Assembly (NCBI GenBank): GCA_951406725.2
Contig: OX597830.1
Location: 38,316,001 to 38,380,000, forward strand
Source of the DNA: Octopus vulgaris
Lineage: Eukaryota
Direction: 5' to 3'
Length of the DNA: 64,000 bases
Part shown: positions 1 to 64,000 of the stretch, piece by piece
Layout of the letters: every line of letters begins with the position of its first letter
Position numbering within the stretch: the first letter of the stretch is position 1
Translations under genes and position numbers: made by a program
Notes under the pieces: model-generated
What the model was told of the DNA's origin: nothing
The model's database searches: none
The model's input: only the letters and a program-made list of their open reading frames with translations

Positions 1-699
1 TAATGTTTATGAAGTCTCTGAATTTCTATCTCAATTACATCTGACATTTGATGTGAAAGACTTTTGAAATTATATGACCTTTGAAGTCATATCGATATGG
101 AACGTCACTAAACGCCACTGAGTAAAATATCGAATCGAATTATAATTTTTATAGGAGTTTTCTGATTAACTTTAATTAGATTCATGACCTGCAAATTAAG
201 ATGCGCAAAACTTTTGCAAATTTATAAGTGACTCATACGTGTCGTAGTATAGTCACGGATATATTCAAATATACATAAGTATTTGCATACATATAAATAT
301 ATACATATATCCACTCTCGCTAACAGAGGCATTCACATATGCTGATCAACATACAGAGTTAAAATTATACCTTCTTATACGTAGCGAACAGAGAAAAAAA
401 CAGGAAGAAACACGAAAACACACACATTTGAAAAAAATAGATACATACTTACAAATGCAATGCCTGATGTATTTACGCCGAAGTATACCAAAAAACACGC
501 ATACATAGAGAAACAAATACAAAATAAGGACCCGAAGCAGTGCGTCCTTGTCACCAAGTTATATGGTAGTATTATTTGCCAGGAATTCGTTTAATATGTA
601 AAGGGGTCTATGTATTTGGGAATATATGATGGATTTAGTGTGATATTGATGAAAGAGCAATTTTGAAATATGTTCGTACACCCATTACATATGTTTTCT

Positions 700-1645
700 C
701 TCTTCGTAGTTTATGTAGTTTTCGGGTGTGTGTGTGTGTGTGTGTGCACATGTGTGTGTACTATATTTGTTGTGGTGAAGTGTGTGTGTGTACGTGTGAA
801 TGTGTGTATGTATGTTATTTTTCTGTGTAGTGCGTGTATATGTTTGTGTGTATTATTGTGAGTGTTTTATTTGTATTGTATGTGCAGTGTGTGTGTATAC
901 GTGTGGGTGTGTTTGTGTGTGACTGTGTGTCATGTATTTGACGGTGTGGTGTGTGTTATTGTGTGTGCTGCTTCTGTGTGTGTATGTGTGTGTCTGTGAG
1001 TGTTTGCTGTGATTGTTGGGATTATATTGCGTGTATATATGTGTGTGTGTATGCTTCTTTGGATGTGTGTATGTGATTTTTTACTGGGGAACGGGCATAT
1101 TGTGTTTGTGTGCGTGTGTACGTATGTGTGTATATATGCGTGTGTGTGGGGAGGCTGTGTTGTGTTTGCGCTTTTGTGTGTGTATCTGTGTATGTGTGGG
1201 TTTGTTTGTGTAAGTGTGTCTTGTCAGGACGGTGTGTGTAGGTGTGTGCATGTACGTGTATACATGTGTGTGTATGTGTGTATCCGTATGTGAGTGTTGG
1301 TCGTGATTGCTAGAATCGTATTGCATGTGTATATATAAGTCTTTTTTCTTGGAGAGTGTGTGGGTTTGTGCTCGAGCGGGGGGATATTGTGTTTGTGCAT
1401 GTGTGTGAATGTGTGTGTGTTTGTGTGGGAGGTTTGCATTGTATTTGTGCGTGTGTTTGTACATCTGTGTGTGTTTGTTTTGGATGTGCACCTAGGGGTA
1501 GGGTAAAGAAGGAAAATATACTTATTCAAAAACACAAACAACAACTCAACATAATCTAACATACAGCCCACCAGGTACACATCCATAAGAAACACACACA
1601 AATGGATAAATACACATAAAATGCAAACCTCTTGCACAAACACAA

Positions 1646-1676
<31 letters not shown>

Positions 1677-2285
1677 TAAACACAATATCTCCAGGCTCAA
1701 GCACAAACACACACACATTCCAAGAAAACCTACACATATTTATGCACAAGCAATACGATTCTAGCAATCACAATCAACTCTTACATACATACACATACAC
1801 ACACCTCATCGTAAACATGTACATGCACACACCTACACAGACCGCCCCGACAATTACATGATACACACAAAACACACCCACCCATACACAGATACACACA
1901 CAAACACGCAAATACAACACAACCCCACTCACACACACGCATATATACACACATACGTACACAGACACAAGCACAATATACCCGTTCCCCAGTAAAAAAA
2001 AAAGCACATGGACACACTCAAAGAAAAAAACACACACACATATACACACGCAATACAACACAAACAATCACAGCAAACACTCACAAACACACACATATAC
2101 ACACGTACACAGACAGAAGCACGCACACACACACACAATAATGTACATCGCACTAACAAATATAAGACACATAGGCACACTCACACAAACGCACGCAATC
2201 ACACGTACACACATACTCTTCGTTACAACAAATAGAGCACACACATGAGCACACAACCCCGAAAACTACATAAATTACACCCACA
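700..2285. repeat. Large degenerate inverted repeat of TG/CA-rich sequence (arms ~700-1500 and ~1567-2285)
   Basis: Non-microsatellite anchors match in reverse complement: tgtagttttcgggtgtg (~713) / cacaaccccgaaaactaca (~2252); ttactggggaacgggcatattgtg (1081) / cacaatatacccgttccccagtaa (~1972); tgattgctagaatcgtattgc (~1303) / gcaatacgattctagcaatca (~1750). Confidence 0.8.
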
Positions 2286-2786
2286 TACATACACACACAC
2301 ACACACTCACACACAAATGCATACTCAATACAAACACACACGATATGTACACGAACACACATACACACCAGCCGGATAAACCTAACACACACACGGACAC
2401 ACAGAATCCCAAACATATACAACACACTTACACACACATACCGATGCACAGATACGCACACCACCTGCACAATTATAACACTACAAACATATACAGGCAG
2501 AGACACACACACATACTCACGTACATGCACATACCATACCCACTAACACAACACACAAACATACACACGCACACATACAGACGCATAAATACGCACACAT
2601 GAACAAACGCATACAAACACATGCCGATACAAAGCACCCTGACAAATACAAATAACACGCACACAAACATACACACATATACACTCCACACTGAACTCTA
2701 AGACTAGTAAAAAAAACTACACACAATCACAATTACATATACATACACACGTAGAATCGTGCATAGACACACACAAAAACTCATAC

Positions 2787-3021
2787 TACCTATTTCTTTA
2801 CTACCCACAAGGGGCTAAACACAAAGAGGACAAACAAGGACATACAAACGGATTAAGTCAATTAGATCGACCCCAGTGCGTAACTGGTACTTAATTTATC
2901 GACCCGGAAGGATGAAAGGCAAAGTCGACCTCGGCGGAATTTGAACTCAGAACGTAGCGGCAGACGAAATACCGCTAAGAATTTCGCCCGGCGTGCTAAC
3001 GTTTCTGCCAGCTCGCCGCCT
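2787..3021 (-). mobile_element. tRNA-derived SINE, family B (Nin-domain-like core)
   Basis: Minus strand reads ggcggcgagctggcagaaacgttagcacgccgggcg...gagttcaaattccgccgaggtcgactttgcctttcatcc...gtcgataaattaagtaccag, with a B-box-like gagttcaaattcc. Many homologues elsewhere in the window. Confidence 0.8.
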
Positions 3022-3530
3022 TCATACACACTCAAACTACCTTTAAATCTAAGACCATTCCAAATGCCACTGAACCATGACAGACTAGCCCAGACACAAA
3101 AAGATCCTTTTGATTCCAAAACGCTCTCCTCCAACAATTAGCCTGCCACAGTATTTCTGAAAATAGCGACAATCCCTTAAACATTTATACACTGGAGATG
3201 AAGGAAGGAAAGATTGTTCATTCCCTAAAATTCTGTATAGATACTTAAATAAGATTCTTTCTGTATATAGGCTTCTTTACAATCAGGATTTTTGAGGAAC
3301 TTAAAATAATTATGAATTTATTTCCCTACCTATCTTGAAGACATTTATGTAAACTGTTTAAACAAAAAGCCCCTCTTAACATTTTCTTATCATTATCAAA
3401 GATTGTATAACTGTATTTTAATACAATTATAAACTTTTTAATACAAAAAATGCCACACAAAGCCTTATATTTTAGTTTTGAAAATCTATTTTTTAAAGTG
3501 TGAAATCGGTCAACTCAATCATCTTTCCTA

Positions 3531-3534
3531 CATG

Positions 3535-3574
<40 letters not shown>

Positions 3575-3669
3575 AATATATACATATATATATATATATA
3601 CATATACACATATATACATATGTATGTACATATATATATATATATATATTTACATATATATATATACAC

Positions 3670-3727
<58 letters not shown>

Positions 3728-3729
3728 AT

Positions 3730-3798
<69 letters not shown>

Positions 3799-3800
3799 TG
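3531..3800. repeat. (TA)n microsatellite, representative of dozens of (TA)n, (CA)n and (TATC)n tracts
   Basis: Seen directly in the sequence. Confidence 0.95.
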
Positions 3801-3838
3801 CATATATGTAAATAGATCTCGCAGAAGCAAATGTAGGG

Positions 3839-4230
3839 GCATATGTGGCTGTGTGGTATGGAGCTTGCTTTCCAACCACAGATCCATTTCAGTCTCTGTG
3901 CGACACATCTTGGCCTGGTGTCTTCTATTATAGCATCAGACCGACTGAATCCTTGTGAGCGCATTTACTAGACAAAATACTGAAAGAAGCCTGTGACACA
4001 CAGACACACAGGCACAGGCAAACAAACACAACACACGCATTTAGAGAAAGATAGATCTCTGTGTATGACAACTGGTGTTAGTGTGATTTCGTCCCCTGTA
4101 AAACAGGGCAACTGAATAAGTACCGGTCTTGAAAAATAAGTCCTGGTGTAGATTCGTCTATAAGAATAGTTTTAAGGTGAGGCCACATCTTGGCCGCTGT
4201 GGAATGACTGAATCAAGTAAAAGATAAAAA
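3839..4230 (+). mobile_element. Degenerate SINE, family A
   Basis: Diverged match to 5151-5587 (gtggctgtgtggta...ccttgtgag...ctgaaagaagcc...aataagtcctgg...atgactgaatcaagtaaaaga). Confidence 0.7.
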
Positions 4231-4759
4231 AAATGTCGAACTGTCTCCATTGAATCCCGCAATTGAAATATATACATTACTTCTATATATATCTTACTAA
4301 TTTTAGTCCAATTATAAATGCCATTTTGAAAGTTGAAATACACTTCGTTCAATATTGCAACACAAATTCAGAATAACTTGTTCGCAATTAGCATCATGTG
4401 CATACGAACAGGGAAATAATTATTTACTTATATGCACAAATATATATTCGTTGAGCTTTTCCAAGTACTCACACATCGGATACACGCAAATACAACGTGC
4501 ACAAATACACACACATATATACACACACATCCTTTCTTATTATTTCACATTTATAATAGTATGCGGAGATATATATTTTTCATATATGTAACACAACTTT
4601 ATTTAGAAATATTGATTTTTCTTCTATAGAAATTACAACTGCCAGAATTTTAACAATTCTTACCTAATGAGGCTAACTAATTAGTCATATAGACAGACAC
4701 ATACATGTTCGAACGTAGGTACGTATTTGTAAATGAGTGGATGTATGCACACACACACA

Positions 4760-4829
<70 letters not shown>

Positions 4830-4988
4830 CACACACAGACACACACATATATTTGTATATACTTATAAGTTATATCATTGGCCTAGCGTTTAAAAATGAC
4901 CGTATCGGTAAAATTAATTTTTAAGTATACAATAATAAAAACATAATTACAATTATGTATATGTTCATGTATATCAATTTATCTATCC

Positions 4989-5109
<121 letters not shown>

Positions 5110-5150
5110 TGTGTGTATGTATATATATATATATATATATTTTCACATAT

Positions 5151-5307
5151 GAGTGGCTGTGTGGTAAGTAGCTTGCTAACCAGCCACATGGTTCCGGTTT
5201 CAGTCCCACTGCGTGGCATCTTGGGCAAGTGTTTCTGCTATAGCCCCGGGCCAACCAATGCCTTGTGAGTGGATTTGGTAGACGGAAACTGAAAGAAACC
5301 TGTCGTG

Positions 5308-5381
<74 letters not shown>

Positions 5382-5587
5382 TGTGTCTGTCTTTGTCCCC
5401 CTAGCATTGCTTGACAACCGATCCTGGTGTGTTTACGTCCCCGTCACTTAGCGGATCGGCAAAAGAGACCGATAGAATAAGTACTGGGCGTACAAAGAAT
5501 AAGTCCCGGGGTCGATTTGCTCGACTAGAGGCGGTGCTCCAGCATGGCCGCAGTCAAATGACTGAAACAAGTAAAAGAGTAAAGAGT
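5151..5587 (+). mobile_element. tRNA-derived SINE, family A (octopus-type, with internal (TA)/(TG) tract)
   Basis: tRNA-like head gagtggctgtgtggtaagtagcttgc...ggttccggtttcagtccc, internal microsatellite, and tail atgactgaaacaagtaaaagagtaaaagagt. Several copies in the window. Confidence 0.85.
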
Positions 5588-5674
5588 ATATATGTGTGTG
5601 TGTGTGTGTAAATATATAAATATGTGTGTGACTGAATGTGAGTGTATATGTGTGTGCACGTGTGTATGCATGTG

Positions 5675-5757
<83 letters not shown>

Positions 5758-6262
5758 GAAATAAGTATACATATATCGACTTGACAGAAGAAACAGAAAT
5801 CTCTGAAACACTATAAGGTAATTACAATACATGTTAGACGTAATATGCTCCCGCAGGTTTCTTTTTTCAACACCGAATGTCATAGTTACACCAAGGACGT
5901 TCTTTCAAGTAGTAGATCGTCAATGTTCTTTCCATAACAATATATATGATACGAATGTTATAAATAACCAAAAGCTAGAATTGGCCCAAGTATTAAGAAT
6001 GAAATATGCGTGGGTGGCCCGGAGTTAGAAGTGGTACAATAAATGTAATCTCTAGAGTATTAGCATCTTAACATATATAAAGACATACATCTCTGAATCA
6101 ACATCGTGTACAACTCATATATGTATGTGTCTGTATTTATATATATATATGCATACCTGCGTTACGTGCACATACATATATATACATATGTGTATATATA
6201 TGCATTATATGTATATATGCATATATATGAATATATGCATATCCATATATATATATATATAT

Positions 6263-6305
<43 letters not shown>

Positions 6306-6331
6306 TTATATATATATGTATGCATACATAA

Positions 6332-6397
<66 letters not shown>

Positions 6398-6409
6398 GTA
6401 TAAACTTAA

Positions 6410-6835
6410 TTCAGATTCAATAGGGTATATAAATACGAATTGCTATTAACAGAGCTATCGCACCAAGACCACCATATTACTCACCATTAAGATACACAAG
6501 GATAATACAATGAACATATCGAAAACAGTCTTATCTTGCGTGGGATGCAGAGGTAAGGAATGTGCATATCTAGGGATCAATTGATTTCGCCCTATGTATT
6601 AAAAATCACACTTTTAACTCATCAGTTGAAAATAACACTTTAACATCTATTTTTGAAATATTCATCACATTAAGTCGTATCTACTGAGATCCCTTACTTC
6701 TGTATTACACGCGAGGTAAGCTATTTCTGTTATGTTTATTGCATTGGCCGTGAGCATCTTAATAGTAAGTGGTGGTCTTGAAGCGATGGCTCTGTTAATA
6801 GTTATTGGTATTTATAGACTCTATTGAATAAGGAT
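6410..6835. mobile_element. Old fold-back / MITE-like element
   Basis: Left ctattaacagagctatcgcaccaagaccacc...attaagat matches the reverse complement of atcttaatagtaagtggtggtcttgaagcgatggctctgttaatag. Arms ~160 bp, spacer ~100 bp. Confidence 0.65.
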
Positions 6836-6922
6836 TTAGTTCATATTTTACCTGTGAAGGTGTAAATTGCTAGACACCTCACTATCATCATTATTATTAA
6901 TAAGGGTAACAATACTTATTTC

Positions 6923-6994
<72 letters not shown>

Positions 6995-7000
<6 letters not shown>

Positions 7001-7387
7001 ATAACATTCGTACATGCTACGACGAATTCTACGGTTGGCTATCGAGTTTGTAATGTTATGTTTTTTCTTATATTTCTTGAGTTTGTTGCACTGACGAACA
7101 TGAAATGCATATTCTGCATTAAATGCGGAATCACATGTGATATGTAACTGAATTCTTTTTTAAAATGATGTGTTTTGAAGTTTTGCATTCGGTAAATTTG
7201 TTTTTATTTTTAGTAGTTTTGACCGCGTTGGTCCCTCTTAGCGTGTTGGTATCTACGAATAGTAGTACTCTCAATATAATATAAATGAATATTTTCAAAG
7301 AGGAAGATTTTACGGTTTTTTCTCTTACGAGGTTTTTCACGCTGACTACTGATAATTTCTTTTAAAGATTTTATCCTCAATTGTTAA

Positions 7388-7391
<4 letters not shown>
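6995..7391 (+). mobile_element. Possible non-autonomous Penelope-related insert in (TA)n
   Basis: Flanked on both sides by (TA)n. Its 3' end ttttatcctcaattgtt resembles the end of the 38.9-40.3 kb element (ttttaccctcaattgtt). Contains ctgacga-acat-gaaa-tgca-ta at ~7090. Confidence 0.4.
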
Positions 7392-7455
<64 letters not shown>

Positions 7456-8044
7456 AAGTGGTTTGTATGATTGTGTATAGAGGGATATGAATTATTCAAT
7501 AAGTTCCAACTCTGTTTTGTACGTTTTATTTATATTCTTTATAATATTAATGTAGAATATAGAATACATAGTATAAATAATATATATATATAGTAAAATG
7601 AAATGAAGTATTGATTGTCTTATATATATATATATATATATATATAACAAAAGAGTGGGTGTATATGTATATACATGTTATGATTCAAATATATTAAGCG
7701 TTCGTTCCTCCTCACGAGGCTCTTTTCTTTTATGTATTTTTCATCCCTTTCATGAATATATGATCAAATATGGAATATTATTCTCAGAATTTTCTATGGC
7801 AGTGCTGTGGGAGTTTGGAGGCTGAAACGTCTCTTAGATGGTATAAAATTTTGTATTAAAAAATAATAATCGATGGTAGTCAATTTCTTGTTGATCAAGA
7901 ATTTATCCATATTTGATTCCTTATAAACTCCTGTTTATCTTTATTATTGCCTCTGTCCTATGAGCAAAATATGCTTTTATATATATGACCAGGTTTAACA
8001 TAGGTAATTTATACCGGTAATAATAACGGATATTCCACTAATAT

Positions 8045-8745
8045 GTTCGTCTAATGTCCATGCAATTACCCTTGCTCCCTATCTAAGGAGTGAAAGCGCC
8101 CAGATGTTGATAGCGTGGATCTTATTCCGTCCTTTTAATTTCGACTTAAGGATCAGTCTCAGTCTGCGCAAGTACTCCACCTTAATTTTTTCTGTCATTT
8201 CTTTCTCCATTAATTTATCCATTTCCAAAATCCCCAAGTACTTATAGCCAGTCTCTTCTATCTGTCCCATAACCTCCACTGACGGTATCGTTATTCTGTC
8301 CATAGATTTCATTTTGCCAACTCTTCAATATTAACACACCACACATTCTCAGTCCGAACTCCATTCTGATATCAGCACTAAAGGTATACGCCGTATCAAC
8401 GAGGAACTGACTTGGGCTTCATCTTTATCACAAAGTTTGAGGTCATCCATGAATAATAAGTTGTCGACATTTTCTTGGCGGCTTTTGAATACATACCTAG
8501 CTTTTGCTTTCCTCAGAATCAGTGTCAGTGTTATCAAGCACAAAGATCAGTGGGGACAAGTAGTCCCCTTGGTAGATGCCCCTCCTAATTTCTACTCTCC
8601 CTAAATTTCTTCTGTATGTTGTATGTTCTGTCCTCCATTTCGCCATACTTTTTCCAAACAATCGCTCAACATTCGATGCAATCCCCCAAAAGGGTCATAC
8701 ACTCCGTAATCCAAGTATGTGGGATCATATTGTACGCCGACTATC
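8045..8745 (-). pseudogene. Degenerate R4/Dong-like LINE reverse transcriptase fragment
   Basis: Frameshifted pieces LLFMDDLKL, YKYLGILE and EYLRRLRLILKSKL...NKIHAIN are homologous to the neighbouring 571-aa ORF. Confidence 0.8.
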
Positions 8746-8758
8746 GTAACGCGAACAG

Positions 8759-8812
<54 letters not shown>

Positions 8813-8816
<4 letters not shown>

Positions 8817-10690
8817 TAGTTTTATTTTTATTTTTATAGCGTGCTTTCACTTCACTACCGAGCGCAGCTCTGTGTGCCTTGGGTATGTGCTGTGATTTGT
8901 TGTAATGCTCTGATGGTTATTGTATGGAAAGTGTTCTGCGTAGGATGTGGGCAGTGCCTAGTAGTGCAATTTTCTGTATGTTATATGTGTTTGTAAGTCC
9001 TGGTGTTTTTGTTATGTATTTGTCTGAATATTTTTTTATCATGCCTAATGCACCTACTATGATAGGAATTGTTTCTGTTTTCAGATTCCACATTCTAGTT
9101 ACCTCTATTTCCAGGTCTTTGTATTTTGAGAGTTTCTCCATTTCTTTTAGAGACACGTTGTCATCTGCCGGTATTGATACATCAATTAAAAAGCATTTTT
9201 TTTCTTCATGATCTCTGACAACTATATCTGGTCTGTTGGCCTTAATTTCTCTATCTGTGTGTATCGGCATATCCCAGAGTATGGTTGCTTTCTCGTTTTC
9301 TGTGACCTTTTCTGGTGTGTGCCTATACCATCTTTTTTCTGTTGTTATTCCATAATGTTGGCATAGCTTCCAATGTATGTAGGTTCCAACTCTGTCATGT
9401 CTGTGAATATATTCCTTCTTAGCCAGGACTGGGCAGCTAGAGATAATATGATTTATTGTTTCTTGTCTATCTCCACATATTCTGCAGTTACTTGTAATAT
9501 TTCTTTTCATTACATGTTTTTGGTAATTTCTGGTGGGGAGGCTTTGGTCTTGTGCTGCAATTAAAAATCCCTCTGTTTCTGCTTTGAGTCCTGAGCTTCT
9601 CAGCCATTGCTGGGATTTTTCTTTGTCTATTTCTTTTGCGTTTAGTTTAGTGCAGTATTTACCATGAAGGGGCTTTTCTTGCCATCGTTTTATCATGGTT
9701 CTTTGCTGTTCTGTTTTTAGTTTGGATTTCATTTGTTTTATAGCTTTTGTTGTTTCTTCATCTTCTTCTTCTTCTTCATGTTTATTAGGTGGTATGATTT
9801 CTTGTTTGTATTTGTCAGCTTCCTTAAATACTGAGAACAGTTTTTTGTTTTGCTCGTGTTTCGCCGCTATCTGGATCAGTTTTCCTTCCTTCTGAAGTAG
9901 ATATTTTTGCAGTCCTATGGTGGTTATTTTATAGTAGTTTTCCAGCTGTATAAGGCCTCTACCACCTTCTATACGTTGTATATATAGTCTTTCTATGTCA
10001 GATTTTGGGTGATGCATCCTAGATCCTGTCATTATTTTTCTTGTTTGCCTATCTATTTTGGTCAGTTCATTTCGTGTCCAGTTAAGGATATTGTAACTGT
10101 AACTTATAACTGGGACAGCTAAAGTGTTGATACCTATTATCTTGTTTTTAGCATTGAGCTCTGTGTTTAGTATTGATCTAACTCGTCTATAATATTCTTT
10201 TTTTATTTTCTCTTTCATTTGTGTGTGTTGTGTCTTATCTAGTTCATGGATTCCTAAGTATTTGTAAGTTTGGCTTTGGTCTAATTCTTTTCTTTCATTG
10301 GTTTTATCTAGTGTGATGTTGTTACTCTTAACTAGTTTTCCTCTTTTCATGGTTACTTTGGCGCATTTTTCTAATCCAAATTTCATATCTATTTCTTTGG
10401 TAAATCCATGAACTGTCTTTAATAGTGTTTCCAGCTGTTTGTCATTTGCAGCGTATAGTTTTAGGTCATCCATATATAAAAGGTGGCTGATCGTTTTGCC
10501 GTAACATTTATATCCGCATCCAGTTCTATTTAGCATATCAGATAGAGGTGACAGTGCCAAGCAGAAAAGGAGTGGAGAGAGCGTGTCTCCCTGGAATATT
10601 CCTCTTCTAATGGGGATGTCTTTGGTTTTCATGAGTCCCTCTTTTGTTTGGAGGTGTAGGACTGTTTGCCATATTATTCATTTATTCATA
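8813..10690 (-). mobile_element. 5'-truncated R4/Dong-clade non-LTR retrotransposon in a (TAA)n tract
   Basis: Contains the RT-REL ORF and a ~100-bp 3' UTR. (ATT)n tracts on both sides (8760-8812 and 10692-10850). Confidence 0.88.
8917..10632 (-). CDS. Non-LTR retrotransposon protein: C-terminal RT, CCHC zinc knuckle and REL endonuclease (5'-truncated)
   Basis: RT motifs GIFQGDTLSPLLF, YMDDLKL and YKYLG; CRICGDRQETINHIISSC (CCHC); RHD; RPDIV...LIDVSIP...K..KYKDL (PD-(D/E)xK). 571 aa with no stops. Confidence 0.93.
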   Translation of the reverse strand: MKTKDIPIRRGIFQGDTLSPLLFCLALSPLSDMLNRTGCGYKCYGKTISHLLYMDDLKLYAANDKQLETLLKTVHGFTKEIDMKFGLEKCAKVTMKRGKLVKSNNITLDKTNERKELDQSQTYKYLGIHELDKTQHTQMKEKIKKEYYRRVRSILNTELNAKNKIIGINTLAVPVISYSYNILNWTRNELTKIDRQTRKIMTGSRMHHPKSDIERLYIQRIEGGRGLIQLENYYKITTIGLQKYLLQKEGKLIQIAAKHEQNKKLFSVFKEADKYKQEIIPPNKHEEEEEDEETTKAIKQMKSKLKTEQQRTMIKRWQEKPLHGKYCTKLNAKEIDKEKSQQWLRSSGLKAETEGFLIAAQDQSLPTRNYQKHVMKRNITSNCRICGDRQETINHIISSCPVLAKKEYIHRHDRVGTYIHWKLCQHYGITTEKRWYRHTPEKVTENEKATILWDMPIHTDREIKANRPDIVVRDHEEKKCFLIDVSIPADDNVSLKEMEKLSKYKDLEIEVTRMWNLKTETIPIIVGALGMIKKYSDKYITKTPGLTNTYNIQKIALLGTAHILRRTLSIQ

Positions 10691-10691
10691 A

Positions 10692-10851
<160 letters not shown>

Positions 10852-10854
10852 TTC

Positions 10855-11050
10855 AGTGCATGCCATCAAAGTGACACTGGGGTAAAATAGACGAAGCCCA
10901 GTATACCCATCATGACTACCCATCTGATAAGGGTACACCAAGCACATGCATCACAACCATATGTGCGTGACATGGTGATTTCATATCAAGATTAACAGCA
11001 CATGACCTTGCAGGTGGGTCCCAGTTAGAATTTTCTTCTGGTTGAGTAAC
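10855..11050 (-). mobile_element. Truncated copy of a (TAA)n-associated non-coding repeat
   Basis: Near-identical to ~54103-54295 (gcatgccatcaaagtgacactggggtaaaat...cccagttagaattttcttc). Embedded in (ATT)n. Confidence 0.75.
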
Positions 11051-11074
11051 ATAATTTTCTTCTGGTTTAGTAAC

Positions 11075-11109
<35 letters not shown>

Positions 11110-11135
11110 ATATTATTAATATATTATTATTATTA

Positions 11136-11188
<53 letters not shown>

Positions 11189-12371
11189 GATAGATACATA
11201 TAGTTATATACATATACTTATGTATATGTATTACTTATGTATATGTATATTTTCGTCCATGGTAGTGTTCATGACTGTGGCCAATAATCTGTAATATATG
11301 ATTTTGGGTGGATGTTTTAAAAGAATTTAGAATCAGAATATTAACTACTGTTTGTCTATACTTTTTGCGTTATAAGTACATCACCTTTTTTTGCGGGAAA
11401 TACTGAAGTGATTCCTCTGGACTATGATCCTGGGATTTGCGTGTTGTATTTGTTTGCATCTCAAGTGCAAGATATTTGTGGACTTTCTGATACGGATCAC
11501 TGATTTCAGAGCCGTTTGAGAGCTGGTGTTACTGGCACAAGATTTGAGATATGAAAAACTGGTTGAAGATTACATTTATATCATGGTGGATCAACTGTCC
11601 AATACGAAACTCATTTAGGAAAGATACATTATGTATGCAGGAAGCTTAATCTTATTTTCTATTGAAAAGTAATCTACTTGATCTAGTAACTACTTCAGTC
11701 AAGTGGCAGAGTCTAATATAATTTGTTTGTCTGTTTGTTTGTTTGTGTGCGTGTCTTTGTGCGTGCGCGTGTGCGTAGGTGTGTGTAGTACTTAAAAATT
11801 GTTCCCGAATAAATTTTATAATAATACAATTCAAACCGTTTAAAAATGAGAAAAGGTCGTTCAGCTTCTAGTGTTTTCTTTCATATTGTGTGTAACGTTT
11901 CGTTCTATCCCTAGACATTTCCTGTCTCGTAGATCCTCTATGTATTTCAAGAGAAATAAAAGAACCCTGCCGTCCATTGAAGTCCTTAGAATTTGCTATA
12001 AAAATCGCCTGTTGAATATGTGATCTACTGCATTACATTATTTCTGTCTACATATTGATTTATATGCTTGTATATTTGAGTGTATATATACGTAAGTTCT
12101 TGTACGTGTTAACAGGTCGACACGAAAATGAGTACGTATTAGTCAAAAATCCGGTATGACGAGATGCGATCTGCAATCTTAAAAATATTGCATAATCACT
12201 AATAAAATGTTTTATGTTCTCGCTATTGGAATGAAGGAATTTCAATGATCTTGTGTATTCATAGGTCTTTGTTGAATGCTCATAAGATAGGTGACTGTCA
12301 TAAACGGACCCAAAGGAATGAATGTGAGGCTAAACGCGATGATAAACGAATAATAATAATGATAATAATAA

Positions 12372-12445
12372 ACCTGTTGTCTCTTGAGGTCTCTGGGTGA
12401 GACTTGGAGCCAACTTGTACAAACATAAAGCAAAAGTCATACATA

Positions 12446-12485
<40 letters not shown>
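12372..12485 (+). mobile_element. 3' tip of a Dong-like LINE with (TAA)n tail
   Basis: tgttgtctcttgaggtctctgggtgagacttggagccaacttgtacaaacataaagcaaaagtca matches the 3' UTR of the minus-strand fragment at 60800-60875. Followed by (AAT)n. Confidence 0.65.
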
Positions 12486-12486
<1 letters not shown>

Positions 12487-12679
12487 TATATATATATATA
12501 TATATATAAGAAAGTTTGTTTGTGAAAGCACGTGGGTGAATATATAAGAAAATAGTAAAGAGTGAAAAAACGACAGAAGGCTTAAATGTTAAAGAATATA
12601 TATATTTGCGTCAATATGCCTGGAGAATATTGGAAAATTTTTTTTCCCTTCTTATAATGACATAATTTTATAATGTTTA

Positions 12680-12718
12680 AAGAAAGACCGGTTTCGGATT
12701 TAGCTCTTCAAATTTCTT
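12680..12718 (-). ncRNA. Minimal hammerhead ribozyme motif in the inverted pLTR copy
   Basis: Reverse complement of the 14627-14665 motif, with one stem II mismatch (gc-taaat-cc). Confidence 0.5.
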
Positions 12719-12808
12719 GCGACGTAATGTTTATCTTTAATAGCGTTATCCTTGTTTTTTTGCTACGGAGAGTTCTAAATAAGGGAAGGTAGTACGTGAT
12801 TTCTTCCG

Positions 12809-14491
12809 GTGTATGGTCTGCCAAAAATTCATAAAAGTCAAATTATAAATGAAACCATTAAAAAATCACCAAAGACATACATACACACACCCAACCCGGG
12901 GGACCTAAAACTACGACCCTTTGTAGCTGGCCCATCCTGTGAAACACACAGACTAAGTCTACTTATGAACATCCTCCTGAAACCCTTCCTTAAACATATC
13001 GATAGCCATATCAGAGATGACTTAGATATGTTAAACCACCTTCCAAAAAAAGCCAAGGAAGAAACAATCCTGGTTTCATTTGATGTAGTAAAATTGTATA
13101 CCAGTATACCTCATGATTATGGACTGGAGGCAATACAGTTCTGGTTAGACCAATTTCCGGAAGAAATACCAAAAAGGATCAGTAAAGAATTCATTACTAA
13201 ATCAATTGAATTCATCCTACACAATAACCACTTCATGTTTGACAATACATTTTACCGTCAAAAATCCGGAATTGCTATGGGTACAAGGGCAGCACCAGTC
13301 ATTGCGAACTTAACAATGGGATACATGGAAATAATCATTTACCAGGAATCTTTATCAATCTTTGGAAACCCCCTCTCTCAATACATAAAAGAGAACTGGA
13401 AACGATTCTTGGACGATTGTTTTATTCTCTGGAATGAAAACACAGATAAACTCTTAAAATTTAAAATCCTATTGAACAGCATAAACCCAAATATACAGTT
13501 CACAATGGAATACAACCAAAAGCAGCTCCCGTTCTTGGATGTACTAATTAAAAAAATTAACCTTAAAATAGAAACAGACATTTTCTACAAAGCCACAGAC
13601 GCCAAACAATACCTTCTCTTTAATTCATGCCACCCAAGACACACAAAAACAAACATCCCCTTCAACCTTGCAAGAAGGATATGCACAATAGTGTCAGAAC
13701 AAAATACCAGGAACTTCAGACTGCAAGAACTCAAAAACACCTTAATTGACAGACATTACCCAGCTCAACTCATAGAGGATGGGATCAGACGTGCAACAGA
13801 AATCAACATAGAAACTTTAAGAAAAGTTCAACACAACAACACACCTTCTCCGAAAATACTACCTTACATATCTACATACAACCCCAGAAACAAAGAAGCT
13901 TTCACCATCATCACCCAGAATTTACCAATACTTCATAAAAACCCCAAATTAAAGGAAATTCTAAACATACACCAAATCATTAAAAGCTACTAACAGCCTA
14001 AATCACTTAAAAAGATTCTCACAAAGGCAAAATTATCTTCTGAAATTACGGATGCAAAAGTTAAAAAATGTGGTAGATCGAACTGTGCAACATGTCCTAA
14101 CCTACTAGAAGGATCAGAATACTTCTTTAAAGAGGGACAGAAATTCAAGATCAAATCTAACTTTACCTGTGCCTCTGAAAACATAATTTATGTCATAAAA
14201 TGCTCGGGCTGCCACCAAGACTACGTGGGGTCCACGGGACTATCACTCAGACGTAGATGCACACTGCATCGACAACAGATTGCATTCCCAGAATATAGAA
14301 TGATACATTTTAGTGAGCACATTGAGAAATGCGCAAAGCAACTACAACCACAATTTTTAATCTTTCCATTTTACCAATGTGCTTTCGGATCATCAACACA
14401 AATTAGACTAAACAAGGAAACATTCTTCATTGAAAAGTACAAACCCAGACTCAACTATCCAAACATAATAATACAGAGAAATTCACACTAA
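12809..14491 (+). pseudogene. Penelope-type RT + GIY-YIG endonuclease ORF with one in-frame stop (13991-13993)
   Basis: YGLPKIHK, LRP, SFDVVKLYTSIP, GIAMGT, RFLDDCF, LPFLDV and SCHP. The same frame continues past the TAA into CGRSNCATC...NIIYVIKCSGCHQDYVGST...RRRCTLH. Confidence 0.92.
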
Positions 14492-14626
14492 GAGAAAAAG
14501 GAAAAAAAAATTTTTAAAGCGATTATCTCCCTTACACCGGAAGAAATCACGCACTACCTTCCCTTATTTAGAACTCTCCGTAGCAAAAAACAAGGTTAAC
14601 GCTATTAAAGATAAACATTACGTCGC

Positions 14627-14665
14627 AAGAAATTTGAAGAGCTAAATGCGAAACCGGTCTTTCTT
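14627..14665 (+). ncRNA. Minimal type I hammerhead ribozyme motif in the Penelope pLTR
   Basis: aagaaa-t-TTGAAGA-gc-taaat-gc-GAAA-ccgg-TC-tttctt: stem I aagaaa/tttctt, palindromic stem III, C3-to-U core variant. Confidence 0.6.
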
Positions 14666-14795
14666 TAAAAATGATAAAATTATGTCATTATAAGAAGGGA
14701 AAAAAATTTTCCAATATTCTCCAGACATATTGACGCAAATATATATATTCTTTAACATTTAAGCCTTCTGTCGTTTTTTCACTCTTTACTATTTT

Positions 14796-14831
<36 letters not shown>

Positions 14832-14838
<7 letters not shown>

Positions 14839-16700
14839 TAATCCTTAAAATGTTTGGATATTAATAACAACACTTCGGTATAGAGTATACTTAGTAAAAC
14901 CAATAAAGACACAACTAACTTCGACTGACTACTACATACTCTCTTTATTAATAGTGACTAGGTTATTCCCTTCGTCACGTGGGAGGAGTGTATCATTATT
15001 ACTTATTCCTTACATATCCCCTTTTATGTTTTTCTTACGAAGTGTCATTTTATTTCGCAATAATCATTTTGGATTCACCCCCACTTCGATTTTTTTTCCA
15101 TTTTTTTTTTATTTTGCTTTCTTGTGATTTAATATCTTTGCTCTTGGCATCTATTTTTAGAAACTATGTATGTTTTCTTTTCCTTTCTCTTTACGCTTGG
15201 GTTCAATCAACTGCAGTGGCGTAGGTAGTTGGAACGTATCGTACAACCATTCCATCTGCTCCTCCAACTTTTTGGTTGGATTTTCACAAATCTCTTTTTC
15301 AGTTGTTTCCTGTGTCTTTTTTTGTATGCTTTTCTACTTTTTACCCAATGCATCATTTTAGCTATACATTCGGTAATTACTAAATCTTCCCAACTCAGTT
15401 TTCCATTCTTGTATGCCCTCATATACACCTTTTCACCAACTTTAAAGAGTCTTGCTATATCTTCCCTGGTACTTTCTTTTCTTGCCACGTAGCAATTTAT
15501 CATAGGCTGATTTTACCTTCCTTGCAAACATTAGCTCCACTTGTGAGGTACCAGTTGGTGTACACGCATTTCCTGTGACCCGGTATACTCTTAAAAATTG
15601 TTGTAGCTACCTCAATCTCGACTTCCTTATTCGTTTTTCTAAGGGCTCTTTTGAATGTATCGACAAAACGTTCTGTCTGTCCATTAGATCTGGGATGGTA
15701 TGATGCCGTAGTTATTTGTTCTACTTTGAAGGTTTCAATTTTTTTTGAATTCGATAGACAAAAATTGCGATCTACTGTCAGACTCTGTCGTACCTGGGAT
15801 GACAAACCTTGCAAAATATTATCTTCGTGTAAAAATATTATCACAGTTGAGGAGGTTGGCTTTTAACACATACAAATTTCAGACCATTTCGAGAAACTAT
15901 CAAATACTACTAAGTAATAAGAATCATTTAAAGGACCAGCGAAATCGATGTATAGTCTCGATAATGGAACATTTACTTTTATATTGATCGTGGGCAATTT
16001 TCCCTTTTATTTTGTCTTACATACAGGTGTTTCATTCTGTTTTACTGGAATGTTTCGTTTCAGTCACTCAACCACATTCGAACCTTCGACTGAAACGACA
16101 TTATTTCCCCACAAAATACATATAGGCGAATCCCGTAACTTCAACAGTTCCATACACTCTGTATTGAATAAATTAAATGAACTTTTTAACAGGTATATCT
16201 TTGCCTTTTCCGTTTGCCCTCGAAATGTGGCATTACATACGAATTCACCGTAAAAATATAATCGTTTTCCTGTAACACAGTGTGCTAATTTTTCGAGCTT
16301 CTATTAACTCCACGTGAATTGGCTTATCCTTGTCGAGTTTAATAATTCCTCGTGAGTTGTGTAATTCCTTGTCGCCACGGTTATATCTTTATTATTTTGG
16401 ATTGTTATAACGGCATTTCGGTATATAGTATACTTAGTAAAACCAGTAAAGACACGACAAACTCTTCGAGCGCCTACTAAGTACTCTCTTTACCTATAGT
16501 GACTAGGTTATTCCATTCGTTACGCAGGAGGGGTGTACCAATATTACTAATTCCCTAGAACATCTCCCCTTTTAAGTCTTTGTTACGAAGTGTCATTTTA
16601 TTTCGCAGTAATCTTTTTTTTCACCACACCACCCGTTTTTTAGTTCGTTTGTTTTTTTCTTTCTCCGTGAGATATTGTGAGCAAGGATAGACTACACATC
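14832..16700 (-). mobile_element. Internally deleted Gypsy-type LTR retrotransposon (LTRs ~14832-15014 and ~16380-16562)
   Basis: Diverged ~180-bp direct repeats; the left one has TG...CA ends. PBS-like tggcgac (minus strand, 16371-16377) and a polypurine tract next to the LTR. Integrase remnant ITTASYHPRSNGQTERFVDTFKRALRK. Confidence 0.82.
15500..15844 (-). pseudogene. Gypsy integrase core fragment
   Basis: YHPRSNGQTERFVDTFK motif typical of rve integrases, in a frameshifted context. Confidence 0.8.
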
Positions 16701-18030
16701 TTTTGACGGTTTTGATTGTTCTGTTGCCTTCATTTTGCAATTATGTGGCTTGTGTAATCGCATGAAAATTAAGTATATCACCGTTTTCTTCTTATATGAA
16801 TAATATACAATGTATAATAAATATCTTCCGTTGTTTCAAGCGTCGATATTTTAATCTCAAAATATATGTAGCCCAACCATCGGATATTTACTGCTCTTGT
16901 GACATTGTGTGAGTCCAGTATTGAAATAACATACGTATATACATATTGTAATAATGGCTTATATATTTGCGAGCATGGGTTTAATATCTGAGAGGATGGA
17001 TGAAAACGGGTTCCACCTTAGCACAGAAATTTATGGATATAAAATAAAATCGTTCTTTTTAGTGTAAATTTTAAAATTTACAGACATACTCGTGCACGCG
17101 CACACACACGCACACACATACTCACACACACGTACGTGTACGCCCAAACATACCTCTTGCGAAATACCCCACCATCTACATAAAATTCCGAGGTTAAATA
17201 ACAGAACTGCCATTTAATTGTTGCATATTGAAACGCTATTTTCCAGTTTTTAATGTCAATCTACCTGTTTACACAATACATTTAATGGCACCAGTAGACT
17301 TACAAATCCCCTTTGCAATGCATACAACAATAACTCTGTAAATTCAAACACTGTGGGTGAAAATGCAAATTTAGAAACATTTTATGAAGGAAAAACTGAA
17401 CCTTTGCAATGTGGAATATCCAAACCAAGAGAACCACAAACAATGAATTAGGGGTACTGGTGATGTTCATTATAGATTTTGTTTTCCTATTAACTTGTAC
17501 TTGATTCGCGAGATAAAATATTCACGTGTTGCATCTTGCATTAACCAGCAAGTAAATCAATCAAATAACGTAATATCTCACTTGAGAAAAGTATGTTTTT
17601 TTTTCCTGTAATGGCAAGGTTCTCAGATAAATTACTTTCCGGTCTGCCAAACTTAAACCTTTCTCACCCAAACCAGCACACTGCCAGACTATACGAATCT
17701 GTGCGTAATAAGCTGGAGATCAAATGGACATGATCAGTTATATCGTCCGTCACGTGTAAGATCGTTGATTTTAGAGTTTGGAGACAGTCACCAATGTATG
17801 TTCCAAACAAAACCTTGTTATCCTTCAGATTTAGAAAATAGCTCAGAAGCGAGGCAAATGATTTTCATCTGGCCTACAACAAAGTTATATAATTTTAAGT
17901 GTCGATACAGATCAGATCAAGAACAAAAATGTGCATCTCTCTCTCTATCTCTCTCTCTCTCTATCTATCTATCTGTCCATCTCTCTCTCTCTCTCTCTCA
18001 ATCTCTCTTTCTCTCTATCTCTCTCTTTTA

Positions 18031-18074
<44 letters not shown>

Positions 18075-18105
18075 GTACATATATGTATACATATGCATGT
18101 ATATA

Positions 18106-18141
<36 letters not shown>

Positions 18142-18194
18142 TGTATGTGTGAATGTATGTATGTACTATGTGCTTGTGTGTGTGTATGTACATA

Positions 18195-18337
18195 TCATTG
18201 TGCCTGGGGAGAATCATTTTCTTTTAATGTCTTATTATTTAACACACTCACCATTTCAATTTCCACTCATTTACTTATTTATTTTTTGTTAAAGTTTCGT
18301 CGCGCCTTGTAACCTATCCAATAGTCGTTGATTCTGG

Positions 18338-18340
<3 letters not shown>
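18195..18340. repeat. Dispersed repeat fragment (homologue at 63715-63860, partial at ~46480-46530)
   Basis: Shared cattttc.tttaatg.cttatt..ttaacacactcacc..ttt.atttccactcatttactt..tattttt...aagtttc. Confidence 0.6.
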
Positions 18341-18385
<45 letters not shown>

Positions 18386-19164
18386 GGGGGGTGTATGTAG
18401 GTATGGGAAGTTAAATAACATTTTGCAGAGGAGGATTGCGCCTCTGAGGAAACGGGACACAAACCGAAATCGGTGTAATTATTTGCCAACGAAATTAGGT
18501 CTGCAGATTCTCTCATCGTCCCAGTGGTTCAACAGCTTTCTCCATAGTGATAGCAAGAGAGTTAGCAAGGAATACGTATAACAAATATTGCCAAGTCTTC
18601 TGTGAACACAGTACAGAGAAACTGATTAGGCGCATAATTAAATTCAGGTCTCACCACATGATCCCCGATATAACTTTCGATACCCCAGAATCTACTGGAG
18701 CAAAAAATGATTTTAAACATTACTCGTAAGTTCGCTCCGATAGATTTCCCCGGAGGAGAGAAACTTACATCTTCTCTGTCAAATCATATGTAAAAATTGC
18801 TACACACTGAATTTATGCACTTCATTATTTTCATGAATGAAAACGGAAAACTATTTCACAAAAATATTTTACACCAGTTCTGCCTCAAAAATTAGCTTAG
18901 AGATCAACATCTGGAAAGCTTAGTCGCGTACACGTTAATTCATGCCATTATCTATTTCACTGATCAGGTGACCCCCCCACCCCTGTTTAACGAAAATCAG
19001 CAGATTGTAATGGAGTCGACCAGAAAATGCTAGTTGCTCAAAGTCACACAGTGGGATCGAAATAACTTCCTCGGGATTCAAAATGAACTTCTAAAATAGA
19101 AATTGAACACACTGTCCAGTACATAGGCGCCCGCGCACACACATACACACACATTAAATGTTGT

Positions 19165-19680
19165 TTTCATAAGGCCAGTAATTTCGGGGAAGTGGGAAAT
19201 CGATCACCTCGACTCCCGCTGTTCAGCTGGTACTCAAGAACCCGAAATGGGAAAGGTGAAGTCAACGTAGGCCGTATTTGAACTCACAACGTAACGGCGG
19301 AAGGAGTGCTGCTAAGCATTTTCTCAGACGTGCTAACGAATCTGCACGATCGCTGAATAGTACATATGTATTTTAAATATTGGTTTCAAATGTTGGCCTA
19401 CAGCCAGCAATTCCGAGTGAGCGGATTAATCGTTTACATCGACCACAGATATCAACTAATATTTATTTCATCGATCTCGAAGGGATGGAAGGCAAAGTTG
19501 ACCTTATCTGAAATTGAACTCAGAACGTAAAGAAAGACAAAATACTCTAAAGCATTTTGTCAGGTGTGTGAAGGGTTCTGCCAGTTCACCGCCTAAAATA
19601 TATATTTTAAATACTGATTTCAAATTTCGGAGAAGGAGGAAAGTCCATTACATTGGCTCCTTTACTCAACTGGTACGAGT
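19165..19680 (-). mobile_element. Tandem degenerate family-B SINE units
   Basis: Repeated tttgaactca.aacgtaa...gtgctaacga and tattttaaata.tg.tttcaaat blocks about 210-230 bp apart. Confidence 0.6.
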
Positions 19681-19921
19681 TCTGCCTTAAAATTGGGTCA
19701 GAGATCAACATGTAGAATGTTCAGCTAAATACACGTTAATTCATACGATTGCTTATTTCACTGATTAACGGAAAGGAATACAAAACATACATGCTCAAAA
19801 AGGACAAACATTTCGATGAACCTAATTACCTCGAGTATTCGAAGTGATTTTTTAAAAAAACGAATCGAAGCACTGCGACTACTTAAAATATAGAATTATA
19901 TACAGACACACACACACACAT

Positions 19922-19971
<50 letters not shown>

Positions 19972-19994
19972 TTCACATTCAGATATATATATAT

Positions 19995-20190
19995 ATTTGA
20001 GAATTTTAGAAAATCAAAAGTTGAAGACAGGGGTATGAACAACAGGCAAGTGTTTTAGTTTGACGCACGGGAAAATGAAAAGTCTTTAACGTTTCGAGCA
20101 TACGCTCTTCAACAGAAAGGATTAAGAAAAAATATATAGAGACAGAATGAAAAAAAATTGTAGATTTTACCGGTCAATCATGGCGAATGA
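19995..20190 (-). mobile_element. Solo Penelope pLTR-like fragment with hammerhead motif (20084-20119)
   Basis: Minus strand cttt-CTGTTGA-a-gagc-gtat-gctc-GAAA-cg-TT-aaag. Next to (TA)n; same design as the 35360-35395 motif. Confidence 0.6.
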
Positions 20191-20224
20191 TTGGAAAGGA
20201 AAAACGGGTTGAAAGAAAGGGTGA

Positions 20225-20287
<63 letters not shown>

Positions 20288-20309
20288 TAATAATAATAAT
20301 AATAATAAT

Positions 20310-20750
20310 ATATTGGTTTCCCAATTTCGCACCGGACCAGGAATTCCGAAAGAGCGGGAAAATCGATCACATCTACTCCCGGTGCTCGATCGTCGTCATA
20401 TCTTTTGATCCGGAAATGATGGGAATTGAAGGTGAACCTTGTGAGTGTTTGAACGCACAACATGACGATCGAAGAAATGCTGCTGAGCACTCTATCCGGC
20501 GTGCTCTCGCCGTCAAGAACATATATTTTAAATATTGATTTCAAATTTTGGTGAATATCATCAATTTCCGGGGATGGGTTAAATCGATTACATCGACCTT
20601 AGTGTTCAATTGGCACATATTTTATATGCCCCGAAAGGGGATGAAAGATAAAGTCGACCTCGGCGGAATTTGAACTGAGAATATGAAGACGAACCAAATA
20701 CTGCCTATCATTCTATCTGGTGTGCTAACGATTCTGCCAGCTCTCCGACT
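20310..20750 (-). mobile_element. Two tandem family-B SINE copies
   Basis: aaagtcgacctcggcggaatttgaact...gtgctaacgattctgccagctc at ~20650-20745, and a more decayed unit at 20310-20515. Confidence 0.7.
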
Positions 20751-20782
20751 AGAATATATATTATAAACATTGAACATATACT

Positions 20783-21146
20783 CTTTTACTTGTTTCAGTC
20801 ATTTGACTGCGACCATGCTTGAGCACCACCTTTTAGTCGAACAAATCGACCCCAGGACTTATTCTTTGTAAGTTTAGTACTTATTCTAACAGTTTCATTT
20901 GCCGACCCGCTAAGTTACGGGGACGTAAACACACCAGCATCGAATGTCAAGCGATGTTGGGGTGACAAACACACAACACACACATACACACACACACATA
21001 CATATATACATATACACGATGGGCTTCTTTCAGTTTCCGTCTACCAAATCCACTCACAAGGCTTGCCCGAGGTGCTACGCAGTGGGGCTGAACCCGGAAC
21101 CATGTGGCTGGTAAGTAAGCTACTTACCACACAGCCACTCCTGCGC
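20783..21146 (-). mobile_element. SINE family A (internal deletion)
   Basis: Reverse complement of the 5151-5587 family. Confidence 0.85.
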
Positions 21147-21553
21147 CTATATATATAATTATCACTATGTGTGTGTGAGTGCGTGTGTATGTGTGTATTT
21201 TTTAGAAACACACACACATAACTGCAAATATATGCACATATATACAAAGAATATATAATTATACATGTCTTCATATTATATTTGTAAGGAAACTTGTAAA
21301 ACTTATTCTGCGATACACAATTTTCCATAAAATCCAAGGTCTCTTTTCTATTTAGTAAGTAAAAAAAGAAAGACACAAAGACTCTTTTCAATAGATGTTA
21401 ATTATAGCTTGCTCTAAGTATATGAAAAAGATGAGTCATGAAATAAAGTATGTCCTATATACAACTCCACGTTAATGCACACACATACACGCATACAGAC
21501 GGATGCATGTATATGGTATTAAACTTCTAAATTCACAGCCGCATATATATATA

Positions 21554-21605
<52 letters not shown>

Positions 21606-21763
21606 ATAAAATAAATATAAGAGAGTGGTCACTATATTGATCACCCTAGCACCAGTTAATCCAAAAGGTTTCAACCACGAAAAATACATGTTTCCCATGA
21701 AAGCCAGTACGACTGTTAGCTCACACGGACAGGGCAAATAAAAAATAACAAAAATACAGATTA

Positions 21764-21843
21764 TTTTGGGACAATTGTTTCGCTATTAATGAATTAAATG
21801 TAATATTACTTACAATAATCCATTTGTAGCTCTTCAGCCAAGA
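21764..21843 (-). ncRNA. Type I hammerhead ribozyme
   Basis: Minus strand ttgg-CTGAAGA-gcta-(~40 nt loop)-tagc-GAAA-caattg-TC-ccaa: intact core, GUC site, palindromic stem III. Confidence 0.8.
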
Positions 21844-22297
21844 CTATCTGGATGAAATCCACTCAATCACACGCCAGATTTTACCATAACGATAAATACG
21901 CGTGCGGTTCAATTGATTACATCGGACGTTATAATTCAAATGCCCCAACCAACAGCGCGCCAAACTCTCACGGAAAACAAATACAGCATTTAGAAATAAA
22001 TGCAGCATAATTATAATTAATTAATAAGGGTGAGAGAATTAGATACTAATTTAATAGTATATTTATTCCACACCAAGTGGCCTAGTGCTACGAGAAACCT
22101 GGATTATTATAATATTTTATAACATATTATAATATTTTCACAAAATAAATATAAGAGAGTGGTCACTATATTGATCACCCTAGCACCAGTTAATCCAAAA
22201 GGTTTCAACCACGAAAAATACATGTTTCCCATGAAAGCCAGTACGACTGTTAGCTCACACGGACAGGGCAAATAAAAAATAACAAAAATACAGATTA

Positions 22298-22377
22298 TTT
22301 TGGGACAATTGTTTCGCTATTAATGAATTAAATGTAATATTACTTACAATAATCCATTTGTAGCTCTTCAGCCAAGA
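22298..22377 (-). ncRNA. Type I hammerhead ribozyme (second tandem copy)
   Basis: Identical to 21764-21843. Confidence 0.8.
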
Positions 22378-23165
22378 CTATCTGGATGAAATCCACTCAA
22401 TCACACGCCAGATTTTACCATAACGATAAATACGCGTGCGGTTCAATTGATTACATCGGACGTTATAATTCAAATGCCCCAACCAACAGCGCGCCAAACT
22501 CTCACGGAAAACAAATACAGCATTTAGAAATAAATGCAGCATATTACATTTAATTCATTAATAGCGAAACAATTGTCCCAAAATAATCTGTATTTTTGTT
22601 ATTTTTTATTTGCCCTGTCCGTGTGAGCTAACAGTCGTACTGGCTTTCATGGGAAACATGTATTTTTCGTGGTTGAAACCTTTTGGATTAACTGGTGCTA
22701 GGGTGATCAATATAGTGACCACTCTCTTATATTTATTTTGTGAAAATATTATAATATGTTATAAAATATTATAATAATCCAGGTTTCTCGTAGCACTAGG
22801 CCACTTGGTGTGGAATAAATATACTATTAAATTAGTATCTAATTCTCTCACCCTTATTAATTAATTACATATATATATATATATATACGCATGTATGTAT
22901 ACATACATGAAGTATCTTTTTTTTTATATACGCATATATATATAAGTGGTGCATATGTATCTATATAATTGATGAAGAAAAATTGAGGTAAAGAACAGTT
23001 CCATGCAATAATATAGAGTATACATTACGCATTTAATAGATGTACTATAGCTTAGTTACATTGCAAATCAAACTTTTTCCTGTTTCCACATCTTCATTTA
23101 AAGTATCAAAGATTTTCTTCATATCCCTTGCTATATTACGTAAATGTAGGATTCCAACATCATCA

Positions 23166-24262
23166 GGCGTAGGAGTGGCTGTGTGGTAAGTAGAAAGAAG
23201 AAGAACGGGTCATCGCAGAGGGGAGATGATGTGCGGTCTGCATGTCCCGAAGTTGTGCCACCCACGGTGGAAGAAACGACCCCCACCCTTAAATATGATC
23301 AATTAATTATCATTTTCTACAAGGGCGGGGAGGTGGAAAGAATAGTAGAAGAACATAAAAAGACAGTAGATATGCCCTTCACACGGGATCCCGAATGGTC
23401 TCCATAGATAGCTGTGGAGGTCATTAGGTTTCCCTTGTGGGAAACGCTTAAAGGATTTGAGGAGGAGTGTCGCATATGTCCGGATGGCCCTTACACGACT
23501 TACATGTCCTATATGAGTGAGGCACGGGAAATGGCGGGATACAGGAACTCAAGCGGCATTGAACATAATGATGAATATATCGATGGATATATCGAAGAGT
23601 AGGAGGTGAAAAAGCCTCGTTAGAGGGTTTGAAACTTCATCTTATTGTATTATTTGTAATGGTTTATAACCTCAATTGTGTTTTTTAAAAAAAAAACATG
23701 TTAAGTAAGAGGTTTTAGTGCCTCCTTCTTGTAAGAGGTCTGAAACCGCACATTGATTTTTAAATAAAAAGAAAACATGTTTTCGAGAAAAATCCAATCG
23801 GCGGGTGTTGGGTTCCGTCTCTCATTTATTCATTTTATTTAATTTTCATTCATTAATGTATTTGTCAAGCCCGCAAAGCTACACACTCCTTGTACTGCCT
23901 GTAATGACAAATCTTATGAAATAAAGTAGCTTGCTTAGCAACCACATGTTTCCGGGTTCAGTACTGGCCGACTATAGCCTTGTGAGTGGATTTGGTAGTC
24001 GGAAACTGAAAGAAGCATGTCGTATATATGTATATATATATGTGTGTATATATATGTGTTTGTGTGTCTGTGTTTGTCCCCACCAACATCGCTTGACAAC
24101 CAATGCTAGTGTGTTTACGTCCCGGTAACTTAGCAGTTCGGCAAAAGAGATCGACAGAATAAGTACTAGGCTCACAAAGAATAAGTCCTGGGGTAGATTT
24201 GCTCGACTAAAGGCTGTGCTCCAGCATGGCCACAGTTAAATTACTGAAACAAGTAAAAGAGT
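23166..24262 (+). mobile_element. SINE family A split by a ~730-bp insertion
   Basis: Head ggcgtaggagtggctgtgtggtaagtag (to 23193) resumes as aagtagcttgcttagcaaccacatg (~23924) and runs to the tail at 24262. Confidence 0.8.
23194..23925 (+). mobile_element. Retroposed insert with ORF remnant, 3' UTR and terminal AATAAA; aagtag target-site duplication
   Basis: ORFs 23183-23407 and 23414-23602 share one frame separated by a single TAG. The insert ends gaaataaa, and aagtag is duplicated at both junctions. Confidence 0.6.
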
Positions 24263-24482
24263 TAATAATATTTACGTTTAAAACTCGTATGTTTCCATAT
24301 GTGTTTCTGAAGTAGTCGGCATATGTATGAGAACATTTTCATATAATTGTTTATGCAAGGTAAAATAGGCTCTACATTTTCTTTTACTTGTCTCAGTTTT
24401 TAGAATGCGGCCATACTGGGATACTACTCTTAACACAAACACAGACACAGACGCACACAGACTACGCGCCCGCGCACACACA

Positions 24483-24588
<106 letters not shown>

Positions 24589-24609
24589 TGCAGATGTATA
24601 TGCACGTAT

Positions 24610-24770
24610 GTACGACGGGCTACTTCCAATCTCCATCAAGCAAATTCATTAACAAGGATTTCTTTGGCCCGAGACTATTGCAGAAAATATTTTCCCGAGG
24701 TGACATACAGTAGGACTGAACCACACACCGTTGTGACTGAGAAGCAAGCATCTTACTAGACAGCCCCATA
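24610..24770 (-). mobile_element. Degenerate SINE family A head
   Basis: acgacgggctacttcc...aaattcattaacaagg...ggactgaacc, homologous to 21015-21140. Confidence 0.55.
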
Positions 24771-25354
24771 GATACATTTCTTTGAGTTTCTTTTTTTTTT
24801 TCCCCGAAGTGGTCAAGGCAAATCTATTTAGTTCTTTCAATGAATTCTCCCCTGGGGGATGTCAATTTGTGATCACTATCTTCGTAAATCACATAACGTA
24901 TCTACAATTTTATCAAAACTATATAATACGTATACACAAATACGCACACACGCACACACAGGCACGTACAATCACACATATACACCTATGTTTCGTATAC
25001 ATCACAATTCAAGTTTTAAAAGTAAAATTTAGGCAATTGGATGAATTTTGCAAATGTACATAAGTAAAACCTAGACCATCCATTAAACCTGCGTATCATA
25101 CACTGCATTAACACATTAAATTAGTGTATTGATATGGTTTTAATAATTTTGTCCCTTCCATCGAGGTCGACTTTGCCGTTCATCCTTTCGGATGCGTACT
25201 GCGGTCGATATAATCAACTGAACCCCTCCCCCCAAATTTCTAGCCTTGTGCCTAGAGTACAAAAAATATTTTTTGCACCTTATATTCAATGACACAGACA
25301 TATATCCATAATAATATATATCTATCTATCTATCTACCTCCCCCCGCTCTTTCT

Positions 25355-25397
<43 letters not shown>

Positions 25398-25471
25398 TTA
25401 TTTGAGGAAATAAAATCCAAAGTTACAAGGAAAAAAATTCAATTTAGAAATACTAAATCAAATTTCACACA

Positions 25472-25522
<51 letters not shown>

Positions 25523-25702
25523 TAGAAAAGAAAACCCTAATTCTTCATAATGAAGAATTTAATTACACCATCTACAAAATTACATATAATATAAAAATCA
25601 AAATTCAAATAACAATAAAATGTCAAAGATTAGGTAAGTTGCAAAAAATAATAATAATAACGTATATAATAGGTATATAAACGTATAAATATAATATAAA
25701 CG

Positions 25703-25758
<56 letters not shown>

Positions 25759-25849
25759 GTATATTTGTACACGCATAAATATACGGATGTCGAACACGTA
25801 AATCATTCTGTCCTAAGATGACAAAGCCCCTAATGTGAATAATGATGAT

Positions 25850-25948
25850 AATAGTAATAATGATAATAATAACAACAATAACAAAAGTAGTAGTAATGTT
25901 AGTCGTAGTTATAGTTGCAGCAGCAGCAGTAGTAGTAGTAATAGTAGC

Positions 25949-25983
<35 letters not shown>

Positions 25984-26100
25984 CAGTAGCAGCTGCAGCA
26001 GCAGTAGTAGTAGCAGCAGTGTCAGTAGTAGTAGTTGTAGTTGTAGTAGTTGTAGTAGTAGCAGTAGTAGTAGTAGTAGTAGGAAGAAGAAGAAGAAAAA
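25850..26100. repeat. Compound (AAT)/(AGT)/(AGC)/(AAG) trinucleotide microsatellite
   Basis: Seen directly in the sequence. Confidence 0.9.
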
Positions 26101-26624
26101 ACAAAACGAATAGAAGGAATGTAAAGGTGACGGTAGCTATATTTGGTAAGACTGCAAGAAAGCATTTGATAATATATCGCAGTAATGGCTTTCATGGGAA
26201 CATTAACCGATTTTCTTATTTTTATTTCTGTTATAACTTTAGAGCTAGTGATGAAATCCTCCGAATTAAAAATAAAAAGCGGAAATGAATGATTAGATAG
26301 CGTGAAAATCCGTTAGGTAATACTGCCTCGGCTGTATTTTCGCTTGCGTCGATCGTTTTAAAAAGCTTGCTCATAAAAAAACTTGATCAGCTTATGAGAT
26401 TGATAAGAAGAGTACGAGAATACATCATGTCTATATAAATGATCTCATTTACACGCCAAAAGAAAAGCAATAACAGATTTAGTTTTTTTCCTTTTTCACA
26501 AATAGTTAAACTATAGAGCAGATATACTTTTGGGAAGAATAAGGGTGAAAGCAGGGTAAAATGTTAAATAAATTACGGTGATATCATCAGATCACTAAAT
26601 AATAGTGTGGTAATTTTTTTTATT

Positions 26625-27220
26625 CCAGGCACAAAATTTTGGGGGAGGGGGCCAGTCGATTACATCGACCCCAGTACGCAACTGGTACTTAATTTATCGA
26701 TCCCGAAAGGATGAGAGGCAAAGTTGACCTCAGCAGAATTTGAACTCAGAACGTAATGACAGACAAAATACCGCTAAACATTTCGTCCGGCGTGCTTACA
26801 TTTCTTATTTCTTTATTGCCCGCAAGTGGCTAAACATAGAGGGGACAAAGAAGAAAAGACAAAAGGATTAAGCCGATTACATCGACCCTAGTGCATAAAT
26901 GGTACTTAATTTATCGACCCCGAAAGGATGAAAGGCAAAGTCGACTTCGGAGGAATTTGAACTCAGAATGTAATGACAGACGAAATACCTATTTCTTTAC
27001 TAACTACGAGGGGCTAAACACAGAGAGGACAAACAAGGACAGACAAACGGATTAAGTCAATTATATCGACCCCAGTGCGTAAGTGGTACTAATTTAATCG
27101 ACCCCGAAAGGATGGAAAGCAAAGTCAACTTCGGTGGAATTTGAACTCAGAACGTAGCGGCAGACAAAATAACACTAAGCATTTCGCCCGGTGTGCTAAC
27201 GTTTCTGCCAGCTCGCCGCA
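26625..27220 (-). mobile_element. Cluster of three nested/tandem family-B SINEs
   Basis: Three copies of atcgaccccagt...ggtacttaatttatcga.cccgaaaggatg...aatttgaactcagaa starting at ~26660, ~26880 and ~27065. Confidence 0.85.
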
Positions 27221-27285
27221 GTCTGATAATGTAATGGAAATGAAAATTAAGAAGTATTCAAAAAGTAAATGATAAGGGCTTAGAA

Positions 27286-27513
27286 CAGTGGCTCGCAACC
27301 ATTTTTTACTTATGAACCTCTTTGATTCCTATTTTCCGTCATTGCCTTTCTTACTGTATTTTTATGATTAAATATCATTAGGATTTGTACAAATCAAACT
27401 GTATTGTAGAATTATTAGCAATTTTTGCAAACAAATTTTGAGAACAAATTCTTATGCAGACCCTGAAGAACAATATTGACAGCGACTGATGGCGATTGGT
27501 TTAGAAGATACTG
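27286..27513. mobile_element. Possible hAT-like MITE remnant
   Basis: Ends cagtggctcgcaacc and ggtttagaagatactg resemble decayed CAGTGGTTCTCAACC-type terminal inverted repeats. Confidence 0.3.
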
Positions 27514-29589
27514 CAGTGAAAACTAAAAAATGGTAATATTATAAAAACAACACACCTGAGGGTCACGCCAGTGTTGAAGTTAACTAGTACGGTCTTAAAT
27601 TGGACAAAAACTGAAAGCAAGTATTGAATAGAACTAGGTAAGTACTTATAATTTATAACACTCAAGTATAACATGACAAATCTCTATTTCCCAAGAAATG
27701 GAGGTAGCTGAGGAAGATACATTATCAAATCTCAAAATGAAGCCTTCAGTAGTCAGTTTTGATAGTGAAAGTTTGAACTGTTTCAGGTTTAAATCTCTTT
27801 GTGTATATAAGTTCTTAAAATATAGGTTCTACTTTTGACTGGTCATAAACTTGATGTCGTCGCTGAGTTTCGTCCGCCTGTGGACTTGTATTTTGGTTGA
27901 ATGGCTACATTAAAATGTCCCTTGTTTTCGGTCGCTTTGGTCACGTATTTTGTTTGGCTAATGTCAAGCGTAGTGGTTGTTTGACTTCCCTGTTCCATCA
28001 TTTGCTTATCGGCGGCTTTTGCCACTTGTTTTCGACCTGCCAAAATTCACTGATCTGACTATTCTTTTTTATTTTCTGCCAACCCCATTCCTTCTGCAAA
28101 GGTCTACATGACTTGCTGTTGTTCCAGTTGCTGGATTCCATTATGAAGTCATTTGTCTCGATTAGCTGAGTATTTAGTAATTCTTTTCTGAGGGTCAGAA
28201 TTTGACCAGTTTGAAATCTAATTAGTTAAACCTAGGCTTTATCTTTAACTAGTGTTGCGAAAGTGCAAAGTGTAATTGTACTGTAGTTTGAAGTTAGGCT
28301 TTTGAATTCCGGAGGAGGCTCGTATCTTCACCTTTATTTTTATATATATTTCTGTTTTTATAATCATTTTTAATATAAAAGTTAAGTTTTCTAATTCTCG
28401 TGTGTTGTATTAGATATTTAGAAGTGGTTTAAATTTCTTTTAAAAACGAACTCTCCTACATACTTTCCTGCGTGACAATAAATCTCTTTTCTCCATATAC
28501 ATAGCGTATATGACTGTGCGTGTGTAGATCCCCCTAAGTGTGTGAGAGCGTATTATGGTGCATATATACTGTATTTAGTACGAATGTCACCAACAGGTGA
28601 TTTGTGAGCATGTGGAATATAGAATGGGAAGGCTTTTATCAGAACTGCTTTATATCAAAATATTTTTTGAAATCCAAGAAATTGTTGCCAAAAGCTAAAC
28701 AATAGTGCCTTGATTAGGATTTCAATGTAATCTTTGAATTGAAACAACAAAGAATTGTCTCGCCTGTATCAATAGACTGACAAAATTAAATTGAATAAAT
28801 TCATAAATCGCGTTCAAATCAGTTATGTCCAATTTACTCTGTATTCAGGAATAATTATGGTAATTCATAACTATAATCATTGTGATGATTAAGAAGAAAA
28901 CAAAATGTATACTGCTATTTAATTTTATTATAATCTTATTCTCAGACTTTTCAAGCGAGATCCTCTTGCACCGAATTTTGTACAATAGTTGGTGGAGAAT
29001 TGACTGATATGAATACGGGATTAGCCTGCATGCTGTGTCAATTTTTCATTTACTTCAGTCTTGTTGATTTTCCGTTTATTAAGGTGCCTGGAATGATCAT
29101 TCTGTGTGTTGGAAGGCCTCTATTGCGTGAATAATTGGTTTATCCCCAATAAATTAAAAAAGTGGGCTTAGTTCTTTTTTTGTTGGGTGGGGAACACATT
29201 TTAATAGGTACAAATTGTTTGATTTGCTTGCCGGATAGAATGGCAATGCAAATAGTATATGAAACAAGGAGCATGATTTTCAAGGGAAACAAGTGATATC
29301 ATTGCCGATGGAAGAAAAACATCAAATATATATTTATAGATTCACAAATAACATTTTCTTACCACGACTTGACAAAGTTGGATTGACCAAGCAATGTGTG
29401 GAGGCATTAGAACGAAAAATGTGACTACTTCAAATAATATGATTACTTTAATTAGAAAGATTCCGCGATTGAATATATAAAAACAATAAACACACGCAAT
29501 ATTGAAGATTTCAAGTTGCGAAATATCATTTAGAATTCAGATAGTGTAAAATTTAGAATTAATACTCCGGTATTTTCCTGGTGTAGCTA

Positions 29590-30130
29590 TGTCTCAATGT
29601 CATTTCGGAGTCTTTGCAGCCTCTGGATGCCGAGTAGTCTCTTTAAGCACTTGTACAGGAAGTTTTCCGTTGTATTTTCTCTCCATTTTTGTCACTGTTT
29701 AGTTTTCACATGTGTAGATCAATGTCTTTAACTGATTCAGTTTCGTTTTGAGGACTATACATTTGTTTCTTCATACCTTTCTTTTGTAAATTCTTTTTAG
29801 ACTTTGGATATTCAGTTTTTATATTCTCCGACAACTGGCATCATGAAGATCATTAACGAAGTTAGAGGTGCACACTGGGACTTGTCGGACATGTCGGACA
29901 TGATCGGGAAAGAGATTGTATGATGGAACCGACGTGGTGGCCTGACGGGTAAAGAGCAGTAGAGCTCCCTAAAAACACATGGCGAAGCCTCATTGACAAG
30001 GAAAGGAGATAAGAATGATAGGAAAAAAACTGGAATGATACCAGAACAATTGCAGAACACAGAGCTACTTAGAGAGATCATGTTGCAGGCCTTATGTGAT
30101 TCATGGTACTGAGAGACCTAAGTAACCAAG
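29590..30130. pseudogene. RTE-clade LINE 3' end with 5' inversion (29590-29800 minus, 29810-30130 plus)
   Basis: The minus part gives V*RNKCIVLKTKL, LIYTCEN*TVTK and KCLKRLLGIQ. The plus part gives GHV, KNTWR and WNDTRTIAEHRAT, followed by a taagtaa tail. Confidence 0.65.
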
Positions 30131-30396
30131 CAAGCCGCTAACTAATTAACTAACTGGCTGTGTGTGCAAAACTTTGCCAGCAATTCAAAGACAACCATAC
30201 ATCTGGCTTTTCTATATCATATCTCCATCTCTAGGGTTTTAGGGTTTCGGTCCTGCAAAGAGCTGTATAACGTACATTTGAAATAATATAAGAATCTTTG
30301 ACCATTTCATTAACTCAGCTTTATGTACCTTCAATTTCCGAACAGAATAAGCGTGACATTACATACAAGCGTCCAAGCACGAATACATACTTAGAA

Positions 30397-30433
<37 letters not shown>

Positions 30434-30845
30434 CATTAATTTATGTAAATGTACATATATATTTATTTCTATATATACACACATATATGTTCGCATGCTT
30501 GTATGCATGCATGAATTAATATATATATCAAAAGTTTGGCACAAGGCCTGCAACTTTGGCGAACAGTTAAGTGATTTACTTCTATCCTTGATGAAGAGCA
30601 AAGCGGACCTAGCCAAAGTTTGGACTCGGATCGCATGGACGGAAGAACTACTGCTAAATATTTGGCCGGAGTGATAATGTCCCACACACATGTATATATA
30701 CGTAAGTGTGTGTGTGCTTACGTCCTCGTAACCTAGCGGTTCGGTAGAAGAGACCGATAGAGTAAGTACCAGGTTTAGGAAGAACTTGTCCAGGGCTCTC
30801 TTTATTCGTGTACTTCAATCATTTGCTGGAAACCTGCGCACATAC

Positions 30846-30893
<48 letters not shown>

Positions 30894-30896
30894 TTT

Positions 30897-30930
<34 letters not shown>

Positions 30931-31002
30931 AAATATATATATTATATATATATATACATACATATACATATATATATACATATATATACATATATATATA
31001 TT

Positions 31003-31127
<125 letters not shown>

Positions 31128-32398
31128 TATGTGTATACTTGAACATCCTACGTTTTCTGTACAAGAAACTGAGAGTAGAGGAGGCTGACTGCATAAAAAT
31201 AGATATCATTTATCTCTCCCATTTTACTGAGCAGGGCTTTTCCCCGAACAACTTATACTAAACGGATATATAAGTAACGTAATTTACTTAGATATAATCT
31301 ATAGTGATATTCTCTATTCATGAATATTAACTGTTGTCAACATTAATATAATATCTCGCTATAAATGTGCATACCTCGCCCTACGAAAGTCTAATAATCG
31401 GTTCTGTGATCATGTACTAAGATTTATAAGCCTCGTTTTGAACCCTTAGGTATAACAGCTGTTAAATGAAACTCCAATGATTAAAGCCAACGAGATATCC
31501 GTCGCATATTTTTTTACAAATATTCTTGACATTGATGGATCGATTTCAAGCATAACATAGAATAAAAGAAAAAGAATGAACGAAAAATTAGTTGGCAGAG
31601 AAAATAATACCTAAAGTTACGGGTTAAATTTTTGTACTTGATACAATATTTTCTAATTGAGATTTGAGACTGAACAGTATGCCAAATATGCAGAACTAGA
31701 ATTATTAATATTATTACAGTAATTAAAACATGTACTGTTTCAGAATTTCAATGTAATTAGGATATGTGCGTTTATTTCAGAAAGTAGACGAATGTGTCAT
31801 AGTCATTTCTACGGTAATTGCTGGTTGTGTGAATTATATGCATTTAATTATTAAATTTAATTATATTAAGTAGCAAGTAAATAACGTATGCGATCATGGC
31901 TGCCAACCAATTTTCGACTGCAATATTAAATCTTAATTTAAACTCAACAAGTTTGATATTGTGCCGAGAATCCACTCTCAGTGCACGTATGTAGATACTG
32001 AACTAAAAGACAGTACGTGTATTCAAACAACAAAGATATTATTTAATATAATGTGATAACCTTTCCGCTATATAAACGGCTATAGTATGCATACCCCCAT
32101 TAGTATCATTGCTAGATTGTTTATTGATGTTACTCTCTAAGCCATTCATTTTTATAAACTGTTTATAAACTTTTTATATTCAGGTTATCTGAAATCGTGC
32201 GTGTAACTGAAGGATATCATGTTATAATTCACTCACGGGTAGTAACAACTTTATAAATCTGATGATTTTTTTGATATTCTAATGCTGATGTAAATTACTA
32301 AACAACATTCTTTGTACAAACCAATGCGTATACATATCTATTCTGGTGCTAATTCAGGAAATGACAACAAGTAAGGAAAAGAAAAACCCACTCTTGTG

Positions 32399-32451
<53 letters not shown>

Positions 32452-33183
32452 GAGGGAGAGAGAGAGAGAGAGATGGATGGATGGATGGATGGATGGATGG
32501 ATGGATGGATGGATATTTTTATTGAGTTAGAAAACAGGGAGTTCTAATGGGTACAAATTACTTTAGTTATTAATCAACATATTTGCCAACAATTATTTCT
32601 TTTCTCAAATAAGATTAAAATTACAAAACATACATAAAAATATGCTTTTGCTTTTTAAATACCTTATAAGAAAAATTGTCAGGGTTTTCAGAGAACAATA
32701 AGCATTACATTCGGATACTTTCAAAATATACAGAATATAGAAGCATGTTTACTATGTGTGTGCTTATATGTTTGTACGTATGCGTAAAATTATTCCTTTT
32801 ATTTCAATTCAATAATAGTAATATTAACATAAATGATGGTTTAAATAATATATGGGCAAATTAGTATAATGAATAAGAGAAAGTGAGCGTAAAGGAAAAT
32901 AAAAATAGAAATAATATTTCTCTTAATGGAACAAAATAAAGTGAAAGTGAAACAAACTTTACAAACTTTATATCATTGTTTATACATGTTTGTGCGTGTA
33001 TGCACCGACGTGCATGCCTCCAAGCACATATATAATATACACACACACATACATATACGCACACGCACGCATACGCATCAAGTAGGTACATCGATACGAA
33101 CATCAATATGCATTTGTAATTGTATATATGTTCATTACTTATTCAGTCCTTGGGTTTATAGTTTGGTTTATATATGTGTCTGC

Positions 33184-33249
<66 letters not shown>

Positions 33250-33253
<4 letters not shown>

Positions 33254-33382
33254 CAATTGAGGGTAAAATTAATTAATTATTAATCAATTTCACCAAGTAT
33301 TCAGTATGTAAAGGGACCATTTAAGGCGAATTCAAAATATTACATTATATTTTACTAAGCCCTTTTATATAATGTAATATTT

Positions 33383-33385
<3 letters not shown>
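33250..33385 (-). mobile_element. 3'-terminal fragment of the 556-bp retrozyme-like family, in (TA)n
   Basis: Reverse complement of ~40180-40277, followed by a short inverted piece ttttactaagcccttttatataatgtaatatttt. Flanked by (TA)n. Confidence 0.8.
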
Positions 33386-33445
<60 letters not shown>

Positions 33446-34407
33446 ATCATCATTCACGTTGTTATCAATAGTCCCGCTCCATTCCTCTTTGCCTCCTCCT
33501 CCTTCTCTTCTTCTTTCTCCTCCTTATCCACCTCCTCCTCCTCCTCATCATCATCATCATCATGCATCTCATATCGAATACTGCTCTTGGTGTTACCATT
33601 ATTATCTCAATTGACATCATCTGAAATAATAATTTGCTCGTAAAATTATTGCATAAGTTTGCATAGTGTTTGGTTTCTACGAGTGCGATAAGCTCCATCC
33701 AAGTGAGCAACTCGCTTTTATCTCATGAAATTATGTGAGAATGAAATGCGAGTCAGCACAGTGGGATTTTGGTGTAAATGTCAAAGATATATAAATATTA
33801 TACAACACTGCACCAGGTTCTCCTCAAAATTTACTATTCAACAATCCATGACAAAATTCATTCACCACTCATAATAATCCATTAATAATATACAATAGTT
33901 TATTCATCGCTCGCGTGTTTCACTTTACTATACATCATACGTAATAATTATATTTCCATATTCATTCCCCTACGTGATTGCATGCGTATCTGTTACAATT
34001 CCCCTACGTGAATACATGCGTATTTGTGACAATTTTTACTTTCGTTTGTGTTTAGCATTTATTTCGGAATTACATAAATAACTTCTATTCTTACTTTAAT
34101 AATTCATAGGATTATTTTGGAAAATTTTTCAAACTATTCAAGGACAGCAAAATTATTCATAGAATTACTACAAACATGCTTTTTTCATGTCCCTGGCCCA
34201 CCATGTTTAGTACCTTAAAGATCAAGGGATCCCATGTGATATCAGGTAGAAAATAATAGATCATCCAGACCCATATATTAATGGGAGTGGCCGTTGCAAA
34301 ATGTGGATCGCGGAGAATGCCAAAACTCTTAAGGACTATACCATGTATAGGACTATATATGTATATATATATAAGTATAGATAAATATATATGTATATAT
34401 ACATATA

Positions 34408-34452
<45 letters not shown>

Positions 34453-34473
34453 GTATATATATATATACATATA

Positions 34474-34576
<103 letters not shown>

Positions 34577-34700
34577 GTATATGCATATATATATATATAT
34601 GTATGTATGTATATATACATATATATATAATACTATATTTCTTCCTCCTCCTCACGTTGTGTTGTTTCCTCTTTGTTTTCATGTTTGGATTAACTTTATA

Positions 34701-35211
34701 TCTATATATATATAAAAATGTAGTTGTGTGAGTGTCTGTCCCCTTCGATTTAGATTCCTAACTACTCCCACATTTTGCGGTGCAGTTTAACCAAATTCGG
34801 GTATCTTATAGTCGTGATTCATATCGAGCCCGTCTGAGTATTAGCGCGCGTCTACGATGAGTCTACGATTTAAAAAATAATTTAACATCATTTTTTATTC
34901 CATTTTAATGCATAATTTTTCGTGTGTCGATGGCGGTAGAGTTGACGTCCATTGTCACACCTGCACCTGTTTGCTTCTCCCCCTTCTTCCCTCCCTCGTG
35001 AAGCTGTGGGGAAGGGAGTGTAAGGAAATCAACGTCGTAAAGCGTTGTCAAGGAGACCAGCGTTCTTTTAGAACAACGACTTCATGGCTTGAAGCCACCA
35101 AAACAGAAATGGCTAAGCCCGAATTGGCATCTATAAGGGAAGTAACTCTCTAAAAATGCTTATATAGTTATTTCCCTTACAAACCCGAGCAACGCCGGGC
35201 GATACTGCTAG
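34701..35211 (+). mobile_element. Non-autonomous Helitron
   Basis: 5' TC, 3' hairpin cccgagcaacgccggg and terminal CTAG, inserted between A and T. Second copy at 51931-52441. Confidence 0.82.
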
Positions 35212-35254
35212 TGTATATATATATATATATGTATGTATGTATTTATACATATAT

Positions 35255-35683
35255 AGTCAATTCAAACAATGAAAATAAAAACAGACAATAAAAGAATAAA
35301 CTAACTTGTGGGCGTGCAAAGAAATATACTAATCTGACACTAAGTGAAAGGAGGGGTGTTGTTAATGATTCGAGCATAGCTCTTCGTCGGAAACAGGACT
35401 GACCAAAGAGAAAGAAGGAAAACTAAGGGAACATCGTCAGCAGTCCACGTGCGGGTGCATAGCTGAAGGGGCAGAATGTGGAGGGAGAAAAAGCAAGTCG
35501 TTTTTGGAACAGGACAGTGTGAAGATGGTCGGTATGTGAGTATGCGTGTGGTGTGTGTGTGGTAGCGTGTGTTCGTGTGTGTATTTGTATTTGTGTTTGT
35601 ATTCATTTGTTTGGGTGCGTGCGTGTATGTTTCCCTGTGTGTCACTCTGTCTGTCCGTCCGTCTCCCTCTTGTTCTCTCTCTC

Positions 35684-35714
<31 letters not shown>

Positions 35715-37645
35715 CTGCGTGTACGTGTGTGTGTGGAGGATTGTATGTGGGGGAAATATATATTCGTTCATGTGTGTGTGCATGCGCATATTAGAGGCAG
35801 AGTGTGTGAGGTGAAATCTGTCTGTAGGTACGCGTGGTAGGGTATAAGGGGTGGATGACAAGTCTGTGTATACGTTGGCATCGTTATTAATGTTTGTGTT
35901 AGTGGGTCTGAGTATGGATCTGTTCATGTGTCAGTTTGTATATGTATATATGCGAATGAATGTGTGGAGTGTGTATGTGGGTGTGCGCGTATATGTGCCT
36001 CTATGTTGGTGTGGGTGTGGCTATGTATGTGTATATGTATGAGTGTGTATGTAGGTGTGTGTATGCATGAGTAGGAGTGCATGCGTATGAAGGTGTGTAT
36101 GAGTGTGTGAGTATGTGAAAAAAATTAATTAAAAATACGAGTTAGAAACTAAAAGCATGAGAAAAAGCAATTTTAAAAAATAAAAATAATACAAAATAAA
36201 TAATAAGAAAATAAGAATTAGAAATAACAAAATCGAAAGAAGTTGATATAACTAAATCAGTAGCGGAAATAAGCCAAAAAAATAATAAAATAAACAAACA
36301 AAATTTAATTGAAATAAAATAAAAAATGTTTTGTAAAACGGTGTGTGGAAAAAGTCACTGAAAGGAAGGGGTTGTGATGAGTCGCAAGGAGTTTGAGTAC
36401 GTAGGCTGAAAATGTAATGCTGTTCCATGGTGTAGGGCAAGGCTGAATACGGTGATGTCTGACGTGTAGTGGTTGGCCAAGCAATAAAGTGGGAGACGGG
36501 GGTGTTCTTACATAGAGGAACGTTTCGTGGGTTTTCGGTAAATCGGTCCGCTAGCCGACACCTCGTCTAACAGAATGCTCGTCTAACCGACGTAAAGTTC
36601 ATTGCAAAGATTACACCTGATACAGTAAATAAGCTTGAAGAAGTGCAGGCGAAGGAGTTCATAATGTAGATGATGTACTGGTTGAATCCAGTGAGGAAGG
36701 TGGTGTTGGTGATGAAAGGACAAGTGTTGGCAAGGGGACCTGGAGCAAGGGAAAGATCCGGGTTGGATGGGAATGGAGGAGGTGAGGGAGCAACGGACCA
36801 AGAGATTGCGTTGGTTACAGGCGCGTTTGAAGAAGGGCAAGGGTGGATTGGGGAAATAGGGAGATGACGGAAGACATGCAGGATCTTCCGACGAAAGGGT
36901 AGTGTAGAGGTGTGGAAAAGGAGGTGAAAGGGAATGCGGTGAGGGGAAGGAGAGAGGTGGCATTGCGAGAGATTCCACGAGAGCGGGTAAGGGCAGTTTG
37001 GACAAGAGTGGATGGGTATCCGCGATGCATGAACAAGAGGGCCAGGTATTGTGACTGAGTCTCGAAATCCTCTTCCTTGCTGCACAAGCGTCGCAGGCTG
37101 AGGAACTGGGAGTAGAAGATGGCTTGTTTGGTATGGAAGGAAGGTGAGGAGGAAACGTTGAGCTATAGGTAGTAGTATATGGATTTAAAGGCGGAGGTGG
37201 TGAGAGAGTCGGTGAGGGGATCAATCGATAGAGATATATCGAGGAGGTTTACATAGTTATCAGAGGTGGTAGAGGTGAATTCGAGAGAAGGGTGGAAGTT
37301 AGAAACGAAAGAGATGAAAATGGAAAGCTGTTCGCGGGAGGGAGGTAGCGCCAATGCAGTCGTCTATATAGCGACGGTATAACTCTGGAGTCGGTCCGGA
37401 GAACTGCAAGAATATTTGGGCCCCAACGTAACCAACAAACAAGTTGGCAAAATTGGGGCCCATTCTCATTCCCATAGCGGAGCCAGACACATACCTGGCA
37501 AATCTTTCCTGCGATCTCAAAGCAGTTGAGATTGAGGACAAGTTCTGCTAGGTAGAGTAGCGTGGAAGTGCTGGGTGTGGGGTCGCGGTTACGGTAAGGA
37601 AGTGCTGGAGGGCTTAAAGGGTATCGTTATGGGTGATCACATATG
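35255..37645 (-). mobile_element. Degenerate Penelope-like element (second family) with CA-rich 3' region and pLTR hammerhead remnant
   Basis: Frameshifted fragments SGSAMGMRMGPNFANLFVG, RRYIDDCIG, FHPSLEFT, LLDISL, CSKEEDF...RGYP and (K)LIYCIRCNLCNELYVG (GIY-YIG). Minus-strand ccgacga-a-gagc-tat-gctc-gaa at 35360-35395. Confidence 0.82.
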
Positions 37646-39068
37646 ATTTAACAGGTATATTCCTCAAGTATCGTAATTTTAAAACTCACTGGAATACTTA
37701 ATTTTTCTTCTTACTTTGAATCATGTTTATTAGGCATCGTATGAAAAATATTGCCGTAAGTAACACTTTCGAAATGATCAGAAATTGCCTTACCGCGCAC
37801 TTGATACCATTATTAATCATAATCCTAATCGGAAGGATTATTTAGAGTTATTTAGCTATTCGGTATGTCAAAGGATAACACAAAGTTTGACGAAAACATC
37901 GACAGGAAATGTGTTGGGGTTTCCGTAACAACACAGATGACATTTCAAATTACATAATGTAATACTTTATATGAGATAGTGTTTCAGGTTTTCACTTTTT
38001 CTTTTAATAATTTATTAGTTTTAGTGTAATGTATTGTTAAACATTTTCAAATTTATTTGTAGATGTTTATTTTGTAGGATATTTATGTACACCAATTTTC
38101 AGAGTGTAATCGTTATGCAGAAAGTTTTATACTTACTTCCACAGGATTTATTTTTAATTTTTACCCCAGTTTTAGTTTTTCTATTATTTGAGGATGATGA
38201 TATTATATAAGCATTGCAATATTTACAATGTGCTGGGTCATCATTTCAGTTATACATATATGCATACATACCGATGTACTAGTCACTATCATCGATATGA
38301 TTTATAGCTCAATACTTTTTTATAACTGCAATGCAGGAGCAATAATTCTTTTAACGATTTTTATTGCACATTATAATAAATAACTGTTTTGAATAAAACT
38401 CTTCCGTTTTGAAGCATTAGATGGGAGTATTGTTATATTTATCTTTGAGAGATATCTAATCGCATCAGAATTATGATTACGTGCATCTCAACGCAAAGTC
38501 TATTCTTATATTTTAACGTAACGTTCCTATCGTCCACACTTTATTTGTACCTCATAACTTCTGCAACAATGGATTGCTTTTTAGCCCTGTATTTTCGTTT
38601 CCAATGAGAATTCCGCGAATATGAAGAACAGTATTTTAACTCACGTTTATTACTACTTTTACGTTACAAAGTCGAATTTCCTTACAAACACTCGTTATAC
38701 AGAATCAAATATATGTTCGCAGCAAATTTTACAGCCTCGATTTCTAACTTGGGCAATCAATATCTTATGATGCAGTGTATATTATCTAGTAGATCGCTAA
38801 ATATTTCCTCTTTTTTCTTTTCTATTCAACTATCTTTGCAATTTATTGCTACTAATATATATATATATATATATATATTACATTATATATAAGGGCTTAG
38901 TAAAATAAATTACTTTGCCACATACTGAACTCATTAGAAATAGCAGCTAAAGAAATTTCTTTAGCTATTTCTAATACTTAAAGAAGATCTCTCTCAGATA
39001 GTGTTTCCTCAAACCAACTCACAAAGGTATGGGGAAAAAACATTAAAAAATCAAGTGCAAAGGTTATT

Positions 39069-39120
39069 TGAGAACGTACGTTTCTAGATTAGTCAAATCG
39101 ACATTTCTTTCGTCAGCTCA
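39069..39120 (-). ncRNA. Hammerhead ribozyme motif (inverted copy)
   Basis: Reverse complement of 39387-39438. Confidence 0.65.
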
Positions 39121-39386
39121 GAACTCCTTGATTCGGATTTGGGAACACTGAAAGTGGGAGCATACCCTTTTGGCTTCTTATCACCTCTAGAATTCCGCTC
39201 CAACTAAAAGTGCTATCAAATTCAAAAGTGCTATCAAATTCAAAAGTGCTATCAAATTCAGAAATTCTTCGCTTGCATATTTTGAATTTGATAGCACTTT
39301 TAGTTGGAGCGGAATTCTAGAGGTGATAAGAAGCCAAAAGGGTATGCTCCCACTTTCAGTGTTCCCAAATCCGAATCAAGGAGTTC

Positions 39387-39438
39387 TGAGCTGACGAAAG
39401 AAATGTCGATTTGACTAATCTAGAAACGTACGTTCTCA
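39387..39438 (+). ncRNA. Type I hammerhead ribozyme motif
   Basis: tgag-CTGACGA-aaga...tcta-GAAA-cgtacg-TT-ctca: stem I tgag/ctca, palindromic stem III acgtacgt, GUU site, weak stem II. Confidence 0.7.
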
Positions 39439-39942
39439 AATAACCTTTGCACTTGATTTTTTAATGTTTTTTCCCCCATACCTTTGTGAGTTGGTTTGAG
39501 CAAACACTATCTGAGAGAGATCTTCTTTAAGTATTAGAAATAGCTAAAGAAATTTTTTTGCTGCTATTTCTAATGAGTTCAGTATGTGGCAAAGTAATTT
39601 ATTTTACTAAGCCCTTATATATAATGTAATATTTTGAATTCGCCTAAAATGGTCCCTTTACATACTGAATACTTGGTGAAATTGATTAATAATTAATTAA
39701 TTTTACCCTCAATTGTTGAAATTATAATTCATTTCTCTCTGTTTAATGCTTCGGTTTTCACCGATAAAACATAGTGTTTGTCAATTTTAACCCACGCTGG
39801 TGGAAAGGGGAGAGCAGAAATTCTTCGCTTGTATATTTTGAATTTGATAGCACTTTTAGTTGGAGCGGAATTCTAGAGGTGATAAGAAGCCAAAAGGGTA
39901 TGCTCCCACTTTCAGTGTTCCCAAATCCGAATCAAGGAGTTC

Positions 39943-39994
39943 TGAGCTGACGAAAGAAATGTCGATTTGACTAATCTAGAAACGTACGTTCTCA
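39943..39994 (+). ncRNA. Type I hammerhead ribozyme motif (second tandem copy)
   Basis: Identical to 39387-39438. Confidence 0.7.
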
Positions 39995-40275
39995 AATAAC
40001 CTTTGCACTTGATTTTTTAATGTTTTTTCCCCCATACCTTTGTGAGTTGGTTTGAGCAAACACTATCTGAGAGAGATCTTCTTTAAGTATTAGAAATAGC
40101 TAAAGAAATTTCTTTAGCTGCTATTTCTAATGAGTTCAGTATGTGGCAAAGTAATTTATTTTACTAAGCCCTTATATATAATGTAATATTTTGAATTCGC
40201 CTAAAATGGTCCCTTTACATACTGAATACTTGGTGAAATTGATTAATAATTAATTAATTTTACCCTCAATTGTTG

Positions 40276-40319
<44 letters not shown>

Positions 40320-43300
40320 TAGACTCCACATGTCTCTTGTATCAGCAAATAAAATGTTGAACATGGATTTCAAATATTATCTGACAACGCTAACATTTAT
40401 TTATTTTATACAAATAATTCTCTGCTTTCCTGCCTGTGATCCGCTTAATACTGTTTGTGTTTTAAGAATGCAATCAACAACCGTTGCTTTGCGCATGTTG
40501 TTGTTTATCCCAATAGTCAGCTTTCGTATAGCACCAGGTCTCCGGTCAAATATCTTTCACCACTTACCGTTACCTACGCATCAGTCCTCCGTTAGCATAA
40601 TGCATTGCGTTAAGATTAGTGTGTGTTGCAGGTTTCTGGCTTGGGTAATACTTGTTTTGCTTCTAGTAATTATTCATCGGGTGACTTATAATCACAAATA
40701 CGCCAGCACTAGTCATTACTAGTCATTATTTATTTATGCATATATATTCTTGTGTGTGTTTGTGTGTGTATGTCTGTTTGCGTGTTTGTGTGATTGCGTG
40801 TGGGTATGTATCTGTCTGTGAAAACACATTCTAAAGCGATTATTCTTTTTCCATGATAGGATAAAACTCGAAGGTGTTTTGGCTACTCTTTCTCAATCAT
40901 CATTCCTTTATTATAGAGGTTCCTTTCATATAAATGCATATATGTTACTAAGACTGCTATGTATATGAAATAAAAAAAAAACAAATGGGTTCCGGTGATT
41001 GTATGTTGCCTTACTTTATTAGTAATTTATAATTCGTGTTTTGGTAATTAGCGCGTCAATAATTCCCATTATAAAACACAAAAAATGAATAAATTTAGTG
41101 CAATCCTTTCACTTTGCAGTTGCTTGCCTATAGCATTATAATCAATTAGTATTGTTATAAAGTTTGTTAATGCATTATTTGGAATCGGTTACCAAGTATA
41201 TAATCATTGATATATTAAAAGATATTGCGATTCGTAGTATAAATATATCTGAATATTCCATAGTATTTTTGAATTGCCATATTGTGAAACAAACGTTAGT
41301 TCATCTAAGTACTATACTATATATATTTTACGAAATATTCCTGAAACTAGGAGACCAGAACAGTTTAACATATCAGTGTTTATAAGCATAGGAAGCTATG
41401 ACGGACATCATGATAAATTGTGAATTTAATTTTTACGTGCTTTGTCTGCAGGAAGAATATGTAACCACTCATGACTTAAAGGACCTCGTAGATCTATGAG
41501 ATTTTATATCATTAGTATTTTTCTCGAAGCATGCTAATCAGCATCATCGAAAATAGACAAGAACATGCGGGTATTCTAGAGGGAAATATTCTGTGAAGGT
41601 GGGAAGGTATAGTTATTAGTTTGATGAATGAGTGCTAGAAACAACATTGTCATGGGCAATTACAATAACACTGGGAAAATTGTGGCTATATGGCAATGTA
41701 CCTGTGGCTTATGTGGCTGCCGAGTGTCAGTGATGTTATGGATATCAGTCGAATCGCACCTTCCATTGTATACGGTTAAGCAGATATGTGCGCATAGCAG
41801 TAGCGCCGTTTCAGATGTGAAAGTAATACTTCATTATTAGCCCTATCAGTTTTTTTCCACAGTGTCAATAGTTATCAATGGTTGCAGTATCCTCTGATTC
41901 CGACGTCACCGGGAAATACAGAAGAACAAGTCATTAGTATGCGGTCCAAGCTATTTAAAGAATTTTAAGCAATTATGGAGATTTTGATTGTGAGGTAATC
42001 ATGGAGGGCGAGCGATGCTTTGATACTGTCTTGATTTGAGTAATGTCGTGCATTTTGATGTTTGGCGAGAGTATGATCGCATACTACTTACGATATAATT
42101 ACAGGTTAAGCGAAACTTGTCTGCAAGGCGATGTGGCATAATTCGCAATGTTGAAAGATGTAAGTAAGCGTAGCCTCGCCAACGAAAAATTAGACGTTCT
42201 TGGCTAGTCAGCAAGTGAGTTATTGGTAAAAAGAAGGGAGAATGTGAAGAAAGCAACAGTGACCCCTTCATAAATCCGCAACCGTGGCATTGTTGTAGAA
42301 ATTATAGATATTATTTTTTTCCAGATGTCGCAGTAATATTGGCTAATGCTATATACCTAAACCTTATGTTCCTAATACGCTTTACACGCTGTTTATTTAA
42401 CAGAAACGTAAAATTTATTATATGATTAACATTCCGTTCATGTAAAAAAAGAAATCTCCACTTCAAAAACATGCTATTTTTGTCAATGTCTGTCATGATT
42501 ATTTAGTAAAGCTGTCATATATGCCAGCAGTGGGATAGCTTATCCTACTGATTTTGGTTTAGCTTTTTACAGCTAGATGGAATTAGGTAGTTAAGTGTAA
42601 GTATTCTGGAATGTAAGTATTTACTCTTAAATCTTACTATTATGAATAGCAATTGTATAAACGTATATGAACAAAAAAAAAACACGATTTCAGTGTTTCG
42701 TATTTATTCCAGCCAAAAACTTATACGAAGTGTGTATAATTTTCCTTACCTTTATATCCTTTATGACGCATATTTGCCCGTATAACAATGTCACATAAAT
42801 AAAGACAATAACTAACTTTAGGAATCCGATCAGATGAATCTAGTAAACCAATAACAGGGGTTTCGATATGGTTTGAGAGCTTACTAAAAAATAACTCTTG
42901 TTAAATAAAAATAAATGAAATCTTCATATATGATTGCTCAACACTCAGAATTAGATAACACAAGATTGCAGAGACAAAGAAGTAAATTCTGTCAAAAGCT
43001 GTCTGGGCTAATTTGAAGGGGAAACTAAAAAGGATCGACTAAAAGATTAGCATACAAATGAGTGTGTGACGGTTGGCGTTATACGATGTAAAACACAAGA
43101 GTAACTATTTAGCTCTAAGGCTATGAAAATGCTCAGTATTTATATATATATTCATGTGCTTTATGTATGCCATGTAGTGCACGAAATAGTCGTCTGTGTT
43201 TTGTTATAATTTTGCAGATGCTTTAATTTATATAAGTTGAAATGCCTGTCCAATCTTATTTCGAAAGAGGACAAATTGCAGGCGAGCGGATAGATGCAGA

Positions 43301-44192
43301 TTTTAACCAATATCAGTAATTTTAGGCTATAAGAGTACTGACTGATTTAAGGTTTCGCCTGGTAGTCACAAAAATCATGTACGTATTTCAAAACCTTACG
43401 TAAAACTAGTTCTGGCAAACAAAAATGTGTAGGAAAGGCAAAACCCACAGAAAGGAACTGTGGAATAATGAAATGTACTGTCTAAAATCCATCAAAGTAC
43501 GATAGTAAATATGATAAAAACCTTGCCAACAGTATCCGTTCATCTGGCTTTCATAACGTTGAACAAAAAGTAAGGGCTACAATTGCTAAACCTCTCTTTT
43601 CCTTTATCAACATTGATTAGTAGAAAAATGTCCAGAGTGTCAGAAGTGTTCCATGGCTCAATAAGACAACGTCATTGTTCACACTTCTTCCCAATTTGGG
43701 TGAATTTGCATCTGGAGACAGCTTTTACTGAAATTCACCTGGCAATTAATTGGCCTATGTAACATAATTAACGCAAACAATTACTTGAGTATTTCAGTTT
43801 CTGTTTTGAATGATCATGTCCAATTTGTAGTACATATGTCATTCCTTAAAGGCATCGAATACTAATCGGATGATAATCTGTTGACCCGCATGGTTATGCA
43901 ATCAAAGATGGAGCTCAGATTACAACAGTGAAGCAGACCACGTAAAATTTTCCCGCAGTCAGTGTTAAAGAGCAGCTTTTCCCCACCATTATCAATTAAA
44001 GTGCTTAAGTAAGTTTTACTTGAAGAGTATCTCAAAATTCTCCTAACAAGTGTTCAGAGCATGTATGAATCAATTCCTGAGCATAAGAAGTAGCTGAGGC
44101 CAAATATTATATAATACGGAGTATTATTTAAAACATCGTATTAAATAATATAAACTCGATTTAACAAGGTGTTTGTTTTATTTTTCCAACAC

Positions 44193-44301
<109 letters not shown>

Positions 44302-44480
44302 ATATATATTTATATGCATATATATATTATATATGCATATATATATATACTCTTATATTATATATAAATGTAAGCATATATGTGTGTTCATTTGCGTATT
44401 TTGTATGCAGCATAAAATATTTTCGATATAATAAAGATTTTAAATATTTACGATTCAAAAATATCGAAAATGCAATATAT

Positions 44481-44665
44481 TTCTGAAATTTAAATTATTT
44501 TATTTTCGGATACGTTCGTCTGTGTCCTATACAACTCATAAACATAGCGGTGTTGATTGTTAGGATGTACAGTATATACTTTGTTACAATCAACACCACT
44601 ATGCTTATGAATTGTATAGGACACAGACAAACATATCCGAATATAAAATAATTTAAGTTTCAAAA
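44481..44665. repeat. Near-perfect ~185-bp palindrome (MITE-like hairpin)
   Basis: aaattatttttattttcggatacgttcgtctgtgtcctatacaactcataaacatagcggtgttgattgt pairs with acaatcaacaccactatgcttatgaattgtataggacacagacaaacatatccgaatataaaataattt. Confidence 0.85.
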
Positions 44666-46804
44666 GTACGATATATACTTGGGTTTGCCAGCTGCGGTTA
44701 GTATGTCACAATATGTGTACTAATATTTAAAACTAGACTCAGCTTTATTTAATTGATTAAATATTTTAGCATTAAATCAATGATTATGACACATTATGAA
44801 ATATATGCCAATGTAAATACGATTTATCCATACGGCGAAGAATCGAATTACATTGGTTTTATTTAGGCCAGCATCGAATACTGCCCAAGAAGCCTAATAT
44901 CAAAATCATTTAACAGTAATAACAAACGTCTTTTGTCTAAGTCAATATATCGATTATATTATACGAGATCAACTATTATTTGGACGAAGTCGAACTGCCA
45001 GGAAGATGCGCATTCGTTTAGGAAACAGAAAGCTTACGTTTGGTTGCCATTGCTATATCTTATTAAGTACTTTGTCTTTGTTTCAATAATTAATACAAAA
45101 ATACAGATACGCATATATTCTTTCAAGCACGTATTGATTCTGAAGACATTAAATATTTAAAGATTATTATGTCAGCATCGATTTATTCAAGAGCCGTTAA
45201 TCCTCCCATTAGTATGCATCTGATAGCGTTATTCTACTTACGTAAGAAAGTCTGCAGAGACTTAACATACCGCAAGTGTAACTGCAAAGAAAATCACGTG
45301 ATTATTCAGGAAATACAAAGATCCGTTTATGTTATCCATTGTTCAGAAGCAATTAACGGAATAACGAAATCACCGCGAATTTATGGGTAATAATTTCAAA
45401 CAGTATCAAGAGAATTTGAAATGGAGTAAAATCAATTCTAGCTGTCATTCGTAGTCCCTTCCCACATCGCCAGTCAACGATGCTTTTGATATTAATGCTA
45501 CTATTTTCGTTGGATATTATCGATTGTGTTACCAGAAAATCGACTGGATCCTAATTATTGAAATACTTCTCCGAAGTTCGTGACTTACTCAACACAAAAT
45601 CATTAACTTCACACACCAGCAAATTCACTAGAGGCATTTATCCATATCCAAATATCCCAAACGCCTCAATAACTGCTGATTCGTCGAAATCCCAACAGAT
45701 AAAAGAGAAAGTGCACAAATTTTGATCCAACATTTTACATATATCGTGATATTGTGACTTAAATATCAGTATGAATGCCGTTCTTAAAATGAACCATCAA
45801 CTAATACGCATTCTACTCCCTTTCGTGGTAGATAATGCTGACCTCAGTCAATAGTCCCAGTTCATTCATGTTGTAGCTGGAGTGGATACTTGGATAACAT
45901 CGCCGAGTTCAATCTACGTAGCTATGGTATGTATCTTAATATAATGGTATTTATTTAAACATAATTAAAATATAGAATTTATAGTTTGAATTAGACCTTT
46001 GTTTTATATGCGGTGTTTGTTTAGTTTTATATAATTTATGTTACATTCTATATTATGTACATTCCTATTAGCAAATTGCTTTGTCTAGAGACTAAACTAC
46101 GGTTTAAGTCAAAAACTTTGTCCTGCTACGAATTAAAATGTACAACGCAATGTAATTACGGACGCTGCATTATTATTTTCCGGGATAAATCTATACCCGT
46201 TGCTAGAAAAGAAAATACGTATCATAAGAATGTGATACAACACAATTGACTTTTCCAGAAAGGATAACCGATACGCATCGTAAAAAATTAGACTGCAAGA
46301 ACTTTGCGTATGTATTAATTGGATCATCTTCGTAATTTGCTCAATGCATTTTGGAAACATTTTACGATGTTTGATTTCCAGTTTGTTAACTAATATATAT
46401 ATATATATATATCTTTCGTTTTTGAATTTGGTTTGCAAGATTCTTTATATGAGTTCGTGTGTCGAAGCATATTCTGTTGTGTCTGGGGAGAGTCATTTTC
46501 TCTTTTGCTTTATAATGTACGACACTCACTGTTACATGTCCGTGTTTGTGTATTTTGCATGAATGTGTGTGTGAGCACGTGTTTTTATATATACGCACCT
46601 ATGTCTCCTTGTGTGTGCATCTCTGTGTGTTGATCTGTTTATTTTCATTTCTATATGCTTACATACGGTAAAAAGGTGCATACACACACACTCACACCCA
46701 CACCCACATATATATACATTTATCTACCTAACAGTCCACTAACTATTATACTCTACCTGTATAAACTGTGGGTATGGAGGTACCATACATATATAGATAT
46801 ATAG

Positions 46805-46855
<51 letters not shown>

Positions 46856-46865
46856 AGTATGCATA

Positions 46866-47020
46866 TACGACGGGCTTCTTTCAGTTTCTGTCTATCAAAT
46901 CCACTCATAACGCCTTGGTCAGCCCGAGGTTATAGTAGAAGACACTTGCCCAAGTTACCACACATTGGAACTGAACCTGGAACCATGTGCTTGGGAAGCA
47001 AAGTTCTTAACACAGCCATT
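46866..47020 (-). mobile_element. SINE family A head
   Basis: acgacgggcttctttcagtttc...aaatccactca...gaagacacttgcccaag...ctgaacctggaaccatgtg. Confidence 0.75.
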
Positions 47021-47962
47021 TTACGTATATACATATTACACATACATACACACATATATATATTTTGATATATAGAAAACAATGTTATTTTATTCCACAT
47101 GGATAGATATTTTTATTAATATATTTGAAGCTGTAACTGGTTTCACAGTTTACACTGATTTTCAAAAAGATCAAAGAGAAAGAAGTGGCTTATGTCGCTG
47201 CTGTCTTGCTTCTGACTAGTGTTTGAAGCTTGCCCTGTTTTTATAGGGAGTTCATAGCTCAAATTAATATACAGTTTGAATAGGATTTGTTTGGTAGTGG
47301 GTAGTCACATGACTGGTCTTAGAAAGTTTTTGTTTGGTTCCCCGCTACGTCCGTGTGTGAGAATCGAGTGACAATGTTTGGCGTCGTAAGTTAAGGCTGA
47401 CACAGTTCATTGAAAAAGTCCAAACAATCAATGCTCTGAATGTTTTCTGTCAAGTGTTTGTAGAGCATGGACACATCATTAAGTTTCTAACCTGTTGTAC
47501 GTTTCCCGCCACTGTGAGGTGACACTAACTCACGGACGCACCGGGAAACAACTAAGAATATAGTTTATCCTCTTATTCATACAAAACTCTTCTTCATGTA
47601 ATTTACTATTCAAAGACTATTTATTTACCGATTATTACCCTAATTATATTCACAATCCATTTCCCACTAAAACAACCTATAACCGTCTAATCCGGGCATA
47701 TACCAACACTGACCATAAAATAATACACAGTCTGCTGTGATAATTCTAAAATACAACTCTTAAAAACCTAACAGTATATCATTTTTTCTACCCTTCTAAA
47801 GAGGGTTTGCCTCATATAATGATTTTAATAATTGCTATTTAATCTATTAAGCTTATTTGAAACAGCTGTAAAAGACTATGAATGATTCTTGTATATAATA
47901 TATTTTATTATTAAATGTTATATCTCCATTTTCTTACTTTCTCTTTCTTTTGAGTCAAAATA

Positions 47963-48017
<55 letters not shown>

Positions 48018-48733
48018 TGTGTACATATATCTGTATGTATGTATATACACACACATATATATATATAATATATATAAATTATGTGTACGTGTTGCGTGTG
48101 TGTATGTGAGTGAGTGCAGGTATATATATGAGGCTGTTTTTTAGCCTAGAGCACATAATCAATTCTGAGAGAGCAAACCTAGCATCTCATAATTTCTGTC
48201 TGCCAGAGGCCTGAAACATTATATCCGCTCTCTATTAAAACTGAACTACATTACTCAATTAATATAGTTAAAGTATAGAGGGAGAAAGAGGTTTGCATAG
48301 TAGCGTTTAACTCATGACCTCACAAAGCAAATGCCGTACGTATTTTTATTAGTCTAATATTAACTAACATAATATATTGACTGCAAAATTTGATTTTTCT
48401 TCGTATGTCGAAGTATTTTACATTAACAAAAACAAATCAAAATATATATTATGTTATTTAATACTCTGAAAGTAATATATACGCTGATAGTAAATTAATG
48501 AATTTATTAATGGAAAATTATTTACAGATATACGATGTAAATAATAATTTTATAAGTCTCATCCTTCTTCACATGAAGTTTTAATTATAGAGTGTTATCT
48601 TCCACAATATAACTAAATATAATATCAATAGATTTTATATGCCATTAAATATCAGTAATAATATTTGTTATCCAGAAGTTCAAAGGAAATGCAATAAAAT
48701 AATTCAAATGAGTAGAAACTTAATCGGTATCAT

Positions 48734-48780
<47 letters not shown>

Positions 48781-50259
48781 ACACCCCCCACATATATATG
48801 TATATCTGTAGGTATATATATTAATAATATATACATACATAAAATAAATAAATAAATATATATGTATATATATATGTGTGTGTGTGTGTGTGTGCATGTG
48901 TGTGTGTATGTATACATTCATACCCATGTATAGTTTATACATGAATGCATATGAATATGTGTCGGGTTGTGCGTGTGAGCGTCTGCCCTGGCTTTTCATT
49001 GAATGCTACCTGAGATTTACAAAATTTTTTTTTTTAAAGTACTTAAAAAAAACAAAAAAATTCTAGAAATTTCTTCTTTACCCATGCAAACATAACGAGA
49101 CTATGAAGGGGCAACCCAGAGTTTTCTGTACAAAAGCAAATGTAAAAATGCTTTTCATTTATAGGTAAAGTATTATGCTGATAATATAATATCGTACATG
49201 GAAACTCCTTAGAATTCCTTCGACATAAACGCAAAGCTTCAATGTACTAAATTTCATTCCAAACGGGTTAGTCCACTTAGTATTAGGACACATACATGAG
49301 CACATACACAGTTAGTCACTCACTGACCCATTCGCGCACTCACTCATATACACACGCACACACAGACACACTCGAAGACACGTACATACAGATACATATA
49401 CATGCACTCACACATATGTGTATATAAATATATGCATATTTGGTTGTTTGAGAGTAATCGAGTCCTTTTTTATACATTTATGTTTTCACACAGAAAACCG
49501 TTGTTGTGTGAGAAGCGGTGTACGCAGTGAAGCATTAACTATACGTTCATGGCATAATTGCTAACCTCGAATAAGTACAACGAGATCGGTTACAACATTA
49601 GAAGGTAGAGTGTCCATAAGCCAGGAGTGTTATTACTGAAGTCAATATATAAATATATATTCTAAACTGTTATTAAGCAGTTACAACAAAGCATGGAACA
49701 ATATGGAACCTGTACTTTGTTAGATATACAAGCCAAATTTCCCTTCATATCTCTTCTGCCCATTTACAAAATAGTGAAGCAAAACATTAGACAATATAAA
49801 CATTGGAATCGTTAAAAGTAAACAAGATTGCCATGGCTGTTATTCTATTAAATAAGTTGCTAGATACAGTGTAGGAAGAAATGACAGGATGGCCATGTAA
49901 ATATTAATGATAAAGTATGAATTTCAATTTTCTATGTAGCCAAAATTGTAGAACCTATGTATAATAAAATTTCAATAACTCACGTTTGACTATATTATTA
50001 TGAAAATGCAATTAGATCCGTGTATTGTAAAACATTCAAAATGACTGTCAGCTATTACCAATCGAATCAAATGGGGGCTGATGTCTATTGTGATGTTTGC
50101 TTCCTGTCTCCATTTTAAAATTTATTTACTATTTTAGCAATTTCCGTTTTTCAACAAAAAGAATATTCGTGTTAGAAATGTTTACTCGTTGTTTGATAGG
50201 TAAACTAACGGAATAACAGAAACTTATCATGAACTTTATAATAAATAACCGTCAATTTG

Positions 50260-50675
50260 AGAGGATCGTTTGCACGCCGGAAGAAATGCTCAGGGCCATT
50301 TCGTCTCTCTTCACGTTCTATGTTGAAATTCTTCCGTGGTCAACTTTGCCTTTCATCCTTTCAGTGTTGATAAATTAAATACCAGTCAAACACTAGGGTG
50401 AACGTAATCGACCAGCCCTCTCACTCAAAATTTAGTAAAAAGGAATATTATAATCCCTATCTATGCGTCGACCTGGCTGACTCATGAGCACGCCTGGCAA
50501 AATGTTCAGCAGCATTTCGTCCGTCCTTACTCTCTGAGTTCAAATTCCACCGACATCCGATTTGCTTTTCATCCTTTCGGGTTTGACAAAATAAGTATCG
50601 ACTGAGAACTGGGGTCGTTTTAATTTATTATTCTCCTCCCACAAATTATAGTTCTGGCACCAAAATTTGAAACCA
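50260..50675 (+). mobile_element. Two tandem degenerate family-B SINEs
   Basis: Two copies of catttcgtc...aaattc...tttgc.tttcatcctttc. Confidence 0.65.
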
Positions 50676-51930
50676 CTATTTAATAAATCTTTGATCAATT
50701 ATTCCTACGTATTATTGTTTTAATGTCTTGGTTAGTTTTAAGCACAAGCTAACTAGTAAAGAAAACCCCTTTGCGGGCGCGTGGTTTTGGAATCAGTCCT
50801 ACTATACACCCTCTTGGACAAATAGCTTTTACTACAGCTTTAGGCCAAAAACTGATTTTGTGAACAAATTTGTACCGGATCGATTTATTCGAATAAAACT
50901 CGTCCAAGCGATGCCCAGGCATAACCACTGTTTTATGACAGAAACAACTTAAAGAAACGTTTAGGAAATGCTTTCATACTAAAGCAGATATCCAAAACTA
51001 ATACTCAAACAGAGGTGCATATATAATTTCTGATATACATAGTGCATGCATACATACACACCTATGAAAGTACTGTTTAATTACCTATACAAATAATATT
51101 GCACATTGATATTTAATACCCAACTGCAAAGTAACCATATAAACCGAGGCTTATATATATTTATTTATTATAATAAGATGAGAAATTAGAGAGGTAGCTA
51201 ATAAATTATTATTTATTAATTTAAAAAATTGACAAACATCTCTTACAGCTGTTTCAATTCGGACCCTCAGAAAATTAATTAATTTAAAAATTATTTGAAA
51301 GTCAAATTTCTTCGGAGGTAGATAAAGATATACAAAATAGATGTTGAATTTCCGCATATTGAGTAAACGGCTGTAAACCGTTAGCTGATTAAATGTATAC
51401 ATCAAAAACAAAGTATACAAATGCTAGAGCCCCTAGAAGTGGAGTAAGGTTGTGTATAATGGAGTTATAAAACAAAATATTCATTTGGAGGGGTTAAGTC
51501 TGTTAAGTATGATAAAGTGTTAAGTATTGTGCTATTATATGTATTATTAAATCAATATAAATTTAGTGTTTAGAGTTTAATTCAAATGTCTATAGTTATT
51601 AATATTGAATGGAGGTGGAATACATTCAGGCAATCTATTACTTATCATAAATCTCGAAATAGATAAAAGACCATTGAGAATATTGACCTAATGTTAGAGT
51701 ATATAAAAATTATAAGTAAAAATGAAGTAATATAAATCAATCAAAATAGATAGAGTAAAGAGAGACAATAGATAGTGAAAAATATGTAAATAAATAAAGA
51801 CTTATAGGTTATTATTTTTCACCCCTTAAACATTAATTATTGAGCTAGATTAATAAAGATTTGTTATTTTTTTTTAATTGATAACTAACGATTTATAAAT
51901 TACCTCTCTATATTCTCATTTTATTATATA

Positions 51931-52441
51931 CTAGCAGTATCGCCCGGCGTTGCTCGGGTTTTAAGGGAAATAACTATATAAGCATTTTTAGAGAGTTACT
52001 TCCCTTATAGATGCCAATTCGGGCTTTCTTAGCCATTTCTGTTTTGGTGTCTTCAAGCCATGAAGTCGTTGTTCTAAAAGAACGCTGATCTCCTTGACAA
52101 CGCTTTACGACGTTGATTTCCTTACACTCCCTTCCCCACAGCTTCACGAGAGAGGGAAGAAGGGGAGAAGCAAACAGGTGCAGGTATGACCATGGACGCC
52201 AACTCCGCCGCCATCGACACACGAAAAATTATGCATTAAAATGGAATAAAAAATTATGTTAAATTGTTTTTAAAATCGTAGACTCATCGTAGACGCGCGC
52301 TAATAGCCAGACAGGCTTGATATGAATAACGACTATAAGATACCCGAATTTGGGTAAACTGCACCGCAAAATGTGGGAGTAGTTAGGAATCTAAATCGAA
52401 GGGGACAGACACTCACACAACTACAGTTTTATATATATAGA
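51931..52441 (-). mobile_element. Non-autonomous Helitron (second copy)
   Basis: Reverse complement of 34701-35211, with intact TC and CTAG ends. Confidence 0.82.
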
Positions 52442-54087
52442 TATAATGAACAGAAGAAAATGAAAACATTGGCATATAGACATCGGTTTAGTCATACAGA
52501 TCCTATTTCGAACGATATCAAACTCATAGAACCTACAATTGTTTCAATATCCAATCAATGAATTCAATTTACAAAAATTAAATTATAGATTCATATTGAA
52601 GTATAGTTTATTAAACATGTGTCAGTGGTAGACTCAGCATGAAATTCAGATTCTAAGGTATTTAAAATACCTTTACTTCTGTATATGCAACTTTGTTTTA
52701 ATTTAATTGCGCGCCTGCAAGTGTTGATGCGTTGAAAAAAACAAATAAGCCGTTAGGTTGCTGCATAAATGATATTTTGATTCAGTTAATCCTAATTAAG
52801 AAGATGTATTCTTAATTTTCATTATTACTTGTGAGATTACGAAATGTCAGCAATGTTTTCTAATCACTTAAGAATTATATTGTAAGTCACCAACTTGTAA
52901 GCTCTAGTATTAGTAATTAAATACCAATTTTTATTTTTATAATTTAAAACAGAAATCACAGTAGCGTTAACCGTGTACGACATGACCATGACAAAATTTA
53001 GTCTGTATACATAAGATGGAAACTGTATATATGTTAACAAGACTTATGTACAATATATTTTTTATTATAATATCAACTAAGAATTATTTTCTAAGCTTCT
53101 TGGTTATAATTGCTAGTATTGAAAATTAAATAGTAATTTATTTAGTATAATTTAAATCATAAATATATCTATTATTTACTGCGTACTGCGTGACGATAAC
53201 GAATTCAAAACCGTTTACTGTTTGCCACAGCTGTATACTACGATGTATGCACAATATATTTTTTAAATATAATAATCAGAAAAATATACATATGACTGCA
53301 ATTGACAAATACGTAAATATTAATATAATCAAAAATAATAAATTCAATCTATTATCCAATTAATACATAGTAGGCTTTACTTTAATATTACTATTTTGAT
53401 TATAATTATAATTGTCAAAGATACATATTTATATATTTCTAGATACTTAATGTATAAGATAGTTAAATTATAGTTTTAGTAACGTTTTATTTTAATGGTA
53501 ATTCGTAAATACATATTTACAGGCTATACTTCCCTCCTTTTTGGTGTTAAGAATCTTATTCTAGAAGTCAAAATCTGAAATAATTCTCCAATACAAAGAT
53601 TACAATTAGTGTCTCCAATTGTATAGGCAATAGTATGGCTTATTATTTTTCCCTGTGCTATACTTTTTATTCTTGTCCTTCAACTCCGAAAGAAATTTGC
53701 TAGGGGGACTTATTTTCTACTATTAAAAGTGTATTGGTGGTTGGCAATACGTATTTTAATATAATTTTCCGTTGAAACGATATGAAATTAGTTTTTACCA
53801 TCATATTTTACTTTCCATCTATATAATACGTTTTTGCTTTTGTTTGCAATATTTTTTAAACAGTTATTTCTAAATTTGCTATCACAATATATATTTTCAT
53901 TTTTATTCTTATTTCTATTTTCATTTATAGAATTGCATTCATTATTATTGTTTATACCTTTACTCTTTAGGTTATGATGGGCTTAAACATGGGTTGTTTC
54001 CCTTTTTGCTTTTGGAGGTTTATTAGTATATTCTTTACTGCTATTATTATCAGCTTTTTTGTTCTACAAAGTATTATTATTATTATT

Positions 54088-54641
54088 GAGTGAGCGAGCA
54101 GAGCATGCCATCAAAGTGACACTGGGGTAAAATATACGAAGCCCAGTATGCCCATCATGACTACCCGTCTGATAAGGGTACACCAGGCACATGCATCACA
54201 ACCATATGTGCGCGACATAGTGATCTCATATCAAGATAAACAGCACATGACCTTGCAGGTGGAGCCCAGTTAGAATTTTCTTCAGATCGAGTAACCCATC
54301 CCGCTCAAAAGGTCCCTGAATAAGGGTTGTTTAAGGACGTTGAACGAAACACGCATGTTTCCAGAGGTGAATTATTCAAACCCAAAGAATCCTTCTCAAC
54401 ACATGGCTATGATGCTCCCCCACTACTTCTGCTCGTGATCAGAGATGCACATATCGTCAGCCACTAAGGGACATGCTCAACTTGGTTAAGGTCAAACAAC
54501 TGACAAGCAAATCTGTGGTATTGAGCAGAATATTTGCTGTAGCCCATCTTTTATACTAAGACAAAACAATGTACATGATAACACTTCCAATCAGTTAAGA
54601 TCAGAAGCCATGAGAGCCACTGCCTGGTACTGCATCAGGGC

Positions 54642-54642
<1 letters not shown>
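54088..54642 (-). mobile_element. ~550-bp non-coding element inserted in (TAA)n
   Basis: Flanked on both sides by (ATT)n; homologous to 10855-11050; no substantial ORF. Strand inferred from the shared end. Confidence 0.7.
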
Positions 54643-54729
<87 letters not shown>

Positions 54730-54775
54730 GCTATTGTTATTATTATTATTAATATTGTCATTATTATTATTATTA

Positions 54776-54842
<67 letters not shown>

Positions 54843-54990
54843 CATCTACATCCTCATCATCATCATTATCCTTATTATTACTATTATTATTATTATAATG
54901 ATGATATTTTTGACTTTTGCCTTTGTATTATTATTATTATTATCATTGCTATTGTTATTATTATTATTATTGTCATTATTATTATTATTA

Positions 54991-55030
<40 letters not shown>

Positions 55031-55137
55031 CATCTACATCATCATCATCATCATCATTATCCTTATTATTACTATTATTATTATTATAATGATGATATTT
55101 TTGACTTTTGCCTTTGTATTATTATTATTATTATTAC
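54643..55137. repeat. Complex (ATT)n tract with an internal ~190-bp duplication
   Basis: The variant pattern gctattgtt...atcatctacatc...gatatttttgacttttgcctttgtatt occurs twice here and again at ~60665-60825. Confidence 0.8.
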
Positions 55138-58100
55138 TTTTTTTTTCTTCTTTCAAACTTGCTTCCATTTCTTGCCGAGCGTCTTCCCGACTCCTAGGGC
55201 AAAGAAACTCATAGTATACATTGGTAGGCCATTAAACCAAACTCAATAGTTCGTTCATATTTTTTTTTTTTTAAATTAAAATACATGAGCAGCAACAGTT
55301 CTCACATCGACAATGCTCTTCTCAATACGTGTAATGTACCAGTTAAGACAATCTTTTGCACTTCTTGCAGGGATGGTAAGCCAGGGATCATTCTCATATA
55401 ATTTTCGGTTCCCTTCTTGATCATTCCTAGTGCTCCTACGATCACTGGTATTGTAACCGCCTGGAGATGCCACATTTTCTCAATTTCAATGAGTAGGTCT
55501 TTATATTTTCTGAGCTTGTCAAACTCTTTCGCTGAGATATTATGATCACAGGGGATGCTCATGTCGATCAATAAGCAAACTTTATTGTTTTGGTCTTTCA
55601 CAACAATATCTGGTTTATTGGCCTTGATGGTTCGGTCTGTATGTACTGGAAAGTCCCACAGAATGGTTACATTTTCTCCTTCAGTTACAGCCTCAGGGTG
55701 GTGATTATACCACTTGTCGGCAGTTTTGATATTGTAATGCCGACTTATTAGCCAGTGTAGATATTGGCCAACTCTGTCATGTCTTAATTTATTCTCCACT
55801 GGTGCTAAGACTTTACATCCAGAGATTAGGTGGTCCACTGTTTCAATCATGTCATTGCAGAATCGGCATTTTGGGTCTGCTCCATTTTTCATCACATTGG
55901 CCTGGTAGTTCCGGGTTAATAGGCTTTGATCTTGAGCAGCCAGGATGAAACCTTCGCTCTCTGCTTTTAGCCCTGAGCTCCGTAGCCACTGATGGGTTTG
56001 CTTCTGGTCAACATCAGCTTATTTGCTGCGGGTCACATATTTGCCGTGCAGAGGTTTCTCCTCCCACCTATCAGCCAATTGCTCGTGCGCTTTTTTCGTT
56101 GCCATCATTCCCTCGGGTTGTTCAGTTTGGGTATCCTGCACGAGATCAATAGCAAATGTTTTGCTTTCCTTTATGATAGAATGAAGCTTCTTTCGTCTCT
56201 CGTGATTCTCCACGAGCTTTAGCATCCAGTCATTCGATATTTCGAGATATTTGGCCAGTCCAATTGTGGTTGTGTTGTAAGCTAGTTCAAATTGGATCAG
56301 GCCTCGACCTCCTTGGGCTCTGGGAAGGTAAAGGCGATCTACGTCTGCCTTTGGGTGGTGCATCCTATTACAACTCAGCAGCTTGCGTATTTTCCTATAT
56401 ATATTCTTTACTTCACTCATATTCCAGTTCAACACATTGTAGCTATAAGTAACAACTGGAACTGCTAAGGAATTTATAGCTAACACCTTGTTACGTGCAT
56501 TTAGTTCAGATTTCAGGACTGCACGAACTCTCCTATAACATTCCTTCCTGAACTTCTCTTTCATGCTTGCATGCTGAATACCAGAGCCTTCATTTATCCC
56601 TAAATATTTGTATGTTTGTTCTTGCTCAAGCTCTCTTATAACTGTGTCAACATCTAACACGTCTGAATTTTTGGTCTTCACTTTCCCTTTCTGGAAAGTG
56701 GCCTTGGCACACTTCTCAAGTCCAAACTCCATCCCGATGTCATCGCTGAATGCTTTCACGGTGCGCAATAGGCCTTCAAGTTCATTATTGTCTTTACCAT
56801 AAAGTTTTAAGTCATCCATATAAAATAGATGGCTTATTTTTTTATTGGCAATTTTATACCCATACCCTGTTCTGTTTAATTCACTTGTAAGGGGTATTAG
56901 GGCTATGCAGAATATTAAAGGTGAAAGTGAGTCACCTTGAAAAATTCCACAGTTGATGTTTATATTTTCTGAGGCAAGTACTCCATTAGAGTGGTATAAT
57001 TGGAGATTCGTATTCCACAACGACATATTGTGCTTCAGGAAGTTTGAAATCACAGGGGAAATTTTGAAGATGTCCAGCGATCTCAAGATCCATGGATGCG
57101 GTATACTGTCGAAGGCCTTTTTATTGTCAATCCATGCGGTGCTGAGATTTCTGCGCTTGTTGTGACAGTTCTCAAGGATCATACGATTGATTAGCAGTTG
57201 ATCTTTGCATCCGTAAGAGCCTCGGCGGTACCCTTTTTGTTCAATGGGGAAAATATCGTTCTTCTCCATGAATGCATATGTTTTCTCCGCCAGGATAGAT
57301 GTTAGGATTTTATACGTGGTGGATAGACAGGTTATAGGCCGATAGTTTTTTGGAAGGTTGGTTTCGTTATTCTTTGAGAGTAGGTAAGTAATGCCACTTG
57401 CTAACCATTCAGGTGTTTTCTTTGGGTCTCTCATAATTCCATTGAGCATTTGAACTAACTTACCGTGTGCGCATGGGAGCGATGCGAGCCAGAAATTCGG
57501 CACCCTATCTTTACCGGGGGATTTCCAATTATGGGCCTTCGTGAGTGCCTTTCTTAGGTCTACTATTGTGATGTCTTCCCATGCTTGTTGTTGTAAATTT
57601 AGGTAGGATCCTTCAGTTTGTATAATCCAGTCTGCATTTATGTCGTACGTCTTCTTGTCACTCCAAATCCTTTTCCAAAAGTTTGAACTTCTTCCATGGG
57701 AGGGGGGTCTTTAACGGTTACTTTCTCCTTCCCTATTTCTCTGTAGAATTTTTTGGCATTGGATGTGAACAGCTTATTTTGCTTGTAAAACTGGTTTCTC
57801 TTCTCAAATCTTCGTATTCTTTCGGCTTTTGCTTGGACTTTTTGTTTCAGCGTTTCTTTTATTGATATCAGTTCTTCTCTTGGTGAGGATCCAAATTTTC
57901 TCTTCATCTTTCTTCCTGTTCTGGATCTTACATCATTTCCACATATTAGTTCATTTAATATTGATATTTCCCTTTTCATAAATTCAATCTCTTTTTCAAT
58001 TTTACTTCTCCAGGTTTGATTTCTTCCCAGGTTTTGTTTCCTTTGTTTTTTCGGGGGCATACAGCTGGTTTCAATTGCCCTAGCAGAAGCGTAAATAATT

Positions 58101-59068
58101 TCATTTAACTCAGTAAAATCAGGTTTTAATTCTCGTATTATTTCATTTGTTACATAGTTGCCAATTTGGATTTGTTTTTTATTTTGGTTTGTATTTGAGA
58201 GTTTATGAAGTGGTTCTCTATCATTCATACTTGTATGTCTTACAACTTCAAGCGTATTCAGGATTTTCTGCCTCATTTCTGCCTAGACTCTCTGTGTTCT
58301 TCAGCAAATGCGAGATCTTCAGTTACTGTTGTGTTTTCGTTTTCCTGGCTATCTTTAACAGGTACAATAGAATTTCTTGTATCTTCAGGCCTTTGCGTAC
58401 TTTGGTCAGATGGCAGTCTTTCAATTAAGCCTCGTGGCGGGCTATACTGTTCATCTGATTCTTCATTTCTTTTGTGTCTTATATTTATGTCATTTTCCGT
58501 TGCGTGCTTGATCGCGCTTATTTCACTGTCTGTGAGTCTGTTATTTCTAAGGATATCCCTCCTCACATTTGCTAATTTGTTCTCGTCCAAATAGGGCCTA
58601 CTGTCTTGATTCCGTGTTCTCCATATACTGTAAGAGTTTGCGGTGTGTCTCTCTTGAGATGGCCTACCTAATGCATAGTAATAAGCGTATATTACTTCTT
58701 TATACTCTTCTCGTGTCCATTTGTTCCGCTTACATTTTACTTTCTGTAGTGGTTGTGGTGGTGAACTTGGAGGGGTCGAGTTGGGGGATTTCCCGTTCAA
58801 GTGACCATCCATGTCCGTATTCGGAGAAGAGTTTGTGCCAGTTGATGACTTTTCGATCCCAGGCTGGCTCTTCCCTGGGGGACGCGCTTCCAGATTAACT
58901 ATAGGACAAGCGATTTGGTATACTGATTTAGTTTTCCTTTTAGTTTCCAAAAACATTTTGGTGCTACGATAATGTTATCAATTTTTAGCTTTGATTGGCT
59001 CGTGGGGAGACGGCCATCACTGCGGTTACAATTATAATCGTACCATTATAGCAGCCGTAGTCGGCTTA
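55138..59068 (-). mobile_element. Near full-length R4/Dong-clade non-LTR retrotransposon (frameshifted)
   Basis: Colinear N-terminal region (KWTREEYKEVIYAYY), RT (NYRPITCL, KAFDSIPH, GIFQGDSLSPL, YMDDLKL), CCHC (CRFC...HLISGC), RHD and KPDIV...LIDMSIP REL. (TAA)-type repeats at both ends. Confidence 0.92.
55302..58956 (-). pseudogene. Single RT-REL polyprotein broken into four ORF pieces (58273-58956, 57638-58276, 56019-57503, 55302-55895)
   Basis: Consecutive minus-strand ORFs. The last two are homologous to the 8917-10632 protein but clearly diverged. Confidence 0.88.
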
Positions 59069-59516
59069 TTATTGTTATTATCATCACCATTATTATCACT
59101 ATCATCACCATCACCATCATCATCATCAATGATATTGTTTTATGTGTAGTCACAGCAGTATCTTATTATTGTTATTTTTTATCATCATCACCATCACAGT
59201 AGTGTCTGTCTGTCTCGTTGGCTGGCTTGGTGGTTGGCTGGCTGACTGTCTTCAATGCCAAAGTTCTTGCCTGTCAAATAATACTTTCATATTTGGTTAA
59301 CAATAGAGCCGAGGTGAGGTTTTGTGTTGGTTGAACTCTTTGAGTGTGTGTGTGTGTGTAGATAGATAGATAGATTATCAGCACTATTACTATCATTATT
59401 ATCATCATCACCATCATCACCATCACCATCAGTGATATTTCTTTTTTGTTAAGGTGGGGTCCTATCGGTCAAAAAAAGTTCAGATGTTTACTACTATTAG
59501 GCTTAAGAAAAATTAA

Positions 59517-60405
59517 GGAAGGGCTGTTCTGTATTGTTTGTGAATAGAGAAGTTGTGTTCGACCAGAGAGAATCTTAGCATCATCATTTTTTTTTTCCAT
59601 GTGCGTTTGTGTTATTGCAATAAAAAGTGTTTGTATATTTCGTGTAAGGTAATATTGTGGAGGTTGAAGTTGACTTTTCTAGAGATGTTTGTATGTCCAG
59701 TTAGAAGAACAGGTGTGTTTTTACAATAAAAAGTATATGTTTACATTTATATTTGAATATTCAGGGAGGAAGCAAAGAAAAGTCAGATTTTCATAGAAAG
59801 CTTTAGTCCACAAAAAGAAAAGCGTGATGTTTTTAGAGAGAAGAAAAAAAAGGATGTTTACAGAGGCAATTGTGGGTATCAAAGTTTTTAAAGCTGGTCG
59901 AATGTATGATTGAAAACTGTAGATATGTAAATTTGTAAATTTTCTTAACTTATTTTGAAGGGCTGTTCTGTATTATTTGTGAATAGAGAAGCTGTGTTCG
60001 ACCAGAGAGAATCTTAGCATCATTATTTTTTCCATGTGCGTTTGTGTTATTGCAATAAAAAGTGTTTGTATATTTCGTGCAAGGTAATATTGTGGAGGTT
60101 GAAGTTGACCCCTCTAGAGATGTTTGTATGTCCAGTTAGAAGAACAGGTGTGTTTTTACAATAAAAAGTATATGTTTACATTTATATTTGAATATTCTGG
60201 GAGGAAGCAAAGAAAAGTCAGATTTTCATAGAAAGTTTTAGGGTTTTGCAAGTCCACAAAAAGAAAAGCGTGATGTTTTTAGAGAGAAGAAAAAAAAGGG
60301 TGCTTACAGAGGCAGTTGTGGGTATTAAAGTTTTTAAAGCCGATCGGATGTATGTTTGAAAGCTGCAGATATGTAAATTTGTAAATTTCTTAACCCACTT
60401 TGAAG
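59517..60405. repeat. ~440-bp tandem duplication
   Basis: gaagggctgttctgtatt.tttgtgaatagagaag.tgtgttcgaccagagagaatcttagc starts at ~59517 and ~59957; the units align throughout with moderate divergence. Confidence 0.88.
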
Positions 60406-60587
60406 AGAATTTCAAATACTCACGAGGTATTGTAGATGTTCCAGTCTTTGAGAGTTATTTTTCCCCGTTGCTAAACTGGCCCATATTAGTGTTTCTATGG
60501 CTTTCGGCCACCAAACTGTCAGAGCAGTGAGGAACGCGTCCAGCCGCTGTCAAGGCTGGCTCTCCTCCTTCTCTTCTTCTTCTTCTT

Positions 60588-60671
<84 letters not shown>

Positions 60672-60794
60672 GCTATTGTTATTATTATTATTATTGTTAT
60701 TATCATTATTATTATTATTTTTATTATTATTATTATTATTATTATCATCTACATCATCATCATTATCATTATTATTACTATTATTATTACTATA

Positions 60795-61112
60795 ATGATG
60801 ATATTTTTGACTTTTGCCTTTGTATTTGTACGAGTTGATTCCAAGTTTTACACAGAGACCTCAGGAGACAACAAGTTAGAAGTTCATATTGGTGTTATGC
60901 CTAGGGTGTCATACATTTGGTTTTGTGCATAGTATTGTTCTAGAGAATGTTTCAGAAAATATAAGAAATTTATGATTTTGTTTTAAATGCTGAGATTACA
61001 TAGACAGTATTTTACGTAGGATATGGGCAGTTCCCATGAATACTATCTTTTGAATTTCTGCCATTTTGCGGTTCCCTGGTATCTGAAATAGGTAGCAGTC
61101 TGCCCCTTTGCT
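60795..61112 (-). mobile_element. 3' fragment of a third Dong-like LINE subfamily
   Basis: Minus strand gives IPGNRKMAEIQKIVFMGTAHILRKILSM*, then a ~200-bp 3' UTR and a (TAA)n tail. Confidence 0.75.
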
Positions 61113-61164
61113 ATTATTATTATTGTTGTCGTTGCTGTTGTTGTTGTTGCTGCTGTTGTTGCCA

Positions 61165-61687
61165 TTGCACAGCTTCTAAAGCTGGAAATGTACTACAGTT
61201 CAGCTGTTCACTACCAGTGAACTAAGGTTACACCTCTTATTTTTCGAGCACCTTCCAGAGTATTCGAATGGTTCCAAGAAGTGCTGTTTTCTGCATGTGG
61301 TCCCCACTTATTGCAGTATTTCTCAGATTTTTACTCACTGTTCCCAGGGCTCCGACAGTTATTGGTACTACTGTTACCTTTTTCCTCGACCACAACTGCT
61401 TAACTTCCAAAGCTAACCTGTCATATCTACCGACTTTTCTTTCTTCCTTATCGCATACCTTGTTCTCAGCTGGACGTGCTATATCTATGATCCAGCATCG
61501 TTTGTTTTCTTTCTCAATTAAGACTATGTCCGGCTTTTTATTCTCAATCTCATGGTCGCACTGAATCATAAAATCCCGTAGGATCTTCGCATTCCTATTT
61601 CCGACAATGCCTTCAGGTTCGTGGTCGTACGAAGTTTTGGCTCTATGAAGTCCACACTTAGTCCAGTGTCCAATGGACAAGCCTGGC

Positions 61688-61688
<1 letters not shown>
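61165..61688 (-). pseudogene. REL endonuclease 3' fragment of a Dong-like LINE
   Basis: DFMIQCDHEIENKKPDIV...IIDIARP...VPITVGALG...QKTALLGT. Next to (ATT)n at 61689-61755. Confidence 0.8.
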
Positions 61689-61750
<62 letters not shown>

Positions 61751-62006
61751 TATTAAAGAAATCAGTTAATATACTATTGTTAACTGAATGTATAATTTGG
61801 AAAATATTTCTATAGACAAAATATGCCACACGAAGATTGCTGTAGGTAATTGTATCATATCTATATTCTTTAGTAAAATGTTTTGAAAAATGTTTCTACG
61901 TAAATACCAACTTTCATCTACTTTCACTACCGCTCTCTCTACCGCTCCCTCTGTATCTCTTTCTCGCTTTGTATATCTCTCTCTCTCTATCTGCCTCTCT
62001 CCCCCT

Positions 62007-62074
<68 letters not shown>

Positions 62075-62359
62075 ATGTCTAACTATCCACACATTCATCT
62101 GCCTGCAGACATATATATACACACACACACATCTACATGCACACACACACGCGTCTACTTCTCACTCCCTAAGGACAAAAAAGAAAGACTTCTTTTACAA
62201 ACAAACCGTGGCAGGGAGTTGTCCTTCCTTGTTGATATTGCCACAAAAATCCTTATATAACATTAGTACTTCTGCAGTTATATCAAGAGTTAAGGAAAAA
62301 CGATATCATACACACGCACGCACACCTAGACACACATACACATATATAAATGAATAGAT

Positions 62360-62405
62360 ACATATCTATATCAATATCTATCGATCTATCTATTTATCTA
62401 TTTGC

Positions 62406-62470
<65 letters not shown>

Positions 62471-62619
62471 AATCTATCTATCAATCTATATATCTACCTA
62501 TCTATCTATCAATCTGTTTATCTATCTATCTAATTATGTATCTATCTATCTATTTATTTATTTATCTATCTATATCTTTCTCTATATCTATATCTATCTA
62601 TCTATCTACTTATCTACCT

Positions 62620-62680
<61 letters not shown>

Positions 62681-62743
62681 CTCTCTATCTCTCTCTCTCT
62701 ATATATATATATATAGAGAGAGAGAGATAGAGAGATAGATAGG

Positions 62744-62777
<34 letters not shown>

Positions 62778-62780
62778 TAT
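62360..62780. repeat. (TATC)n/(GATA)n microsatellite
   Basis: Seen directly in the sequence. Confidence 0.9.
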
Positions 62781-63089
62781 AGTCTGAGATAAAGTCGTTC
62801 ACTTCAGCAATCCATACAGGAATCTGGGTAACATTGTGTTCAATAACCGAATGATGGGTTATACTTTATCTTATGTATTACTTAATGTCATATATAATAT
62901 GAAATAAATACCGTTCGTTGACCGAGAGTAACATGACGAGACTTCTCTTTCAACGAATTGAAGTAATAATTTTCGATGTGTATCGTTATTAAATGATGTA
63001 ACCTATATTATGTGTATATATATATATATATATGTGTGTTTGTGTATACATGTATATAGGTGTATAATAATTATGAATATATATATATA

Positions 63090-63123
<34 letters not shown>

Positions 63124-64000
63124 TATATATATATATATATAGCTATGTATACATGTTTGTATGTATGTTGTTATTGCCTCTCAGACCAGACGGCCGTGTT
63201 CTTTCTTTTCTCCATAACTCAATAGCGCAGATCACACAGATTCAACGATATTCAATTGAATTGAATCTACTTCAATGAATAATTTGGAAGTTGTTTCTTT
63301 TTTGAAAACGCTTTGAATATCGGTGAAATACTGACATTTCAGGTAACTAGGTAATACATTAACCATATATTCTTACATTTCAGAACAGAAATATGTATAT
63401 GTCTGTTGTTTTGAATTAATGATGTCGTTTTTTTTTTTTTTGTGTTTTTGTTTTTTGTATTGCCAAGGCATTAACTGGCAATTATTCCACAATAACCTCA
63501 CTGAAGATCATATGTAACCCGACGTATTTTATATTCACTCATGCATGAACCCCTTCGTTTAATATCCCTTACAACTAAGTATATAAACATCATATCTCAT
63601 TAGCTTAATTTGCGACAAGAATGTAAACACTTCATCAAAACAATTTTAAAGGATTTCGTTTTTGTATGCGGTTTGCAAGATCCTTCATGTAAATTCGCGA
63701 GCTGAATCATATGCTATTGTGTCAGTGGAGGGTCATTTTCCTTTAATGCCTTATTAAATTAACACACTCACCGGTTTGATTTCCACTCATTTACTTGTTA
63801 TTTTTTACTACAAGTTTCATTTCGACTTGCAACCTTTTTAATAGTCGGTGTTTCTGTCCGTTATCGGAATTGCGTTTTCTTTAAGTATGTATGTGTGTGC
63901 GTTAGTGTACATACATACATATATACATACACATTTGTATGTATGTATGTATTTGTGGGCATGTATGTATGTGTATGCATGTATTTATATATATATATAT

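Follow-up and report, generated by a model that had tools for sequence, protein, structure and literature searches.

What kind of sequence is the perfect 534-bp repeat found in a 64,000-nt stretch of the Octopus vulgaris genome (contig OX597830.1, positions 38,316,001 to 38,380,000; hereafter, the window), and how did it get there? A repeat carrying a hammerhead ribozyme motif, present in many copies and inserted with the inverted arrangement typical of Penelope-like elements (PLEs), is likely to be a retrozyme moved by PLE enzymes. Hence, the locus is probably a recent insertion of a multicopy noncoding repeat, a non-LTR retrozyme likely mobilised by PLEs. Self-cleavage, a circular RNA, and the identity of the mobilising enzyme are parts of this reading that we infer. 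Retrozymes as a class, and the proposal that they stem from PLEs, have been published before.

Architecture of the Element and Its Target Site

The element spans 21608–22867 and consists of 1.75 direct copies of a 534-bp noncoding unit and a 327-bp inverted copy, the two parts meeting head-to-head. All stretches common to the copies are 100% identical: 21608–22009 is repeated at 22142–22543 (402 bp, with a period of 534), and 22541–22867 is the exact reverse complement of 22014–22340 (327 bp). A preliminary description, made from the sequence by eye, had already reported this period, the absence of differences, and an inverted partial copy at the 5′ side, and all three are upheld. Its ends, 21605 and 22868, are corrected here to 21608 and 22867, and its tandem units stand as direct repetition at 534 bp but amount to fewer than two whole ones.

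Read on the minus strand, the long arm is composed of a segment A (22543–22142, 402 bp), a segment T or "tail" (22141–22014, 128 bp), a 4-bp linker (T and linker together occupying 22010–22141), and a second, downstream A (22009–21608). The 5′ end of the long arm is that of the upstream A, located at the inversion junction, and its 3′ end is that of the downstream A, at 21608 (terminus 1, the short end). The inverted, 5′-truncated arm lies on the plus strand (22541–22867) and contains the last 199 bp of A followed by T, with its 3′ end at 22867 (terminus 2, the long end). The 5′ ends of the arms meet at a 3-bp overlap (22541–22543), and both 3′ ends point outward into (TA)n. Past the overlap, ~12 of 15 bases match, imperfectly (22010–22030 versus 22544–22564), which suggests that the long cDNA extended further and annealed to the other arm.

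The sequence at 21586–21605, which closes a (TA)n tract (21543–21605), recurs at 22866–22885. This target-site duplication measures 18 bp, or 20 bp if one counts the TA shared with the element end, and two extra bases (21606–21607) stand between its left copy and the element. As it lies within a microsatellite, where a single C interruption makes it recognisable, the duplication is good, not beyond doubt. The (TA)n flanks had been noticed in the preliminary description, which overlooked the duplication. No stop-to-stop frame wholly within the element is longer than 69 aa, the one unit frame scanned has no match in Pfam, and no tRNA was found in the element.

The Hammerhead Motif and the Predicted Monomer

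The minus strand has hammerhead cores at 22371 and 21837, as parts of two complete type I hammerheads placed 534 nt apart in consecutive units. Copy 1 lies at 22291–22385 (core at 22371–22365, predicted cut between 22304 and 22303) and copy 2 at 21757–21851 (predicted cut between 21770 and 21769). The type I descriptor matches twice in the 64-kb window, both times in the element, and never in 60 block-shuffled windows. The inverted arm contains only the 3′ half of the motif (predicted cut site after 22577); the earlier claim of an intact hammerhead in each unit thus holds for the two minus-strand motifs and fails for this arm. Rfam gave no match at E ≤ 10 on 21606–22868, and over 18000–27000 it returned microsatellite-driven miRNA noise only. 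The assignment is therefore based on the descriptor and on the published consensus. The descriptor finds no second ribozyme on the opposite strand. Metagenome matches to the 20-nt core motif (L001 and L002, one sequence) were dismissed as chance, since a 22-nt match comes without the rest of the ribozyme.

Helix I has five of its six proximal positions paired, followed by an internal loop and five further pairs, and is longer than the 4-bp stem I first described. Helix II has 4 bp, and a palindromic loop caps the 2 bp of helix III. The long loop II seen earlier corresponds to a 41-nt insert that replaces loop 2 and is predicted to fold into a 2 × 2 internal loop and helices of 9 and 5 bp. Helix I has a U at position 7, and the internal loop of helix II is closed by an A; these two bases may form the tertiary contact between loops 1 and 2, which the 41-nt insert may disturb. 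Such an extended helix II puts to the test how far a hammerhead can do with an internal loop instead of a terminal loop 2. The canonical layout, with helices I, II, and III as here, has been described as functional in the form of a dimer (PMC4209133), and canonical motifs are attributed to retrozymes and minimal ones to PLEs (PMC7229834). Among nine predicted retrozyme dimers of Xenopus, one was reported to cleave in vitro (10.64898/2026.07.22.740005).

The predicted energy of the ribozyme fold is −18.2 kcal/mol; another fold of these 95 nt, the minimum-energy one, lies 2.6 kcal/mol lower. The predicted cut-to-cut monomer of 534 nt (21770–22303, minus strand; GC 33%) adopts a branched fold with a 44-pair rod and 67% of its bases paired, with a z-score of −6.5 and none of 100 shuffles equally stable. 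The antisense strand is also more stable than its own shuffles (−110 versus −78), so that stability by itself cannot pick the strand.

A Multicopy Family in Public Sequencing Runs

The evidence for a family comes from contigs of public runs, 24 of which are listed. Twenty of these, from nine studies and under two organism labels, contain 62–98% of the unit's words; one of them, X1, may come from the source of the window. Four (X1, X2, X12, and X14) were compared with 22341–23150, which includes nearly the whole unit once plus flank; the comparison of contigs covered 80% of X1 and 76% of X12. With the (TA)n flank masked, none of the contig pieces listed spans the junction of this insertion with its flank. 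Summed depth over the unit, which is not a copy number, ranges from 96,000 to 1,300,000 in X1 (flank, 49.9) and from 101,000 to 1,260,000 in X12 (flank, 43.8), and one single contig of X12 has 69 times the flank depth. Even if one allows for a 31-fold overcount, copies of the unit number at least in the tens and probably in the hundreds. Together with the 100% identity and the longest inner frame of 69 aa, this depth agrees with the initial view of a young, noncoding, multicopy, and retrozyme-like repeat.

X2 (43.8 Mb), which is classed as RNA by guess only, no listed run being recorded as RNA, contains a single record of 563 nt; its two ends share 30 nt, so that it closes to a cycle of 533 nt with a 1-nt deletion. 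Between the end of T and the start of A it has 20 letters, as predicted from the window (16 masked plus 4; compared by length only), and record 19 of X14 (organism B) has a join of the same 20 letters in length. Since the join length is equal in X2 and X14, the 534 period is a family trait. The recurrence of the join, along with a depth far above the flank, shows that the unit is neither single-copy nor an assembly artefact, an outcome that the preliminary description had named as fatal to its reading. The closed contig of X2 has neither flanks nor branches, and this is compatible with a tandem array as well as with a circle. X2 has the allele of the window at 16 of the 17 listed variant sites (see following), including nine of the ten where the X12 majority differs; it thus appears to fit a homogeneous expressed subfamily better than a DNA skim, for which majority alleles and many branches would be expected.

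Other differences were seen among the runs. The window's allele at 22439 accounts for 33% of the summed depth in X1 and for 0.2% in X12, figures that are noisy because both runs were partly read; the difference may reflect a recent expansion of a subfamily that differs between the samples. The loose ends of X1 at 22588 and 22679 (three contigs) lead to a related variant where a palindromic hairpin of ~30 nt appears to replace ~90 nt just after the ribozyme. This variant, which would have lost one arm of the rod, is possibly a shorter sister retrozyme.

Marks of PLE-Type Insertion

An inverted 5′-truncated copy, a partial tandem, a one-sided tail, and a bias for (TA)n are described as marks of PLE insertion (PMC8557442; PMC3846280). 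The element has this layout, with an inverted 5′-truncated copy at its 5′ end, a one-sided tail, and a microsatellite target. The joints listed for X1 and X12 extend the pattern to other loci: one of the 11 is normal continuity and the other ten are head-to-head (antisense to sense), four in X1 and six in X12, at depths of 12.9–47.5, as for single loci. The ten have differing pairs of breakpoints, with 0–3 shared or 3–6 inserted letters; each is one contig, whose short side of 21–28 letters is under the 30-letter caution threshold. The Penelope-style insertion first suggested from the inverted end is thus backed by the truncated arm, the target duplication, and ten further joints. In X14, a loose end at 22739 shows an A end continuing into (TA)n at a different site. 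In all ten listed inversion joints, one breakpoint falls within monomer positions 295–468 and the other within 7–230; pairs within the same half are absent from the listed joints, versus about half expected, which may be an effect of the listing. Arm starts shared at the start of A were considered as a mark of an RNA 5′ end and abandoned, since 2 of 22 is at the estimated chance level.

The 936-nt long arm crosses the predicted cut site twice and the 327-nt short arm crosses it once; hence, a linear monomer produced by cleavage did not serve as the template, which was either circular or a multimer left uncut. The anatomy of the insertion fits circle and multimer alike; the results from anole favour uncut RNA, whereas the retrozyme literature favours circles. 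The purified anole PLE protein is reported to cut and extend both strands at AT-rich DNA, to initiate at two internal sites, which set the limits of the tail, and to insert uncut RNA, cleavage being unnecessary (PMC11167929). Until now, the case for PLE mobilisation of animal retrozymes has consisted of ribozymes in common, co-occurrence, and pLTR trees. In the present data, a probable retrozyme family bears, at many loci, the mechanical footprint left by PLE integration. Since one of the insertions extends over more than one complete turn through the cut site, the circle-template model becomes testable with the existing in vitro PLE assay.

A 5′-truncated and broken PLE lies 7 kb from the element (12510–14800, plus strand), also in (TA)n, with RT, a CxxC linker, and GIY-YIG, and with one stop between the RT and the CxxC/GIY-YIG part. 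The CxxC linker points to Neptune or Nematis (as these are described in PMC8557442). Its inverted pLTR is 97% identical over 277 bp and its tail is ~30 bp long, and both pLTRs contain a degenerate, minimal hammerhead-like motif with a U at core position 3. It is inserted in the same layout as the 534-bp element, and apart from a short resemblance in the ribozyme core the two have no significant sequence in common. This indicates that PLE machinery exists in the genome and is not proof of a partner. The neighbouring PLE was rejected as a parent, as 24 and 30 of 200 shuffled sequences score as high as the unit does in alignments with its two pLTRs.

Sequence Variants and the Fold of the Ribozyme Strand

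The variant list comprises 17 substitution sites that reach at least 10% in some run, ten of which are transitions. On the ribozyme strand, the window has G where others have A at eight of these ten, and U where others have C at the remaining two; none goes in the opposite direction. All eight variant G are paired in the predicted fold, six with U and two with C. G·U pairs hold 6 of the 8 variant G, versus 25 of 100 among all G (p = 0.003; ensemble permutation, p = 0.0001). Because the variants concentrate at G·U pairs, the fold of the ribozyme strand appears to be constrained. There is no overall excess of such pairs in the fold, of the kind that long-term editing would leave (25 of 179, or 14%, versus 18% in shuffles). 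None of the 17 common variant sites falls in the 93 ribozyme bases assayed, a weak result (p = 0.03) in which edge effects are possible.

ADAR editing followed by reverse transcription leaves A-U pairs as G·U and A·C mismatches as G-C. It is conceivable, if doubtful, that a retrozyme RNA circle is edited from A to I by ADAR in its stems and that the RT of a PLE makes these edits heritable in the genome. The count of A/G versus C/T changes (8:2) is by itself not significant (p = 0.11). If the window lineage is the derived one, at least eight A-to-G among ten tolerated transitions have a probability of 0.016 to 0.0004, depending on the mutation bias assumed, in a test of direction that is post hoc and based on ten unrooted, unphased events. 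X14 carries both alleles at five of the eight G/A sites. The 5′ neighbour preference of ADAR is not evident at the eight sites (3 U, 2 A, 2 G, and 1 C versus a background of 42, 27, 15, and 16%), and the 3′ preference is mild (G in 3 of 8 versus 14%). Selection on structure explains the placement of the variants and, less well, their direction; the A/G bias is also compatible with a biased RT error or with older subfamilies having changed from G to A in a stabilising way.

If editing were the cause, the history of the subfamilies would amount to a ratchet that turns only from A to G, with changes in the RNA driving it, the variant record would be direct proof of edited RNA as a template for transposition, and the family would provide a case of RNA editing reaching the germ line via a mobile RNA. 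The diversity of mussel circles has been discussed with RNA editing as a possible cause, the text as available giving no analysis of A-to-G changes or of stems (PMC7229834). In the main texts searched, no published report was found of tested editing in retrozymes or of edited copies fixed in genomes.

A Probable PLE-Mobilised Retrozyme and Its Rival Explanations

By its sequence features the element is a metazoan non-LTR retrozyme, and it fails as an autonomous PLE, as it has no frame with RT and GIY-YIG. Its history was probably as follows. A tandem locus would be transcribed on the hammerhead strand, as the probable RNA run suggests, and two hammerheads, probably acting as a dimer via the palindromic helix III, would excise a monomer to be closed by a host ligase, by analogy with characterised retrozymes. 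An RT–GIY-YIG protein of a PLE would then nick both strands of a (TA)n tract 18–20 bp apart, a distance given by the duplication itself, the enzyme being presumed. From each nick, cDNA synthesis would begin inside the template, at one of two AU-rich sites that are separated by 128 nt and correspond to the two observed ends. One cDNA would reach the 936 nt and the other the 327 nt seen in the arms, from a circle or an uncut multimer, and the two would be joined head-to-head at short homology, as is seen at this locus and in the ten other listed joints. With two ribozymes in tandem, the insertion could itself yield a new monomer.

The closest rival keeps the non-autonomous PLE parasite and dispenses with circles: the RNA that is mobilised would be a long, linear tandem transcript left uncut, and the hammerhead would be weak or protein-dependent. 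That a PLE protein uses unprocessed RNA in vitro, with two internal starts (PMC11167929), agrees with this scenario, as do the eight of nine Xenopus dimers left uncleaved (10.64898/2026.07.22.740005), a predicted ribozyme fold that is not the minimum-energy one, and an insertion anatomy that is the same for both templates. One would then not expect a core and helices that are intact, a ribozyme devoid of the 17 variant sites (weakly, p = 0.03), or a closed X2 contig free of flanks and branches; moreover, the retrozymes of mussel, coral, and axolotl are reported to be largely circular (PMC7229834). We therefore regard uncut transcripts as an unlikely template, and processing by the hammerhead remains the preferred account.

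The preliminary description had also asked whether the unit is simply the pLTR of a known Penelope family. In that case the element would be the pLTR and tail of an autonomous PLE, with a tandem produced by template jumping in this one insertion. The layout is indeed that of the neighbouring PLE and of published PLE copies, and the long arm begins at most 5 nt from the end of the other arm on the unit. However, the T-to-A join has equal length in X2 and in X14, from organism B, and the stretch from the ribozyme to the end of the tail is not spanned by any open frame, whereas the tails of PLEs have been described as lying in the start of the frame (PMC11167929; PMC3846280). The hammerhead is canonical, not minimal, and none of the 14 loose ends listed, of 115, carries either join into new sequence, although, with 22852–22911 also masked, a connection to a reading frame may have escaped notice. 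An autonomous parent with this pLTR may exist, and the element being that and nothing else is improbable. More improbable still, to the point of being barely credible, is a satellite-like or DNA-level repeat, of fold-back or rolling-circle type, with an incidental or dead hammerhead. DNA tandem arrays also give closed contigs, and none of the listed runs is recorded as RNA; yet the target duplication, the outward 3′ ends, and the variable head-to-head truncations are marks of retrotransposition, the variants match G·U wobble pairs, which can form only in RNA of the hammerhead strand, and the hammerhead motif is never matched in 60 shuffles.

Relation to Known Elements

The 534-bp repeat can be regarded with some confidence as a real, young, and new retrozyme family with marks of PLE integration. 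No published description of it was found, including in PMC11722881 and PMC7761336, in a search of mainly open-access main texts; nor was any report of inverted, PLE-type retrozyme insertions found in the main texts searched. As in the metazoan non-LTR retrozymes described so far (PMC7229834; 10.64898/2026.07.22.740005), the unit is noncoding and tandem, with a canonical type I hammerhead per unit, a GC content below 50% (33% here), a monomer predicted to be strongly self-paired, a target duplication above 4 bp, and a PLE in the same genome. Its length of 534 nt exceeds the 150–450 bp given in the first of these works and falls within the 51–972 bp of the second. It differs from their main-text descriptions by the 41-nt insert in loop 2, a predicted hairpin, and by the inverted head-to-head layout of its insertion. 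Mytilus retrozyme circles also come from an invertebrate and are heterogeneous in sequence, but measure 350–390 nt (PMC7229834). In squid, 235 hammerheads of Rfam type have been counted in the genome (PMC6962438).

A partial tandem with an inverted 5′-truncated copy is also described for insertions of Penelope/Poseidon, Neptune, Nematis, and Naiad (PMC3846280; PMC8557442; PMC11167929), and the one-sided tail, two internal starts, (TA)n targets, and type I hammerhead are shared with endonuclease-bearing PLEs. Unlike these, the element has no RT or endonuclease frame; its tail is about four times longer (128 bp versus the usual 30–40 bp), its duplication is of 18–20 bp versus 8–10 in rotifer PLE copies, and its hammerhead is canonical where theirs are described as minimal. 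Chlamys MRC1 provides a parallel, as a non-autonomous PLE derivative with pLTRs and multicopy head-to-tail insertions; Chlamys elements, however, come from green algae and generally have a 3′ sequence in common with autonomous families (PMC8557442).

Other Repeats in the Window

The window contains two frames of non-LTR retrotransposons with RT domains, at 8917–10677 and 55302–58974, both on the minus strand and both ending beside an (AAT)n/(TTA)n tract; the former has an unbroken stretch of 586 aa. A region at 23190–23620 is richer in GC and has short frames of 85 and 64 aa, with no convincing match in Pfam. SINE-like repeats are found at 20560–21150, 23960–24220, and 26828–27171, and one pair of them, inverted, ~3 kb apart, and 85–89% complementary, flanks the element.
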